A DNA stretch of 64,000 nucleotides, the filler included, from Porpidia crustulata (taxonomy: Eukaryota): NCBI GenBank assembly GCA_964255105.1. It is 4 parts of 4 records of this genome, joined end to end, with 100 filler letters (N's around TTAATTAATTAA, not from the genome) between each part and the next. Parts side by side here need not be neighbours in the genome. Positions count along the whole stretch, not along the records: positions 1 to 16,638 come from CAXUWE010000250.1; 3 more parts are not named here. One strand, written 5' to 3'. The notes below the pieces were generated by a model. That model was not told where the DNA came from and made no database searches. It worked only from the letters and a program-made list of their open reading frames with translations. Of this stretch, positions 1 to 64,000 are shown piece by piece. Position 1 is the first letter of the stretch, and each line of letters starts with the position of its first letter. Both the position numbers and the translations under genes were made by a program.

Positions 1-338
1 GTATGCTGGGGTTGTACTAATTGCTCGAGGCAGTAATGAAGGATTGCTGAACAGCCTCCCGTCGCCCATGGCATGCGGTATTCGAGCTACAACGTGGGCA
101 ACAATCTACTTGCCAAGATTTCGAGCATCGTTAATTGCAAGGCTCCTGTACATTTTAAGAGCAGTGGCAACGTTACAGAGATCATGTTTTCTATTATCGT
201 GGTATTCTGGAGTCCATTACATTTGAAAGAGTAAACCAGCACGATGACTATCTGTAGGTATGACAAGCCCCGGGTCTGCTACTCATCACGAGAAAAGGCC
301 TGTAACATCTGTGGTTTGAGAGGCGGAGTAAGCGGTAT

Positions 339-2219
339 CTATTTTCGATACTGATATGAAGAGGTGAAGTCATCCAAATCCACCGGACCGGTCGAACCTG
401 CCAGCGTTAGACTTTGCGTTTTCACATTATACAGAGCACTGCCTTGATTTTATATGAAACTCACCATATGGATATTCTGCTGGTCTGATTTCTTGATGCT
501 CATCTAGATACTTTAAAAGCGGAGTAAAGATCCTCCAGCTGGCTTCTAATTCCTCCTTACGAACAGATTGGGAATAATCGCCTTTTAGAGCATCAAGTAT
601 CAGAGTCTCATACGCTTCTGGCATGTGCGCTTCGAGATCAAGGCCATGGTAAGTGAGATCCAGATCAGTATACACGGTCTTGATGTCGAGCGCAGGGTAT
701 TTGGAATTCATCATTAAATGTACTCCCTCATTTGGCTGTACACGTATGATCAGCTCATTGTGATTTGTTTGGCTGAAAATGGCAGCCGTAGTATCTTTGT
801 ACTGTATTCGAATTTCTGTTTTTGATTCATTCAGCGCTATTGCCTGGTCAGCAGATCTTTATGCACAGACTGATTGGAAAGGGAACACCTTTGGCAGCCT
901 TGAAAATGAACGGCACTCCATCCCATCGTTGGCTATTAACGTAAGCAATGGCAGAGCAAAACGTGGCGCACCGTGATTCTTCAGGTACTGAATCATCGTC
1001 TTTGTATCCGGGTTTCTCTCCATCTGTTGACTTGCCGTATTGACCAAGGATGGTGTTTTTAAATTCGATAGGTGATATCAGTCGGAGCACGCGCACCTTA
1101 AATTTCTTCAGCATTGCAATATTTTTGGCAGGATAGCGAATGTACCTTTTCATGACAGATATCCGCTGCAGCGAATGAAATGGGCCGTTCCATAGTCATC
1201 AAAGCTAAGAGCTGGAGGAGATCTCATGTTCAAGTAAGCCAATTTGACTCGCTAGATGAAATCTGGTGACTGACGATTTTGCATAATATCACGGATAATG
1301 CCAACATCATCGAAATAGCCCCCTCTTCCTTCAGTTCCAGTGTTTTCTGTCATCGTGATCTAGCCTAGTCAGACAAGATTGCAATGCGGACCTATGTTGG
1401 AGAATGCACAGACTTGTACGTTGTCAATGTTATCACAGTTCCAGCCAGCTCCAAACATTGGGTTTCCAAATCTAAGAACTAGAAGGTTCTTTACCATCTC
1501 CTTTCCTAGATAGTGATCAACACGGAACATCTCATCCTCACTCCAATTAGCCTGCATAGCCGTCTGCAATTCTTCGAAGCTTTCAAGGTCTCTCCCGAAC
1601 GGTTTCTCAACCTAAACATACCATATGTAAGCTCACTCACATTTACATGTCTCGAATTATACACTGACTATAATTCGAGAAGTCCCATTACTTGAATAGC
1701 AATTTCTCCTCAATTGCTCGGATACCGCGACGTAAGCCTTGGGTGGGAGTGCCATGTAGAACATACGATCCTGGTCATAAACGCTTCCCAGTTCATTCAT
1801 GAGTTCATGAAGTTTGATAAATGACTGGTCCCCGTCGCTATCGTTGCAGATATAAGTACATCGATTACAGAATCCTTCGAGGCTCTGCTCCATATGCTCC
1901 GATGATGTGGCGATACAGGACCTAACTATTTCAATATGCTGATCATAGCTTATTTGGGCCGGATCGAAGCCAACAATCTTGAAGCTGTCAGGCAATAAGC
2001 CTTGCAAGTGCTATTACACAAGATTAGAGTTGTTGTAAGAGAATACTTGTATTGATACCACTTGCAAGATGGAAAAGGGCAGGATACTGCGGTATTGGTC
2101 AGCCATGCATTCGAGACATTGACATCGCACGAGCGAACAAGTTTCTTCCTTGCTAAATCGCCTGAGGCGCCTAATAGCACGATGACCGTGTTATCCTTGA
2201 TGCGAGTGGTTTCAGCCAT
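339..2219 (-). CDS. zwf1: Glucose-6-phosphate 1-dehydrogenase, divergent, multi-exon
   Basis: Spliced motifs [17 protein letters not shown] (21-nt exon 2086-2066), [87 protein letters not shown] at 2219; last exon [19 protein letters not shown] ends at TAG 341-339. May be a paralog rather than the true ortholog. Confidence 0.92.
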
Positions 2220-2618
2220 TTCTGAAGAATATGCTGTGTCATGCAAAAACAATAGCGTAGAGTAAGAAAAGTTATGAAGCTGCTATTCAATGCCGGGCTT
2301 TTCATAAGGGAATTGATGATGGCAAAACGAGTGACGTCAGAATATAATTTCAATGCCGGCAAGGTACCTGATACAAAACGCCGACGTCACAGCGCCAATA
2401 CCACGGTAAAGGTCCGAGCCTGCCTTACCTAACATTGAATGCGTAGCACCTAATTGTAAGCGCGGAACACAACATATGTGACAAGGTATCGAAACGCACG
2501 CTGTACTTCCTCCTTTTCCTATCTGGTCAAAGTGATTCAGCACACAATTGCTGAGCAGAGATCAGAACCCGCTCTTAGGCAGAACCCTACTGTGTGCTGC
2601 TACTATCAGCGAAGCTCT

Positions 2619-3679
2619 TCACCACGCACCTATTCGCAAAGTCTCGTGGTTGATGAATTCGTGTATGTAATTGAAGTAATTTGGCTCCGCGACAGTATTG
2701 TTGTGGGATCCATTAGGTATCGCTTTCCAAATCTTTGTGCTGCTACGACAGACCGAATACAGTTGCCGCATATGTGATGGACTATAGCAGCGGATTAGTG
2801 GAATAAGGTTGAGTTCAAGTGACAGTGGTTGGAGGCTTACGGGACTATCTCATCCTTCAGCCCGCTTATAAATAGGATAGGGATATCAGTGATCCGTGGA
2901 ATAGTATCCTCACTTGGCCAGTACTGATGGCAGAGTGGAGCTAAGTACTTGGCAGGCGGAAACGCACTTGAACGTTCGGTCCGTCAGTAGAATCTTGCGG
3001 TGGAAGAAAGCAGTATATACCTCGGAATCAACTTTCGTATCGAAGTAAATGTATTCTCCAGGATCAGACCCACAACGTCTCCGACTTCATGATTGTTCGC
3101 TACAAGTTGAATTGAAACGGCACCACCTAGGCTCTGACCGAAGACAATAATCTTTCCGCCGCGGGTTTCTTTGTCCTGGCGTATGTAGTCAAGGCCTGTT
3201 TGAGCATCAATCATTAGCCCCTCTTCGTTGGGGGTCCCGGTAGATAGTCCATAGCCTCTATACTCCAGCATCAGAACATTGCAGCCAATATGTTCCTGGA
3301 GAACCTTGGCAATTGGAACTCGATGTCCAATGTTCCCAGCATTACCATGAAACATCAGAATGGTGCAACTCTTATTGGTACGCTGCTTTGAGGCACGGAT
3401 GAAGAAAGCACTCAGCGTCTCTCCATCTGGGGTTGGAATTCTGAGGTCCTCGTAATCTGCAATTCCAAATTGATTGGGCCGGGATACGCCTTCTTCGTTC
3501 CTCGATCCTATTGGTATATTACGCGGGTATATGAGCTCACTACCGCAACGATTAACACCATCATTATAATTGACTACGTAGACCTACTTCTGCTTGAAGT
3601 ACAAAATTCCGCTGGCGAGTGCGGCTATAGCGGACGATGCCAATACGGGGAGCCGCAAGTAGGAGAATATAGTAGCCAT
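2619..3679 (-). CDS. bem46: BEM46/ABHD13-family alpha/beta hydrolase, multi-exon
   Basis: N-terminal hydrophobic anchor (MATIFSYLRLPVLASSAIAALASGILYFKQ), FHGNAGNIGHR, LEYRGYGLSTGTP, nucleophile motif GQSLGG, ILENTFTSI, GLKDEIVP, C-terminal GSHNNT; stop TGA 2621-2619. Confidence 0.88.
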
Positions 3680-4702
3680 GCTGACCCAGGAAATAGGGAT
3701 TCCTCCACTCCAAGACCGCTAGAGAAGCCAGCTTGTTCGTGAAGAACTAATACAGAGTCTCGATTTTAATTATACGATGTAAGTCCAACTTTGTGAAAGC
3801 CGAAGGGAAGATACTCAGTCGAGGCTTAGAAGACGTGACATTACGGCCTTAGAATCAAAGCTTGAGAATACGACGGCATCTTGTGAGAGTATCAATCACA
3901 ACATAATCAAGTGTTAGAGTTTTGGACAGTGTATGGAGATGTTCTGGGCCTTAATATCAAAATGGAGTAGTGCAATGTTGATAATTTGAGGTCCAAATAT
4001 GAACATTACGGCGCTAATTTAGTGTTGAACGTCCACGAGATTTCCATACAATTGCTCCTACGCCCCTTCCGCCATAGTAGATATCTACAGTGTATCAAGG
4101 CTGCTCAGTCCTCAGAAATACGATGTATCCTAGATCAAGACTTGAGCTCTATTTTCTTTCTCCACTATATTTGTTCCCACAAAGTGTTGACCTCTCACGT
4201 TAAAGTCTGCGTCAAAGCTCGAACAAACCGTACCCAACTAATTATATTTTCAATCTGGAAGATTTGACACGAAGACTTTGAACAAACTTCCAAAGATCCT
4301 GAAACCGGTGTTGTACATAAAGTATAGCCTTAATGGGGGGACAACTCTCATCTGCCTCGAAAATAGCGCGCTTCGCCCAGCTTACCATCATCTCAGCAAA
4401 ACAAGACAAAGATTGAACGCAGTAGCGACACCATGTGAAGGTTGTAGATAAAACAGAAAGCAGGTCTCAGGTGTTTATCTTCATCTTCGTCGAAAAGCCG
4501 TCGCCTCTGCAGGACCTTGGAATACGAAGGGGTCAGTCTCTATTTCGGCGTTGGGCAATGGCAGTGTCTAAACCGTGGAATGGCGGAATTAGGATACGTC
4601 AAGGTCGGCGAAGGCCAAAGATCTCGTTGCTGATGATTTTTGTCAAGAAGAAGGGGAAAGAAAAAAGCCTCATCATCGATGTGAATAGTATCGTCAACTT
4701 CG

Positions 4703-4745
4703 TTGCTAAGAAGTCGGAAACTGGGGCCGTTCGACTTCTTAGCAA
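4703..4745. repeat. Perfect 14-bp inverted repeat (hairpin) with 15-nt spacer
   Basis: TTGCTAAGAAGTCG (4703-4716) is the exact reverse complement of CGACTTCTTAGCAA (4732-4745). Confidence 0.9.
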
Positions 4746-5087
4746 TGCAATTCCCGACTCTACCCTTGACAATTATGTGTTATAATTTGATTTTCAGTAT
4801 TACATTCATTTTGCTGCTCTTTCCCGTCTAGTGGACGCCGCTGCAGTGGTTTTCTCGACCAAAACCTGTCAATAGGCTTCATCATTGTGGCGTTGATTTT
4901 TTACTACCTAGCAGCTGTGAAGTATGCTCAATGGTTTTTCCCCTTTCACATGGATTAATTTTGTTCCTTACGATATGCTCAACATCACTCTGCCTTCATT
5001 GTTCAAAATCGCGGAATTCATCTTGCTCTGCGTGAATTCTTCTGCGAATCCTGCCTATGTCTTAAGCCCATGCATCTTTTTTTAGGC

Positions 5088-6293
5088 TCCACCCAGAAAG
5101 TGCAATTATTGAAATGTTTTCTTACCACAAACAAAAACATCATTCCACCGGGAACTTTTGTACCCTTCGGCTCTCAAACTATCAGAAGGTACGACTACAA
5201 GATTGAGGCATAAGACTAGGACGACGACAATCTGCAAACCTTGACAAGGGTGCCTGAGAATTCTCACCAGGAAAAAAAGGCAAAGAAGCCGCGTCAATGG
5301 ACAAGACGTTCCGAGGACAGTTTCTTTCAATCCATAATCCCTGCTTTCGATCACCACAGTGCTCACTCAAAGATTCCCAAGTCTCGGGGGACTACTGGAA
5401 ACGCCAAAGACTATGGAACAGATCAGGGATCTCAAGGAAGTAGCAAATCTATGGACGAGGGTCCAAAGGCTCAGCAGCCACAAGGAAAAGGCAAACAAGC
5501 AGACGATGGTGGAAAGCCTCGTAACTCTGGAAAGAGCAGTACATACGCAGATCAGCATCGAGACTTTGTAATGCCGGGCTCAAAGTCGCAATCAACAAAG
5601 AAAGAAAAGAGCAGTAAGCAATCACCAGGCCTAGATAAGGTAGACTCAAGAGCTTTGGAGGAAGGTGAAGACATGCTAAATGATTGCCAGATAATAAAGG
5701 ATTCCGAAAATTTACCCGCCAATGGCAAAGGAAAGGGCAAAGGAAGGTCGAAGGAGGCTCATGCCGTCAAGCACCAAGAGGAGGATGAGGAACTTGACCC
5801 TTGCACCCAAGACGACCTCGCTGAAATACAGGATAAGGAACCTTCGAGACGCGGAGATTCTAGGAATTTGACGATCAATCATGACCGCATTTCCAATGAA
5901 GGTTCTGGCAGCGACGAGGCTACTCGAGAGGGATCTCCCGGAGGTAACATTGCTGGAGAGGACTTGCGTGAGGACAACAGCAGTGGTGAGCGGTCTGGCA
6001 TGGGGAAATCTGAAAGGGGCTCACCTGACAGGAAAGTACCCAAGGGACTTAAATCAAAGAAGCACGGCTCAAAGCCACAGAAACCCAGTGAGGCACAGGG
6101 TATTCAGGAGCCTTCCATCGAAATGAACGTGCAGGAGATGGCAGAACGATACAATGTTTCTACTGGAGAGCGGGTTCAGAACGTGGACCTGCAGACTGCT
6201 GTGAAAGACTATGGCGATCTTCTTCCTCAGCAGGCCGCGAAGCCCCCAAAAGCCTCGAAGCGACCAAAGAAAGTAAAGTTGGAGGAGGAATGA
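5088..6293 (+). pseudogene. Orphan low-complexity charged (K/E/D/S/G-rich) protein; in-frame stops near 5' end; pseudogene or truncated gene
   Basis: 350-aa ORF 5241-6293 with no recognisable domain. The same frame continues upstream to about 5088 (after a T-rich tract ending in AG at 5085) but contains TAA 5211 and TAG 5217 (YKIEA*D*DDDNL). Confidence 0.5.
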
Positions 6294-6494
6294 TTGTATG
6301 CAGATACAATCCCATACTTCAGGTGGGACTGGCTGGTGGTTCGATGTAGTGATTTCCTGGCATCCAAAATGTACGATTAGACCTTAGATAAGTTTCGGTT
6401 TTATGATGCCATATCCTGAGAAGTCCAATGTTCCCAAAACGGCGATCAGGCTACAAGATTTTTTATCGATTATTCATGGCGCTGAATCCGTCTA

Positions 6495-8630
6495 GCTGAC
6501 GTGAAGGCTTCCCAAGAATCCCGCCGGGTTCCCAGCATTCGTATTCACGAGACACGAGCGACGAAGAGATACACGTGAGATTTTCCAATATCTTGCTACT
6601 CCGTGTCACTCGACCGGACATCTGATAGGACTCTTTAGGAGAACTCGCTGCAAATTCACGGTTGGTATTCGGCCTATTCTCTCGACGCTGCAGCTGATGT
6701 GACTGAAGCTCTGGCCGAATTGGTTCAAAGTCAACCACCTCGGTGGAGAAGGCTTATCGAAATTTCCGAGATTGGTGCACTTACTACTGTAGTTTGCAGA
6801 TCGCAGCATATATATTCACGTTGGATATCTATTGAGTCCTAATATCTTCCTTTCCCTTAATAATTGTTTAGCTGGGGGAGTGGTTTTGCCTTCACTCTGG
6901 AATCATTCATTGGATTTGGTAAGTGATGGTATATAGGCACTCAACTTATATATACTAAGTGCGGTCTTGCTACCATAGGACTTTCGGAATTTCGTTACCA
7001 TCTTCTCATACTACCAAATCAAAATTGGCCGCCGATGTCCAATCGAAGGCGTCGTTCCTTTCCACAATAAGTGCTTGTCACATCTGACGCTACATTAGCA
7101 TCAACTAGACTATTTGCCCTGCCGAAAACGGCGAAAGGATACAGCTTGGTACAAGAATGGACCGTGCCGAGGTCGAGGCCGAGCGTGAGAGGTAAGTCCT
7201 CCCTCCTCAAGCAGTACCACAATTTGTAATGTTCTCCAGACGACGTGCTCTGCAAAGCCGCATGAGAAGATTATCTCCGCTACGTAAACTTGGAAAAGTT
7301 AGATTCTCAGAGGATAGCCATGGAGTTTACAACCGCTTCGACGGCGCCGATCAGACTTCTGATGATGAAACAGAAGATGATTATGTAACAGAAGATTTTT
7401 ATACTCCTAGGTTTACGGACAAAACGGAACATCGCCATGGAGTTCGTTCCACCTCTGATGGCGCCGATGACGTTTTCGAGAATGAAACAGAAGACGATTA
7501 TCTTCCTACACCTAAGCCTAACATGAGAACAAGCGATGATTCAAGACACAAATTCGACAAGGACGACGTTGAGAACGATCCTCCGAAACGGGCCAAGAAA
7601 GAACGCCCCCTGAGGGATTATCCCGGAGCCAAAAGCGAGATCGAATCATCGGATAGAGGGTTTTCCGAACGCTCCGAGCCTAATACGGAGGAGCTTATGA
7701 ACAGACATCATGAGATGGACAAACGTGAAGAGCAATAGCAAGATAAGAGATATGATGGCAATTACCATAATTGGGAAGATTTTACTCACCACAGAATTAT
7801 TTACAAGAAGTCAAGCGATGCAGCTCACAACAAACAGAGCCACGAGCGCGACGTGCATCATGTGGAAAGCTGTCATAAGGAAATGCGCGGACGGTCTGCG
7901 GAAGATAGACGTCCTGTAGCTAGCAGTCCAGCCACGTATCCTCCAGCCGGCTTTGCCTCAGTCGCACATCCTCCAGAGACAGATCATTGAAGGTATCCTT
8001 CAACCGCGTATCCTCTAGAGACAAAATCTTCAGTAAGGTGTCAACCAGAGAGGTATCCTCCAGCCGCGTATCCTTCCGAGACATATCGTAAAGACCAGTA
8101 TTCGTCACTGAATTATCCTCCAGATAGGATTCCTTTAAACAGGGAGCCTGCATACGGACGTCCTCCAGACACGTCTTCCAGTAGCAATCATCGTGGTGCC
8201 AATCGATCTACGCAAAAGTCTACCAAAGCGGCGTGCGTGGACGAGCCCAACCCTGGTGCCCCACCCAGCTTTGCAGAGCAACACAAGCCTCCCAGACCCA
8301 AGGCTGCTTCTCCAAGGCGTCATCGCTCTTCTCACCATAGGCATCATAGAAGATCTGCCGGCGACGCTGAGCGAGAGAGAGGATCAAGGGAGGCAACGGA
8401 GAACGACAAAAAACGCCATAAGAAAGGTAGGAAACAAGGCAAGCCACGCAGATCTTTGCATATCAGAAGCGATAAAAGTACCCGTGGCGACACAAAGCCT
8501 TGCCTTTCAATCCATTTGGGGGATTGGGCTCTGAGCTTTTGGCAATTTGGAGGTAGAGAGCGGATGTAATGGATCATGAAGGTTGCAGAAGGGTGGGCAG
8601 GCTAAGTATAACTTTCGGTCCATGTTCTTG
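6495..8630 (+). repeat. Copy 1 of diverged ~2.1-kb tandem duplication
   Basis: Colinear shared blocks with 8723-10745: GTGAAGGCTT.CCAAG, CCCGCCGGGTTC, ACACGAGCGA, ATCTTGCT, CTCTCGACGC, ATTCATTGGA.TTGGTA.GTGAT, TATATACT, and 3' blocks TCAAT.CATT.GGGG.ATT, GGA.GTAATGG.T.AT, GTTGCA.AA, TCGGTC.AT.TTCTT. Confidence 0.8.
7157..8569 (+). pseudogene. Orphan R/D/H/S-rich gene with YPP repeats; two in-frame stops (TAG 7736, TGA 7988)
   Basis: ATG 7157 exon (MDRAEVEAERE), canonical intron 7192-7239 (GTAAGT...CAG) splicing in frame to ORF 7229-7738. The same frame continues through two stops to TAA 8567-8569; ORF 8237-8569 is in this frame. Confidence 0.6.
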
Positions 8631-9390
8631 TGCATTAGATATCTTGATGGTGCCAACCTTTTCAAACCGATTGTGAGTAGTGGTATCATCTGCCACTATT
8701 TCACGGCGCTGATGCTGTCGAACTGAAGTGAAGGCTTTCCAAGCACCCAAGTACCCCGCCGGGTTCTTGCAGTGACATTTACGATACACGAGCGATGGAT
8801 ACATGTGTGACTTTACCAACATCTTGCTGCCCAGTGCACCGAGCCGTGTATAGACTTTAGCCGGGAAATCGCTGAGGAATCACGTCGATAGTTGCCCCTA
8901 TCTCTCGACGCCTTAGCCCAGGCAATGTGAATCCGAATTAGACTAGTTCGATGCCAAACGCCTCCGTGAAGGATACTTGATGGAATATCCAGTATTTGGG
9001 CGTTCCCTGCTGCCGCCGATGCTCTGCAGCACTACCCTTCACGCCAACAAGGTATTCATCATCAACCTAATACGTTCCTTCCCCTCCCCTCCCATTGGCG
9101 GGGCAAGTGTCTCTGCGTTCACTTTGAAATTAGCGTGAGATTCATTGGACTTGGTATGTGATTGAGCTTAGGCAGTCGATTTGTATATACTGACTGTGGA
9201 TTGAATAATTCCAAGACATTATTCTTACCATCTTTCCAAAGTATCAAACCACACCCATCTTCATCGACACTTGATGAAACCCGCCGTTCGTCCTCACGAG
9301 AAAGGCCGACTGCAGTCGATACTGGATCTTTGCATCCAATAGGTGCTGCGTCTCGCCAAAAAATACCAGTGAAATCAATCCAGCAAACAG

Positions 9391-10422
9391 ATGGACTTCC
9401 CCGGAGAAAAACGTCAATATTCTAGAGGCTCTGGCCCAATACGCCCGTTGGTATACATTCCAGACTGGGAATTACATCGACCCTCGGGTACGGATGAACA
9501 AGAGTTTGAAGACCCAAGCACCGACGCTGGCAATCTTACGAGCGGCCATGAAGACGTTCTGTCAGATGACAATTATGAATTGATTCATGTGATCCACGGG
9601 AAACGGCCCAAGCATAGTTCTCAGAAACGCCCTGAGAAACATCACCCCAGATCAGATTCTCGGGAATACTTTCGTCGGAGGAGATTTTCTTCTGAGAGCA
9701 TTAGTTCTGAGGTCGAGAAGGTCAGGAATCAGCATCATAGACGAGGGAATCCTGTGGAACGTCACTCCAGATCAGATCCTCGGGAATACTTTCGCCGAAG
9801 ATTTTCTTCTGAGAGCATTAGTTCTGAGATCGAAAAGGTCAGGAATCAGCATCATAGACGAAGGAGTCCTGTGGAACGGTATGACAACAGGAGATCTGAT
9901 CACGACTATTCTGACAGGGAGCGGTCCTCCCACGAGGATTATGGTCACCAGAGTTCTGGTGAGTTGAGCTACGGTGAACAGAGCTACGATGACGAGTTGG
10001 ATCGGGAAAAAAGCCGCCTTGACGAAGATAAAAGACGGTTCGAAAAGCATCAACAGTCTATTACAAAGAAACGCCGTGCAAAAAGGTTTTATCAAGATCA
10101 GTCTAGTCCAGAAAGGTCTTTCTCAGATAAACATGCTCCGCAAGAGTATTTTTCAGACGCCGAGGAAAGTCGTTCCGATAGATACCATCGGGCGGCGCGT
10201 TATCCAGAGAGGCATTCTCCAGTGAGGTACTATACACGGCAGAATTCCCCGGATAGGTATCGTTCAACCAGGGACCACCCGGGTAGATATTCTTCGCACA
10301 GACATCCTCGAACGAGGTCTCCCATTAGGGGTCATCGAGAAGCAAAGTGCACGATGCCGGAGTACTCCGATGAGGAATTCACGCACAAGCGTAATCCAAC
10401 TTACTCTTTCACTCGTAGCTAA
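9391..10422 (+). CDS. Orphan Arg/Ser/His/Asp-rich disordered protein, paralog of the 7157 gene; stop at 10420 may be premature
   Basis: 343-aa ATG-initiated ORF with an internal 40-aa duplication. Similarity to the copy-1 reading frame continues past the TAA (AKRGRASRA vs AERERGSRE). Confidence 0.6.
   Translation: MDFPGEKRQYSRGSGPIRPLVYIPDWELHRPSGTDEQEFEDPSTDAGNLTSGHEDVLSDDNYELIHVIHGKRPKHSSQKRPEKHHPRSDSREYFRRRRFSSESISSEVEKVRNQHHRRGNPVERHSRSDPREYFRRRFSSESISSEIEKVRNQHHRRRSPVERYDNRRSDHDYSDRERSSHEDYGHQSSGELSYGEQSYDDELDREKSRLDEDKRRFEKHQQSITKKRRAKRFYQDQSSPERSFSDKHAPQEYFSDAEESRSDRYHRAARYPERHSPVRYYTRQNSPDRYRSTRDHPGRYSSHRHPRTRSPIRGHREAKCTMPEYSDEEFTHKRNPTYSFTRS
9643..9879 (+). repeat. Near-identical internal direct repeat, 2 x ~120 bp (40/39 codons)
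   Basis: HPRSDSREYFRRRRFSSESISSEVEKVRNQHHRRGNPVER followed by HSRSDPREYFRRRFSSESISSEIEKVRNQHHRRRSPVER. Confidence 0.95.
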
Positions 10423-11049
10423 GACAGGAAATCGACACACTATGCCAAGCGAGGAAGAGCATCAAGAGCGGTTGGGTGAGACGACGAGACCAGCCGTAGG
10501 AGTAGCAAGGCGAGGCGAAGTGCTCGGGACGGAGTGAACCCGAGGCTATAGATATGCATTCGACGGAGGGAAAAGTGGGAGCAAGGCAGCCAAATCTTAT
10601 GGTTGGCCTAGGTTGATTCATCAATGCATTCGGGGCATTTGATATTCAACCTTGCGGCGATATGGGAGGGGGAAGGTGGACGTAATGGGTGATAATAGTT
10701 GCAAAAAGTTGGGTATGGCGTACCTAAATCTCGGTCAATATTCTTTCTACTCGTATACCTATCAGACTTTGGAATTTCGCATCAAACATGGCAGTCAAGA
10801 TCTCGATGAGTTAGATTCTCTGAGGCTTGTCTATATGGTTTGTGGAGTGCCGGGAGTCACCTGTATTGTACGCAATGTCGTGTAGAGTCATGCTATTTCA
10901 GGCATTTCATACAATATCATGTCATGGACTGATAAAAGACTCAGCAAGTAGTCACGTAGTAGAATTGTGTAAGATAGGCACAAGAGGTAGTCAGAGACCG
11001 TGGAAATCGCTTACAGTGGCATAGTGGTATTGAATCGCTAGCGCATTCG

Positions 11050-11157
11050 AAGCTCGGAGCTTCAACAACGCGTATCCTTCAAGCTGCCTAGACGAAAGTA
11101 GTATCCATATCTCTCAACCAAGCACTCCAATAATTCATTCTCGAAAGCTTAGGAGCT
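11050..11157 (+). promoter_or_regulatory. Two GGAGCT elements upstream of the proteasome gene; candidate proteasome-regulon sites
   Basis: GGAGCT at 11056-11061 (within palindrome GAAGCTCGGAGCTTC) and 11152-11157, within 160 bp of the ATG. I recall GGAGCT being reported as enriched upstream of proteasome genes in filamentous ascomycetes. Confidence 0.45.
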
Positions 11158-11210
11158 ACTGCTGAATCTCTCCACTTATTATTCCTCAACCTCGCCCCGG
11201 GGCTCTTACA

Positions 11211-12143
11211 ATGGAGATGCCAGTAACGGGGATGCTTAGAGAAGGTTCACTCACAAATGCGACTGGCTTGATGCCTTAGCTGATGGATCAGTAGATGGTA
11301 TACATGTAGATATGGACCATTTAAAGAAGGGCGAAGTAAAGTACGTAACATCCATGCGCTTTTTCAGATTCTCGACTAAACATATCCCATGCAGTCTTGG
11401 AACTTCAATGTACGTCGTTCCCTCCGCCGCTTACGAATGCTCATTTCCGCGTCGTTAACCGCCGTGCTACAGTATGGCTATCAACTTCGCGGACGGGGTC
11501 ATCCTCGGCGCTGACTCCCGAACTACCACTGGTGCCTACATTGCCAATCGTGTCACGGATAAGCTCACACAGGTGCACGACACCATCTGGTGCTGCCGGT
11601 CAGGCTCCGCGGCAGACACCCAAGCCGTTGCAGACATTGTACAATACCACCTCGGCATGTATGGAATAGAAAATAATGAGCCGCCGAGTGTCGAGACGGC
11701 GGCATCGATTTTCCAGGACCTGTGTTATGACAATAAGGACCAGTTGAGGTAGGTCACCGCTGACTCTCCGCGGCGCTACGTAGATAGCCTGTCCTAATGT
11801 CTTTACTCGAAATAGTGCAGGCATAATAATAGCAGGCTATACACCTTCCCACGGCGGCGCTGTCTATAGCATCCCACTTGGAGGAAGTTTACACAAGCAA
11901 TCTTACGCCATCGGCGGCTCCGGCTCAACCTACATCTACGGCTACTGCGACTCGTACTGGAAAGAGAACATGTCGGAGGCCGAGGGAGTGAACTTTGTCA
12001 AGGGAGCGCTGAAGGAGGCTATAAGGTGGGACGGGTCGAGTGGAGGTGTAATACGGATGGTGGTGTTGACGAAGAAGGGGGTTGTGAGGCATCTTTATCT
12101 ACCGGATCAAGCATATAGGGGACCGGGTGCTCAGAAGATTTAG
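11211..12143 (+). CDS. PRE3: 20S proteasome subunit beta type-1, multi-exon
   Basis: Propeptide LKKGEVNLG, then [83 protein letters not shown]; stop TAG 12141-12143. Confidence 0.96.
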
Positions 12144-13425
12144 TAGACTCAACGTTGAGAAGCACTTAATGTCACCTCATGACAGAGTCGTCCACTTTGA
12201 AGCTATGAAATTGTCATCATTAATCGACTCTCGGTTACCACCACGATGGTTTCGCATCAAAATTGACGGCAGCTCCGGCCCTTCGAAGCTCTCCAAGCTT
12301 ATTTCCTGAGCCCTCAGCTTTGATGGAAGATGAACACACAGAATACACCGAAGACAAGGAAAGAGGTCGGCACATGAAATGACGCATGAGAAGAACAACG
12401 TATATTGTATGCTACCTCAACAGTAGCCCTTGTACATTTCGTGTTTATGGACGTTTGACTGCCAATGCGCCCTCCACGTAGTTGAAGCCCCCCTTCTGCA
12501 AGTGATAATGTGTCGATTCCCGGGTCGATGTAATTCAAGATCATTTCACATCGGTGTTTTGTATTCCAACTAGACAATGATGTCGAATCCGCGTTATTTC
12601 GTCATTGTTGCTGCTAGGAAATTCGTCGACAAGACCATCTGTTTCGCATAAAGTGGATCGTGCTGCTATAGTTACTCAATGTAATGTCGAGTAATAAGAA
12701 GGTTTCTCAGTAAAGAAGGCGCTTGGACTCTCGCATCAGATTAGTGACATGATAAAAGGCGTCTGGGCGCACGCCGGCGCCAAAATCAAATTGGAGAGTA
12801 TTAGCCACACGGTAATAATAGATCATCGTCACTCCTACCAATCAGCGTTCGAGTATCGTACTGCAGTTTAAACGACAATATTTGTCCCATCTTGGTAATT
12901 GACGATACTCTTATCAACGGCTCGTATAGATTGCTCGTCCGATACTGACGGACTGTGTGAAGGGTCTAGACGGAGACAAGGTATCAGGAATGCTTCAACA
13001 GGTAAGTGCGATGACTCTTCTTGCCTACCTATGGGGAAGTGGAAATCCAGTGTCGTATAAAACCCGTAAGTTGAACGAAGGAGGAAAGAAGGCGAGGCCG
13101 TGTGCTACCCCAGCTTTGTTGTGCCCCGGACGTCCAGGCCGTGTAGAGTGGATACACGCCATTGCTGCTATCTATCGATTCCGCCTAACGAGGGAGAGAA
13201 ATACCACAATCTTTTGGTTCCACAACCGCATCGCACGGACACCCCCATTCATCAGGCCCATCATCCGCCACAGATGACAGCTTCGGCTTCACTCTGGCTC
13301 TTATGGGTAGCAACATCAATTAGTCAATCAGATCCTCCCTACTGTTATTCGGCTTCTTGAGCTACGAGCACCTGTCACACCTCTTCTCACATTCCTTACC
13401 ACCCAAAGCAAGGCGATAAGCTGAC

Positions 13426-14973
13426 ATGGCCACTGTATTATCCAGCGACATTACACCCGATACTGCGCGCTTCCCCTACACAATGGTAGTTGGAGACGTG
13501 CATCCGATGTCTTCGACGAGATCTGAATCAACCCAGAACCTCTCAGCATTGGCCCATGCCTCACGCCTACCCAACGCCCCGACAACTCAAGCGCGATACC
13601 CTACGACTTCTGCCACAACTACCCCGTTTGCAAATGCAAATTCCAGCAACAGACCGCGCTCAGCCTCACATACCATCCCATCAAGTACACCAATATCGGT
13701 CTCACAATCTCGTAGGACGGTGCAGACTATCGTCCCAGAATCAACACCACATCATCCGACGCAACACCATGGCGTGCATCCAGCAACGCAGGGCTACGGG
13801 CAGAACTATCATCCACTCGCTCAAGTATCCGAAAACAGCATCGCGACACCACCGTCACCGCGTTTACAACCAACCCAGCGATCGACCTTGTCTTTCAGCG
13901 AGTCGTGTTCGACATCACCAAACCGTATAAAGGTGAGGGACCTGAACCATATACAGTCTTTTGCGAGTGAGGAGATGCTCTCGAAGTCGAACCATGGATC
14001 AAGACATTCTCTAGGAGGACGGCAAGACGGAGGGGGCCAGCAGTACGAGATTAGTGCCATGCCCGTTACAGATATTATCGAGATGGTCGCTGGTCTTTTG
14101 ACCAAGATCACCACTACAAACGATCGCCAGCACGAACATCTACATCGACATATACCTCCTCCAGAAGGTACGATAGGATTAAGCGAACAAGCAAAAAGCG
14201 TCCTTGCTTTCCATGGGAAGAATGTTCCCAGTATCACTATTATGAGCTATCTGAGTCGTATCCACAAGTACTGCCCCACTACCTACGAAGTATTCTTAAG
14301 CCTGCTGGTTTATTTCGACCGCATGACCGAAATGGTCAACAGTGAATTTGCGAATCCAGGCCAGGATCGTAGCGAACGCGTCCAACGGGAAAAACGGCAG
14401 CCGAGCAGTGCGAGCTCCCACGACTCGGCCGCACGTACCGTAGTGATCACTCCACCTCCATCTGATATTTCAGAAGCGGGAGATCAGACTATACTTAGCC
14501 ATTCCCCGTCAATGCCACCAGCATTTGCTCAAGATCTGGATTCCTACAACCTCTCCCACTTCTTCGTTGTCGACAGCTTCAACATTCACCGCCTTGTCAT
14601 TGCGGGCGTTACCTGCGCCAGCAAGTTCTTTTCTGACGTCTTTTACACCAACTCACGGTATGCCAAGGTAAGACCATTCCTCAGCCTTTCCAACGGCAAT
14701 CTAGTCCTGTCTAGTCATCCTTGTGCAGCATAACCCCATCCGTTCGTTGGAAAGCGACATGATATGCTAATGACCATCCTACCTTAGGTCGGCGGACTTC
14801 CCCTCAACGAGTTGAATTCGCTTGAAATGCAATTCCTGCTTCTCAACGACTTTCGATTATCAGTACCCGTTGAGGAGCTAGAAGCGTACGGCACTATGCT
14901 GGTGGAATTCTATGCCAGCGAGGTGGTATCACAGCAAGAGGGATTGTACATGCAGACACCTACACCGCCCTAG
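13426..14973 (+). CDS. Pho85 cyclin, Pcl6/Pcl7-like (PHO80 family)
   Basis: FHGKNVPSITIMSYLSRIHKYCP, FNIHRLVIAGVTCASKFFSDVFYTNSRYAK, intron 14668-14787, then VGGLPLNELNSLEMQFL; stop TAG 14971-14973. Confidence 0.92.
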
Positions 14974-15402
14974 GCCTCCAAGTGGACCGAGCAAAGTAAC
15001 ACTCTGAGGTGTACTTCAGGTCATGACACACCATACCACATTTAACATTTCAGCCTACCTATTCTGACGCAACAGATTTCCACCTCCACTTCTTTCCTCT
15101 CAACCACTTATCCTCCGCCGCTCCGTACCGTCCAATCGTTTTACCATTACCGGGAGTAAAAACCAACATAGATTTCCTCCACCCGCAGATTTCATTTCAA
15201 CAGGCGCGCAATACCCACGTCTTCTCTTTTCGATCCACGCGCACCTCGGCTCAAATTCGAGGATACGACCTTCATGACAGACTTATTCGGCGCATTTGTT
15301 AATTCTTATTCAATTCCTGCAGGGGTATGGGCGAGGACGACGTCAAGATGATTGGCTAGGGGAAGGGCGGTCGACTGGGGGAAGGGGCCTACTGGCGGAG
15401 TT

Positions 15403-15915
15403 TCAAGTAGCTGTGGTGCATGCCATTGGGATGCGTGGGAGCCAGGGAAAGAATTGACTCGCAATCTCCATCGTTCCTATTGCGCGCTGGAGAAGGGGGC
15501 GGGGGCGAGCATTTAGAGGCGTTGTTTGGCCGTTTGGCATACATCGGTAGGGTGAAACAGAATGAATCGGTACGTCGCTCGGCTTGGCTTTGGTTTCAAT
15601 CATCTCACCGCTTTCAATAATTTCACCGATGTTCTCGTGCTTTGACTGCTCTGATGTCTCGAGGGAGAAACAAATAGTCGATGCTTCCTGGCTTGGGTGC
15701 TTCAGGGAACACGATACTTTTGATTCATCCGGCCTTAGTAGCGCCCTCAAACCGAATGAATTTTTCGGGCTCTTGGGGAGGTTGCCGGCCGTGCTGTATA
15801 GTGCCGACGTTGGCTTGGTCGTGATCGCTCAACCCTTGAACATCCTCGCGGCGGATGATGGCCCAGCTGAGGGGAATGTCTTCTCCATCTCGAAATCACG
15901 GGGCCTTCTGTCTAC
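15403..15915 (-). pseudogene. Possible orphan gene fragment with one in-frame TGA (15831-15829)
   Basis: Frame of ORF 15403-15750 reads upstream to a possible acceptor TAG at 15916-15918 with a single TGA. No homology recognised. Confidence 0.25.
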
Positions 15916-16638
15916 CTAGTCGTGCTAGTATGAGCTTGAGACACGACCCGTTTGGCGTGGCGGGATGATGCGCGCTTGAAGCGGTTACTCTAGGCAGCGG
16001 ATGTGCGGATGTGGCTGCGGGGCGGGACGGCGGGATGGCGGGATAGTTATACCAAGGTAGATTGATTCTGGATTAGCTAAATAAACAATGTGATACTTGA
16101 CATTACACCCATCGACGCCGGTGGTTCGTCCAGTGTGCTGGTAAGATTACTGTCAGTGTTGTGTATAATCGTTGTCTGCATAATTTGGTATGCAGTCGAT
16201 TCGGCTGGATCAGGAGAGGAGAGTTTTGGTTGATATTGCTTTGTGTTTCGATTCGAACACGTCACACACAATGTAAAACACTGGAGGCATCGTCAACTGA
16301 TCAGTTGAATCCGTCTTCAACCACTCAGCGAAGTGAGTCGGCCGCCATTGAATTAGATGGTGGTGATTGAAGTATACGCGTGATTGAGCGGGAACTGATG
16401 ATTGTCATTCCAAATCCAATCGAAAGGAATGTAATGATTGCAGGGCTACATGAAACTTACACGCATGATGATTATAACACAATCATGTTGCGTGTGAGAT
16501 GTCAGGTAATTAAATTCGCGTTGTTGATGTGTCGCAGATTTTCATGAGATTTGCGACTGTCCTGAACACGCTGCGTTAATAATGTCGAGATTCAATTATG
16601 CAGCACAAATTTTGCAACACGCTCACAACGCTGTACGC

Positions 16639-16738
16639 NNNNNNNNNNNNNNNNNNNNNNNNNNNNNNNNNNNNNNNNNNNNTTAATTAATTAANNNNNN
16701 NNNNNNNNNNNNNNNNNNNNNNNNNNNNNNNNNNNNNN
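16639..16738. other. Artificial scaffold spacer (44N-TTAATTAATTAA-44N)
   Basis: Exactly 100 nt with a six-frame stop linker; identical to the two other gaps. Confidence 0.97.
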
Positions 16739-17285
16739 ACTCAAAAGCGTCGGCGCTCAATAACTCATCAAAGTTCCGAAAACCCACTTTTGTAGAAAAT
16801 CATTTGGCTATCCCCTTAGCTCTCCCTCTACCATAAAACACGGAAAGGCACCTAGAGCGAAGCATCGGAGAAGCGTTCAAGATGAAAAATGACAACGTAT
16901 AGATTCCATTACCCAAATGCCAAACCCAACCCAGCTCAACCTAACCCAACCTAATCTGAGCTCGAGACAAGAATATATGACAATAAACTCTCCACGTCTC
17001 CGCCATCTGTGAAAAAAACTATCCGAGACAAAAATGCCGCCTTCGGCCTTTCCGACAGGCCCGCTTTCTCCAAGCCAAAAGCCTGCTTCTTTGTTTTTAC
17101 ATGTCCCTCGTCTCCGCCCAACATTCTCTACCTCGACAACGACAACAATATCCTCAATCCAAACAAACAGGTTTCCGCCCAACTTGGATGCAAAAAAACA
17201 GGTAAGAATTGGCATTTCGCTTGGAAGTGTGCTCGTGGTTGGTATACGCGACGGTATTGGTGGAAACGATGCTGGTGCTGGTATG

Positions 17286-17330
17286 GGAAACAGTGAATAC
17301 GACTAGGAAACAGTGAATAAAACTAGGAAA
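17286..17330. repeat. 20-nt tandem repeat (~2.3 copies) downstream of veA
   Basis: GGAAACAGTGAATACGACTA-GGAAACAGTGAATAAAACTA-GGAAA. Confidence 0.75.
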
Positions 17331-17553
17331 GTACAGGTGGAAGGACATTGAGAAAATGCAAAAGGTCAAAGGGCGTGTGGAGAACATGGTTGAGTCGTGA
17401 CCGCCAACGCCGGTCGTGATAGCTGCTAAACTTCATCGTGCAGCACCGCCGTGCTCCTCCAATTGGCCAAAGGTATCCATTCAAACACCGTGCGGCGTTC
17501 ATGCTTCAAAATTTACTAGCGGAACGGTAGTAAAAGAGACTGTCTCCAAGCAG

Positions 17554-19379
17554 TCACTCCGAAATCGGAGACGGGCACTTCTTCAATTGCTGGGTGCCAT
17601 CGGCACGTTTGTACGACAGTAGCTTTTTAAAATCCTGGTCGTAGTCATCCTCTAGAGCTTCGTCGGTCTCAACCTGAACAACATCTTGCCCTTGGTTAAC
17701 GGGTCGCATGCCACCATGCATGGGTTGGTTCAAGTGAGTCGAGTCAAAGACGGAGCCAAAAGCACGTTTGCCGAGATGGGATGAGCCGGCAGATTGTACT
17801 GTAGCAGGGTACGGTGTGGTGAACATCGGCGCGCTATCATATATTGGTGTTGAGGGGGCAATATTTGGCGGCGGTACTGCAGAAGCGGGCAGGGCTGGTT
17901 CGTACTTACTTGCTATCGGTGGCTGCAACGTCTTCAATGGTGGTAAGACTTGTACGTTGGTAGGAGTTGTGGCTCGCGGCACAGGTGCCGGTACAGGCTG
18001 TGGATACCATTGTTGCTGTGCCGAAAGTGGACGATTTTCCGGGGGAGGGTAAGTGTTTACTTGCTGGCCTGGGAAGATCGGATTGTTCACAATGCCTGAA
18101 GCACGGCGGTAGTCGTTGAGGGGGCGATATTCCTTGGAATCGGCGTAAGACTGCTGGTACTGTGGCTGTTGAGGGGCCTGGGGTTGTTGGATTCCAAAAT
18201 TGTTTCTTGGAATCGACATTTGCCGATTGTGATTGGTCGGATACTGGAAACCATTGCCAGTAGCTATATAGTTTTGTGTTGATTGTGATGGCGGCGCTGG
18301 AGGTGGCTGGAATGACGGCGCGGCATACTGGTTATTGTTGGAGCCACCAAACGCCAGGTGCGATGTGTAATTGTTGAGCGGCTGGGTAGACTGTACCGGT
18401 GGAGGAGGCTGTTGGAAGTTGGGCTGATGGAAAAACGACATGTCCTGGGCAGACTGTCGACGTTGCTCTGCACCGTACGGTGTTGGGGGATCTATGCTGG
18501 TGTGGCTCGTTGACCTTGGACGATCTGGCATCTGCGGTTGCCCATATGGATCCGGTGTTACATGAGACCGTACATAATGGTTCTCCTCGTCATATTCATC
18601 ATAGCCTTGACCTGCTTTCGTGTCCCGTCTCCTCATACGAACATCTCGCCTGATTCTTACTCGACAGCCTTGCTCGGCAACAACACGGCTGAGCGGGGTG
18701 CTCTCTGCAAGACCAGGGAATTTCTTGGCGCTGAAGACGTGGAAAGGGACCGACTTGACTTCGAGGCGAAAGTTTACATGATCACGCGGTGACATTGGAT
18801 TCGTTGGCGAACTATTCCGGTCCTCACCATTCGGACTAGCGGTTGCAGACTCGTTGTCGGCGTCTTTGCTCTCCTTAAGTTCCTCGAACAAATTGAAGCT
18901 CAGTCTATATTTACCCTCGTGGCGAACAGACAAATCGGGAAAGATGAAATAGCCTGCAGGATCGGGTCTATCCAGGTACGCCATACCAGCAACGGGCGTG
19001 CCGGTCAAGACCGGGAACGGCGTCGGTACCTGTGGAACACGGCCTTGGTTGATAGGACGAGCAGATTCGAGGGTAGTGTAGAGGAAGAAGTTGGCATTGT
19101 AGGAAAAGGTAATGTCGTTCTTCGCTTCTCCTTCGAATATGCGAAGCTGGACGACTGGAGGCGGATCTACAGGGCGACGATCTGCGGACGCTGCGAGACT
19201 GTTAGATGCTATTTCACAAAGGAGAGGGATGGCAACGCACATTTGGCTCCCGAACCACATGCACGGGCTCGTTCTGGCTTTTGAATGACCTCCATTTCGT
19301 ACGTCAACTGCCTTCCCTCCTTCGTCACCCGACTCATTGAGCTCTTCGTCTCATTGCTAACCGGTAGGATGCTTGCCAT
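17554..19379 (-). CDS. veA: Velvet complex regulator VeA
   Basis: ATG 19379 [46 protein letters not shown], intron 19240-19191, [64 protein letters not shown]-rich region, C-terminal YKRADG. Confidence 0.96.
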
Positions 19380-22300
19380 GGCAACAGCTCCAGAGGTATA
19401 TCCAAGTCTCTATTCCCGAATTATCTTCGATGGCACGGCAGTAGGATCGAGAGACGAGAATCCGTCGACTGTCCCGCGCATACAAACCAAGTAACTGGCT
19501 ATTCCTTCGATGTCAAAGACGGAGACTAAATTGTGTCGCAAATAGTTGTGATTGGGGAAGTGCCAGACAGTCAACCGAATGTTAACGTCCTGATATTGTG
19601 TTAGATTTTACCATGTCACTGGGTTTCCAAGAGTTTTGAGCTGATTTGTGGGAAACGAGTAACCAAGATGGTGGGACAAGCGATGAAAACCCAACTTACA
19701 GTGATTGATGTGATTATCGATCCAAGCCTTTCAAGTGATCTCCTTGACGGTCATATGAGAATTAATATAGTAACACGATCAAGGTTCGTATGTTTGTCCA
19801 ATGTCGACCTTGATTGTATCGAGTAAGAAGGTGACCTGGAGGCTGCGACGAGTTGTTGGCGGTTGTCGGATGCGTTCCCGCGACCCTAATCGTAGGGAAT
19901 TAATCCAATCTATTGCAGGTTGGAAGGACTCTCGCTTTCCAATGAATCTTCCCCAGTGCCAGTGTCGGGAAGGCCCAGATTACTTGAGGTATGAGCGATA
20001 GATGATTGACCAGTATTATGGACAGAAGAGATGGAGGCAAATGTAAACTCGGGTAAGGATGACCACGGCTGAAGAAGAGTAAGAGTAAGAGTAAGAAATG
20101 ACCCTCCACGATACCACCATACCAAATTCCGGAGAGAGTGCGGAATACCTACTCTTAGGGTACCGCCTAGCCTGCGACTTACTTAGCGCAAACGATGCCA
20201 AGAGTGGTGAAGAGACTACGAGACAAAGTAGTACTACCAGCTTTAACCACAACCACCTAAGAGACCAGAAGGCGTCTGCTCCTCCTCAATTCCCCCCTCT
20301 TCCCTTGTCCCCTTTTCCCCCTAAGTCAGCCACTAACGTCTCAATGGGTCGCTGACGTTAAGCTAAAAGCGAGCACTTTCGGGGCGATCCACAGGCGGCC
20401 GACCAATGTCCAGCAAGTTCACCGCCCATATTTTAGCTGCTCAAGCAGTGGGCACTACTGCTAGAGCTCCCAGCAAAAGGATGCGGGACGACGAAACTTA
20501 GGAGCTGGCTCTGCGGCCAATCACATCCGTCCCAATAATGCCCCGGCACCACTTTCAAGTCCTCGACCGCAAAGGTGGGTTCACCCCAGTGTCAGGCACT
20601 ACCACCACTACCTACCAGAGTAAGAGGCTGGGGGCTAATCAAGCAGCGACAGGGCATACTGCACCCAGAAATTGATTGGGATGGCTACACAGCTGGCTGC
20701 GTTGCATATTCCCACAATTCCACATACTTTTGCGGAAAGCAGACCAGACCACTGAGTCGTTTTACCCACGATCTTTTACTTCCTAACAAGGAGTGTGGTC
20801 GTTGCGGGTTCCAGATGAAGAGCATAGGCCACTACCTGCGCCTGCATCCATCAACACCCAAGTAAATACCATTTAGTGCACTACTACCCCTAAGCCATAC
20901 CCTCTCGTCACGACTTCCTAATCATTGTCGCAACCAAGATCCACCTCTAGCTCCAGGAAGCCCAGGGGTTACGCTACCAGCTACGGAGTGTCCGTGTGGA
21001 GAACACTCGTAGGCTCGTAGCGGACCGAGAGGAGTTCTAAACAAGCTTACAAAATCCATGCTCTAAATCAGCCATTCTACGACTAATGAAAGCCCAGTCA
21101 TCACCGTTTCCAACATTATTATATTGGAGCACGGGCTTTCCTCAGGAATCATTAACACTATGAATTTTGTTGATGATCGATTGGTCCTAGTCATGTTTGA
21201 ATCTAACAGATGATACAAATCCGAGGATGACAAAAGACATAGAGTGCTGAGTCTGAGAGTCAACAATCAACAGCAGCCATGGTGGCTCTGCAGCTCAGCT
21301 GCTTAACCGATGGACCCTGATAGCGGGTCTCAATTGGTGGCAAACGTTGAAGTGTACGAAGGCGTTCATGCATATCCTCATGCATTGCCCGAGCACCTTG
21401 AGTGAATCAGCCCCAAGTGTTATTAATCCGGGAGTGTTTACCCTAGTGGCAATGTGATGATAAATGGGTTAATGGCATCTGGAGTGGACAATTGGTAACT
21501 AACTACTGCTACCAGTTGGCAATAAAAAGTATCTTACCATACTTTAAGATAGCTCTCTACCATGGTCGCGTACGCCGCGCAGTCGGTTCCGCTCGCTATT
21601 GGCCACTCAGCAGTCCCAACCCTACTCTTTCTCAGTCGTCTATTTCGCAGCCTTTCTCTCAAAGTTAATGGCTTGATTTACTACTGTGGTCCGGTTAGTA
21701 GCTCACAATTGTATTTGGGATTCTGGATCTAGGATTCGAGCCTCCACGTCGGTAGGATTATTGGGTTATCGAATAATAGGAATTGAGTACCCGGCAACGC
21801 AGCATGCATGAATGCACGCTGTTAATCTATCCTCTTTCGGCCTGTGGCAGGTTGGGGAAATAATCTTATTCGGCACAAGTCACAGAAGATTCGTTCGCAT
21901 CTTCTTAGATGCGCCCGAAGCGAGAGGCTGCAGTCTACGTTCCCAAGATATACCTTGGCCTAGATCAAGTGTCAAATAAGCCTAGCAAGGACCTCTATTC
22001 TTTTGTAGCGCCGTAAAACTACCACTGACGAGGTACAGAACTTCTCATTACTGCGACCCCTTTAAACATATATTGTCATATATTTACTTTATTGCTATCA
22101 TATTAGTCGAAAATAGGCGGAGTGGAAGGGACACCAAAAGTCCCAAACAAGCCACGCACGCACTTATCCATCCGCTGCGACAAAGGGCTGGTGGCATGAC
22201 TCGTGTTGTCCGTCCCACCAAATCCCAATCAACAGGCTTTGCGGCTAACCGTTCGGCACACAAATCGTTTAAGCTTGCTTGGCTCTGGGCTACGTGGGTT

Positions 22301-24145
22301 ACGACTTACGAGGACGGTAACTTTTCGCATCTCTTCCATCGCTTGCCGCAAAACTCAAATACATCCATGCAGATCGTGGATACACTCTACAGGCCAATCT
22401 GAAGGAAAGCTCGGATGCAGCAATCATCCCCTTCACTGGCAGACAGATAGACAAGGAGTAGGGATCATCCATGATCTGGGATCTCGCAAGATAAAATACA
22501 CAACTCGACGAAGACTGGAAATGGGGAGCGGCAGCATTGACACCACCAGCATGCTTCTGATGATAGCCGTTGCACATGCGTGCATGCCGAACATGTAGTT
22601 GTGACTTACCGGTCATCCACTTGCATTTCCGTCCAGATATCCGCAATGCACCGACAATGAGCTACCTCACAAGAGATCGCCAGTCATGGCAAGAGCCAAT
22701 CAATATCGTGTTTCAAGGTACTTGGTTTTAAGCTCGTACGCGCTGCTCTTACAGTTGCTATATCGAGTCCTTGTATTGGCCGATCATGACCTCGGATCTC
22801 CCTGCCGATGCGCGGAGCCGTCGCGGTGTCTAAGGGCACTGGTGACTGCATCGACTATCACTTTGTGTACTATCAAGTTGCTAAACGCAGCTTATCTTGT
22901 CTGTTACGCCATCCTGAATCTCCATCCTACGTTCCTGTCCTGCAACATCGAGCTTCAACGATCACACTAGCCCTTCATATCAATATCATTAGGCACACTA
23001 ATCTTTGATATTTGCACGGGAGTAGTGTGCACCTTCATTCAGCTGTTTGACTCGTTGGATGCCATTGCAAACGTTTCTTCTATAATTTAGTCTTTTGAAG
23101 CTCTCTTTTCATTTCCAACTATCTACAGTCAGTTTCATGAGTAGCACTTTTTCAGAAGACCGTATCAACCTGTATACTTGTTATCTGGTTCAGTATTGAA
23201 GGAAACAACCACAGCTCTATGCTCTAATGAAGATATGCTTCACGCCGTTCACGGTAAAATATCGGGCCCGTTTGCCATGCTCGATACAAATTGTTAGGCC
23301 TCACCTCCAATCTGTGTTATCCCGTTTTCTGTCCTGGCCTTCTTTGTCGTAATACCATGTCTGGGGAAAAGATGTCTGTCCGTGTATTTCACACACACCA
23401 ACGAAGTCTGATGACCGCACGTGTCCATGTGACCATGACTTCTTTCCACGCAAAGTCACTGGACAGAAAACTCGGATCTGAGTGACTGTAGGAGTCCAGG
23501 GAAACCAGTTCCTCACTCAACAACTATTCATTGCAAGTGAATCATGAATATCTTTCATTCTCGCTATACAAACGGGGACACGGAACTCTTCATCATCCAA
23601 CAACGCGTTAACACCTCAAGTCACCGTCGCTTGTATTTCTAATTCAAGTCTCACGTTATTGGTAGCTGTCTGCGTCGTCATTGCCGGTCCACAACCTCAC
23701 TATTGGCTTGACTAGCTATTCAAGAAAGACTCAAGTCTTTCAATGGTCTCATCGCCATTGAGCTATGTTAGCAGTATTAGACTTTGTATCGAATATCATA
23801 ATTAGGATGGTGAAGGACAATCGTGATAATTAACAGCAGACTTTGGAAAGCGAGGAGCGATTTACCGGAATAGTCCTCGAACTACTTCATGTATTTTATC
23901 AGCGGAGACCCTTGATCATAGAACATAGCTGGATTCAATTATTTGTTGTCGAATTTAGTAGAGAAATGTGGTTCAAGCTAGCGCGTAATCTATTGCGGCT
24001 AGAGCAAGCAGAATTGCTTGTATCATTGCTTGTGGGCTTTTGTGCTTTACAAATGAATCAAAGAAAGTTCGCTGCTCCATGAGCGATACGCTCAAACCGT
24101 TGTAGATGATGGCGCGAGTCAACGACCACATGAGGCACTATTGTT

Positions 24146-27100
24146 ATGGAAAAGCCGGTGGTCTCGGGCTCGAGCAAAGTCACAGGTACCGCTGAAGCAC
24201 AAACAGGCTGGACGATAAGCTAATGCTCTGGAATCTGTAGTCGAGTACACTGATCCCTCCGGAGTCTTCCATTTGATCGCGCATGATCTATATCAACGAC
24301 TTCCCCTACGTAACCTGCATTGGAACTCATCCTCACGACCACTGCGATCTATAAGCTCCCTTCATGTTGAGCTAGTTCCAGATGGCAAAGTGAACTTGCA
24401 AGATATCCCTACTCCATCGGCATCGGAAGGCTCAAATCAGGTCAACAAAAATGGATCGACTCCGTATGCTGGGTACGTTCCGAGAAGCCAAGCTCCGGCA
24501 AGCGAAGAACTTAGGAAGGAAAGAAGGCACCAAATTCCTGGGCTCCGACAAACCCCATACCTGAAGATCTACTTGCTTCGTTGCGCGGACACAGAATCAT
24601 ACAAGGCGACATCCAGGAAACTACTCCGAGATTGGGTCAAGAACCATATACCTCCTTCTCAAAACAGTACCTCCATCAGCAAACAAGAGAACCATGACGC
24701 CTTTGAATGGCTTATCCTCCACGTGGTATTACCTGGAGATGACGCAAGTGCGTCCCGGCTCTCCGGAAATACGAAGAGCGATTCACGTTGGCCTACCCGA
24801 ATCTCTTCTAGTCTTGTTGAAAAGATAAGGGCGGATTTTAATGGGACTTCCAAGAGCGCTGTAGATCGGATTGCGCAGGTCAGAGCTATTGAGAGCTCCG
24901 ACGGAACCAAAGTTTCTTCGCGACCGACACCTTTGATCAACCAAGTTCCAGGAGACGATCACAGAGGCTGGGATGATGTGGTGAACAAACTGAAGTTTCT
25001 TATTCTTGCGTCTTTCGACCTACGAGTGAGTCAGTATGAAGAAGATATTAGGGAGAAAGACTCACGGCGAGGTCTTCCAGGATGGAATTTCAATACATTC
25101 TTCGTTCTCAAAGAGGGTCTAGCAAGAGGTTTCGAGAGCGTTGGCTTGGTCGAGGATGCATTAACAGGTTATCATGAGCTTGCGGTCGGCCTAAAAGCTG
25201 TGATCGATGAACAAAGGACCGACGGGTCTCCAGAACAATCTACCAATCTGTTTCGTGATCGTACGGAAGAAGTGCTCGAGGAGTTCAGGCAGGCAGCATT
25301 GTCCAGAGGCTCTGAATCGAGGCTAAAATATGACTCCAATCCTGATTCTGTCAACTCCCCACGACCTTCGGCTAGACAGGACGATTTTGGGGCTTCGATC
25401 CTAGACACACACAGGAAACCCTTCCGAGAATTGATACTCGCGAACAACATCTCCGCCTTTGATTTCCAGTGCTATGTCTTTGCAAGGCAGGTCACTTTAC
25501 TTTTGAGGTTGGCACACGTGGTCACTAGAAAACATTCGTCTGCAGCAGATCCAGACCTGAATGGAACAGATGCGGACAGACAGTCATTGTCGGCCATTGA
25601 GTCAATCCCTAATGATAGCGAGCCACAAAATCTCCTTATACTCTCAGACATATGTCGACGGGCAACGGAATTCATCGCCTCCGCTGCTTGTGCCCTTCGA
25701 GTCGAATTGAGCAATTCTGTCAATTTTGAAATCCAGGACCATAATCATGGCACCCTACTAGAGTCACCAGTTGACGGTATTGTTGAAAATCTTTGCGCTT
25801 CGTGGACGTTTTCTGTAAGCCAATCTGTCCTAAAAAAGACCTCAGTCCAGTCCCTTTCCGATCGCCTACAACCTCTTCTACGTCAAACAAGACCAAACCG
25901 TCTAGGCAATGAGACCTCTCACCAGATTTCCAAGGGATTTTCTGATATTGCTCATCGAAAGGATCTTCCCAATCGGACGAGCTCTTTGCCACCTCATACC
26001 CCCAGTGATAATCGCTCATCGATTTCAGAAAAACTCCCTTCTGTCACTTCATTGGACGCTATGAGATTACTACCTCCTACTTCTTCGCAAACTGGTTTCC
26101 AAGAATTGGCGGCCCAGCATGCAGATCTCACGTTATTGGGTAGACGCATCCTCAGTAGCCTGGCGTCCCGCGTGGGTGGCTGGAGCAGCGGCTGGACCGA
26201 TCTTTCTTCTGTATTGCTGTTGAGTGAGGAAGCTATGGAGGAAGTCCCTCTTGATGACACTTCCACCGGAGACGTACCGTTGGCTACGAATGAGTCGCAT
26301 GACCACAGCCTTTCGACTGTTAGCGGCGTACGAAATAAAGCTTTGCTTTCTGCTTTGACGACTAAAAGTGCATTTTATGAAGCTTATGAGGTCTGATTAT
26401 TATGACCGCTATCCATTAAGTAGGCTGATTAGAGTAACAGGATCTGACTACATCGGCCTTAGGATACTATGTCCTAAGTGCGAGGCAGAAGTCGGCGGAG
26501 GGAATGGTTGCAGACATTGCGGCAGTCCGATTGTATGCTTCAATCTTTTATCACAGTATGAGAAGCTAATAGCCAACAGCTACTTGGAAGACTGTGATAC
26601 AGCTGCCTCGTATTTTCACCAGCTTGCGCCTTTCTATGCCAAGAATGACTGGAGCCATCTTGAGATGAGCGTGCTCGAGATGTATGCACAGTGTTTGAAT
26701 CGACAGACAGACAGAAACGAGGAATATATCAAAAGTGCCTTCCAAATTATCGAGAAAGTTGTGCAGCGAAGGAGAACGACACCACTATATCAGCCATCAC
26801 GATATGCCAGCGGCCATTTGGACAAGTTGCTATTTGCTTCCAAGTCATTAGATCAGCCCATATCTGTCTCAATGGATAGGTTTTTTGGTGACATCCGCCT
26901 TGACCCTTTTCTTCGCCATCACGATGTTCATGATGGCTTTCAATTGATATTGCGTTTCAGGTACTTGATGCCCGAGGGTATGTTGGCGTCAAAGGTTCGA
27001 GCAAAAATCGTTTCTGTCGACACAGAGCAATCGAATGAGATCTGGCTTACTGCTGATGATTTTGGGCGCATGGAGCTTGGATTGGTGACAGTTCTTTTGA

Positions 27101-29003
27101 GATCAAACGTACGTCGACTGAAAATTCCTTTTAAATTTGGATTCTCACTCTTTAGATTATGCTACCGGCCTGGTATACTCTGAATCAGATTACGCTTCAA
27201 TCAGAAAATATTATATTCACTCATGACCTTAATCCGTCACCAAGCTGGCCACTTTTGGCAGGAGATCGTGACGCAACGTCTCTGAAGTCTAGTCAGTCTG
27301 CTAGCCAAGCTCGCATTCTTGTTTGGGCGCAACTTAGGGCTCTCGAAGCGCGTCTATCTGTATCACACTCTAGATCTATTAATCTTGGCCACGTACATTC
27401 GCTGGTGGTTGATGTATCCAGTGGTCGGAATGATATCTTAGAAGGCAGAATACAACTCCGGGCTGCTACTGCTGGGCTACGATTACACAACGCTGAAGCC
27501 GAACTGCAAAACACTAATACAAATATAATCGATCAATCTCAGCCAGGCACCATCAGATTTGGTAAATTATCTGCAGATGCTGATCTAAAACTCAGTATAC
27601 CGTACAGCCTCGAGAACGACCTCAACGAGATAGTCGTCAAGCTCGAAATCCATTACATGACAAAAGGAGGCAGCTTCACTTATGCATGTAACCCCAAAAT
27701 ATCGATACGATTGCCGGTTGATGTCAATGTACAAGATATATTCAAAGGAGAGGTACTCTTCTCGAAATTCTCTATAAGCACTGTAGACTCGATTCCATTG
27801 AGAGTCTCGAAATGCTCGTTGGAAGGGACCAGAGATTTTGAAGTTTCAACGCCGCCTCTGGCGGACAGAGAACTTGATGTCTTGACTCGGCAACCTTTGT
27901 CTTTCGTCGCCCAAATATTCAGTTCAGCCCGGAGCAAGTCTGCCGTTGGCAAACAGAGCGAGCTAGAGAGAAAATTGGTACTGCAAATCGAATACTCTCG
28001 CATAAATGAAGAAATCCTTTTCATCATTGAGCATTCCTTTTCGACCGCTCTTGCTGGTTCTCCTTTTCAACATCTATCTCGACTGTTGGTACCCGCTCTG
28101 TCCTCGTCTCTCAAATCGAAGATTTTGTCAAAGGACCTCGAAATGGCCGCAGTAATGCGTGAGATCCATGTCGGTACTTTTTTGGATTACAGCTGGGAAG
28201 CCCTGCTTTCTGGCCTATCACTCGATCGCTCACCTCAGCTGTCTGATTGGATGCAGCGGTGGCACAAGGTTCGCAGGAATCTGCATTATACCTCGAGCAA
28301 TACTAAAACCCTGACAGGAGCACTTAACCATCCAACTTCCTGATGGTCTAAGGGAGCCAACAACGCACTATCTTACGGTTCCGGTGGAAATACCTCAAAT
28401 GCAGGTTGTACATACAGCGCATTTGCGGTTACTAAATTCTCACACAGAAAATCAAATTAGATCGAGCCATGTAACAATTGGCCACACTCTCCCAGCAGAG
28501 CTGACAATCAAGCATACTCGACAATGGGGAAGTCTCGCGGACTCTCATAACGCCTCTCAGCCGCTTGATTTCTGCTATGAGATACAAGCGAGTCCGGATG
28601 TGTGGCTTATTGGGGGTCAGAGAAAGGCGCACTTTAGTGCAAGAGTGAGTGTCGATGTGCTCGCCAAACTTGTTCTTATTAACGCTTGATGCAGGAAGAT
28701 GAAGCTATGAGGTTTCCAATCATCCTCCTACCTCAGAGAACGGGTCACCTGCTTCTCCCCTCCGTCGACGTTGAGCCGTCGCAGCCCTACGACCACAGAG
28801 GAGCCGACGAAAACAAACTATCATCCGCGCTTGAAATTTCGAGCTACGAGACGGACTACCGCAATCAAGGCGAGAGTGTACTGGTGATCCCCAATCTCAG
28901 CAGCACGACGGTCAGCCTCGACCCGCACGGATCAACCAATGGCGCATGGTTGGTCGAGTCCAGAAGTAGGGGTGCCGATGAAACGGCTCCAGCCTCGCCT
29001 TGA
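24146..29003 (+). CDS. TRS130: TRAPPII complex subunit Trs130/TRAPPC10 (TMEM1 family), multi-exon
   Basis: SKVTVEYTDPSG, LPLRNLHW, KERRHQIPGLRQTPYLKIY, YEEDIREKD-LPGWNFNTFFVLKEGLARGFESVGLVEDAL, C-terminal WLIGGQRKAHF and GHLLLPSV; ORFs 24273-29003 joined by short introns. Confidence 0.88.
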
Positions 29004-30609
29004 ATCCTTTTTCTGCAGGTTCGACACCGATGCAGCAGAACACACGAGTAGTCATCTACCTAGAAGTTAAGACGTTATAGGAATGGTCCCGCCATCACAG
29101 CTAGTAGCAATCCGGGGCGCAAAGCGTCAGCCTGGACGTCCTAGCTCAAGGGCTACTGTCGAACGCGAAGGAGAAGGGAGGCTCGCTTTCACGAAAATTG
29201 TCGAACGTGGCAAGGGACTGCGTTCGAGCCCGGCTGATCTGGAAGGCTTTTACCGGACGACTTGGTTTTCGGGAACGAAACACAGCCTTGTGTTGGATGA
29301 CGAGAGCCGGCTTAAATTGAGCTGAAATGTGACGTTCAGTGACAAGGAAACGAGAGGCTTGAGCGACAGCATGAACATGTCCGAATGCGGATCAAGAGCG
29401 ACAATTCGAGATCGGGTGGTAGTCGTTGTGTGTTAACGATAAAAACGAGGGGCGTTGTACCCTAACCCTACCAATACCACTATTGTGCCGAAAGTAAATC
29501 TTCCTTGTCCCTGCCAGCGGATCGAGGAAGATAAGCGAGTGGAACGAAGGCCGACACGCCGACACGCCGACATTTCTGTTGGCCCGATCCCTGCCGACTG
29601 CGTGTGAGATCATCCCAGCGTCGCACCTTAACGACGGAGTCTAACTCGGAACGAGAGGCCTTTGTCCCAACAGAATTGCACGTCTGACGAGGAATAACCC
29701 ATATTCCCGTACTAATATCCACACATAATTACATGGCAAAGTCACCTGAGGAACAAGTGGCACAGATTGCACATGCTCTTAGTTCCGACCGAGCATGTCC
29801 GAGGCACGCATGGTTAATGTATCATGCCACATACCTACGGGACAAACGATATCATGGGCGTGTGGTGAGAAATGCGGTGTGATTCGGTGATCCACTAGTA
29901 GTCGCACTGTGCTCTTTTGTGCTTGCGATCTTCACGTGGAGATCGAGAAAAGGCACTTCATATATGCAACAAACTCATAAGAAAGGAATTGAGTAAACGC
30001 TGTGTGCCCTTCACTTTCTACCGCAAAATAGCATGCTGTAATCGGATATTACCGTTGCCGCAAACATGATTTGATTCAAAGTACCTGTGTGCCCGTGATG
30101 ATGGCGAGTGAGGATGTTCATCTTTTCTTGGGGAGTAAGGACAACTCATCATGAGATAGAAAACCAGCCCATCATTGACTGTGCGTTCATGGCCATCTAG
30201 GGCTAGACCAGATAGTCTCGCCTAGGGCTTTACCTAGCCCGGAATGCCGCTTGGCTTTTCCCAAAATCTCATTACAGAAATCGGTGGACATCTTTCTTTC
30301 TCCGCTACTCAACAACTCCTCGACCCACTCAATTGATTTGCTGTGGTATACTCGGTACTGTGTGAGCCAGAACGATACAGAAAGAACAATCAAGCAAGTG
30401 TTTGAGCTGGTGGTAATGATCAGAAAATTTGTTGAGTGAAGGGCAATGGCTGAACGCTGGGCAGTTTCAGATTGTCGGCGAATAAACCCCAGAGATACCT
30501 GCAAGTACTGCGTGGGACGTGAAGAGAATTCGGGGCACCAAACCTATCAATAACCTCCCCACTCACAAATACCCAGCACACCAGCAGCAAACCCACCCAA
30601 CCTTACATC

Positions 30610-32099
30610 ATGTCATCCACCGCAACCCCTCGTACGACGCTCACGAAGCGGCAGGCCGCCCTCAATTCCGAGGATTCTTCGTCCGCCAATTCGTTGTCCG
30701 GCTCTCCAGAAGACACTCCCAAACAATCCCCTTCGTCGACGTCACTATCGTCACTCGGCTCCGACACCGCACTCGATCTGAAGAGCGCCAATGGCAAGAT
30801 GCTGGACGGGTATGGCAACGATTTCCAGATCCCTGACTTCACCGTCAAGCAGATCCGTGATGCCATTCCCGCCCATTGTTATGAGCGATCGGCGGCCAAG
30901 GGTCTATACTATGTTGCCAGGGATATCGTCTCGTTGGCAACCACTTTCTACCTCTTCAACCAGTTCTTGACCCCGGAGAATGTTCCTTCCACCGCTGCTC
31001 GTGCAGCGTTATGGGCCGTCTACACCTTTGTGCAGGGTCTCTTTGGGACTGGTCTGTGGGTGTTGGCGCACGAGTGTGGTCATCAGTCCTTTTCCCCATC
31101 CAAGACTCTCAACGACACGGTCGGATGGATCTGCCACTCCGCTTTGTTGGTCCCATACTTTTCATGGAAAATCTCTCATGGCAAGCATCACAAGGCCACC
31201 GGTCATCTAGAGCGCGACATGGTTTTTGTGCCCAAGACTCGAGACCAATATGCATCGAGAGTGGGTTACTATGCGCATGAGCTGACCGAGCTGATGGAGG
31301 AAACGCCAATCCTGACCGCCGGTAACATGATCGGACAGCAGCTAGTCGGATGGCCACTCTACTTGATCACCAACACCACCGGTCACAACGTCCACGAACG
31401 CGCCAGTGAGGGTCGTGGCAAGGGCAAGAAGAATGGTTTCGGCAATGGCGTCAATCATTTCAACCCGTCGAGTCCTCTGTATGATGCCAAGGATGGCAAG
31501 TTGGTCTTATTGAGTGACTTCGGCATGGCAATTACCGCCGGGATATTGTTCCTCGTTGGAAAGAATTATGGATGGGCCAATTTGGCAGTGTGGTACATTC
31601 TCCCATATCTATGGGTGAACCACTGGCTTGGTCAGTTCTCCGTGGTATGAGTTGGGGCATGGCTAATACAGATTCAGTGGCCATTACATTCCTTCAGCAC
31701 ACTGACCCCTCCCTTCCTCACTACGAGCCCAGCTCTTGGACCTATACCCGTGGCGCGGCCGCAACCATTGACCGCGAGTTTGGTTTCATCGGCCGCCAGC
31801 TTCTCCACGGCATCATCGAGACCCATGTTCTTCACCACTACGTGTCGACCATTCCCTTTTATAACGCCGACGAAGCCACCGAAGCCATCAAGCCCGTCAT
31901 GGGTCGTCACTACCGATCCGACGTCACCAACGGCCCGATTGGATTCCTTAAGAGCATGTGGAAGAGCGCTCGGTGGTGCCAGTGGGTCGAGCCGTCCGCA
32001 GACGCCGAGGGGGAGGGTAAGGGTGTCATGTTCTTCCGGAACAGAAACGGTCTCGGTGTGCCACCTTTGCAATTCGCCCCCCGAGTCACCGCATCATAA
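30610..32099 (+). CDS. odeA: Oleate delta-12 fatty acid desaturase
   Basis: Three histidine boxes HECGH, HGKHH, HVLHH; IRDAIPAHC; intron 31631-31677 in WVNHWL-V-AITFLQHT. Confidence 0.93.
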
Positions 32100-33339
32100 A
32101 GTCGGCCTACCGTATGGACCATTTTCAAGTATGAGTAGCGAATGACGAACTGAACGTATCATGCTCAGTCTCTATAGAGGCTCGGCAAGAACCTTTTCCC
32201 GCATTGGCAACGGCGTTTTGGTTTTTGGAATTGGTCGCCTTATATCCTTCTAGATTTTGGCATAATGCAGTCGGAGCCAGTCTACGGTCCGAAGTCGCCG
32301 GGTTTTTCCATTCTCCATCAGTCCGCCACACTCTTTCCTTGCGCTGCCATGGACAAGATTGGGAGCGCTTTAGATGAGATATTTAGATCCACTATAGATG
32401 TTTAGATGGAGAGAATATCGTTTGGGGCAAATGTCGATTACGCGAATGATGAGGGGTCGGCTCGAGATCCTTGCTGCTGACCATTTCGGCTTCGGCGGGG
32501 TCGTCCGTTCTTCTCTTTGCTATTTCCTTTTTCATTCTTTCGTCGATTCGCGATGTCCAATGTGAGGATACACTCAATCGATTCCTTCTCTCCTATCTTC
32601 CCTCAACTTCGCTCACTCCATCTTTTATCTCTTTCGTGTTTTTGATCTCTTTTCTCCTTCGCCTACTTCATACATCTCATCTCAATCGTCATTATTCTTG
32701 CGTCCCTCACAACTCCAATACTTTGAATTTTCCAAACCAACACGATTTACGATCGTCGCCTCCTCAGATAATGACGATCTTGCTTCCGCTGCATGAGTCT
32801 ACGTGACAACGAAACGGAATAGTGCAACGTGAGCGCAAGCGAGGACGTGGGAATTGGAAAGCGACGACGGGAATGAATCAAAGAAGAATGCGAATTGGAA
32901 TATCGGCGGAACAGCAAGGAAACGGATCACGAGTGTGGTCGCGAGCGATGAGGAGGAGGAATCGTGATGGGGGAAAGGCGACGAGAAGGCGGCGGGAAGA
33001 AAAGGTAAAGATGGGAGGATTTGAGGGGCGAGGTTACTTGTCTGTAGTAAGGGGTTATTGATGGGAGGGAAAGGAGTCTTTGGAGAAGAACTCGCGATAT
33101 CTTGCTCGGTCACGGATCGTTTTTTGCAAGACTCCTTTTAGTGATTGCTAATTTATTCGCGATGGAATCTATGATTTTTTGCTTGAGAAGACAAGGTTGA
33201 GGCGTTTCTCATGGGCTATCTACCTCACGGACTTTCTCACGGGCCTTCTTACGGGGCTTTTTTCTAGATTGCGGATCATGGAGAAACATACTCATATTAA
33301 AACCAAGGACAACCCCCCTCCTTACCCCTTGCATTTACC

Positions 33340-33439
33340 NNNNNNNNNNNNNNNNNNNNNNNNNNNNNNNNNNNNNNNNNNNNTTAATTAATTAANNNNN
33401 NNNNNNNNNNNNNNNNNNNNNNNNNNNNNNNNNNNNNNN
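33340..33439. other. Artificial scaffold spacer (44N-TTAATTAATTAA-44N)
   Basis: Same 100-nt structure; truncates the DEAH helicase. Confidence 0.97.
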
Positions 33440-36400
33440 GAGGTATTGGGCGCGGGTGGAGGAGATGTCGTTGAGGATTTGGGAGGAGAGGAAGTGGGCG
33501 TCGCACCAGGATTTGGTGGTGCGATAGGGGGAGGTCGATTTGAGGTGGGCGTATTCTTGGTATGCGAGGAGGTCGCAGAGGAGGTCGCCTTGGTTGGGGG
33601 CGAATGCGGCGCGTGCGGCTTTGGATTCTTCGCGTTTGGCTTGAGGGGAGATGAAGGGGCTACGGACGGTCAGAATGGCGGCAATGGTGAGTGTGGCTTC
33701 GAGGCAGCCAAAGGTAGCTCCATAGACCATGAGTTTGCTGCAACGAAGGTCGGCGGGGATCATGGAGAGGTGGCGGCCCAGTGCCGTGAGGTCAGGGCCG
33801 TCGAGGGCGCCCATGCGGCCAAGGAGGTCTATGGCACCTTCAACGGCAAGGTCTTCAGGAGGTGTGAGGGCGCTAGCGAGGAAAGAGGGGACATCTGTGA
33901 TGCCCATGGCCCGAACAGAGAGACAAAGTTGTTCAAGTGGGACACGTCGAATTTCGGGTTCGGGTCGCTCAGTCATTTTGGCTTCGGCATTCTTGGTATA
34001 AAGTTTATAGCATATTCCTGCCTGCACTCGACCTGCCCGACCTCGACGTTGTTTGCAGGCCGCTCGAGATGCCCAGACTTCTTCAAGTTTAACCATGTTG
34101 TTTTGCGGGTCAAAACTTGTTTCCTTGACCTTGCCGCTATCAATGACAGCGACGATGTCTTCGATGGTAATGGAGGTTTCGGCGACATTAGTAGCAGCAA
34201 TGACCTTTCGCTTGCCCCTTGGTGCGAGAGGAAAGACTCGTCGTTGCTCGACTGGCATTAGGGAAGCGTGTAAAGGTAGTCCGTATATATTTGGAAGATC
34301 TCGAAGGGCGTCAAGGGTTCGATTGATTTCAAGAGTGCCCGGTAGGAAGATTAGAATTCCACCTTCTTTTGACCCTAATTGAGAGTCGATTGCCCTGACA
34401 GTGCTAGCTATGAGACTGTAGTTGATTCTCATACCAATGCCTTGTATTGTACTAGCCACCGAGGGGTCCACCTCTTCCGTATCCTCATCCTCAATTGCAC
34501 CACTCCGAAGACCTGTGCTAAAGCCAGTGAACCGGATTACGTCATCGAGATGATAGTCTTCAACAGGATAGGTACGGCCTTGAATTTCAATTTTTCCCAC
34601 ACTCGAAACTTGACTAAAGTATTTCTCAAAGACACCGGCGTCAAGAGTGGCACTCATGAGTATGACTTTAAGGTCTCTCCGTTTAGGAAGAACATCCCTC
34701 AAAAGAATCAAAAGAAAGTCAGTGTCGAGACTGCGCTCGTGCACCTCATCTACAACAACGTGACTAACATCAGAGAGGGCGGCCACGACATCATCGGTAC
34801 TTCCACCAGAAGTCTGTAATCGTCGGAGTAAGATACCTGTCGTTACAAAAGTGATTTTGGTAATCCCAGATTTCTGTTTTGATTCGCCTCGTATCGCGTA
34901 TCCTACTTCATCACCAACGATCGAGCACCTCTCGTCGCTGACTCGGTCTGCAAGACCAAGAGCCGAGATTCTTCGAGGTTGCGTGCAAATAATATTGGCG
35001 GCTGATCCGATTTTTCGATGGATCATATCATCGAGAACAAATTGGACAGACTGCGTGGATTTCCCTGATCCAGTCTCTCCAGATATGATTGTAACTTGGT
35101 GGTCATTTACAGCCTTTACGATAATATCCCTCAAAGCCCAGGCTGGTAGTGACTGACGTCCGGCAAGCATCTTACGCTGCTGAGGGCTTTCCTGTCTGGA
35201 CTGCCAGCGGTTCAATAAAGTAAGACTCTGAAGGTTTCCTGGACGCCAATCAATCTGAACAGGGGTTCTTTTTCGATTTTGCAATTTCTTTTTCGTAGAC
35301 ACAGTCTGAGGCTCAAGTAGGCCAGTTGCTCCGGCAGAAACGTCACGAAGTCGCCCAGGATTATCAATGATTCTTGGTATCTCGGCTTCGAGCCAGTCCA
35401 CCAGATTGAATACCATAGGTTCGTCTAGAAGGTTGACATTCGAATGCAAAATCAGTTGACGAATAATACTGAGCCTAATGTAAGCCGGTAATCCGGCCGA
35501 AGTTATGGAAACGATTGGAGCTTTGCGTGGATATAATTCTGATTTTCTGACCACTAGAGTGTATATAGTTTTTGATTTGGTAGGCTGAAGTTGTATATTA
35601 CATATATCAAGGGACACGGATTGGAAGCGATCGCCGAATATTGCACCAAGGGTATCTTGCTCTTCTGCCCAGATCAACTCTCCCTGGTAGTCTTCGTCCA
35701 ACTTCATAGTAGAGAGGTCAATGCTTGTCCCTTCTCCAACTATTTCTGCGCCCTCGACAAGATTATTTTGCAGGGTTTCAGCCGCCAGTGCTTCATTAGA
35801 ATTACTCTCGTCAAAGACCTTTCCACACAATTCTAGAGAGTATCCGGCCTCAGCAAGCCTTTTGATGGCAGCCTCTCGTTTAAGATTGCCACTACCCATA
35901 CTTATTCCAGCAACATATCCCTCGGGCAGAGCCCATCGCGGAAGATCATCTTCCGGAACATGTATAAGTAGCCATTCCAACGTCTCCTCACGGTCTTTGC
36001 ACTCTAATATTGCCTCTTCGATGTGACTTCTCCTGAATCCAAGCTCTATTAGTTCATTGATGATGTTCCTCCGTTGGTACTCGGAAATCTGGGCATCATG
36101 AGGATTCCAAACAGCCTTTCTTCTAATAAGATCTTCGATTTGAGCTCGAGTACGTTTGCCCAACTCTATCTTAGGAACTCTAGTCCATCCCCTCATGATA
36201 TTGCGAGTCGTGTCACCACTATGACTGGAATTGCCCAGGTTTACATTAGTTGGTTGCTCGGCTTCTTTGGCCCTCTGCCTATCTCGCTCTTCGCGTTTCT
36301 TCGCCATCAAAGCCTGAGCCTCGTCCCGTTCCTGTTTGGCAGCAAACGGATCTGCTTCGTACATCCAGCCTCGACCTTCTTTGGCGTCCTCCGCTTTTAG

Positions 36401-37010
36401 ATCTTGGAACTCCTTTTTCCAGAGATCTCGATAATTTGGTGGTAGCATCATGTGTATATTGCGCATACTGCAAACACGAAAGAGGGCATACGTTGCGGCA
36501 AAATGGCGTGCTTCTACGGCTGTTGGTTGCAAAGCGATATCTTTGTAGGATGGTGGAAGTTTAAAAGGAGGCAAGGCAACCATCTCTTTGGTCTTTGGGT
36601 TGACAGCCTTGAGTATGACCATAGAGGAGAATGCATCTCCCGCTTTAGTCTAGGTATCCAAATTAGACGCAGGCGACCAAAACTGCGTTCGAGACATACC
36701 GTACCACGGTGTACTCTGGCTTTGCCCATTTTTGCTTCTGACAATGCTCAGAGAGCATATTCACAGGGAGCTTCCCAGTCCAGCTTGCTCCACCTATCAG
36801 TTTCCTCGTGTCTGGCTTGTTGACGGCGGTTTCACCTGTTGCTTCGGCCGTGCCTGTCCCATTCTTTCCTGTGGAGCTTTCGGGCTCAGGTGCCTTATTA
36901 TTCTTCTTGGGTTTTCCATCTCCGAAAACGATATAACTATCATCTTCAGCTGATACTACGGGAGCAGCTGGCTTCTTCGATTTGGCGTTGCGGCTGCTTG
37001 CCTTATTCAT
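33440..37010 (-). CDS. DEAH-box RNA helicase (DHX57/Ucp12/YLR419W-like) with UBA and RWD-like regions; 3' end lost in gap
   Basis: GETGSGKSTQ, CTQPRRISA, DEVHER, MSAT, ATNVAETSITI, QRRGRAGRV, HA2 region; intron about 36704-36650. Confidence 0.92.
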
Positions 37011-37208
37011 GATCGTGTTGAGCGCTTCAGGTGCTCGGACTCACTCAATAGACATTACCCAGCCATTAATTGATATTAAAGAGTACTGAGGTTTCAATTG
37101 AAATTGACTCATCACGGAGTAAGTACAATTAGGGACTGTAACTTGTCCGTGGACTTAAAAAAACTTTGTAAAGTCGTAGATGAATGACGGAGCTGTTCCG
37201 CGACCAAG

Positions 37209-37244
37209 GCTGCCACGCTGCCACGCTGCCACGCTGCCACGCTG
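37209..37244. repeat. Octamer tandem repeat (GCTGCCAC)x4.5
   Basis: Perfect copies at 37209, 37217, 37225 and 37233, plus a partial copy. Confidence 0.95.
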
Positions 37245-37421
37245 TCGGGAAACAAGAGCATGGGCTCTTCCTACCATTTTAGGGTATGCTTGATTCTTCT
37301 GTAGGAGGTAGGTTGTTATCATTGGATTGGATGTGTAACCAATATAATTTCATCGCTCTCCGTTAATTTTGAACTGTTGGACACGCTCCCCGGCTACGAG
37401 TCCGATATTTTCCAGTCTGTG

Positions 37422-38567
37422 ATGGTGGACTGGAGTCAAGCCGGCGGTGTAGCTGCTGTGGTTTCAGCACTTTATATACCCTTCGTTCTCTCACCCACAG
37501 CTACAATAGCTCTTTATCACGCTGGAAGGACTCTCTTCCAATGGTTATGGCCTGCGTCAGCCGTGTGTGACCGCCTATTGTGGGATGACATCCCTGATGG
37601 ACTGCTCCACGACTGCTCCGCGTTCGCCAGCTCTTGTCCGCATTCAGAATCGCATGAAAGAAGAACAAGCTGTTGGGAAGAAACGTTGGCCAAGGTCTTC
37701 TCTCGGGGCTGGATCTCGTCAATTCGCCGCAGCCAAGTAATTGCAAAGCCGGCTTCGCTTTCTTTAAAAAAGCAGTATCTATGTACAGATGTGAAGACTA
37801 TTCTAGCTTTCATAATTTGCTCCTCGTCCTACGAAGGTCGAAAAAAGACTTCTTGATTTCCCGACGGACTTCTATTCGGGGTTTCTTCTGTTGAAATCAA
37901 GGATATAAACAGCATTTTAGTCGCTCATCTTAGACGCACTATGTGCCAGAGTTAAACAAAAAAGACAGTCGATGGAATCCTCGCAGGATATCCCCCGTAC
38001 TATCGAGAATTACTCACTATGGATTATGGTCCGGTTGTCCATTTTCCGATACTAACTCGCAAGGATGTTTCCCGCGCTGGTTGGGTGATTGCTGCCGGTC
38101 TCTGTCAGCCTGAAGCCCTTCCATTCTTCCTCAGTCGTGAAAAATTCAGTGACAAGCCGATTAAGTGCGTTCGGGAGATTCTCAAATGGAAGTTCCAACC
38201 CGAATTTCCCTCTGATGCTAATTTAGAAGCTGCCTGTAGAGCTGTTAATCACTTGTGGGAAAGACAATCGGTAAGTGGTATGACCATGCACCTCACAGGG
38301 GATCTTAAATATTTCCGTACACCAGACAGACTACTGGATGACCACGAATGCATCTTTGCGATGGCAATTTTCAACGACTACAGTACTCTAACAGAGGAAG
38401 AGAAGAACAAATTGGAGCCTATCCTTCTTTCTGTCATACAGGCTGCAATATACGGGGCCTACAAGGTTATCCAACGCTTGAGATTCCAATCCCAGGCCCT
38501 CTCAATCCCAGATTCTCTACGCGATCCTGGACGATTAGTCTTCCTCGAAGACTGCAGTCGATCTTAG
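37422..38567 (+). pseudogene. Hypothetical fungal protein gene interrupted by two in-frame stops (TGA 37854, TAA 37953)
   Basis: ORFs 37377-37856 and 38019-38567 share one frame. The intervening sequence reads FPDGLLFGVSSVEIKDINSILVAHLRRTMCQS*TKKTVDGILAGYPPYYRELLT, with globular-protein composition. Confidence 0.6.
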
Positions 38568-39973
38568 AAAAGTAACGAGCCACCCAATCCAAAGGTTGTA
38601 CTCCCAAAGACTACTAAAAATGAAGAGGAGCATGAATGAACTTCAATCTATAGAAACAGCTCTCACAAGAGCGAAGAAGTATAGGATCTTAATGTCATAT
38701 ATTGATATTCGACATTCCAGTCGTAAACAAGAGTTGACAAAAAGTCTTCGTCAACGTGGCAGGCGAGTCTCATCGAAAGGGCACAGGTGCTTACACCGCT
38801 AAGACATCATCCCAAGAACCTAAAGGAGGGTCGACCCCTGTAAAATCACGAATGTGAGAACAGAGGCAAGAGAGCGAGACCTTTTCAATGGCACTACATC
38901 TCCCCATCCAAAGAAGAATCCTTCGAAATTTCAAGGCCTTTCCAGCAAAGTCGATCCAACGAGCTCGAAAAACGCCGCTGACTATATCACGGTCTGCTGT
39001 CCTTCCCAATCACATTCTAGAGCCATTCTGGACAAGATTTCCAATCGCAGGCCCTTGGCTGCCTAGGACTCGCTGTATTTGTGGGGAGATTATTCTTCAT
39101 AGATTTCATCTGCGTCTATTTGATTCCTCAAAAAGAATCTTGAAGTATCGGGAAAGAGATGTTTACTTGTTCCCTCGCTGAAGATATCGATTCTACGCTT
39201 GTCACACTTGACGACCGACTCTGCCATCGGTGTTCCAGGTCGACGATCTGTTGTGCTCTTGCAGCAGATTACATTGCGATGGCAAATTTGCGTTGCAGAG
39301 ACGGAATATACAAACCAGCCTGCTCTGGCTAGGCATAATTAAATACTGTTTTTTAGCCCGAGCTGTACACCACAGTCCGTTCATCGTCGCCGCACTGACT
39401 GGTGCGGCTCACTGCCTGCTGCGTTGTATGACTGGATAAATGGTGTACGCACTATTGTGTTTGATTATCCACTATTGACTCCGTAATTATCAATAGGCTG
39501 GGAGACGGCGCGATCGTTTGAAGATATGGTCATGGTAATCGCCTCTGCAAATAGGGTAGAAGCCATCAGCGGCGTGGCGGTATCGAGCGCCATCTTAAAT
39601 ATATTGCTTTCGATAGAGGTTTGGGAGAACAGCGGTTATAACGCTAATGATACTGAGGTGATTCCTCTACCGCATGTAAATGGAAACGGGCGACATAATT
39701 GTAGTAGACATAATTAGCCGCATCTGATTGGCTGTCGGAGCAGTGATTAAGCGCCAAGCGTCGGCCATTTACTTCCCGAGAGGTTAAGTTCAACGGTCCC
39801 TCGGTCTGTCTCTGTGCGTTCACTCAATGATCAATGGCGTCGACTTTGTGTGTGAACTTATGGAGAAAGACAAGGCCTCGACATGTAGACTCACCACGTC
39901 CACAGGGAGCTGAACTTTCAGAAGCTGAGTCGACAATCACGTACTAAATATTGTGATCGAAAGGACAGTGGGT

Positions 39974-41349
39974 ATGGGTGAATCCAATCACTTGGATGCG
40001 AGAGCCACAGCATTGAGTGATGACAGCGAATATGGAGGACCTCCAGTTACTGCTTCGGACTCGGAGCATCTTCTTCATCACGATCTCGAATTACAGGAGA
40101 TGTTGCCAAAAGTGCAACCAGGCTGGAAAGAGCTGTTCCTAAATCGTATATCAACAAGAAGGCGGAAGCGCCAGACACCAAGCTGTGAAGAAAGGCTCTG
40201 CGGACGTTGCGGCGAGGAGAACCTTGTAAGAAAAAGGCCATTACGGAAATGTGTGATTGTTGGACTTTGGATATTTGCGCTCTTGTGAGAACATGCCAAC
40301 TGCTTCAACTATTCCATTCAACTACTAATCGCTAGTGAAGTGGTGCACTACAACTGCTGAACCTATTGATCGGCCTAGCGCCATCGTTCCCGTCCGACGG
40401 CATCCATCGTATCCTTAGACACTGGGGAAAACCGGGTCAGATTGGCGATGGCTTATCTTCTTGGCCAACAGACTTCTCTCGAGGCATCCTTCCAGTATCG
40501 TGTCATTCTCATAACGACTATTGGCGCGAGGTCCCATTATACTCGGCCATTGAGGCAGGATGTATTAGTGTCGAAGCCGATGTTTGGCTCATAGATGAAG
40601 AACTATACGTTGGCCATGATCGTGCAAGCCTCACGAATGAGCGCACTCTCGCTAATCTCTATATAAATCCGCTTCTCGAGATTCTATTAAACCAAAATCC
40701 TATCACTTCCTTCCACCCTGACGGTAACACTAGCCTCCATGGTGTCTTTGACACCACTCCTGAACAGTCTCTTGTGCTTCTGATCGACTTCAAAACGCCC
40801 GGTCATGACCTATGGCCTCATGTGCTTTCTGCTCTTAAGCCTCTCCGCGAACGACAGTACCTGACCCATTATGATAGCTTTCGGATGATCCACGGTCCTA
40901 TCACAGTTGTTGGAACCGGTAACACTCCCTTTGACTCGATTTCTTCTGATTCGTCTAATCCTCATCATGACGTCTTCTTTGACGCCCCGTTGGATCAAAT
41001 GTCAAGAGACAAAGTCTCACTCCAGGCTTCTCCCAATCTTAGCTCCGAAGGCCGAAATAACTCCATGAACCAAGATGTGTACGATCCCTCGAACTCCTTC
41101 TACGCCAGTGCTTCTTTCCGTGATGCAATCGGATATCCATGGCGGGGCCATTTGACGGACCAGCAGCTTACCCTGATCAGGGGACAAATTGCTGATGCCC
41201 ATAAAAGGGGGCTTAAGGCAAGGTATTGGGATCTACCATTTTGGCCAATTGGACTAAGAGACAACATCTGGGACGTCCTGGTGAAAGAAGGTATTGATTT
41301 ATTGAACGTGGATGATTTAGCAGCAGCTACGCAACAAAAATGGACATGA
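39974..41349 (+). CDS. AIM6: Aim6-like PLC-like phosphodiesterase with membrane anchor
   Basis: CHSHNDYWREVPLYSAIEAGCISVEADVWL, LYVGHD, LYINPL, LVLLIDFK, ARYWDLP, LLNVDDL; intron about 40285-40340 within a hydrophobic segment. Confidence 0.82.
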
Positions 41350-41859
41350 CCAGCTATAGCTATCTTTACATTAGCGAGGCGTTGGTGATGCTTGAGTTCT
41401 AAATGTAATCGATGTCGCTTGCTACATGCATCGGTCTAGAAGGAGCTCCGAGATACCCTAGACTACAGGTGGCGTCGACGCCAGTATACACATGGACAAC
41501 ACGTAATTACAATTTTCAGAGCATTGTACTATGCAGCATTATCATGAGGCACGCACTTGATCCGAGTAGGACTCGGCGGTCGTAAACTGAAGCCTGATTA
41601 CTCTCCTTCCTCATGTCTTCTCTCTCATACGAGAATCTTGAGCGAATGCAGATTAGCGAGCCTTAGCGCCACTGTAATATTTGGTGTAACAAATAAATCT
41701 CGTCGCGAACCCCACGCACTTGACCACTCTGCCACAGCCCCGAACATCAACGAGATCAAGTTTGCGTTCGAAACCCAGCGACGCTTGCCCGCATCGCCCT
41801 ATTTTCCATGTATCCTTAGAAACGAGCACGCTGTTGGCGAATAATGCCGTCGTGGGAAG

Positions 41860-44800
41860 ATGGCAAAAGGTTTGGATGATTTGATTAGGCACCTGGTAGA
41901 TGAAGTTGCGCTTTGCGGGGTGGAAGGTGAGACAGTTTTTCAGTGGTTTTTTTTGAATAGCTTCGGCACCTCGAATTTCGCTTCGAACATTGCTCGAGAT
42001 CAATGCCTAAATCCATTCACAAAAGTATTTCTTCATCAAGTGCTGTAGGCGTGCGAATTGTTCAACACAGTCTCGATATCTTCCTATTCATGCATCGATT
42101 TCATAACCTATCCTCCACCGACACTGATCATTCAAAGGAGCTACTATATGTGACTTTGTCAAATATCTCCACGCGTACTATGAAGAGCAATCGCCGTCTG
42201 ATAGCGCTACTTGCACCATCGACCGCCCGTTTCAAGAGAAAATCTGGGGATGGCTTATTCGTCATCGTGACATCGGGGTCGGCAAGAACAAGGAAGGTAA
42301 CAAGTTGAGCCTCTCCGAAGCGCAATCTTTAGATCTCGCCCAATCAAACCCAAAAAAATCGAGACAAACCAATGGCAACCGATCAGTGACGGCGCAAGAT
42401 GTAGCGACAATAAGCCCTCATGAGAGGGAGACTCCTCTGCACAGTGCTGACGACGGATTGCCTGTTTCAGCAAAGAATCGCTGGAAAGGCTCATCTGAAA
42501 AACACAACAGTGAACATAAATCAAAGACTTCCGGCGGGCTTCGGTTGTATGGCAGCGAGGATCGTATGTGGCAAGTGGCGGCAGGTCATGGGCCGGATCC
42601 TGTCAAGGTCTCTACTACCGAGTTTGCCTGCCTCTCAATCATAGCAGCTCGAGGATCTAAAGGCATCCTGCAGCCGGAGCTTGTCGAGATCAGCGGCCAA
42701 GACAAGCGATCCCTCCCTCGGCGAACTGATCAACTCCATAGGAATGGCTACATCGAAAAGAGACCAGTCTTAGTCCATGGGAATAGGACAAGCCTTTGTA
42801 CACTGAAAAGATTCGTTACTACGACCGCAATCGTTGATCGCACCTCCTTCTCCGCAACAGACACCGCCTCATCCCAAATTCAAAAGGGTAATGTTCTCGA
42901 TATACTTTCATTGACGAACGGTATCTTTGAACATCTAAGGCCCCTGGAGATTATCACAACAGAAGATTTGAAGAAGAAGCTAGTACGCAATCCGTATCGC
43001 TAGGAACATGACAACAATTGATTGATTTACAGGGTATTTCGGGCCTTAGATGGCCGATGAAAGTTCTAGCCAGGACGTTGCGACAACTCGAGGCTCTGGG
43101 CTGCGTAAAACAAGTCAGAGCACAAGCCAACACCGACATAGCTACTGCTTTATATTTTAGATGCGTCAAATTGATTCGAGAACCCGATGAGACCGAATGG
43201 CAAATGTTTCTGTCCCCTCACCGTGGGCAAGCGAACCAAACTATCGTCACAGAGGATGGGGATCTTGACGCAGATTACGAAAGCGACGACGAGTATGGGT
43301 TGGCCGAGTCGTTAGGTAGACTAGAGGAAAATGGCGCCCAATTCACCAATTTGGCAGATTCAGGAAGACCCGTTGCTCAGTGGGACGGACACCGCTGTTT
43401 AAACAATTTCCTATTCGACCTGATAAATAAGGCGGGGACTCGGGGAATGAGTACTATGGTTCGTCATCAACCAAGCAGAGCGCTAGTGCAAAATAACTTA
43501 CTGTTGCTCAGGACATTAAGCGTTACGCATTCGGAGGATTGAATAAAAAGCCCCTCGACTATCAAATCGGAAGGCTCACGTGTCAATGGCAGGTTTCGCA
43601 GCCTCCGCATCTTCGTCATCTAGCAATCGTCAAAGATACCGCGATGAATAAGACCATCTCTTACTATGTTCACTATTCTTACAAGAATTTCAAAGCCTTA
43701 GTAGATAGCGGCAAAGCATCTTGGGAAGCGGTCAATGCAGTCTCAGAAAGCAAGAAAAAAGGGAAAAATCCAGCTGCTACCGTCCACAATAAATTGGGTG
43801 TCGATGAGTATGGCTTCCCACGGTTGCAGACAACATTATTCCAAGGTCAGAGGAATAACGCGACACCCTCCGAGTGTGCTTTGGCGGCTAAGCCGAAGCC
43901 AATATCTTTGACCGGACTTGATCTCACACCAAAGCAGCTTAGTGACGGTAATTACAGTAACTATAAAGCATCTTGCTTAATTGGAGATTCAGCTGACGTT
44001 CTTCCCTAGCGCTCCAACACGAATCTAAGCTTCGTACAACCTATCCCCAACGTGCCCCCGATGCCCCGAAACAACCTCGAGAGCATAAACCATCAAATCT
44101 CTCATTCAAACCACGCGGTCGGCCACGCAAACTTCCAAGATCAGGCATACCAGCCAATATAGGCTCCATGGCTCCTAAAGAGATTCAGAAGTTGTTGCAC
44201 GCTCAGCAAGCAGCTGTCAAGTATGATGTGCAAAAAATCGAGAAAGAGATTGACAGACGCGTTGAAGCAGGAGCAGAATACACTGAAACTGTGAATGAAG
44301 TGCTTCGGGAGGTGGAGCGCGAACATACTAAACTAGGCTTGCCACCGTCTTTAGCGGTGAAAGCGGTCCATATCCGATCTAGCACGCTCGAAGGCCGTGT
44401 GAACAATCCTATCGTACCAGCAGGAGTGATTGCAGAGATCCCTGGAACAGTTGGGATCAGTCCCTTCAAAGCCCCCAGGAAAAGCAGACCACCTCAGGGC
44501 AAGAAGACGACGTGTTCCGCCGAATACCAACCTTCGATTGTCGCTCACTCACAGCTCACACTGCCACCACCTCTTGCAGCTATCAAGACACCTAAGGAAT
44601 CTACAATCAAGACAGCGTCAATTACATCTCGCAAACGCTTCCCGAGCATTTGTTTGGCCTATATGCCATCTATTGCTGCCCATAGTCAGCCGAACTTACT
44701 GCATTCTTCAGTTACTAAACCTCATGACTCGATGCTCCCCCCAGAAACGGCCGGACCTCAAAGTCCACAAAATGCCGCCCAAGGAGGGGTATATGAGCGA

Positions 44801-47800
44801 CATCCAGTGCTTAAGGATACTTTTGTTGACCAGTCCCCGCCTAGTGCTTTGCGTCTCAAAAGAAAGCGATCAGAGGTTGGATTATCTGGATCCGAAAAAC
44901 GCATTACTCGATTGTATCAGCCTTCAATTACTGCACAAGATCAAGATGTCCATGTTCGTCAGCAGACTGCAACTCAAGATTTTGTGGCAAGAGAATTGTT
45001 GGTCAGTATAAGAACCGAGTCAGAATTGAAGAACTACAGAAAACAGCTCAATGATATCAAACGACCTACGAGTGGAGTCTTCATTGGCCGACGCACCACG
45101 GTTTATCGTAAGGGTGGTAGCGGGCCGAGAAAGAGTCAATTCGCTATATTCAAGTCGCACCGCTTGAACGAACTCATTTGCTTTCAAGTTGAGGCATTAA
45201 GTCCTCAACAGAAGCCACAAATTACTCGTGATCGAACCCCTGAGGCAAGATCAAGCACCGATGCCTTACCCGATTCAGCTCTTGAACCGATCGAAAGCCA
45301 TCAGTCTATTGGCGGTAGACTTGACATGCCAGCAGGGCCTACAGATGTTCGAGACTCGCTAGTTCCTGAAGTTGTCGTTCTACGAAATACCGAAGAATCA
45401 AATGAAGTATCACATTTTCCCTCTGTAAGTTTGAATGATAGCCTCGGTCAATTGGAAGGGACGACGTCTGTGGCGCCAAATCTTCCAACGGAGCCACAGC
45501 CGTCCAATCTTATGCAAGACCACTCGCAAAATAGACTACTTGAGACTGTCGAGGGATCACCGAATACTACGGCCGAATCTTCTCATGAAAACTCTCATTC
45601 ACTACATACTTCGCAACCACCAGAGACCGGGCCTTCTACAGCGCCGTTTGTTGACTCTATACGACAAGATGGTTCTGAGCTGCCTAAGGCCTCACAGATT
45701 GCCCATAGCACATCAGAACGTTGTCTACCGGCCGACAACCAAATATTCGCTTGTAAGGGCGGTACAAGAGATAGATTCTTGAATGATAGCGAAAAAATCA
45801 TGGCTTCTCCTGAAACCCGTCTGAAAGCGGGAAAGCAGGGCCAATCGAAAGTTATAGCAAACAAAATGACTTTGACCGGAGGATCTGTAGGGTTTCTACG
45901 AAGGAGAATCATCTTGGAAATTATAGAGAAATGTGGAGGGGTTTTCCCGAGCGATAGAGAGCTCGTATACCCCTTCATCTACGCATGGCAGAAGGAGGGT
46001 AAGCCCGGGTCGCCAGAGAGAGCAACAGTGACAGCAGCATGCAAATCATTGTATGCGTCTGGCAAGCTTCGACAGCTGTATTTCAGCTTCAAGGCCAAGA
46101 ATGGGGTCATGGTGACGAAGCCAATGATGACACTACAGGAAGTCAGTCCGACCGATCCCAAGGTGAAAGAAGTCCAACGAAAGATTATCGATGCTTACCC
46201 TAGGTATTATATCCCTGACGAAGCAGAAATTCCCGAGGATGTCCGCACACGAGTGTCCGCTCCTATTGCGTATGGGAACAATAGAACTTTCCCTTATCTT
46301 GAGATTGATCATGAAGCTCGCGTCGAATTACAGCATAAGCCCCTATACGTGCGGCGGATCGAATCCCCAGAGACGCCCAGAAGCAAGGTACCTAAACATA
46401 TGACAACTTCAGAGATTGGTATGTCCGCACAATCACCAAAATCTAAAACGGACAGTCTCAATAGCAGTGATGTCTCCACCAAATCGAAAGAAGCAAATTC
46501 ACCACGCATAATTGCTTCTTCTGGAAATAATTATGGATTCGTCCGACGGCCCGACCTTGACCCAAACCAAAACTTACCTACGCGAAAGGTTCAACGACTT
46601 GCAAGTATCATCAAGCCAAAAACGGCAGCAGAAAATCCCGTTACATCTTATGATATTTCTTCCCTGTCGGAGTCTCTACAGCGTCTGCAATCATATCCCC
46701 CACTTTCAGCAGTAGATGCTGCCTATGATTTCACCAAACTTGCTCCTAATCCAAAGACGCACTTTGGTGATGGAAGCAGATCTCTGGCTGATATTGCAGA
46801 TCCTTCACCTGGCGTCGTTGAACCACAATTCGATCCTCCAGAAAGCTCTCTTTTCAGGGGTGACTCTAGTGGGGCCTGGCAAAGGGAAACATATCTACCA
46901 AACGCATTTGCAAGCGAGACTCATTCGCTTCAATCTGGTGTACCTGACTTGTTTGAAGAGAATGTCACGCCAAGCAATGGATTTCCTCAAGGGAAATCTC
47001 AGACTCGACTAAAAAAAGCATCTAAACCGTATTTTCCTTCTACAGCCGCCCATACGCAGCCATTGCTACGACCGACCCGAAGAACTAGGATGAAGCGATA
47101 TTTACCATCTATTGCCGCTCATACGCAGCCTATCTGTAAGCCGATCACGCTCAAGCGTAGATATGTGCCACAATTGCAGAGACCTTGGAGTCGGAGAAAG
47201 CTAGAACCAAACTGGCCTAAAGTCAAATCGCTTCCTCGGCCGCAACCAAAGCCAATGAAGAGGCCAAGCAGAAGCCTAGCATCTCTTTCGACAACAGTCT
47301 CGAGTGTGAAAGCGTCATACGCATTGAGAACTTTGGATGGCCTGAGCATCGACCCATGGTACGCGCATAATCAAGATTCGACTATCATGAATCCAGAGCA
47401 CATCTTTCACAAGGCAAGCGGTACTTACTCGACAGTATTCAGACAGGTCGATACAATGCTGGAAGCTACGAAGCCCGACCAGGTCTACTCTGACTGGGGA
47501 CTATCTGAGAAGCCCTCCGTGGAATGGAAGAACCCAGAGCAAAATCCCAATGCTACTGAGTTTGAAGCCGAAGTTGACAAATTACTCAAGTGGGAGCTAG
47601 CGACTCAGAATTTTAAGCATGCCACTCGCACGGATTACCCGTTGATTAATCATATATTCCGACACCCGCACGAAGTTTCCACTATTCCTATCATCAACAT
47701 GAACGATGCTGTACATGTGTTTTTTTCTAAACTTGATAGTCGTCTTCTTTACAGAAAGTTCGCCCCGTCCATAGTTTCGCGTGTGGCTCCTATAGTCAAA

Positions 47801-49477
47801 GCGGCTGAAAAGATCGCCCCAAAGACAAGAAAAGTATTAGCACCAGTATCGTCTGATCCAGTTAAGAAAGTTGCGAAGCAACACAAGCGCAAGCGCGAAC
47901 CAGAGCCGAAGGAATATCTTATGTCCCGTCGTCTCACAGCGCTTCCAGATGGTCAAAGTCGTGCCCGCCCTCGACGCTCAGGTGGAACTCTTGGGGCAAA
48001 GGAAGCGGACGGAAGGCCTATCAAATTGCGAAGGATACGTGGACCACAATCAAAGGAGAATCTCGGGAAACAAGGCGAGGAACGTTTGATTTTTGCAACC
48101 CTGGTCATTCGAACTTTGACCGGAGGGGTCGAACGTCACATTGATTGGGTTCTAGTAGCTCGGTTATTCGAACCTCAATTTGACCAAATGTTCGTACAGA
48201 ATCGTTGGAACTCTGTACTGAACAAATACCGCTTTGAATACGAAAGGCTGTATTCTCAGTTTCAGGATCTATTTACCCAAGCGTATGAGGACGGAACAGT
48301 CCCACCGATCGATTACGACGATTTGGAGAATTATGATTGGGCATGGCTCGTTGATTGGACGATGGAGAACATTGAAGCACCATCAAAGGAAACACCAAGT
48401 TTACTTGCAGACCGCCCCAAATTCGATGAACAATTCGATTTACGAGAAACTCATGAGAATGACTTGCAGATCTTTTACGAGACTGAAGTGGTTCATTCTG
48501 TTCCATTGCGGACCACTAATATACTCAAACAAACCTACGTCTGTCCGTTGGAGGATGAACGTCATGCTCCAACTGATCAGGTTTCAGCACAGTTTGCAGT
48601 TGCGAAGAATTGGATTCGTGCTAATATCGTCACTCCAGAGGAACGCTACAATTCCGAATTGGCAAAAGAGAGACTACTCAAGTTTGATGAAGCCACCATT
48701 GAGCTTGCATTGAAGGACTTGATGGCATCCCGTATCCTCTCTCAGCAGAACAAGGGCAGACTTGTCCCTGGTCGGAACTATTACATTTCTCAATATTCTA
48801 TGGATCGTCTAAAGAAGAATCTAGAAGTCGAACAATTCATCGGCGCCGCAGCGTACAAGCGCCAAATAGATAAGGATTTGGAAGAAAATGGCACTGTTGA
48901 CTTTTCCCCACTTGCCGGAGACGGCGTTGTCATTGGTTTGATGAACATGCAAGCCCAAGGTCGCATTGAAATCAGACCAAAAGACCCACCGATGAACAAG
49001 TTTGGCTTGATCGATGGGGGCTATGAAACCAGGAAAATGGATAAGTCACGTCTAAACTTCACATGCGAGATTCGGCCAAACGATACCTACGTGCTTGGCA
49101 ATCCCCTTCTACCTCTTCCACCGCCTCCGTCACAATATCTCGGCATTCCCATGTCCAAAATCCCGTTTTGGTATGATATTCACGACGCGCTCATACCGTC
49201 ACTGTGGAACATGGTTGTTGCAGCGATACTGTCACTTTTGTCGTTACGACCTGGGATCACCGCAAAGGAATTGGAGAAGAACATGAGGCCAATCCTGGAG
49301 ACGTGGGAGATTGAGCAAGTTTTGGAATGGATGGTGGATGCAAAGGCGGCGACGAAGAAGCGCAATAATTATACGGTTACAGAGTGGTGGTGGCTGTGTA
49401 TAGATGTTGGGAAATGGGAAGAGGATGTAGGGGTCGAGGTCAGGGAGACGACTGGCATGATTGTGGACGAAGACTGA
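41860..49477 (+). CDS. sfc3: RNA polymerase III transcription factor TFIIIC B-box-binding subunit (Sfc3/Tfc3), multi-exon
   Basis: N-terminal LDDLIRHLVDEVALCG, B-block region FACLSIIAARGSKGILQPELVEISGQDKRSLPRRTDQL, AT-hook PRGRPRK (44111-44131), RRRIILEIIEKCGGVFP, C-terminal IDWVLV, LVPGRNY, IPFWYDIH, EWWWL. Confidence 0.87.
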
Positions 49478-49956
49478 TGCATGGCGACTGGCGGAATGGG
49501 TATAATCTGGAGGTCTTTGTCAAGATGATGCATGGATAGCTTCGGCGGTGTTTTTGCATTTATAGCACTATACCCCTGTGGATTAGATGTATGGTGGACG
49601 CAAGAGCGGTAGTGCTGCCGATCGCTGCAGACGTAGTAAAAATAGTAGTTTCACCAATGCAATGAAACGAATAATGCAGAGCATCTTTTGCGCAGCCTGA
49701 AAGCATATTCAGTCTCAGTATATGATTATACAGCGTTTTGTAGTTACACGCGTCTTTGATGATGAGTGACAGTGATGAATTAGGGTATTAGGGTATTAGG
49801 GTTTCAAAGTTGCCAGATCGACAGAGTCGCCACCCGTACCTTGGCATCTATCCGCATTTTTCCAACAGCTCCCACCCTCCAAATGCGACACGTCAACGGA
49901 GATATTCTCCCCTTCATCTGAACACAAAAACCCACACATCACCACCTCATAAATAG

Positions 49957-50056
49957 NNNNNNNNNNNNNNNNNNNNNNNNNNNNNNNNNNNNNNNNNNNN
50001 TTAATTAATTAANNNNNNNNNNNNNNNNNNNNNNNNNNNNNNNNNNNNNNNNNNNN
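49957..50056. other. Artificial scaffold spacer (44N-TTAATTAATTAA-44N)
   Basis: Same 100-nt structure; truncates the WW/PhoD gene. Confidence 0.97.
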
Positions 50057-53000
50057 GAAGAGAGGGTTTTACCTTTGATTCGTGTGTCCATTGGTCGCGG
50101 AGTTCGTCCAGCATGTCAATGTCGCCAAAGGGGCTGAGGATCCCACCCATGAGACCGGATTTGCCTACTGCTTTCTTGACGCTGTCGAAACCAGATCCTA
50201 CGACGGCTTTGGCGCCTACGACCCCTGCGACTGAGCTTGTCACTTTGCCAAGAACGTTGTAAGCTCCTGTCACGGCTTTCTTCCCGGTTGCAACCGTGTG
50301 AGCGATTTGCTCGGCGGCTTCTAATCTTGGGTAGATGATTGGCACGGCGATCATCCAGATACAATGCTGCACGGATTGAGGAAGCATGGCCACTTTCGGG
50401 AAGAGCCCTTGATAGGTCGGACCAGCCATGACCTGGTGAGGGTTTCTCTCCGACCGGCAGTCGGGACCTACGACTACCACTGCTGGGCCAAGATACTTGA
50501 CAAAATGCCAACCGGTACCTGTGATGGTGAAAATGTCTGTATCTGTGCTGACGTTGCGGAGAATTTCAAGGGTAGTGTGGTGTTGGAATAGAAGATACAT
50601 TTCAATACCGATGCGACCAATATTTTTAAACATGTTCGAGAATTGCATATATTCAGGGTAAGATCCAAAGCCATCAAATCTATGAAGTATTAGCTCGACT
50701 TCTCACTTTACCAACTGTGATACTGTACTCACATATCATGATCATCAATCTGTAAAATATGGGGAATTTGTGCAAACGCCTCCCGTAAATATGGCTGGTC
50801 GAAATGACTGGTATAGTAATGGAAATATGCGTGTGAAACGTCTTCTTCGTGTTTAGGAGTCCATGTGACATTCTTCCGATTCTCCTTGCCACTCATCGAA
50901 AGCCATTGCTTCAATAAAGGTATCTCTTTCCAGATTCTATCCGCATATATCTGGTCACCAAGTCCCAATTGTACGTGAAACCCTCCGCACTCTACATGCT
51001 TCTGCATGATATCTTTCCACATGTATCCAACGCCACCAAGCGCTGCTCGTTGATTTGCATTCACACTTAAAGAAAAGTCGTTTCCAGAGGTCGCGATGAA
51101 GCGCCAGTTGGTCTCGGTCCGACCAGCAACAAGAAATTCATATCTGGTGCAGCCAAGATGTGAAGTGATTGCATAGGTCCACTTGGCACCAAGTTCGGCA
51201 TGCATTTGAAGGTCAATATCGTATCGATAGAACGTCCACCGCTGATGCTGAGAGATAGGGCTAGCCTTTAGTTGACGAGGGTTAGGGGAGAGGTCGACGC
51301 TTTGATGAATATGGATAGTTGGAGGTTGTGGAGCATCTGTAACCAGCAAGATTGAACCCAGCCATATTCCCCTCTCCAAATCCATATTAGTGTAACGTAG
51401 AAAGGGACCAAAGTAGACTCCATTGGTGGGTGCGATCTTATACATATCCACCCCACTACTTGGCGGCGGACCTGAGAAGCCTGAAACGGTGGGTGTGGAA
51501 GATTGCATGCTCATGATGCTTTCAGGATATCCAGGTGTAGATGGCTGAAAACCAGGAGATGCTAGTGGCTTCCCACTAAATGTACTCAACCCTGGAGAAG
51601 CCAACGGGTTCCCTCCGTATGTACTAAGAGTTGGAGATAAGGGTTCGTTGAGATTTAATGGCGTCGGCCCCTTAGGAAACTCCCATTGCGTCGATTGAGT
51701 GGGTAAGTGGATGTAGTAATACTGGCCAGAGTTCGGATCAAGATGGGCGATCCACCCCTCAGGAAGTGGAGGCGGGGATGCTGGGCCAGGGCCTACAGGC
51801 GCAGGGGACGGTTTGGCAGCTTGAGTAGCTGTTTGTGCGACTGGCTGCCCAGGTTGCTGTATTCGCCCACCTTGGTTCTGCTGCCTTGCATCGTTGGCAA
51901 AGGCGGGATGACCATGGTTCTGTGGGTCTAATGAGACGCCTGCCCCGGTCACTGCAGTTCCAGCGGCCGCAGCAGCTGGTATCGCAACATTTGGCCCATG
52001 ACCAGTTTTCTCGTTCTGGCCGTACGCAGCAGCAGCTGCGGGTCCGGAAGGGGAATATGCAGGCGGAGGTGATGCTGATACGTGCATCCGCTGAAAGTCT
52101 TGTTCTAGAGTAGTCGGTGCAGAGCCCCTTCCGGGCTGATTTGAAGGTGAATTTACACGTCCTTGAGGTATAGGGGCTTGTACTGGTGGCGAACTTGAGG
52201 CTTGTCCTGGGCCTTGATATATGGTGGGAGGGCCGTGTGGCTGGCTTCCTGGCTGCTCAGTAGGTGTCCAAGGCCTCCGTGGCGGCTCCTGTTGCTGTTG
52301 CGCCCCTGACATCTGCGCTCCACCAAGCGGTTCGGTGTATTGACCAGCCCTTTGCGCGGCGGCTGCGTTCTGAGCTTGTAAGTTGGTCAGCGTCGATGTA
52401 CCTGCAATGCCTGCCGCTGCGTATCGAGCTTCAATGCCTCCTCCTGGCAGTTCTCCTGGAGCCACCACTGGAGTCTCAGGAGGCGGTGGAGAACCCCGTT
52501 GCGCTCTGGTAGTTGACGTTGATGCTGTTGAGCTTAACCGATTCACTCCTGGATTTGGGACATTCAGAGCGGTAGATGGCGCCGGCCCGCCTGTCGATGA
52601 TTCCCCAGGTGGTGGCCAATACTGCTGGTAGTAATCTGGGTAAGGGTTGGGCTCTGGTTGAGAGGGTTTCCGCGTATCTGCTTGAGTTGGCGCCCCTTCG
52701 CGTTGCGGCATTCTTTGGAAAAGCCCTTCCTTATCAGGTGCTTCTGGCCCAGGTGAATCCGGCAACGGTTTTGGAATGTTTGTCCTCCTCTCTGCCAAGC
52801 GCGAGGTTGGCTGTCCCTCCCATCCATCCCGAGGTCTCAACGCCGAGGGATACTCGGGTATATTGGATCTACCGTGGTCGGCTGAATCGGAGCGTGGAGG
52901 TGAGCCATAAGCCGGTGAGGCCCTGCCTTGGTTAGGAGTCGTTATGCGCTTCGTAGGTGCTGCTTGTGCTCCTTGTCCATTCGCTGTACGCTGCTGTATT

Positions 53001-53212
53001 CGTTGACGGTCGTCGGGGTAAGGCAATGGAGCTGGTGAGCTTAATGCGCCTGGTGGAAGAGGGAACGCAGCGGGTTGAGCAAGCCCCGGTTCAGGTGACT
53101 TTGACTCTCGCTTATGGATCCGTAAAGGTTCAATAGTAGGAGAGTCTGAATTTGACGGCCGTTGGAGAAACAATTCTTCTTCCGCTTTTCCTTGACGTCC
53201 ACCTGAGCTCAT
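50057..53212 (-). CDS. WW-domain + PhoD-like metallophosphatase protein; 3' end lost in gap
   Basis: P/Q/S-rich N-terminus, WW domain LPEGWIAHLDPNSGQYYYIHLPTQSTQWEFP, metallophosphatase motifs GDQIYAD, DDHD-IFDGFGSY, DCRSER, DELRDQW. Confidence 0.85.
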
Positions 53213-54031
53213 CTTGATCTCTGTGTTCTTGTGGCCGCAAAAGAGGCCGCAGGGAAGGTTAAAATAGCACCAAAATCACTTGCAGCGACGTACGTCCAGA
53301 TAGCTCTGTGGTATTGATTAGCTGCTTTCAGGGTTCTGTGGTCTCGAGCTCGTAGTGCGCAGTATGGTTTCTGTTTTAGCAAGAGGCACGGTCCGCGTAC
53401 ACAACATACGAGGCAGAGTTTACTCCAATCATTTGGAAGTTCATTGTAGATGGACTATCATAAGTGTACCTACGCCTTTTGCGGGACGTAGCTATGCACT
53501 TGTGAGTTGTGACAACGCCCGCTTCGAGAATTATATCATAGCCGCCGAGCGTTCGTCATGCCTGTTGGAGGTTTCTGGGTAAGGCTCCAAGCCATTTCTA
53601 AGCGCCGGAGATCATCCAATAGCTTCACGTTTGTCAGACCTCTGTCTAGCTCACAATTTAGTCGAGCCATGAAGACTTTACCCAGTGGTTCAAGACCTTT
53701 AACTCAGTCCCTCAGACTTTCATCAGCTGGTACGTACAGAGATTCAGAGTTTGACCTTCTAAGTACATTCAGAGTAGCATGGGAATTAGGTCCTCGTCGA
53801 TTTCTACTACTCATCGGTTATTGCATGCGCACCTGCAATGTTGTCTAGTGAAGAGAGGTCTCGCATACCACAGAAGCAATGCTGCTCGAGGTACTGTTTC
53901 AACTTGGTACACTCTGCGATTGTGAGATGAATACTTGTTCTCATGAGAAGTAAACTAGGTATATCGCAGTACTCATCAAAATTTCACGTAGGATCCCACC
54001 CTACCTCGAGTCAAAACCGTTCAGTAGACCA

Positions 54032-55286
54032 TCAGACGCGAGTCCCAAAACCTTCTCGAAATTTCTCTCGAACTTCCTGTACCCATTTCATTACAAGACC
54101 GACGTCTTTGATCACCGCCCCAGGAACCCCCAGCTTCTGCATCCACATCGGCAGCCAACCTCTTGCATCACTAGCCGTCGCCATCATCCAGATGATCTCA
54201 CCTTTCGAAGGGGTGTCCGGGTTTTCACGTAATATGCAGCGCTCGACACTCGTATAGATCCTGATTTTAGTGCCAATTAGCCCTTTTAATGAACGGATAC
54301 AATGCATCGAGTAGATGTCTGCCATACCCAAGCACAGCTTTCTTCTTCTGCAGCGTATCTCCACCTTCTATAAGATTTCGCCCGTTGCTATAGAATGCCT
54401 CTGGGAGAGACTCGAGGGCCACGGGGATTTGAACGACAATAAGTCCATCCGTACCTGATTTCGCAGTGATTATAAGAACAGGGAATACACGCGGAGCCAG
54501 GGGAAAGGGAAGCTTGTGGCACATCTCGTAGACTAATGGCACGGTTAGATCTAAGCTTTATCTCTTCTAATGCCTCACGAAACAATATTTCGAATACTCA
54601 CTACTCATGGCGATTTCACTGTATTTGCCTATCGTCATATCGGCAGGATCAGGGCCCAGTTCCCACTCAAGTACTTTGTACGCGTCGAAAACATCTGGCG
54701 TGTATAGTCGCTCATGGTACGAATGTTCCGTTCGCAAAGCAGAGTCAAGTTCTGACCAAGACGCGGTCCCAGTCAGACTCTGATTTGTATGCGTACTGCC
54801 TCGTGCAACCCACGCCTCACTAGCCTTTTTGATGCCTTGAGGAGGCGTTCGGTGAATAATGGAAGTCTTCCATGGGATTTGAGAGAGTTCATCACCAGTG
54901 ATCGTCCGCTTCAATAGCCTGACTTTGGCAATTGATGGTGGCGATGACTTGAAGCCACTGTCGGTGAACGTACTGGATATGGTTTTGTCGACAAATGTTA
55001 TTGCCTCATCAAGAATTGTCTTGATAAACGGAGCTAAATTGGGCCGTCCTGTAGCATCGAGAAAACCAGTAAACGTTGGCCTCGCAGAATGAAGACCATT
55101 TCGAGTGCTCTCCGAAGTGCCATTCGAGGCGGTTGGATTCTCAGTTGGTAATACAGAATCATCCTTAACATCGAGAACGACATTTTGCTGGGATACTGTC
55201 TGGAACCTTGTCTCTAATGCTGGATGAGCCGGTAACTCATCCAGCTGAAGAGGAGTGAGACGAATGAAGTTGCCAAGCGGTGCCAT
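54032..55286 (-). CDS. DUF3074-like (START-like) hypothetical protein, 3 exons
   Basis: WVARGSTH, GTASWSE, HSYHERLYTP, MCHKLPFPLAPRVFPVLII, YTSVER, WMMATASDARGWLPMWMQ; family recognised from recalled motifs. Confidence 0.75.
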
Positions 55287-55966
55287 TATGAGATAAAAGG
55301 ACTGTTTTGTCGATAAGCACTATAATCGTACAACTAATATTGCTCTTATACAGTAATTGATGCTTCAACGAGAGAGAAGTAAGACAAAGAGATAGTCTGC
55401 AAGCAGTTATTATTCTCTGGTATTTAGCTGAAAGCAACAGTAGTGATGTTTACATGAAGAAGAATGAGAAGAGGAATAGGGAATAGATGAAGAGGCAGGA
55501 ATTTCTAACATTTCGATTCGCAATTACTCTTTGAGGAAGTCGTCGTCCACAGCAAAGATCAGCGTCATGCATGGCCTTACAAGGCGACCCGGGACCCGGC
55601 AGCATCCCAAGACAGAAAATTAAATCTTTCTTAATCTTGTATCAAAGATTGAAAATGTAAGTTTGTCGATAAGGATTTAAGGCAACTGAGCTCGCTTCCT
55701 ACTGCTAGTATTATAATGTGAAATCTGCCTTCTATGTACATAATGGCGCAGCCGCCAGCCACAAGCAATGGCTCCATATCATTCAGACTAGAGTATACAC
55801 CCACACACCGTAGATCGAGACTGTACATCTTGAACTGACACTCTCGCGTTTCTCTCCCAATCTGTGGACCTTCACCAGCGGTCTGAAGCTTCCGCAAATA
55901 CAGCGAAGTCTCTTGACACAAAGTCACTTGGTCCGGAACTTTACACCATTGACAGTCTCCCCGTCA

Positions 55967-56683
55967 TTATTTCCTCGTAGTCCGCAATTCCTCCAGCCTT
56001 CGCTTCCGTCGTACCTGTACCTTTCTCCTTTCTCCACCATCCACCTTGTGACCTCGCTTGACCTCCCACATCCCCTCTTGTACTCTGATGGTTGCGACGC
56101 TGCCCCCCGTCCCTTTCACCGGCTCAATGTATGGCCCAACGATGGTGTGAGCTCCGACCACCTTCATCCCTCCAATTGGCTTTGCTTCTTTCGCACGTAG
56201 ACCTTGAGTCGGAGCTTCAGGAGGTAGATTCAATACGAGCTTCTTTTTGGCAGAAATACGGGTCGATGTTATCGCCGCGCTCGCTGGTGTGTTGCCTATT
56301 GGTACCTCCACAACTCTCACCTGTGCTACCGCATCCATGACATTTTGTAAATCACCGCCGATACCATGCAGACCTTTCCTGAATCGATCCCTCCACCAAA
56401 GTAGATACCTTCGGCTTCTGGCAGGCTCAACTCCGAGTTCCCGTAGCTGAGAGGATGTTAGGGAGAATAAGGACTGCCAGGTCGGTATTTTGGCGGCATG
56501 CTGGGAAAGACCCCGTCCAATTAATGTGAGAAAGGTTTTGGCGTCAGGGACGAATGGGGTTTGAGGTGGGATCTGGCTGGTAGAGACTTGTTGGTGGAGC
56601 TGGCGGACGCATCGCTGCGGTCTGTACAGGCACGGGAATAATGCGGAGGGTAGCGACGGCAATCTCAGGGGACGGCTCACCAT
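55967..56683 (-). CDS. FYV4: Mitochondrial small ribosomal subunit protein mS41/Fyv4 (IGR motif)
   Basis: Arg-rich presequence-like N-terminus; FLTLIGRG, LRELGVEPARSRRYLLWWRDRFR; C-terminal GHKVDGGERR. Confidence 0.87.
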   Translation of the reverse strand: MVSRPLRLPSLPSALFPCLYRPQRCVRQLHQQVSTSQIPPQTPFVPDAKTFLTLIGRGLSQHAAKIPTWQSLFSLTSSQLRELGVEPARSRRYLLWWRDRFRKGLHGIGGDLQNVMDAVAQVRVVEVPIGNTPASAAITSTRISAKKKLVLNLPPEAPTQGLRAKEAKPIGGMKVVGAHTIVGPYIEPVKGTGGSVATIRVQEGMWEVKRGHKVDGGERRKVQVRRKRRLEELRTTRK

Positions 56684-56954
56684 GATGCCAGGCTATTTTT
56701 GTGGTGCGCTGCCTGCTAAATTAGAGTGGTAAACTTTCTGGAGAGCAATGTGTAGTGAGTAAATACATGATTTGAGAGCTAGGATCAGCCCTATGCTTAC
56801 ATAAGTCATTTTCGAGTTGTAAACCGAATTTCAGACATAAAGACAGACATCCTATACATGTTTTGGCATTGTCATTATCTCATGAGGGTGGTGCTCACGC
56901 TTAGCTTTTCTACGATGGAGATACCTTGATGGGAGCCAAGAGTACAGGGCTACC

Positions 56955-58217
56955 ATGGCAGTTTCGCCGCAGGTCATGCAAAATAGTGCCTCGAGTGTCA
57001 ATATCATGGCCTCGAAAGCCAAGGCGCTGGTCGTTAGGACCAATTCGATAGGGACCGATCGAACCGAGCATCAGTCCTCCAAAGTTCGGGGTTCCGAACT
57101 AGCTGCGCAGCTCAACGAAGAAACGAAGCAGAAATATGTCAAGGGTGTGCCTTCGATGATGTTTCCCTAGGTTTCTACCGCAACTGATGAGGGCGCAGAT
57201 AAGAAGGTGGGGGAGGGACAGTATGCGAATGTCTATCTGGGCCATCTCAAAGCGGACCCCAGCTCTCTAGTTGCCATCAAGAAGATCAAAGTCAATACCG
57301 AGTACAAGGATGGATTGTCTATGGACTCGATCCGCGAGGTCAAATATTTACAGGAGCTCTATCATCCTAATATAATAGCTTTGTACTCTGTTTTTTCGTC
57401 AAAGAATCAGAATCTCAATCTTGTCCTTGAATATCTACCACGCGGTGACTTGGAAATGCTCATTAGAGACAGCGAGGGGATCCGATACGGGACGGCAGAG
57501 GTCAAAGCATGGATGGGCATGCTTGGCCGTGCGGTATGGTTTTGTCATGAGAATTTCATACTTCATCGCGATATAAAACCAAACAATTTGCTCATTGCGG
57601 CGGATGGAGAGGTCAAGCTCGCCGATTTTGGTCTGGCACGATCATTTTCGGATCCTTACCGGTCCATGACCAGTCAAGTCATCACGCGATGGTATCGGCC
57701 ACCAGAGTTGCTGTTTGGAGCCAAGTACTATTCTGGGGTGGTCGATGTTTGGTCTATGGGGCTTGTCTTCGCCGAGCTCATTTTGAGAACACCCTTCGTG
57801 GCGGGGAATACCGAGATGCATCAAATCGAGTTAATATGCCAGGCAATTGGGACCCCTACCGAAGAAAACTGGCCTGGTGTGTCGAAGCTGGACGGCTTCG
57901 TGCCGTTTGATAAGGTACAACCCGTTCGCGGAAAGGAGAGCTACTTGGCCAGTGGATTTGCGACCGTTGGTCCAATTGGGGTGGATCTTCTGATGTCAAT
58001 GCTGACGTTGGACCCTCGGAAACGAAGCACGTCACGCCGAGTCTTGGAGCATAAATGGTGGACCAGTGACCCACGGCCCACTTCGAAGGAAGATCTACCT
58101 CAGAAAGGCGGGGGACAGCAGAAAATGGGAGACGATTTGAAAAGGAGAGGCGGCGAAGTGGAAGATGGCAGGGCGGACAATGTAGCTAGAAGGCTAGATT
58201 TTAGTGCAGTGCGATGA
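56955..58217 (+). CDS. KIN28: TFIIH/CAK serine-threonine kinase CDK7/Kin28
   Basis: GEGQYANVY, VAIKKIK, DGLSMDSIREVKYLQEL, HRDIKPNN, DFGLARSF, T-loop MTSQVITRWYRPPELLFGA, C-terminal ARRLDF; intron 57145-57198. Confidence 0.93.
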
Positions 58218-60328
58218 GAATGTCAAAAAGCGCCAGCAGCTGTAATTAATTGTGCTACTCTCCACAATCCCTGACCCACAAGCTTTTTCGTGTGCCACCG
58301 AGCCGTTGGTGGAAGCATTTCGACCTTCCGTGAATTGAGTCCAGATCAGTCGCAATCATCACATTGCATCTATTCAGGTTTCCAGGAGCGATTGTGCTGC
58401 ACGGACTGCTTATTTCTTCTTTCAACCGTCATAGTGTTCAGCATGCATGATCGTCAAATATCACGCTGGTGTCCAAGTGCGGCTTGATTGTCAACCATAC
58501 ATTAGTAGAATCTTTAGCTCATTGACCGCCCTGGGCCCCTGTGATGGACGATGTGGTCAATGCTTTTGGTTTGGGGGTAGAGGTGCATTGGTGTGAGGAT
58601 TTAGCGCAGGGGATAAGCAAATCGAACTTCGAGAATCTTTAATGTTTTCCCATCTCATTTTACACGAAAACTGTTTTGAAAAGCTTAAAGCGCATGCATT
58701 CAGGCCGTTGTGCATGCATTTCAAGCATAAACACTGTCAAGTTCTGATGCGTGCACAGGTGTCACGTCCATGACCATTATTGTGTGATTGTTCTTCACCA
58801 ATATTCGCAGTTGAAATGGATTTGACTGGAGGCGACGAATGTGATGATGTGAAATTGGGAGCTGCACCGGTATCACCAGTCACCAAGTCCAAACCAATAG
58901 CGGACAAGGCATATTTCTATCCATGTCCCACCGGTGCCTTTCGGTTGGTTGACCGGAAGGTGGAGGTAGCAGCAGCGCACGATTAAGGTTCGTATCGAGG
59001 CTTTGCCCCCTGGAGACTGGGGAGACAACGAAAATGTTCGTAGGTTCGTAGCTAGTCCTGCCCCTTTCCATTGGAATTCCAAGAAGGTCCATTGGTCCGC
59101 TGGTAAGCCAGATGGAGCATGGTAGTGGAAACCGCTATCCACTGGAAAGGGCACAGCTTGCCATTCCAGTTACCGTACTTCCTGTTAGAAATGAAAGATT
59201 GCTCATCCCACGATTCTTGACGTCTAGATTGCGCAAGTGGTTCTCAATCACCTCGTTGCCGTACGGTCTCCCTTCCTCCCCACCCTCATCTTCTTTCTTT
59301 GCTCCATCGGGTCGGACGGTGGTAGTGAGTGGTAGTGAGTTTCAATGGGATATTTGGCTCTGCTTTATTTTCTTTATAACAAGGGTTGAGAGAGATCGGG
59401 TCTTCGTGCAGGCCGCTAGCGTCCCCACTGGCTGTCGGTCTCTTTACTCTCCCTTGCTCGTCTTGGCATGTGCCGACACAACGGACAGAAACTACACAAT
59501 TCTGCTGCACGCTCAACGTTGCCCGATCAAGAGCTCATAAAGGATCACGTTTGCTGCTTTGGGATTTTAGTAATTCGCAACTACTGAACCTCCGCTCCTT
59601 CCAATTTTCAATACAAATTCCTCGTGCAGCATATCCTCAGCGGATTAGTGTGAGGTCCCGCGACTTGCGAATGACCCACACTCGCCCCATCAACCGCGCC
59701 TTCCACTTCCACCTCCTGGCGAAGATTTGAACAGAAAATAGTCGAGGACTTGGGAAAAGCATTCACAGAACCGCTCAAAGAATCGCCCTTCCATCTTACG
59801 TTGTGGGTTAGAAGAGCCGATGATCATTGCTACTATTCTCAAAAGCAACAGAAATCAACTGTACTTTATCCATCATCCGCTTCGGGGGCAGTCTGAGCGC
59901 ATTCTTATTCCAGGAGACCTCATCTGAATCTGAGCAGTATCGCTTCTTCAACGTGCATTGCAGGCGCGTGTACGGCTGTACATGCGAGATACCTTATCTT
60001 ACCCGAGAGACATAACGGCACGGTCGTAACGACATAACCACACAATCTCTAGAACTTGGACTTATACGGCGCAAAGACCTGAAAATTGTTCAGGTGAGGG
60101 AGGAGGATCCGAGACACTACGAGGCAAATTGTCAAAGAAATAGACCCGTCTAAAAAAAATCCTCACATCTCCTTTCTGCTGTCCAATCTGAATTATCGTG
60201 TATACTGGAACCAGGCACACCTCGGGTCTCGGATTGTTGATGGCTTGAGATTGCAGGAATACACAACAACGGATCTTTGCTGGATTGGGCTCTCAACCAT
60301 CCTCACTTGATCTTTATACTCCTTCAAC

Positions 60329-63300
60329 ATGGCAGCGGTCAGGTTGTCCGAACCTTCTGTACCTCCACCAACCTCTGCCCTCCCGACTTTACCGGTTTAC
60401 AAGACACGGAAGAGTTCCGGTCTTCCAGCATCATCGACAACAGCTCGCATGGTACCAAGTGCTCAAACCCCTTCGAAGCTCGCTCTACGAACCCCTTCGC
60501 GGCTGATCCGGCCTGTTCTCTCTCCAGAAGCCCGTCACACAAGTTCAACGCCTGTCGTTCCATCCCTACGATCATCGTCAATAAGTCCGGAACATGGTCT
60601 TGGCTCTCCGGGTAAGGAGGTGCGACGATCGATCAGCATTGCAGCTTTTCCCCAACCGCCCAAGATTGGGCGAAGGACGGCCACGGACTCGAAGCCTTTA
60701 CGGTACGCGCCTCCACCAATTTCAGAGCAGAACAAACGTGGCTCGGCGGAGTCAACAAACGCTGCAACGACACCCGGTAGCTCCAGGGCAAAGATGCCAA
60801 GGCCGGTGCCTGATCCGCTAGGTCGATCCTTCGCCGTATCCGCGACTCCAAGCTTGTTGAGTGGAAATGGCGATGGGAATTCCATACCTGGTCTATCTCG
60901 AGCCAGGGCCTCAGGTGGGCTCACCGGTGCTACTTCGCCATCGCAGAGTAGAAGCTCGTCAGCCCAAGGATCAAACTCTACATCTGCTACGACCTTTGAA
61001 GACGTGGACGAAAACTCCAAGAGAGGGCGAGCAGGTGCGGATACTCTGGCAAGAGACGGGAAACGACAATCCAAGGAGGGAAAAGGGAATGTTTTAGTCA
61101 GTGTTCGCGTAAGGCCGGATGCTGCCGGTGACGGTGACAAAAGGTCTGAAGGCGAATGGATGGTCGATGGCCGAAAATCATTAGTCGCCTACAAAGGACG
61201 AGAGGGAGGAGACTACTATTACGGCAAGTCTCAGTGCTTCAAAAAGTAGGCTTGTCGCTAACATACCCGACGCAGATAATGTGTTTGCGCCTCACGACCA
61301 GAACCATAAAGTGTACGATGCATGTGCGAAACGGTTGGTGCGACGGGTCATGGAAGGCTACCATGGCACAGTCTTTGCCTACGGCATGACAGGTACCGGA
61401 AAAACTTTCTCCATGCAGGGTACACAAGATTCTCCCGGTGTCATACCATTGGCAATTGCCGATATCTTTTCCTACGTGCGCGAAACGCCCAATCGAGAAT
61501 TCTTGCTTCGAGTAAGCTACCTTGAGATTTACAACGAGAAGATTAATGATTTGCTGTCACCACCAGTGGTGGGTGGTTTTGGACCAGGAGCGTCCCAGCC
61601 TGAAGAAATTAAGCTCCGCGAAGACAGCAAACGAGGCGTTTACGCTTCCCCTTTGAAGGAAGAGATCGTCTTGAGCCCCACGCAATTGCTGCGAGTCATA
61701 CATAGAGGCGATACTTCACGGAGGACTCGAAGTACTCAGTTCAATGCGCAAAGTTCTCGAAGTCACGCAGTCGTGCAAATTGTAGTCGAAAGCAGAGAGC
61801 GGACACCATTGAGCGGAAAAGGGGAAGAAAACAAGCGAGCTGCTCTTAAGCTTGGAGGCGTTCGGATATCTACATTGAGCATGATAGATCTCGCTGGGTC
61901 AGAAAGAGCGGCAGATAATAAGGAACGCCGGACAGAGGGTGCCCACATTAACAAAAGTCTCCTCACCCTTGGTACTGTCATTGCACGGCTTTCTGGTGAC
62001 AAGGATAGCAATGGCAATCCGATGGACAAGGATGGAAAGCATTTGCCCTACCGAGACAGCAAACTGACTCGGCTCCTGCAGCCAGCCTTGTCCGGAAACT
62101 CGTTGGTCAGCATTCTCTGTACAATCCAGATTGGATCCTTGGGCAGTGTAGCCACGGCAAACGGTCATACTGGAGAAACTCTGAATACCCTGAAGTTTGC
62201 TGCAAGGGCCAAGAACAATATTGTGAGTCATGCCAAAAAGGTCGAAGAAGCCATAGGCACTGGGCCTGATGCGAGCCGAGGCCTACTTGAACGATATCGT
62301 GTGGAGATTGCAACACTACGAAGTCAACTCGAAATCCAAAGCAAGGTACAGGTCGAAAAGGAAGAGAAGAAGCTCGAGAAGGAGGCTGAGCAGAGGCATG
62401 AAGAACAGATGCTTGAGATGCAATTGGCAAGGACAGCCTTAAAGGAACGAATCGAGCACTTGAACCGTTTGATACTTTCATCTAGGTCGACAGGAGTCAA
62501 TACGAATGGTAAACTATCGTCTCTCAGCATGCACCCAAGGTTGGAGTCTGCGCAGAGGTCGCTACGTTCATCCGCCAGTCATTCCACGCTGGGAGCGATG
62601 GATTCGACCAAGGCCAGGACTATCTCCATAGGCTCCACGGCCACGGTCAATGGTCCGGCGAATAACGCCCATTCACCGAGCTCCTCATTCGAAAATGAAG
62701 GCGAGGAAGGGGATTCGGCCGGCGAATTTGGTGATGGTACTGCCACATCGAACGCCCAGATTCGCTCTTTACAGGCAGACCTGGCAGACAAGAACCGGTA
62801 TATCTCTACCTTGGAAAAGCGGCTTCTCCAAGCTCGACGGTCAAGCCAGTCGCGAACGTCACTAGCGTTATCACCCAGTTCGCCAAAAATGTCTAGCATC
62901 TTGGGAGAAGAGAGCGGCGCAAAGATTCAGTTGCAGGAGAAGGACGCCGAGATTGCCGAGCTCCAGGCCAAGCTTGACGACAAGGACCGCATGCTACAAG
63001 CCCTTCGATCTGCAACGCGCAAACGCGATGTCGCCGACCTTTCCCCGGACCCGAGGACTTGCACACCGCCCATCACCCGAGGGGACAGTCAGCATCAACC
63101 GCAACACAGCAACGGCAGCGCAGCTTTCTTCACGGTGCCGATCAGCCCGGTACAGCTGCTCTCCCCGCAGAAAGACAAGGACGGGAAGCGGAAGAGCATC
63201 GACGAGATGTCGAAGATTTTGGATGAGATGATCCAGGAAAAGGTGGAGAGCGGACAGGTGATCAAAGGGTCCAAGGGAGTGGTGCGGGCGGCGTCGGAAC

Positions 63301-63401
63301 GGAAGAAGGACAGCCTATGCGTCGTACCTCGGATCGGGGCGCTGGCGGCGTCTCTCCGGCCAACGTCGACGTTGTCGGAAGCTGAACCATCGCCTTCGTG
63401 A
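60329..63401 (+). CDS. kipA: Kinesin-7 motor, KipA/Kip2/Tea2-like
   Basis: S/P-rich N-terminal extension, NVLVSVRVRP, AYGMTGTGKTFSM, SSRSH, DLAGSE, HLPYRDSKLTRLLQ, C-terminal coiled coils; GC-AG intron 61224-61275 gives GDYYY-D-NVF. Confidence 0.92.
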
Positions 63402-64000
63402 GGGCAGCGTCGAGATCGTCCGACTGGAGCGACCCGTATATACAATTATTGTCACATTGTACGCATTGAGCAGCGATTAGTAGCTTACGATACCCCCTTG
63501 ATGGTTGTAACATAACGATGGAGCGATTCAGCGGCACTTTCGGGAGGTTTATTTGATACAGCATCGGATAGCGTGTATTACTAGAAACCTTGTCTTTTTG
63601 GAGTAGGAATAGGAAAGGGACTATAAGATCTAGCATGTTTCCTCGATGACCTGGCTGTCTCCGAGTAGACACTGCATCAGAGTGTGACATTCACGTATTA
63701 GGTATTCAGATTATGCAACTTCCATCTTCCTGTGAAGATGTAACTCCTTAGTGACGGGCGGAGTAATCCGTGCGAGGGTTGATTGGTGGGGTAGCAGGCA
63801 GCGATGACGCCGTCAGGGGCTCAGCTCTCGAAAAGAAGATGAAACACTAGTGCTGCGGCAGGGATGATGATGTCTCGGCAGCTATGACTAGCTCGGTAGA
63901 GATCTCCGGCTGATCCTTGGAGACTAGCGTTGGTCGGGGCTGATCAATCACATCTCTCCGCCTCTGTGATGCGGCGGTGAAGATCGACGTCAAACATCAC

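Follow-up and report, generated by a model that had tools for sequence, protein, structure and literature searches.

The DNA analyzed here, a 64,000-nucleotide stretch of the Porpidia crustulata assembly GCA_964255105.1 (the window), carries on its minus strand a divergent G6PD paralog in which the substrate-binding and catalytic residues of the family are retained and the arginine that contacts the 2'-phosphate of NADP+ (human R72) is replaced. Judged from its sequence, the paralog is probably an active G6PD that lacks 2'-phosphate recognition, is NAD+-preferring or dual in its cofactor use, and has lost the structural NADP+ site. Textbooks present eukaryotic G6PD as the source of NADPH, and it is regarded as strictly dependent on NADP+; the present paralog, a eukaryotic gene under purifying selection, would have lost both NADP+ determinants and carries the classic NAD+ signature.

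Gene Structure and Genomic Context

The gene (339..2219, minus strand, as are all its parts listed below) runs from an ATG at 2219-2217 to a TAG at 341-339 in nine exons (2219-2139, 2086-2066, 2010-1669, 1611-1414, 1359-1275, 1222-1146, 1096-889, 836-465 and 397-339), which give a coding sequence of 1443 nt and a protein of 480 aa with no internal stops. The eight introns are 49-67 nt each. Exon 1 (2139..2219) encodes 27 residues, including the dinucleotide fingerprint GASGDLA at 2171-2151, and ends at the donor GTTCGC, which reads GTACGC and GTACAT in the metagenome orthologs L001 and L002, respectively. It is followed by a 21-nt micro-exon encoding YPALFHL (exon 2, 2066..2086) and then by a GC-AG intron with the donor GCAAGT. 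The preliminary description, made by eye, had the features and their places right; its exon 2 had to be corrected to this micro-exon, with a GC donor for intron 2. An alternative exon 2/3 junction, model B, with the GT donor GTATCA and the translation ...HLASGLLP, was ruled out in favor of the one adopted (model A), because model A restores the canonical spacing from GASGDLA to strand beta-B and gives QGLLP where the human enzyme has DGLLP, and because the GC donor (GCAAG) is conserved, along with the micro-exon, in L001 and L002.

The nine-exon structure is identical in layout at five ortholog loci (L001, L002, L003, L006 and L007), all with intact open reading frames. A decaying duplicate, a pseudogene in the making, could be read into the weak donor of exon 1 and the non-GT donor of intron 2. 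We give this reading almost no credence, given that the frame stays open through eight introns in the window and at the five ortholog loci and that the conserved GC donor has the standard GCAAG form. It is also at odds with P0043, a 432-aa uninterrupted protein of the same clade on a 2-kb contig, which crosses six intron positions without inserted sequence, a layout that we infer to be that of a spliced transcript.

In metagenome-assembled genomes (MAGs) of Teloschistaceae the paralog is labeled only as 'hypothetical protein', and the micro-exon is absent from most gene models: its seven residues are skipped in P0001, P0002, P0003, P0005 and P0125 and present in P0004. Sequencing run X1 yielded one identical contig of 4937 nt covering the stretch with its introns retained, which is DNA-like, may itself be where the stretch came from, and is uninformative on expression or splicing.

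The upstream neighbor on the same strand is an alpha/beta-hydrolase gene (Hydrolase_4 / Abhydrolase_1, 2837..3583). The adjacency of hydrolase and paralog recurs at ortholog locus L006 and is given as context only, with no functional link implied. The other neighbors encode a cyclin, a velvet protein, TRAPPC10, a desaturase, a helicase, TFIIIC, PhoD, a kinase and a kinesin; the idea of a gene cluster was dropped, as the visible neighbors are of housekeeping type and nothing among them pointed to a metabolic or biosynthetic grouping. On the other side the window ends 338 nt past the stop codon of the paralog, and the 3 kb downstream of the ortholog at L006 gave no Pfam matches.

Family Membership and Catalytic Residues

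Both Pfam domains of the family were recovered from the exons in the window, G6PD_N scoring 60.7 and 63.9 bits against a gathering cut-off of 22.1, G6PD_C 60.9 and 108.6 bits against one of 27, and both are full length in the clade member P0004. The family motifs GxxGDLx, EKPxG and the nonapeptide RIDHYLGKE, as defined in PMC8546961 and PMC11448927, are present as GASGDLA, EKPFG and RVDHYLGKE. The last two are intact in exon 4 (1414..1611), at 1608-1594 and 1524-1498. Exon 6 (1146..1222) completes His263, whose codon is split by intron 5 after its C, and continues for 25 residues; exon 7 (889..1096, VRVLRL...FIFKAAK), which matches G6PD_C, includes K360; and exon 8 (465..836) holds a 10-residue motif in which K366 and R370 are kept. 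The catalytic pair His263/Asp200 and the glucose 6-phosphate ligands H201, K205, E239, D258, K360 and Q395 are all present in the window protein, which bears out the preliminary description on the catalytic and substrate residues.

The same residues are conserved in the clade to which the window protein belongs (see below). K171, D200, H201, K205 and E239 are kept in 18/18 rows covering them, and D258, R370, Q395 and D421 in all covering rows; K360 is kept in 17/18, the exception being a single Teloschistaceae model with L, and position 366 is K or R. Five Teloschistaceae gene models have R in place of H263, which is otherwise retained; in P0007, P0008, P0009 and P0012 a run-on into unspliced sequence is visible at this position. 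A full-length alignment of P0004 in human numbering likewise keeps E239, K360, K366, R370, R393, Q395 and D421. With the substrate site and catalytic machinery unchanged, the paralog would still oxidize glucose 6-phosphate to 6-phosphogluconolactone.

The paralog could instead have been neofunctionalized beyond its cofactor, toward another sugar phosphate, another redox partner, or a mainly non-catalytic role in regulation or scaffolding. Residues P240 and F241, next to E239, vary within the clade, and for P. putida G6PDH-C other substrates or cofactors have been raised by its authors (PMC8546961). We nevertheless regard this as improbable, since the known substrate-binding and catalytic residues (H201, K205, E239, D258, H263, K360 and Q395) are kept in the covering rows apart from the exceptions just listed. 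Position 365, R in the human numbering, is S in the window protein and already Q in canonical fungi, so this change is not a loss peculiar to the paralog.

The Catalytic Coenzyme Site

Exon 3 (1669..2010; Pfam G6PD_N, E=3.8e-16) encodes the remainder of helix alpha-A, then strand beta-B and the variable part of the coenzyme domain. It aligns with the human G6PD chains without gaps from GLLP to beyond the motif KIVGFDPAQ (1954..1980), which covers the last residues of Rossmann strand beta-B together with the loop from beta-B to alpha-B. In human numbering F corresponds to Y70, D to A71, P to R72, A to S73 and Q to R74, and there is no Arg at position 72 or next to it. The replacement of GYAR by KIVGFDPAQ claimed in the preliminary description is thus found at 1980-1954, and neither the window nor the clade alignments hold another Arg at the R72 position. 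Among clade rows covering the site, Asp71 is present in 13/13, with P, Q or L at position 72 in each, whereas all 113 canonical fungal rows have Y-A-R at 70-72. Asp71 is encoded by GAT in the window, as against GAC in L001-L003. The clade has Q, E, K, R or H at position 74 and no conserved basic residue nearby.

An AlphaFold model of P0004, with a mean pLDDT of 42 and values below 50 from residue 143 onward (the beta+alpha domain is unreliable), was used for the N-terminal strand assignment only; there, strand 39-44 ends in Asp44 (regional pLDDT 76-80, N-terminal domain 60-86). Rossmann strand beta-2 accordingly has an acidic residue, the Asp at human A71, at its C-terminal end. In NAD+-dependent Rossmann enzymes, a carboxylate at the end of beta-B hydrogen-bonds the hydroxyls of the adenosine ribose and repels a 2'-phosphate, and the Asp of the paralog now ends beta-B where those enzymes have theirs. 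The authors of PMC4807051 also relate this carboxylate to NAD+-dependent dehydrogenases. Human Arg72 is proximal to the 2'-phosphate of NADP+ (PMC11448927). Absence of Arg at this position, the criterion of Volke et al. 2021 for NAD+-preferring or dual isozymes (PMC8546961), holds for the window protein and its clade, and G6PDHs without this Arg are described there as the most NAD+-leaning known. With the 2'-phosphate-binding Arg (human R72, E. coli R50, L. mesenteroides R46) gone from the catalytic coenzyme site and an Asp gained, the affinity for NADP+ would be strongly reduced, and the enzyme would be NAD+-preferring or dual.

It is also conceivable, in our view fairly unlikely, that the paralog is still an NADP+-linked isozyme, with lower NADP+ affinity, its structural or allosteric site gone and NADPH as its product in vivo. 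Such an isozyme might differ in its regulation, for example in being less sensitive to the NADP+/NADPH ratio, or in its oligomeric state. S40 and K47 are kept in the clade, as are basic residues after GASGDLA, and K47 and the other retained basic residues could still help to bind the 2'-phosphate. In E. coli G6PD, R50 and K18 together supply the 2'-phosphate binding energy; the R50A mutant still prefers NADP+ 50-fold and only the double mutant loses cofactor discrimination (PMC4807051), so loss of the Arg alone need not invert specificity. By 1994, according to Ragunathan and Levy as cited in PMC4807051, no NAD+-specific G6PDH had been characterized. Weighing against an NADP+-linked isozyme are the Asp gained as the last residue of beta-B, conserved in 13/13 rows, which would repel the 2'-phosphate, and the lack of a conserved compensating basic residue in the loop. 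Furthermore, the residue on which the residual preference of E. coli R50A rests, K18, is Ser in the window protein and, as far as is known, in all eukaryotic G6PDs, leaving Arg72 as their main 2'-phosphate ligand. We therefore retain the reading as an NAD+-preferring or dual enzyme, with one qualification. The preliminary description had the paralog feed NADH rather than NADPH, and this may overstate the effect, since the most NAD+-leaning natural G6PDs measured are only ~3-5-fold NAD+-preferring and are classed as dual (PMC4807051, Table 3).

The Structural NADP+ Site and C-Terminal Tail

In human G6PD the adenine of the structural NADP+ is sandwiched by Tyr503 and Arg487 and the nicotinamide by Trp509 and Tyr401, and Lys403 also touches this NADP+ (PMC11448927). 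The window protein has T238, H401, M403 and T487 and ends near position 503 without a Trp, so the residue mapping given in the preliminary description for K238, Y401, K403, R487 and the missing W509 tail was correct. Lys238 is reportedly part of the structural site as well. In exon 5 (1275..1359), ITMTENTG (1359-1336) replaces the canonical [ST]FKEPFG and is followed by an 18-residue stretch. A 15-residue motif in exon 8 (750-706) keeps R393 and Q395 and carries the changes of Y401 to H and K403 to M. Exon 9 (339..397) begins with (G)STGP, where R487 has become T in the motif YGSTGP (468-384, interrupted by the last intron), and encodes a tail of 14 residues ending in SSYQYRK (362-339, stop included). 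K366, R370, R393 and D421 are retained.

These changes extend across the clade. K238 is replaced by T or I in 18/18 rows (K in 160/163 canonical rows), F237 by M in 18/19 and by L in the remaining one, Y401 by H or R, and R487 by T, E, D, V or A; the tail is short and without W509 in all covering rows. M at position 403 marks the subgroup of the window protein, and the P0004 alignment in human numbering shows K238 to T, Y401 to R/H, K403 to K/M and R487 to E/T. Clade tails stop 14-22 residues past the GP after position 487 with no Trp, the window protein with its 14 residues lacking the Y503..W509 segment, as compared to a median of 32 residues in canonical fungal rows; an aromatic-x-W is present in 106/109 canonical fungal rows containing YGSRGP. 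The C-termini across the clade read YRK, YKH, YQK, YQR and YNH, none of which we take to fit the PTS1 peroxisomal targeting pattern.

With Y401, R487, Y503, W509 and K238 replaced or deleted, a second, structural NADP+ would no longer be sandwiched, and we infer that the site has been lost, arguing from residues common to the human and canonical fungal enzymes, in the latter of which binding itself is presumed. Stability and assembly would then be independent of NADP+. Trypanosomatid G6PDs function without a structural NADP+ being reported for them (PMC11448927), a point in favor of a still NADP+-linked isozyme.

Phylogeny, Distribution and Selection

The window G6PD groups with the metagenome orthologs L001-L007 and with paralogs of Teloschistaceae lichen fungi in a monophyletic clade. 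In the more careful of our trees, all 10 paralog-type rows fall on one branch with 100/100 support and a stem of ~1.0 change/site, placed inside the canonical Pezizomycotina set. The GFDP-like clade envisaged in the preliminary description thus exists. The gene had also been taken for a second G6PD copy, and a canonical GYAR-type G6PD was found together with the paralog in 3/3 Teloschistaceae MAGs in which both kinds of row were seen (locus-tag prefixes Q9169, Q9188 and Q9211).

Branch lengths put the rate of evolution of the paralog at ~5 times that of its canonical counterpart within the same genera, and canonical copies are 81-88% identical across classes, as against ~62% protein identity between the paralogs of two lichen lineages. 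Fast evolution of this kind points to some real relaxation of constraint and, with the long stem, is what neofunctionalization would lead one to expect. Selection on the paralog is nevertheless purifying, the outcome of a check that the preliminary description had suggested. Omega was 0.07-0.11 between L001 and L002 (dS about 1.1-1.6), and the maximum-likelihood estimate between the window and L001, L002 or L003 was about 0.10, with values of 0.08-0.13 in both domains; codon positions 1 and 2 are 84% identical, compared to 48% at position 3. An omega of about 0.1 in both domains suits an enzyme better than a scaffold. It argues equally against a pseudogene, as do the far greater divergence at third codon positions than at first and second ones and the conservation of the signature residues across lineages that share so little protein identity.

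A profile of the clade searched against a 50%-identity representative library did not separate the clade (best match 464 bits), whose members had evidently been clustered there with canonical G6PDs; Arg-less G6PD variants occur sporadically elsewhere in this library. Our literature searches turned up no study of a G6PD paralog in lichens or in fungi, the main text of PMC9907504 contains no G6PD terms, and the residue labels sought in PMC7848525 were not present.

Possible Physiological Role

We propose that the paralog arose by duplication of a canonical fungal G6PD within Pezizomycotina and has persisted in two or more distantly related lineages of lichen-forming Lecanoromycetes. The net effect would be an NADH-feeding branch of glucose 6-phosphate oxidation that is not coupled to the NADP+/NADPH pool and works alongside the canonical enzyme, the producer of NADPH. 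More tentatively, lichen fungi may keep a dedicated NAD+-linked G6PD, and with it an NADH-yielding, catabolic oxidative pentose-phosphate route, as an adaptation to photobiont carbon; this is possible, and we would not call it likely. The route would be insulated from the NADP+/NADPH pool because the 2'-phosphate ligand and the structural NADP+ site would both be gone. If this were true, photobiont carbon that enters as pentitols or hexoses would be recycled via the pentose-phosphate pathway into mannitol and arabitol, although the link to polyol metabolism is speculation. An old duplication followed by repeated losses, or transfer from one lichen fungus to another, would in that case account for the patchy range (Teloschistaceae and one distant lecanoromycete lineage), and the clade would be the first lineage of NAD+-preferring G6PDs among eukaryotes. 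It would also offer an assayable candidate for redox balance in lichen fungi during the processing of symbiont-derived carbon, a natural template for engineering an NAD+-dependent G6PD, and a natural experiment in a eukaryotic G6PD without structural NADP+.

Comparison With Other G6PDs

The closest known relative in kind is the canonical fungal cytosolic G6PD (Zwf1/GsdA, EC 1.1.1.49), which has the same two Pfam domains and ~60% full-length identity with the paralog. The two share GASGDLA, EKPFG, R[IV]DHYLGKE, E239, D258, H263, K360, K366, R370, Q395 and D421. They differ at positions 70-72, where Y-A-R has become F-D-[PQL], and at FKEPFG, which has become MTExxG; the paralog is also 12-13 residues shorter at its N-terminus, and its tail is truncated and Trp-less. 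No paper on an NAD+-preferring fungal G6PD of this type was found in our literature searches.

The dual-specificity G6PD of Leuconostoc mesenteroides (PDB 1dpg and related entries) has the same fold and catalytic residues and no structural NADP+ tail, and P0004 matches it with E=9e-79. However, it keeps Arg46, which is used for NADP+ (PMC11448927, PMC8546961), whereas the paralog is without such an Arg. Other eukaryotic G6PD-like proteins lacking Arg72 are those of Collybiopsis luxurians (P0155, GAGPD), Gymnodinium smaydae (P0181, GVDNP) and Toxoplasma/Hammondia (P0214, GMSNQ), of which that of G. smaydae has Asp at position 71, as in the paralog. Unlike the paralog, all three fall outside the lichen clade and keep Y401-type and mostly R487-type residues; cofactor data for Toxoplasma G6PD2 were not found in the literature searched.

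Bacterial Arg-less G6PDH isozymes, NAD+-leaning or dual, offer a parallel. To our knowledge, bacterial G6PDHs never had the C-terminal structural NADP+ tail of eukaryotes. P. putida G6PDH-B (His for Arg), the proteobacterial group III and the enzymes of Komagataeibacter/Gluconacetobacter hansenii and P. fluorescens are, like the paralog, second copies beside an Arg-bearing isozyme in which the 2'-phosphate Arg has been lost (PMC4807051, PMC8546961). Group III, as far as its published description goes, frequently has Asp at the preceding position, which corresponds to the D-x pattern of the paralog. Their measured preference is modest, with a quotient of 0.2-0.3 (PMC4807051). They arose independently of the lichen clade, which falls within the fungal G6PDs. 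In bacteria, duplication with a subsequent loosening of cofactor specificity has been proposed as a means of balancing NADH against NADPH (PMC8546961), and the paralog described here would be a natural eukaryotic counterpart of that strategy.

Gene Structure and Splicing

The divergent G6PD paralog was resolved into nine exons on the minus strand (2219–2139, 2086–2066, 2010–1669, 1611–1414, 1359–1275, 1222–1146, 1096–889, 836–465 and 397–339) by a three-frame reading joined at splice sites. The 1443-nt coding sequence encodes 480 amino acids with zero internal stops, and each of the eight introns is 49–67 nt long. The window exons matched both Pfam domains, G6PD_N and G6PD_C, with scores above the gathering cut-offs, as well as solved G6PD structures (e.g., exon 8 with K. 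lactis 7e6h, E = 5e-33).

Exon 2 is a micro-exon of 21 nt (YPALFHL) followed by a GC-AG intron with donor GCAAGT (2011–2086, minus strand), and has counterparts in the paralog-type metagenome loci L001 (1748–1823) and L002 (1747–1822). An alternative GT donor at the exon 2/3 junction (model B) was set aside. The GC-donor model was preferred because it regains the canonical spacing from GASGDLA to strand βB, reads QGLLP where human G6PD has DGLLP, and uses a GCAAG donor kept in both of these diverged orthologs. The seven micro-exon residues are present in the clade protein P0004; exactly these residues are absent from five public Teloschistaceae models (P0001, P0002, P0003, P0005 and P0125), which therefore probably missed the micro-exon. 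Six further paralog models (P0007, P0008, P0010, P0011, P0012 and P0014) contain extra residues where introns lie, for example after QN or before ALNESK or GS.GP; these stretches are artefacts of in-frame intron read-through. P0043, an uninterrupted 432-aa clade protein from a 2-kb contig, crosses six intron positions and, we infer, resembles a spliced transcript.

Phylogenetic Distribution and Genomic Context

The gene is a member of a conserved clade and not a lone oddity. Searches with exon 3 recovered 13 proteins at 44–52% identity, all from Teloschistaceae lichen MAGs and all with the source name ‘hypothetical protein’ only; exon 8 added P0014 (80% identity), P0043 and the Teloschistaceae protein P0125 amid hundreds of canonical, Arg72-bearing G6PDs. 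A scan of metagenome contigs yielded 41 loci, of which 34 were canonical and seven paralog-type (L001–L007), the latter 83–84% identical to window exon 8. When the window exons were projected onto L001, L002, L003, L006 and L007, the same nine exons were found with standard splice sites and intact open reading frames.

In an IQ-TREE phylogeny of 42 rows (LG+C20+F+G4 PMSF, six outgroup rows), the 10 paralog-type rows formed a single branch with 100/100 support and a stem of ~1.0 change per site; the other Teloschistaceae fragments (P0006–P0010, P0012, P0013), the locus-derived proteins and most canonical rows were not among its rows. The branch sits inside canonical Pezizomycotina, with Umbilicaria as sister at 64/67 only. 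The window protein is ~60% identical to canonical G6PDs and ~62% to the Teloschistaceae paralogs, and canonical copies are 81–88% identical between fungal classes.

The window also carries a velvet-domain regulator gene (17554–19350, minus strand; own database protein P0360), whose best named matches are from lichen-forming Lecanoromycetes (Icmadophila 60%, Pseudocyphellaria 57%, Xylographa 54–55%, Teloschistaceae 50–53%), with further database relatives at 74–81% identity. The window thus comes from a lecanoromycete outside the Teloschistaceae, and the G6PD clade covers at least two distant lichen lineages. Among the matches listed, no paralog-type rows came from Xylographa, Physcia, Umbilicaria, Stereocaulon, Puttea, Thelotrema or Stictis, which is weak evidence.

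Canonical G6PDs of 509–511 aa share locus-tag prefixes with paralogs in Polycauliona sp. 2 (Q9169), Gyalolechia gomerana (Q9188) and Gyalolechia sp. 1 (Q9211), and in cluster look-ups both types occurred together in all three MAGs for which both kinds of row were seen. One 492-aa protein of a canonical 90%-identity cluster (P0288) bears the source name ‘Inorganic pyrophosphatase [Watsoniomyces obsoletus]’, probably a misannotation. Two over-long canonical entries, P0113 (979 aa) and P0126 (1099 aa, also with transporter domain PF13347), look like fused neighbouring gene models in Penicillium-type records.

The visible neighbours of the paralog are housekeeping-type genes, and no gene cluster was found around it among the visible window neighbours or at L006. 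The only neighbour syntenic with L006 is an alpha/beta-hydrolase gene (Hydrolase_4/Abhydrolase_1) directly upstream on the same minus strand (2837–3583; 202–768 in L006), a pairing that reflects either conservation or merely close relatedness. Elsewhere in the window, three plus-strand open frames (5220–6293, 357 aa; 9373–10422, 349 aa; 40339–41349, 336 aa) had no Pfam match at E ≤ 1e-4.

Selection and Evolutionary Rate

The preliminary description had raised the question of purifying selection on a GFDP-like clade, and such selection is evident at an omega of ~0.1. Between L001 and L002, dN was 0.12 and dS 1.1–1.6 (omega 0.07–0.11). For the window against L001–L003, where dS is saturated and NG86 fails, maximum likelihood gave an omega of ~0.10, and per-domain values were 0.08–0.13 in both domains. 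By a measure independent of saturation, the window and L002 agreed at 84% of first and second codon positions but at 48% of third positions. The codon of Asp71 (human G6PD numbering here and below) differs between lineages, GAT versus GAC, with the residue unchanged. In tree branch lengths, the clade evolves at ~5 times the rate of the canonical copy of the same genera (e.g., Polycauliona–Flavoplaca path ~0.17 versus ~0.03).

Altered NADP+ Determinants

The motif KIVGFDPAQ, read in the preliminary description as replacing the GYAR-type motif, is encoded at 1980–1954, the very place given there. When phmmer aligns exon 3 to human G6PD chains, no gap is needed, and F pairs with Y70, D with A71, P with R72, A with S73 and Q with R74, in agreement with the proposed loss of Arg72. 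Full-length alignment of P0004 with the human protein likewise bore out K238→T, Y401→H, K403→M and R487→T in the window; the Teloschistaceae paralogs have R at the Y401 position and K at K403. The expected W509 tail is indeed missing, as the window protein stops 14 residues past GP without a Trp, whereas the canonical fungal tail has a median of 32 residues after GP and an aromatic-x-W in 106 of 109 rows with YGSRGP.

Conservation was assessed against 194 canonical rows, comprising all proteins of the exon-8 search and cluster look-ups minus 16 paralog-type rows; many are fragments, and denominators vary by position. Residues 70–72 are Y-A-R in canonical fungi (113/113) and [FL]-D-[PQL] in the clade (13/13). 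K238 is retained in 160 of 163 canonical rows and replaced by T or I in the clade (18/18); it is said, by Au et al. in 2000, to have a role at the structural NADP+ site. Y401 (181/181 canonical) is H or R in all 18 clade rows. R487 is kept in 118 of 137 canonical rows, the others being mostly visibly mispredicted tails, whereas all 17 covering clade rows have T, D, E, V or A there. The alternative that another Arg occupies the R72 position was not seen, since position 72 is P, Q or L in all 13 covering clade rows. A conserved basic residue near 72 is also absent from the clade, position 74 being Q, E, K, R or H.

The catalytic and substrate residues, as originally described, are retained; the P0004–human alignment shows E239, K360, K366, R370, R393, Q395 and D421 unchanged. 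Across the clade, the catalytic and G6P-binding residues K171, D200, H201, K205, E239 and D258, together with R370, Q395 and D421, are invariant in every covering row. Of 18 covering rows, 17 have K360 and one, a Teloschistaceae model, has L; K or R stands at 366, and R365 is S, where canonical fungi already have Q. H263 is held except for R in five Teloschistaceae models, of which P0007, P0008, P0009 and P0012 visibly continue into unspliced sequence at this point.

Predicted Cofactor Use and Comparison With Other G6PDs

In published work, the β2-α2 arginine is the main 2′-phosphate ligand in E. coli (R50; PMC4807051), L. mesenteroides (R46; PMC11448927, PMC8546961), human (R72; PMC11448927) and T. 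cruzi (R72), and R50 plus K18 provide the whole 2′-phosphate binding energy in E. coli (PMC4807051). At the structural site of human G6PD, Tyr503 and Arg487 flank the adenine of the bound NADP+, Trp509 and Tyr401 flank its nicotinamide, and Lys403 is a further contact (PMC11448927). All five residues occur in canonical fungi and are replaced or deleted in the clade. With the 2′-phosphate Arg gone as well, both NADP+-contact sites of the canonical enzyme, taking contacts as in human G6PD, appear to have been altered in the same direction.

In PMC4807051, Asp preceding the missing Arg is compared with the carboxylate that binds the ribose in NAD+-dependent dehydrogenases, and the lichen clade has exactly this D-x pattern. 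In the predicted P0004 model, this Asp closes strand βB (39–44) at a local pLDDT of 76–80, within a model that is poor as a whole (mean pLDDT 42). From the pattern and the position of Asp, we infer that the paralog would be an active G6PD with strongly lowered NADP+ affinity, NAD+-preferring or dual. Such a shift may be modest: in E. coli, the R50A change by itself leaves a 50-fold preference for NADP+, and the natural G6PDs leaning most to NAD+ have specificity quotients of just 0.2–0.3 (PMC4807051). By Volke et al., Arg-less G6PDHs are classed as NAD+-specific or of loosened specificity, and duplication plus relaxed specificity is proposed to balance NADH versus NADPH (PMC8546961). Handling of photobiont carbon is a plausible candidate role: Xanthoria mycobionts, for example, turn ribitol into mannitol (PMC10952756), and P. 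putida on fructose or ribose routes nearly all flux via G6PDH (PMC8546961).

In full-text literature searches, neither a G6PD paralog of lichens or other fungi nor an NAD+-linked fungal G6PD turned up as the subject of any paper, and G6PD is absent from the main text of the Teloschistales metagenome paper (PMC9907504). G6PD-family proteins without Arg at the 2′-phosphate position do occur elsewhere (P0155, P0181, P0197, P0214, P0229 and P0266), some with Asp at the preceding position; no cofactor data for them were found in the literature. Eukaryote-type examples are those of the basidiomycete Collybiopsis luxurians (GAGPD), the dinoflagellate Gymnodinium smaydae (GVDNP) and Toxoplasma/Hammondia (GMSNQ), so a eukaryotic G6PD that has lost this Arg is no unique case. 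The paralog with altered NADP+ determinants is a real feature, its cofactor switch a prediction from sequence. As far as could be found, its combination of traits in lichen fungi is undescribed: Asp71 is conserved, the structural site is dismantled, selection is purifying and a canonical copy occurs alongside.
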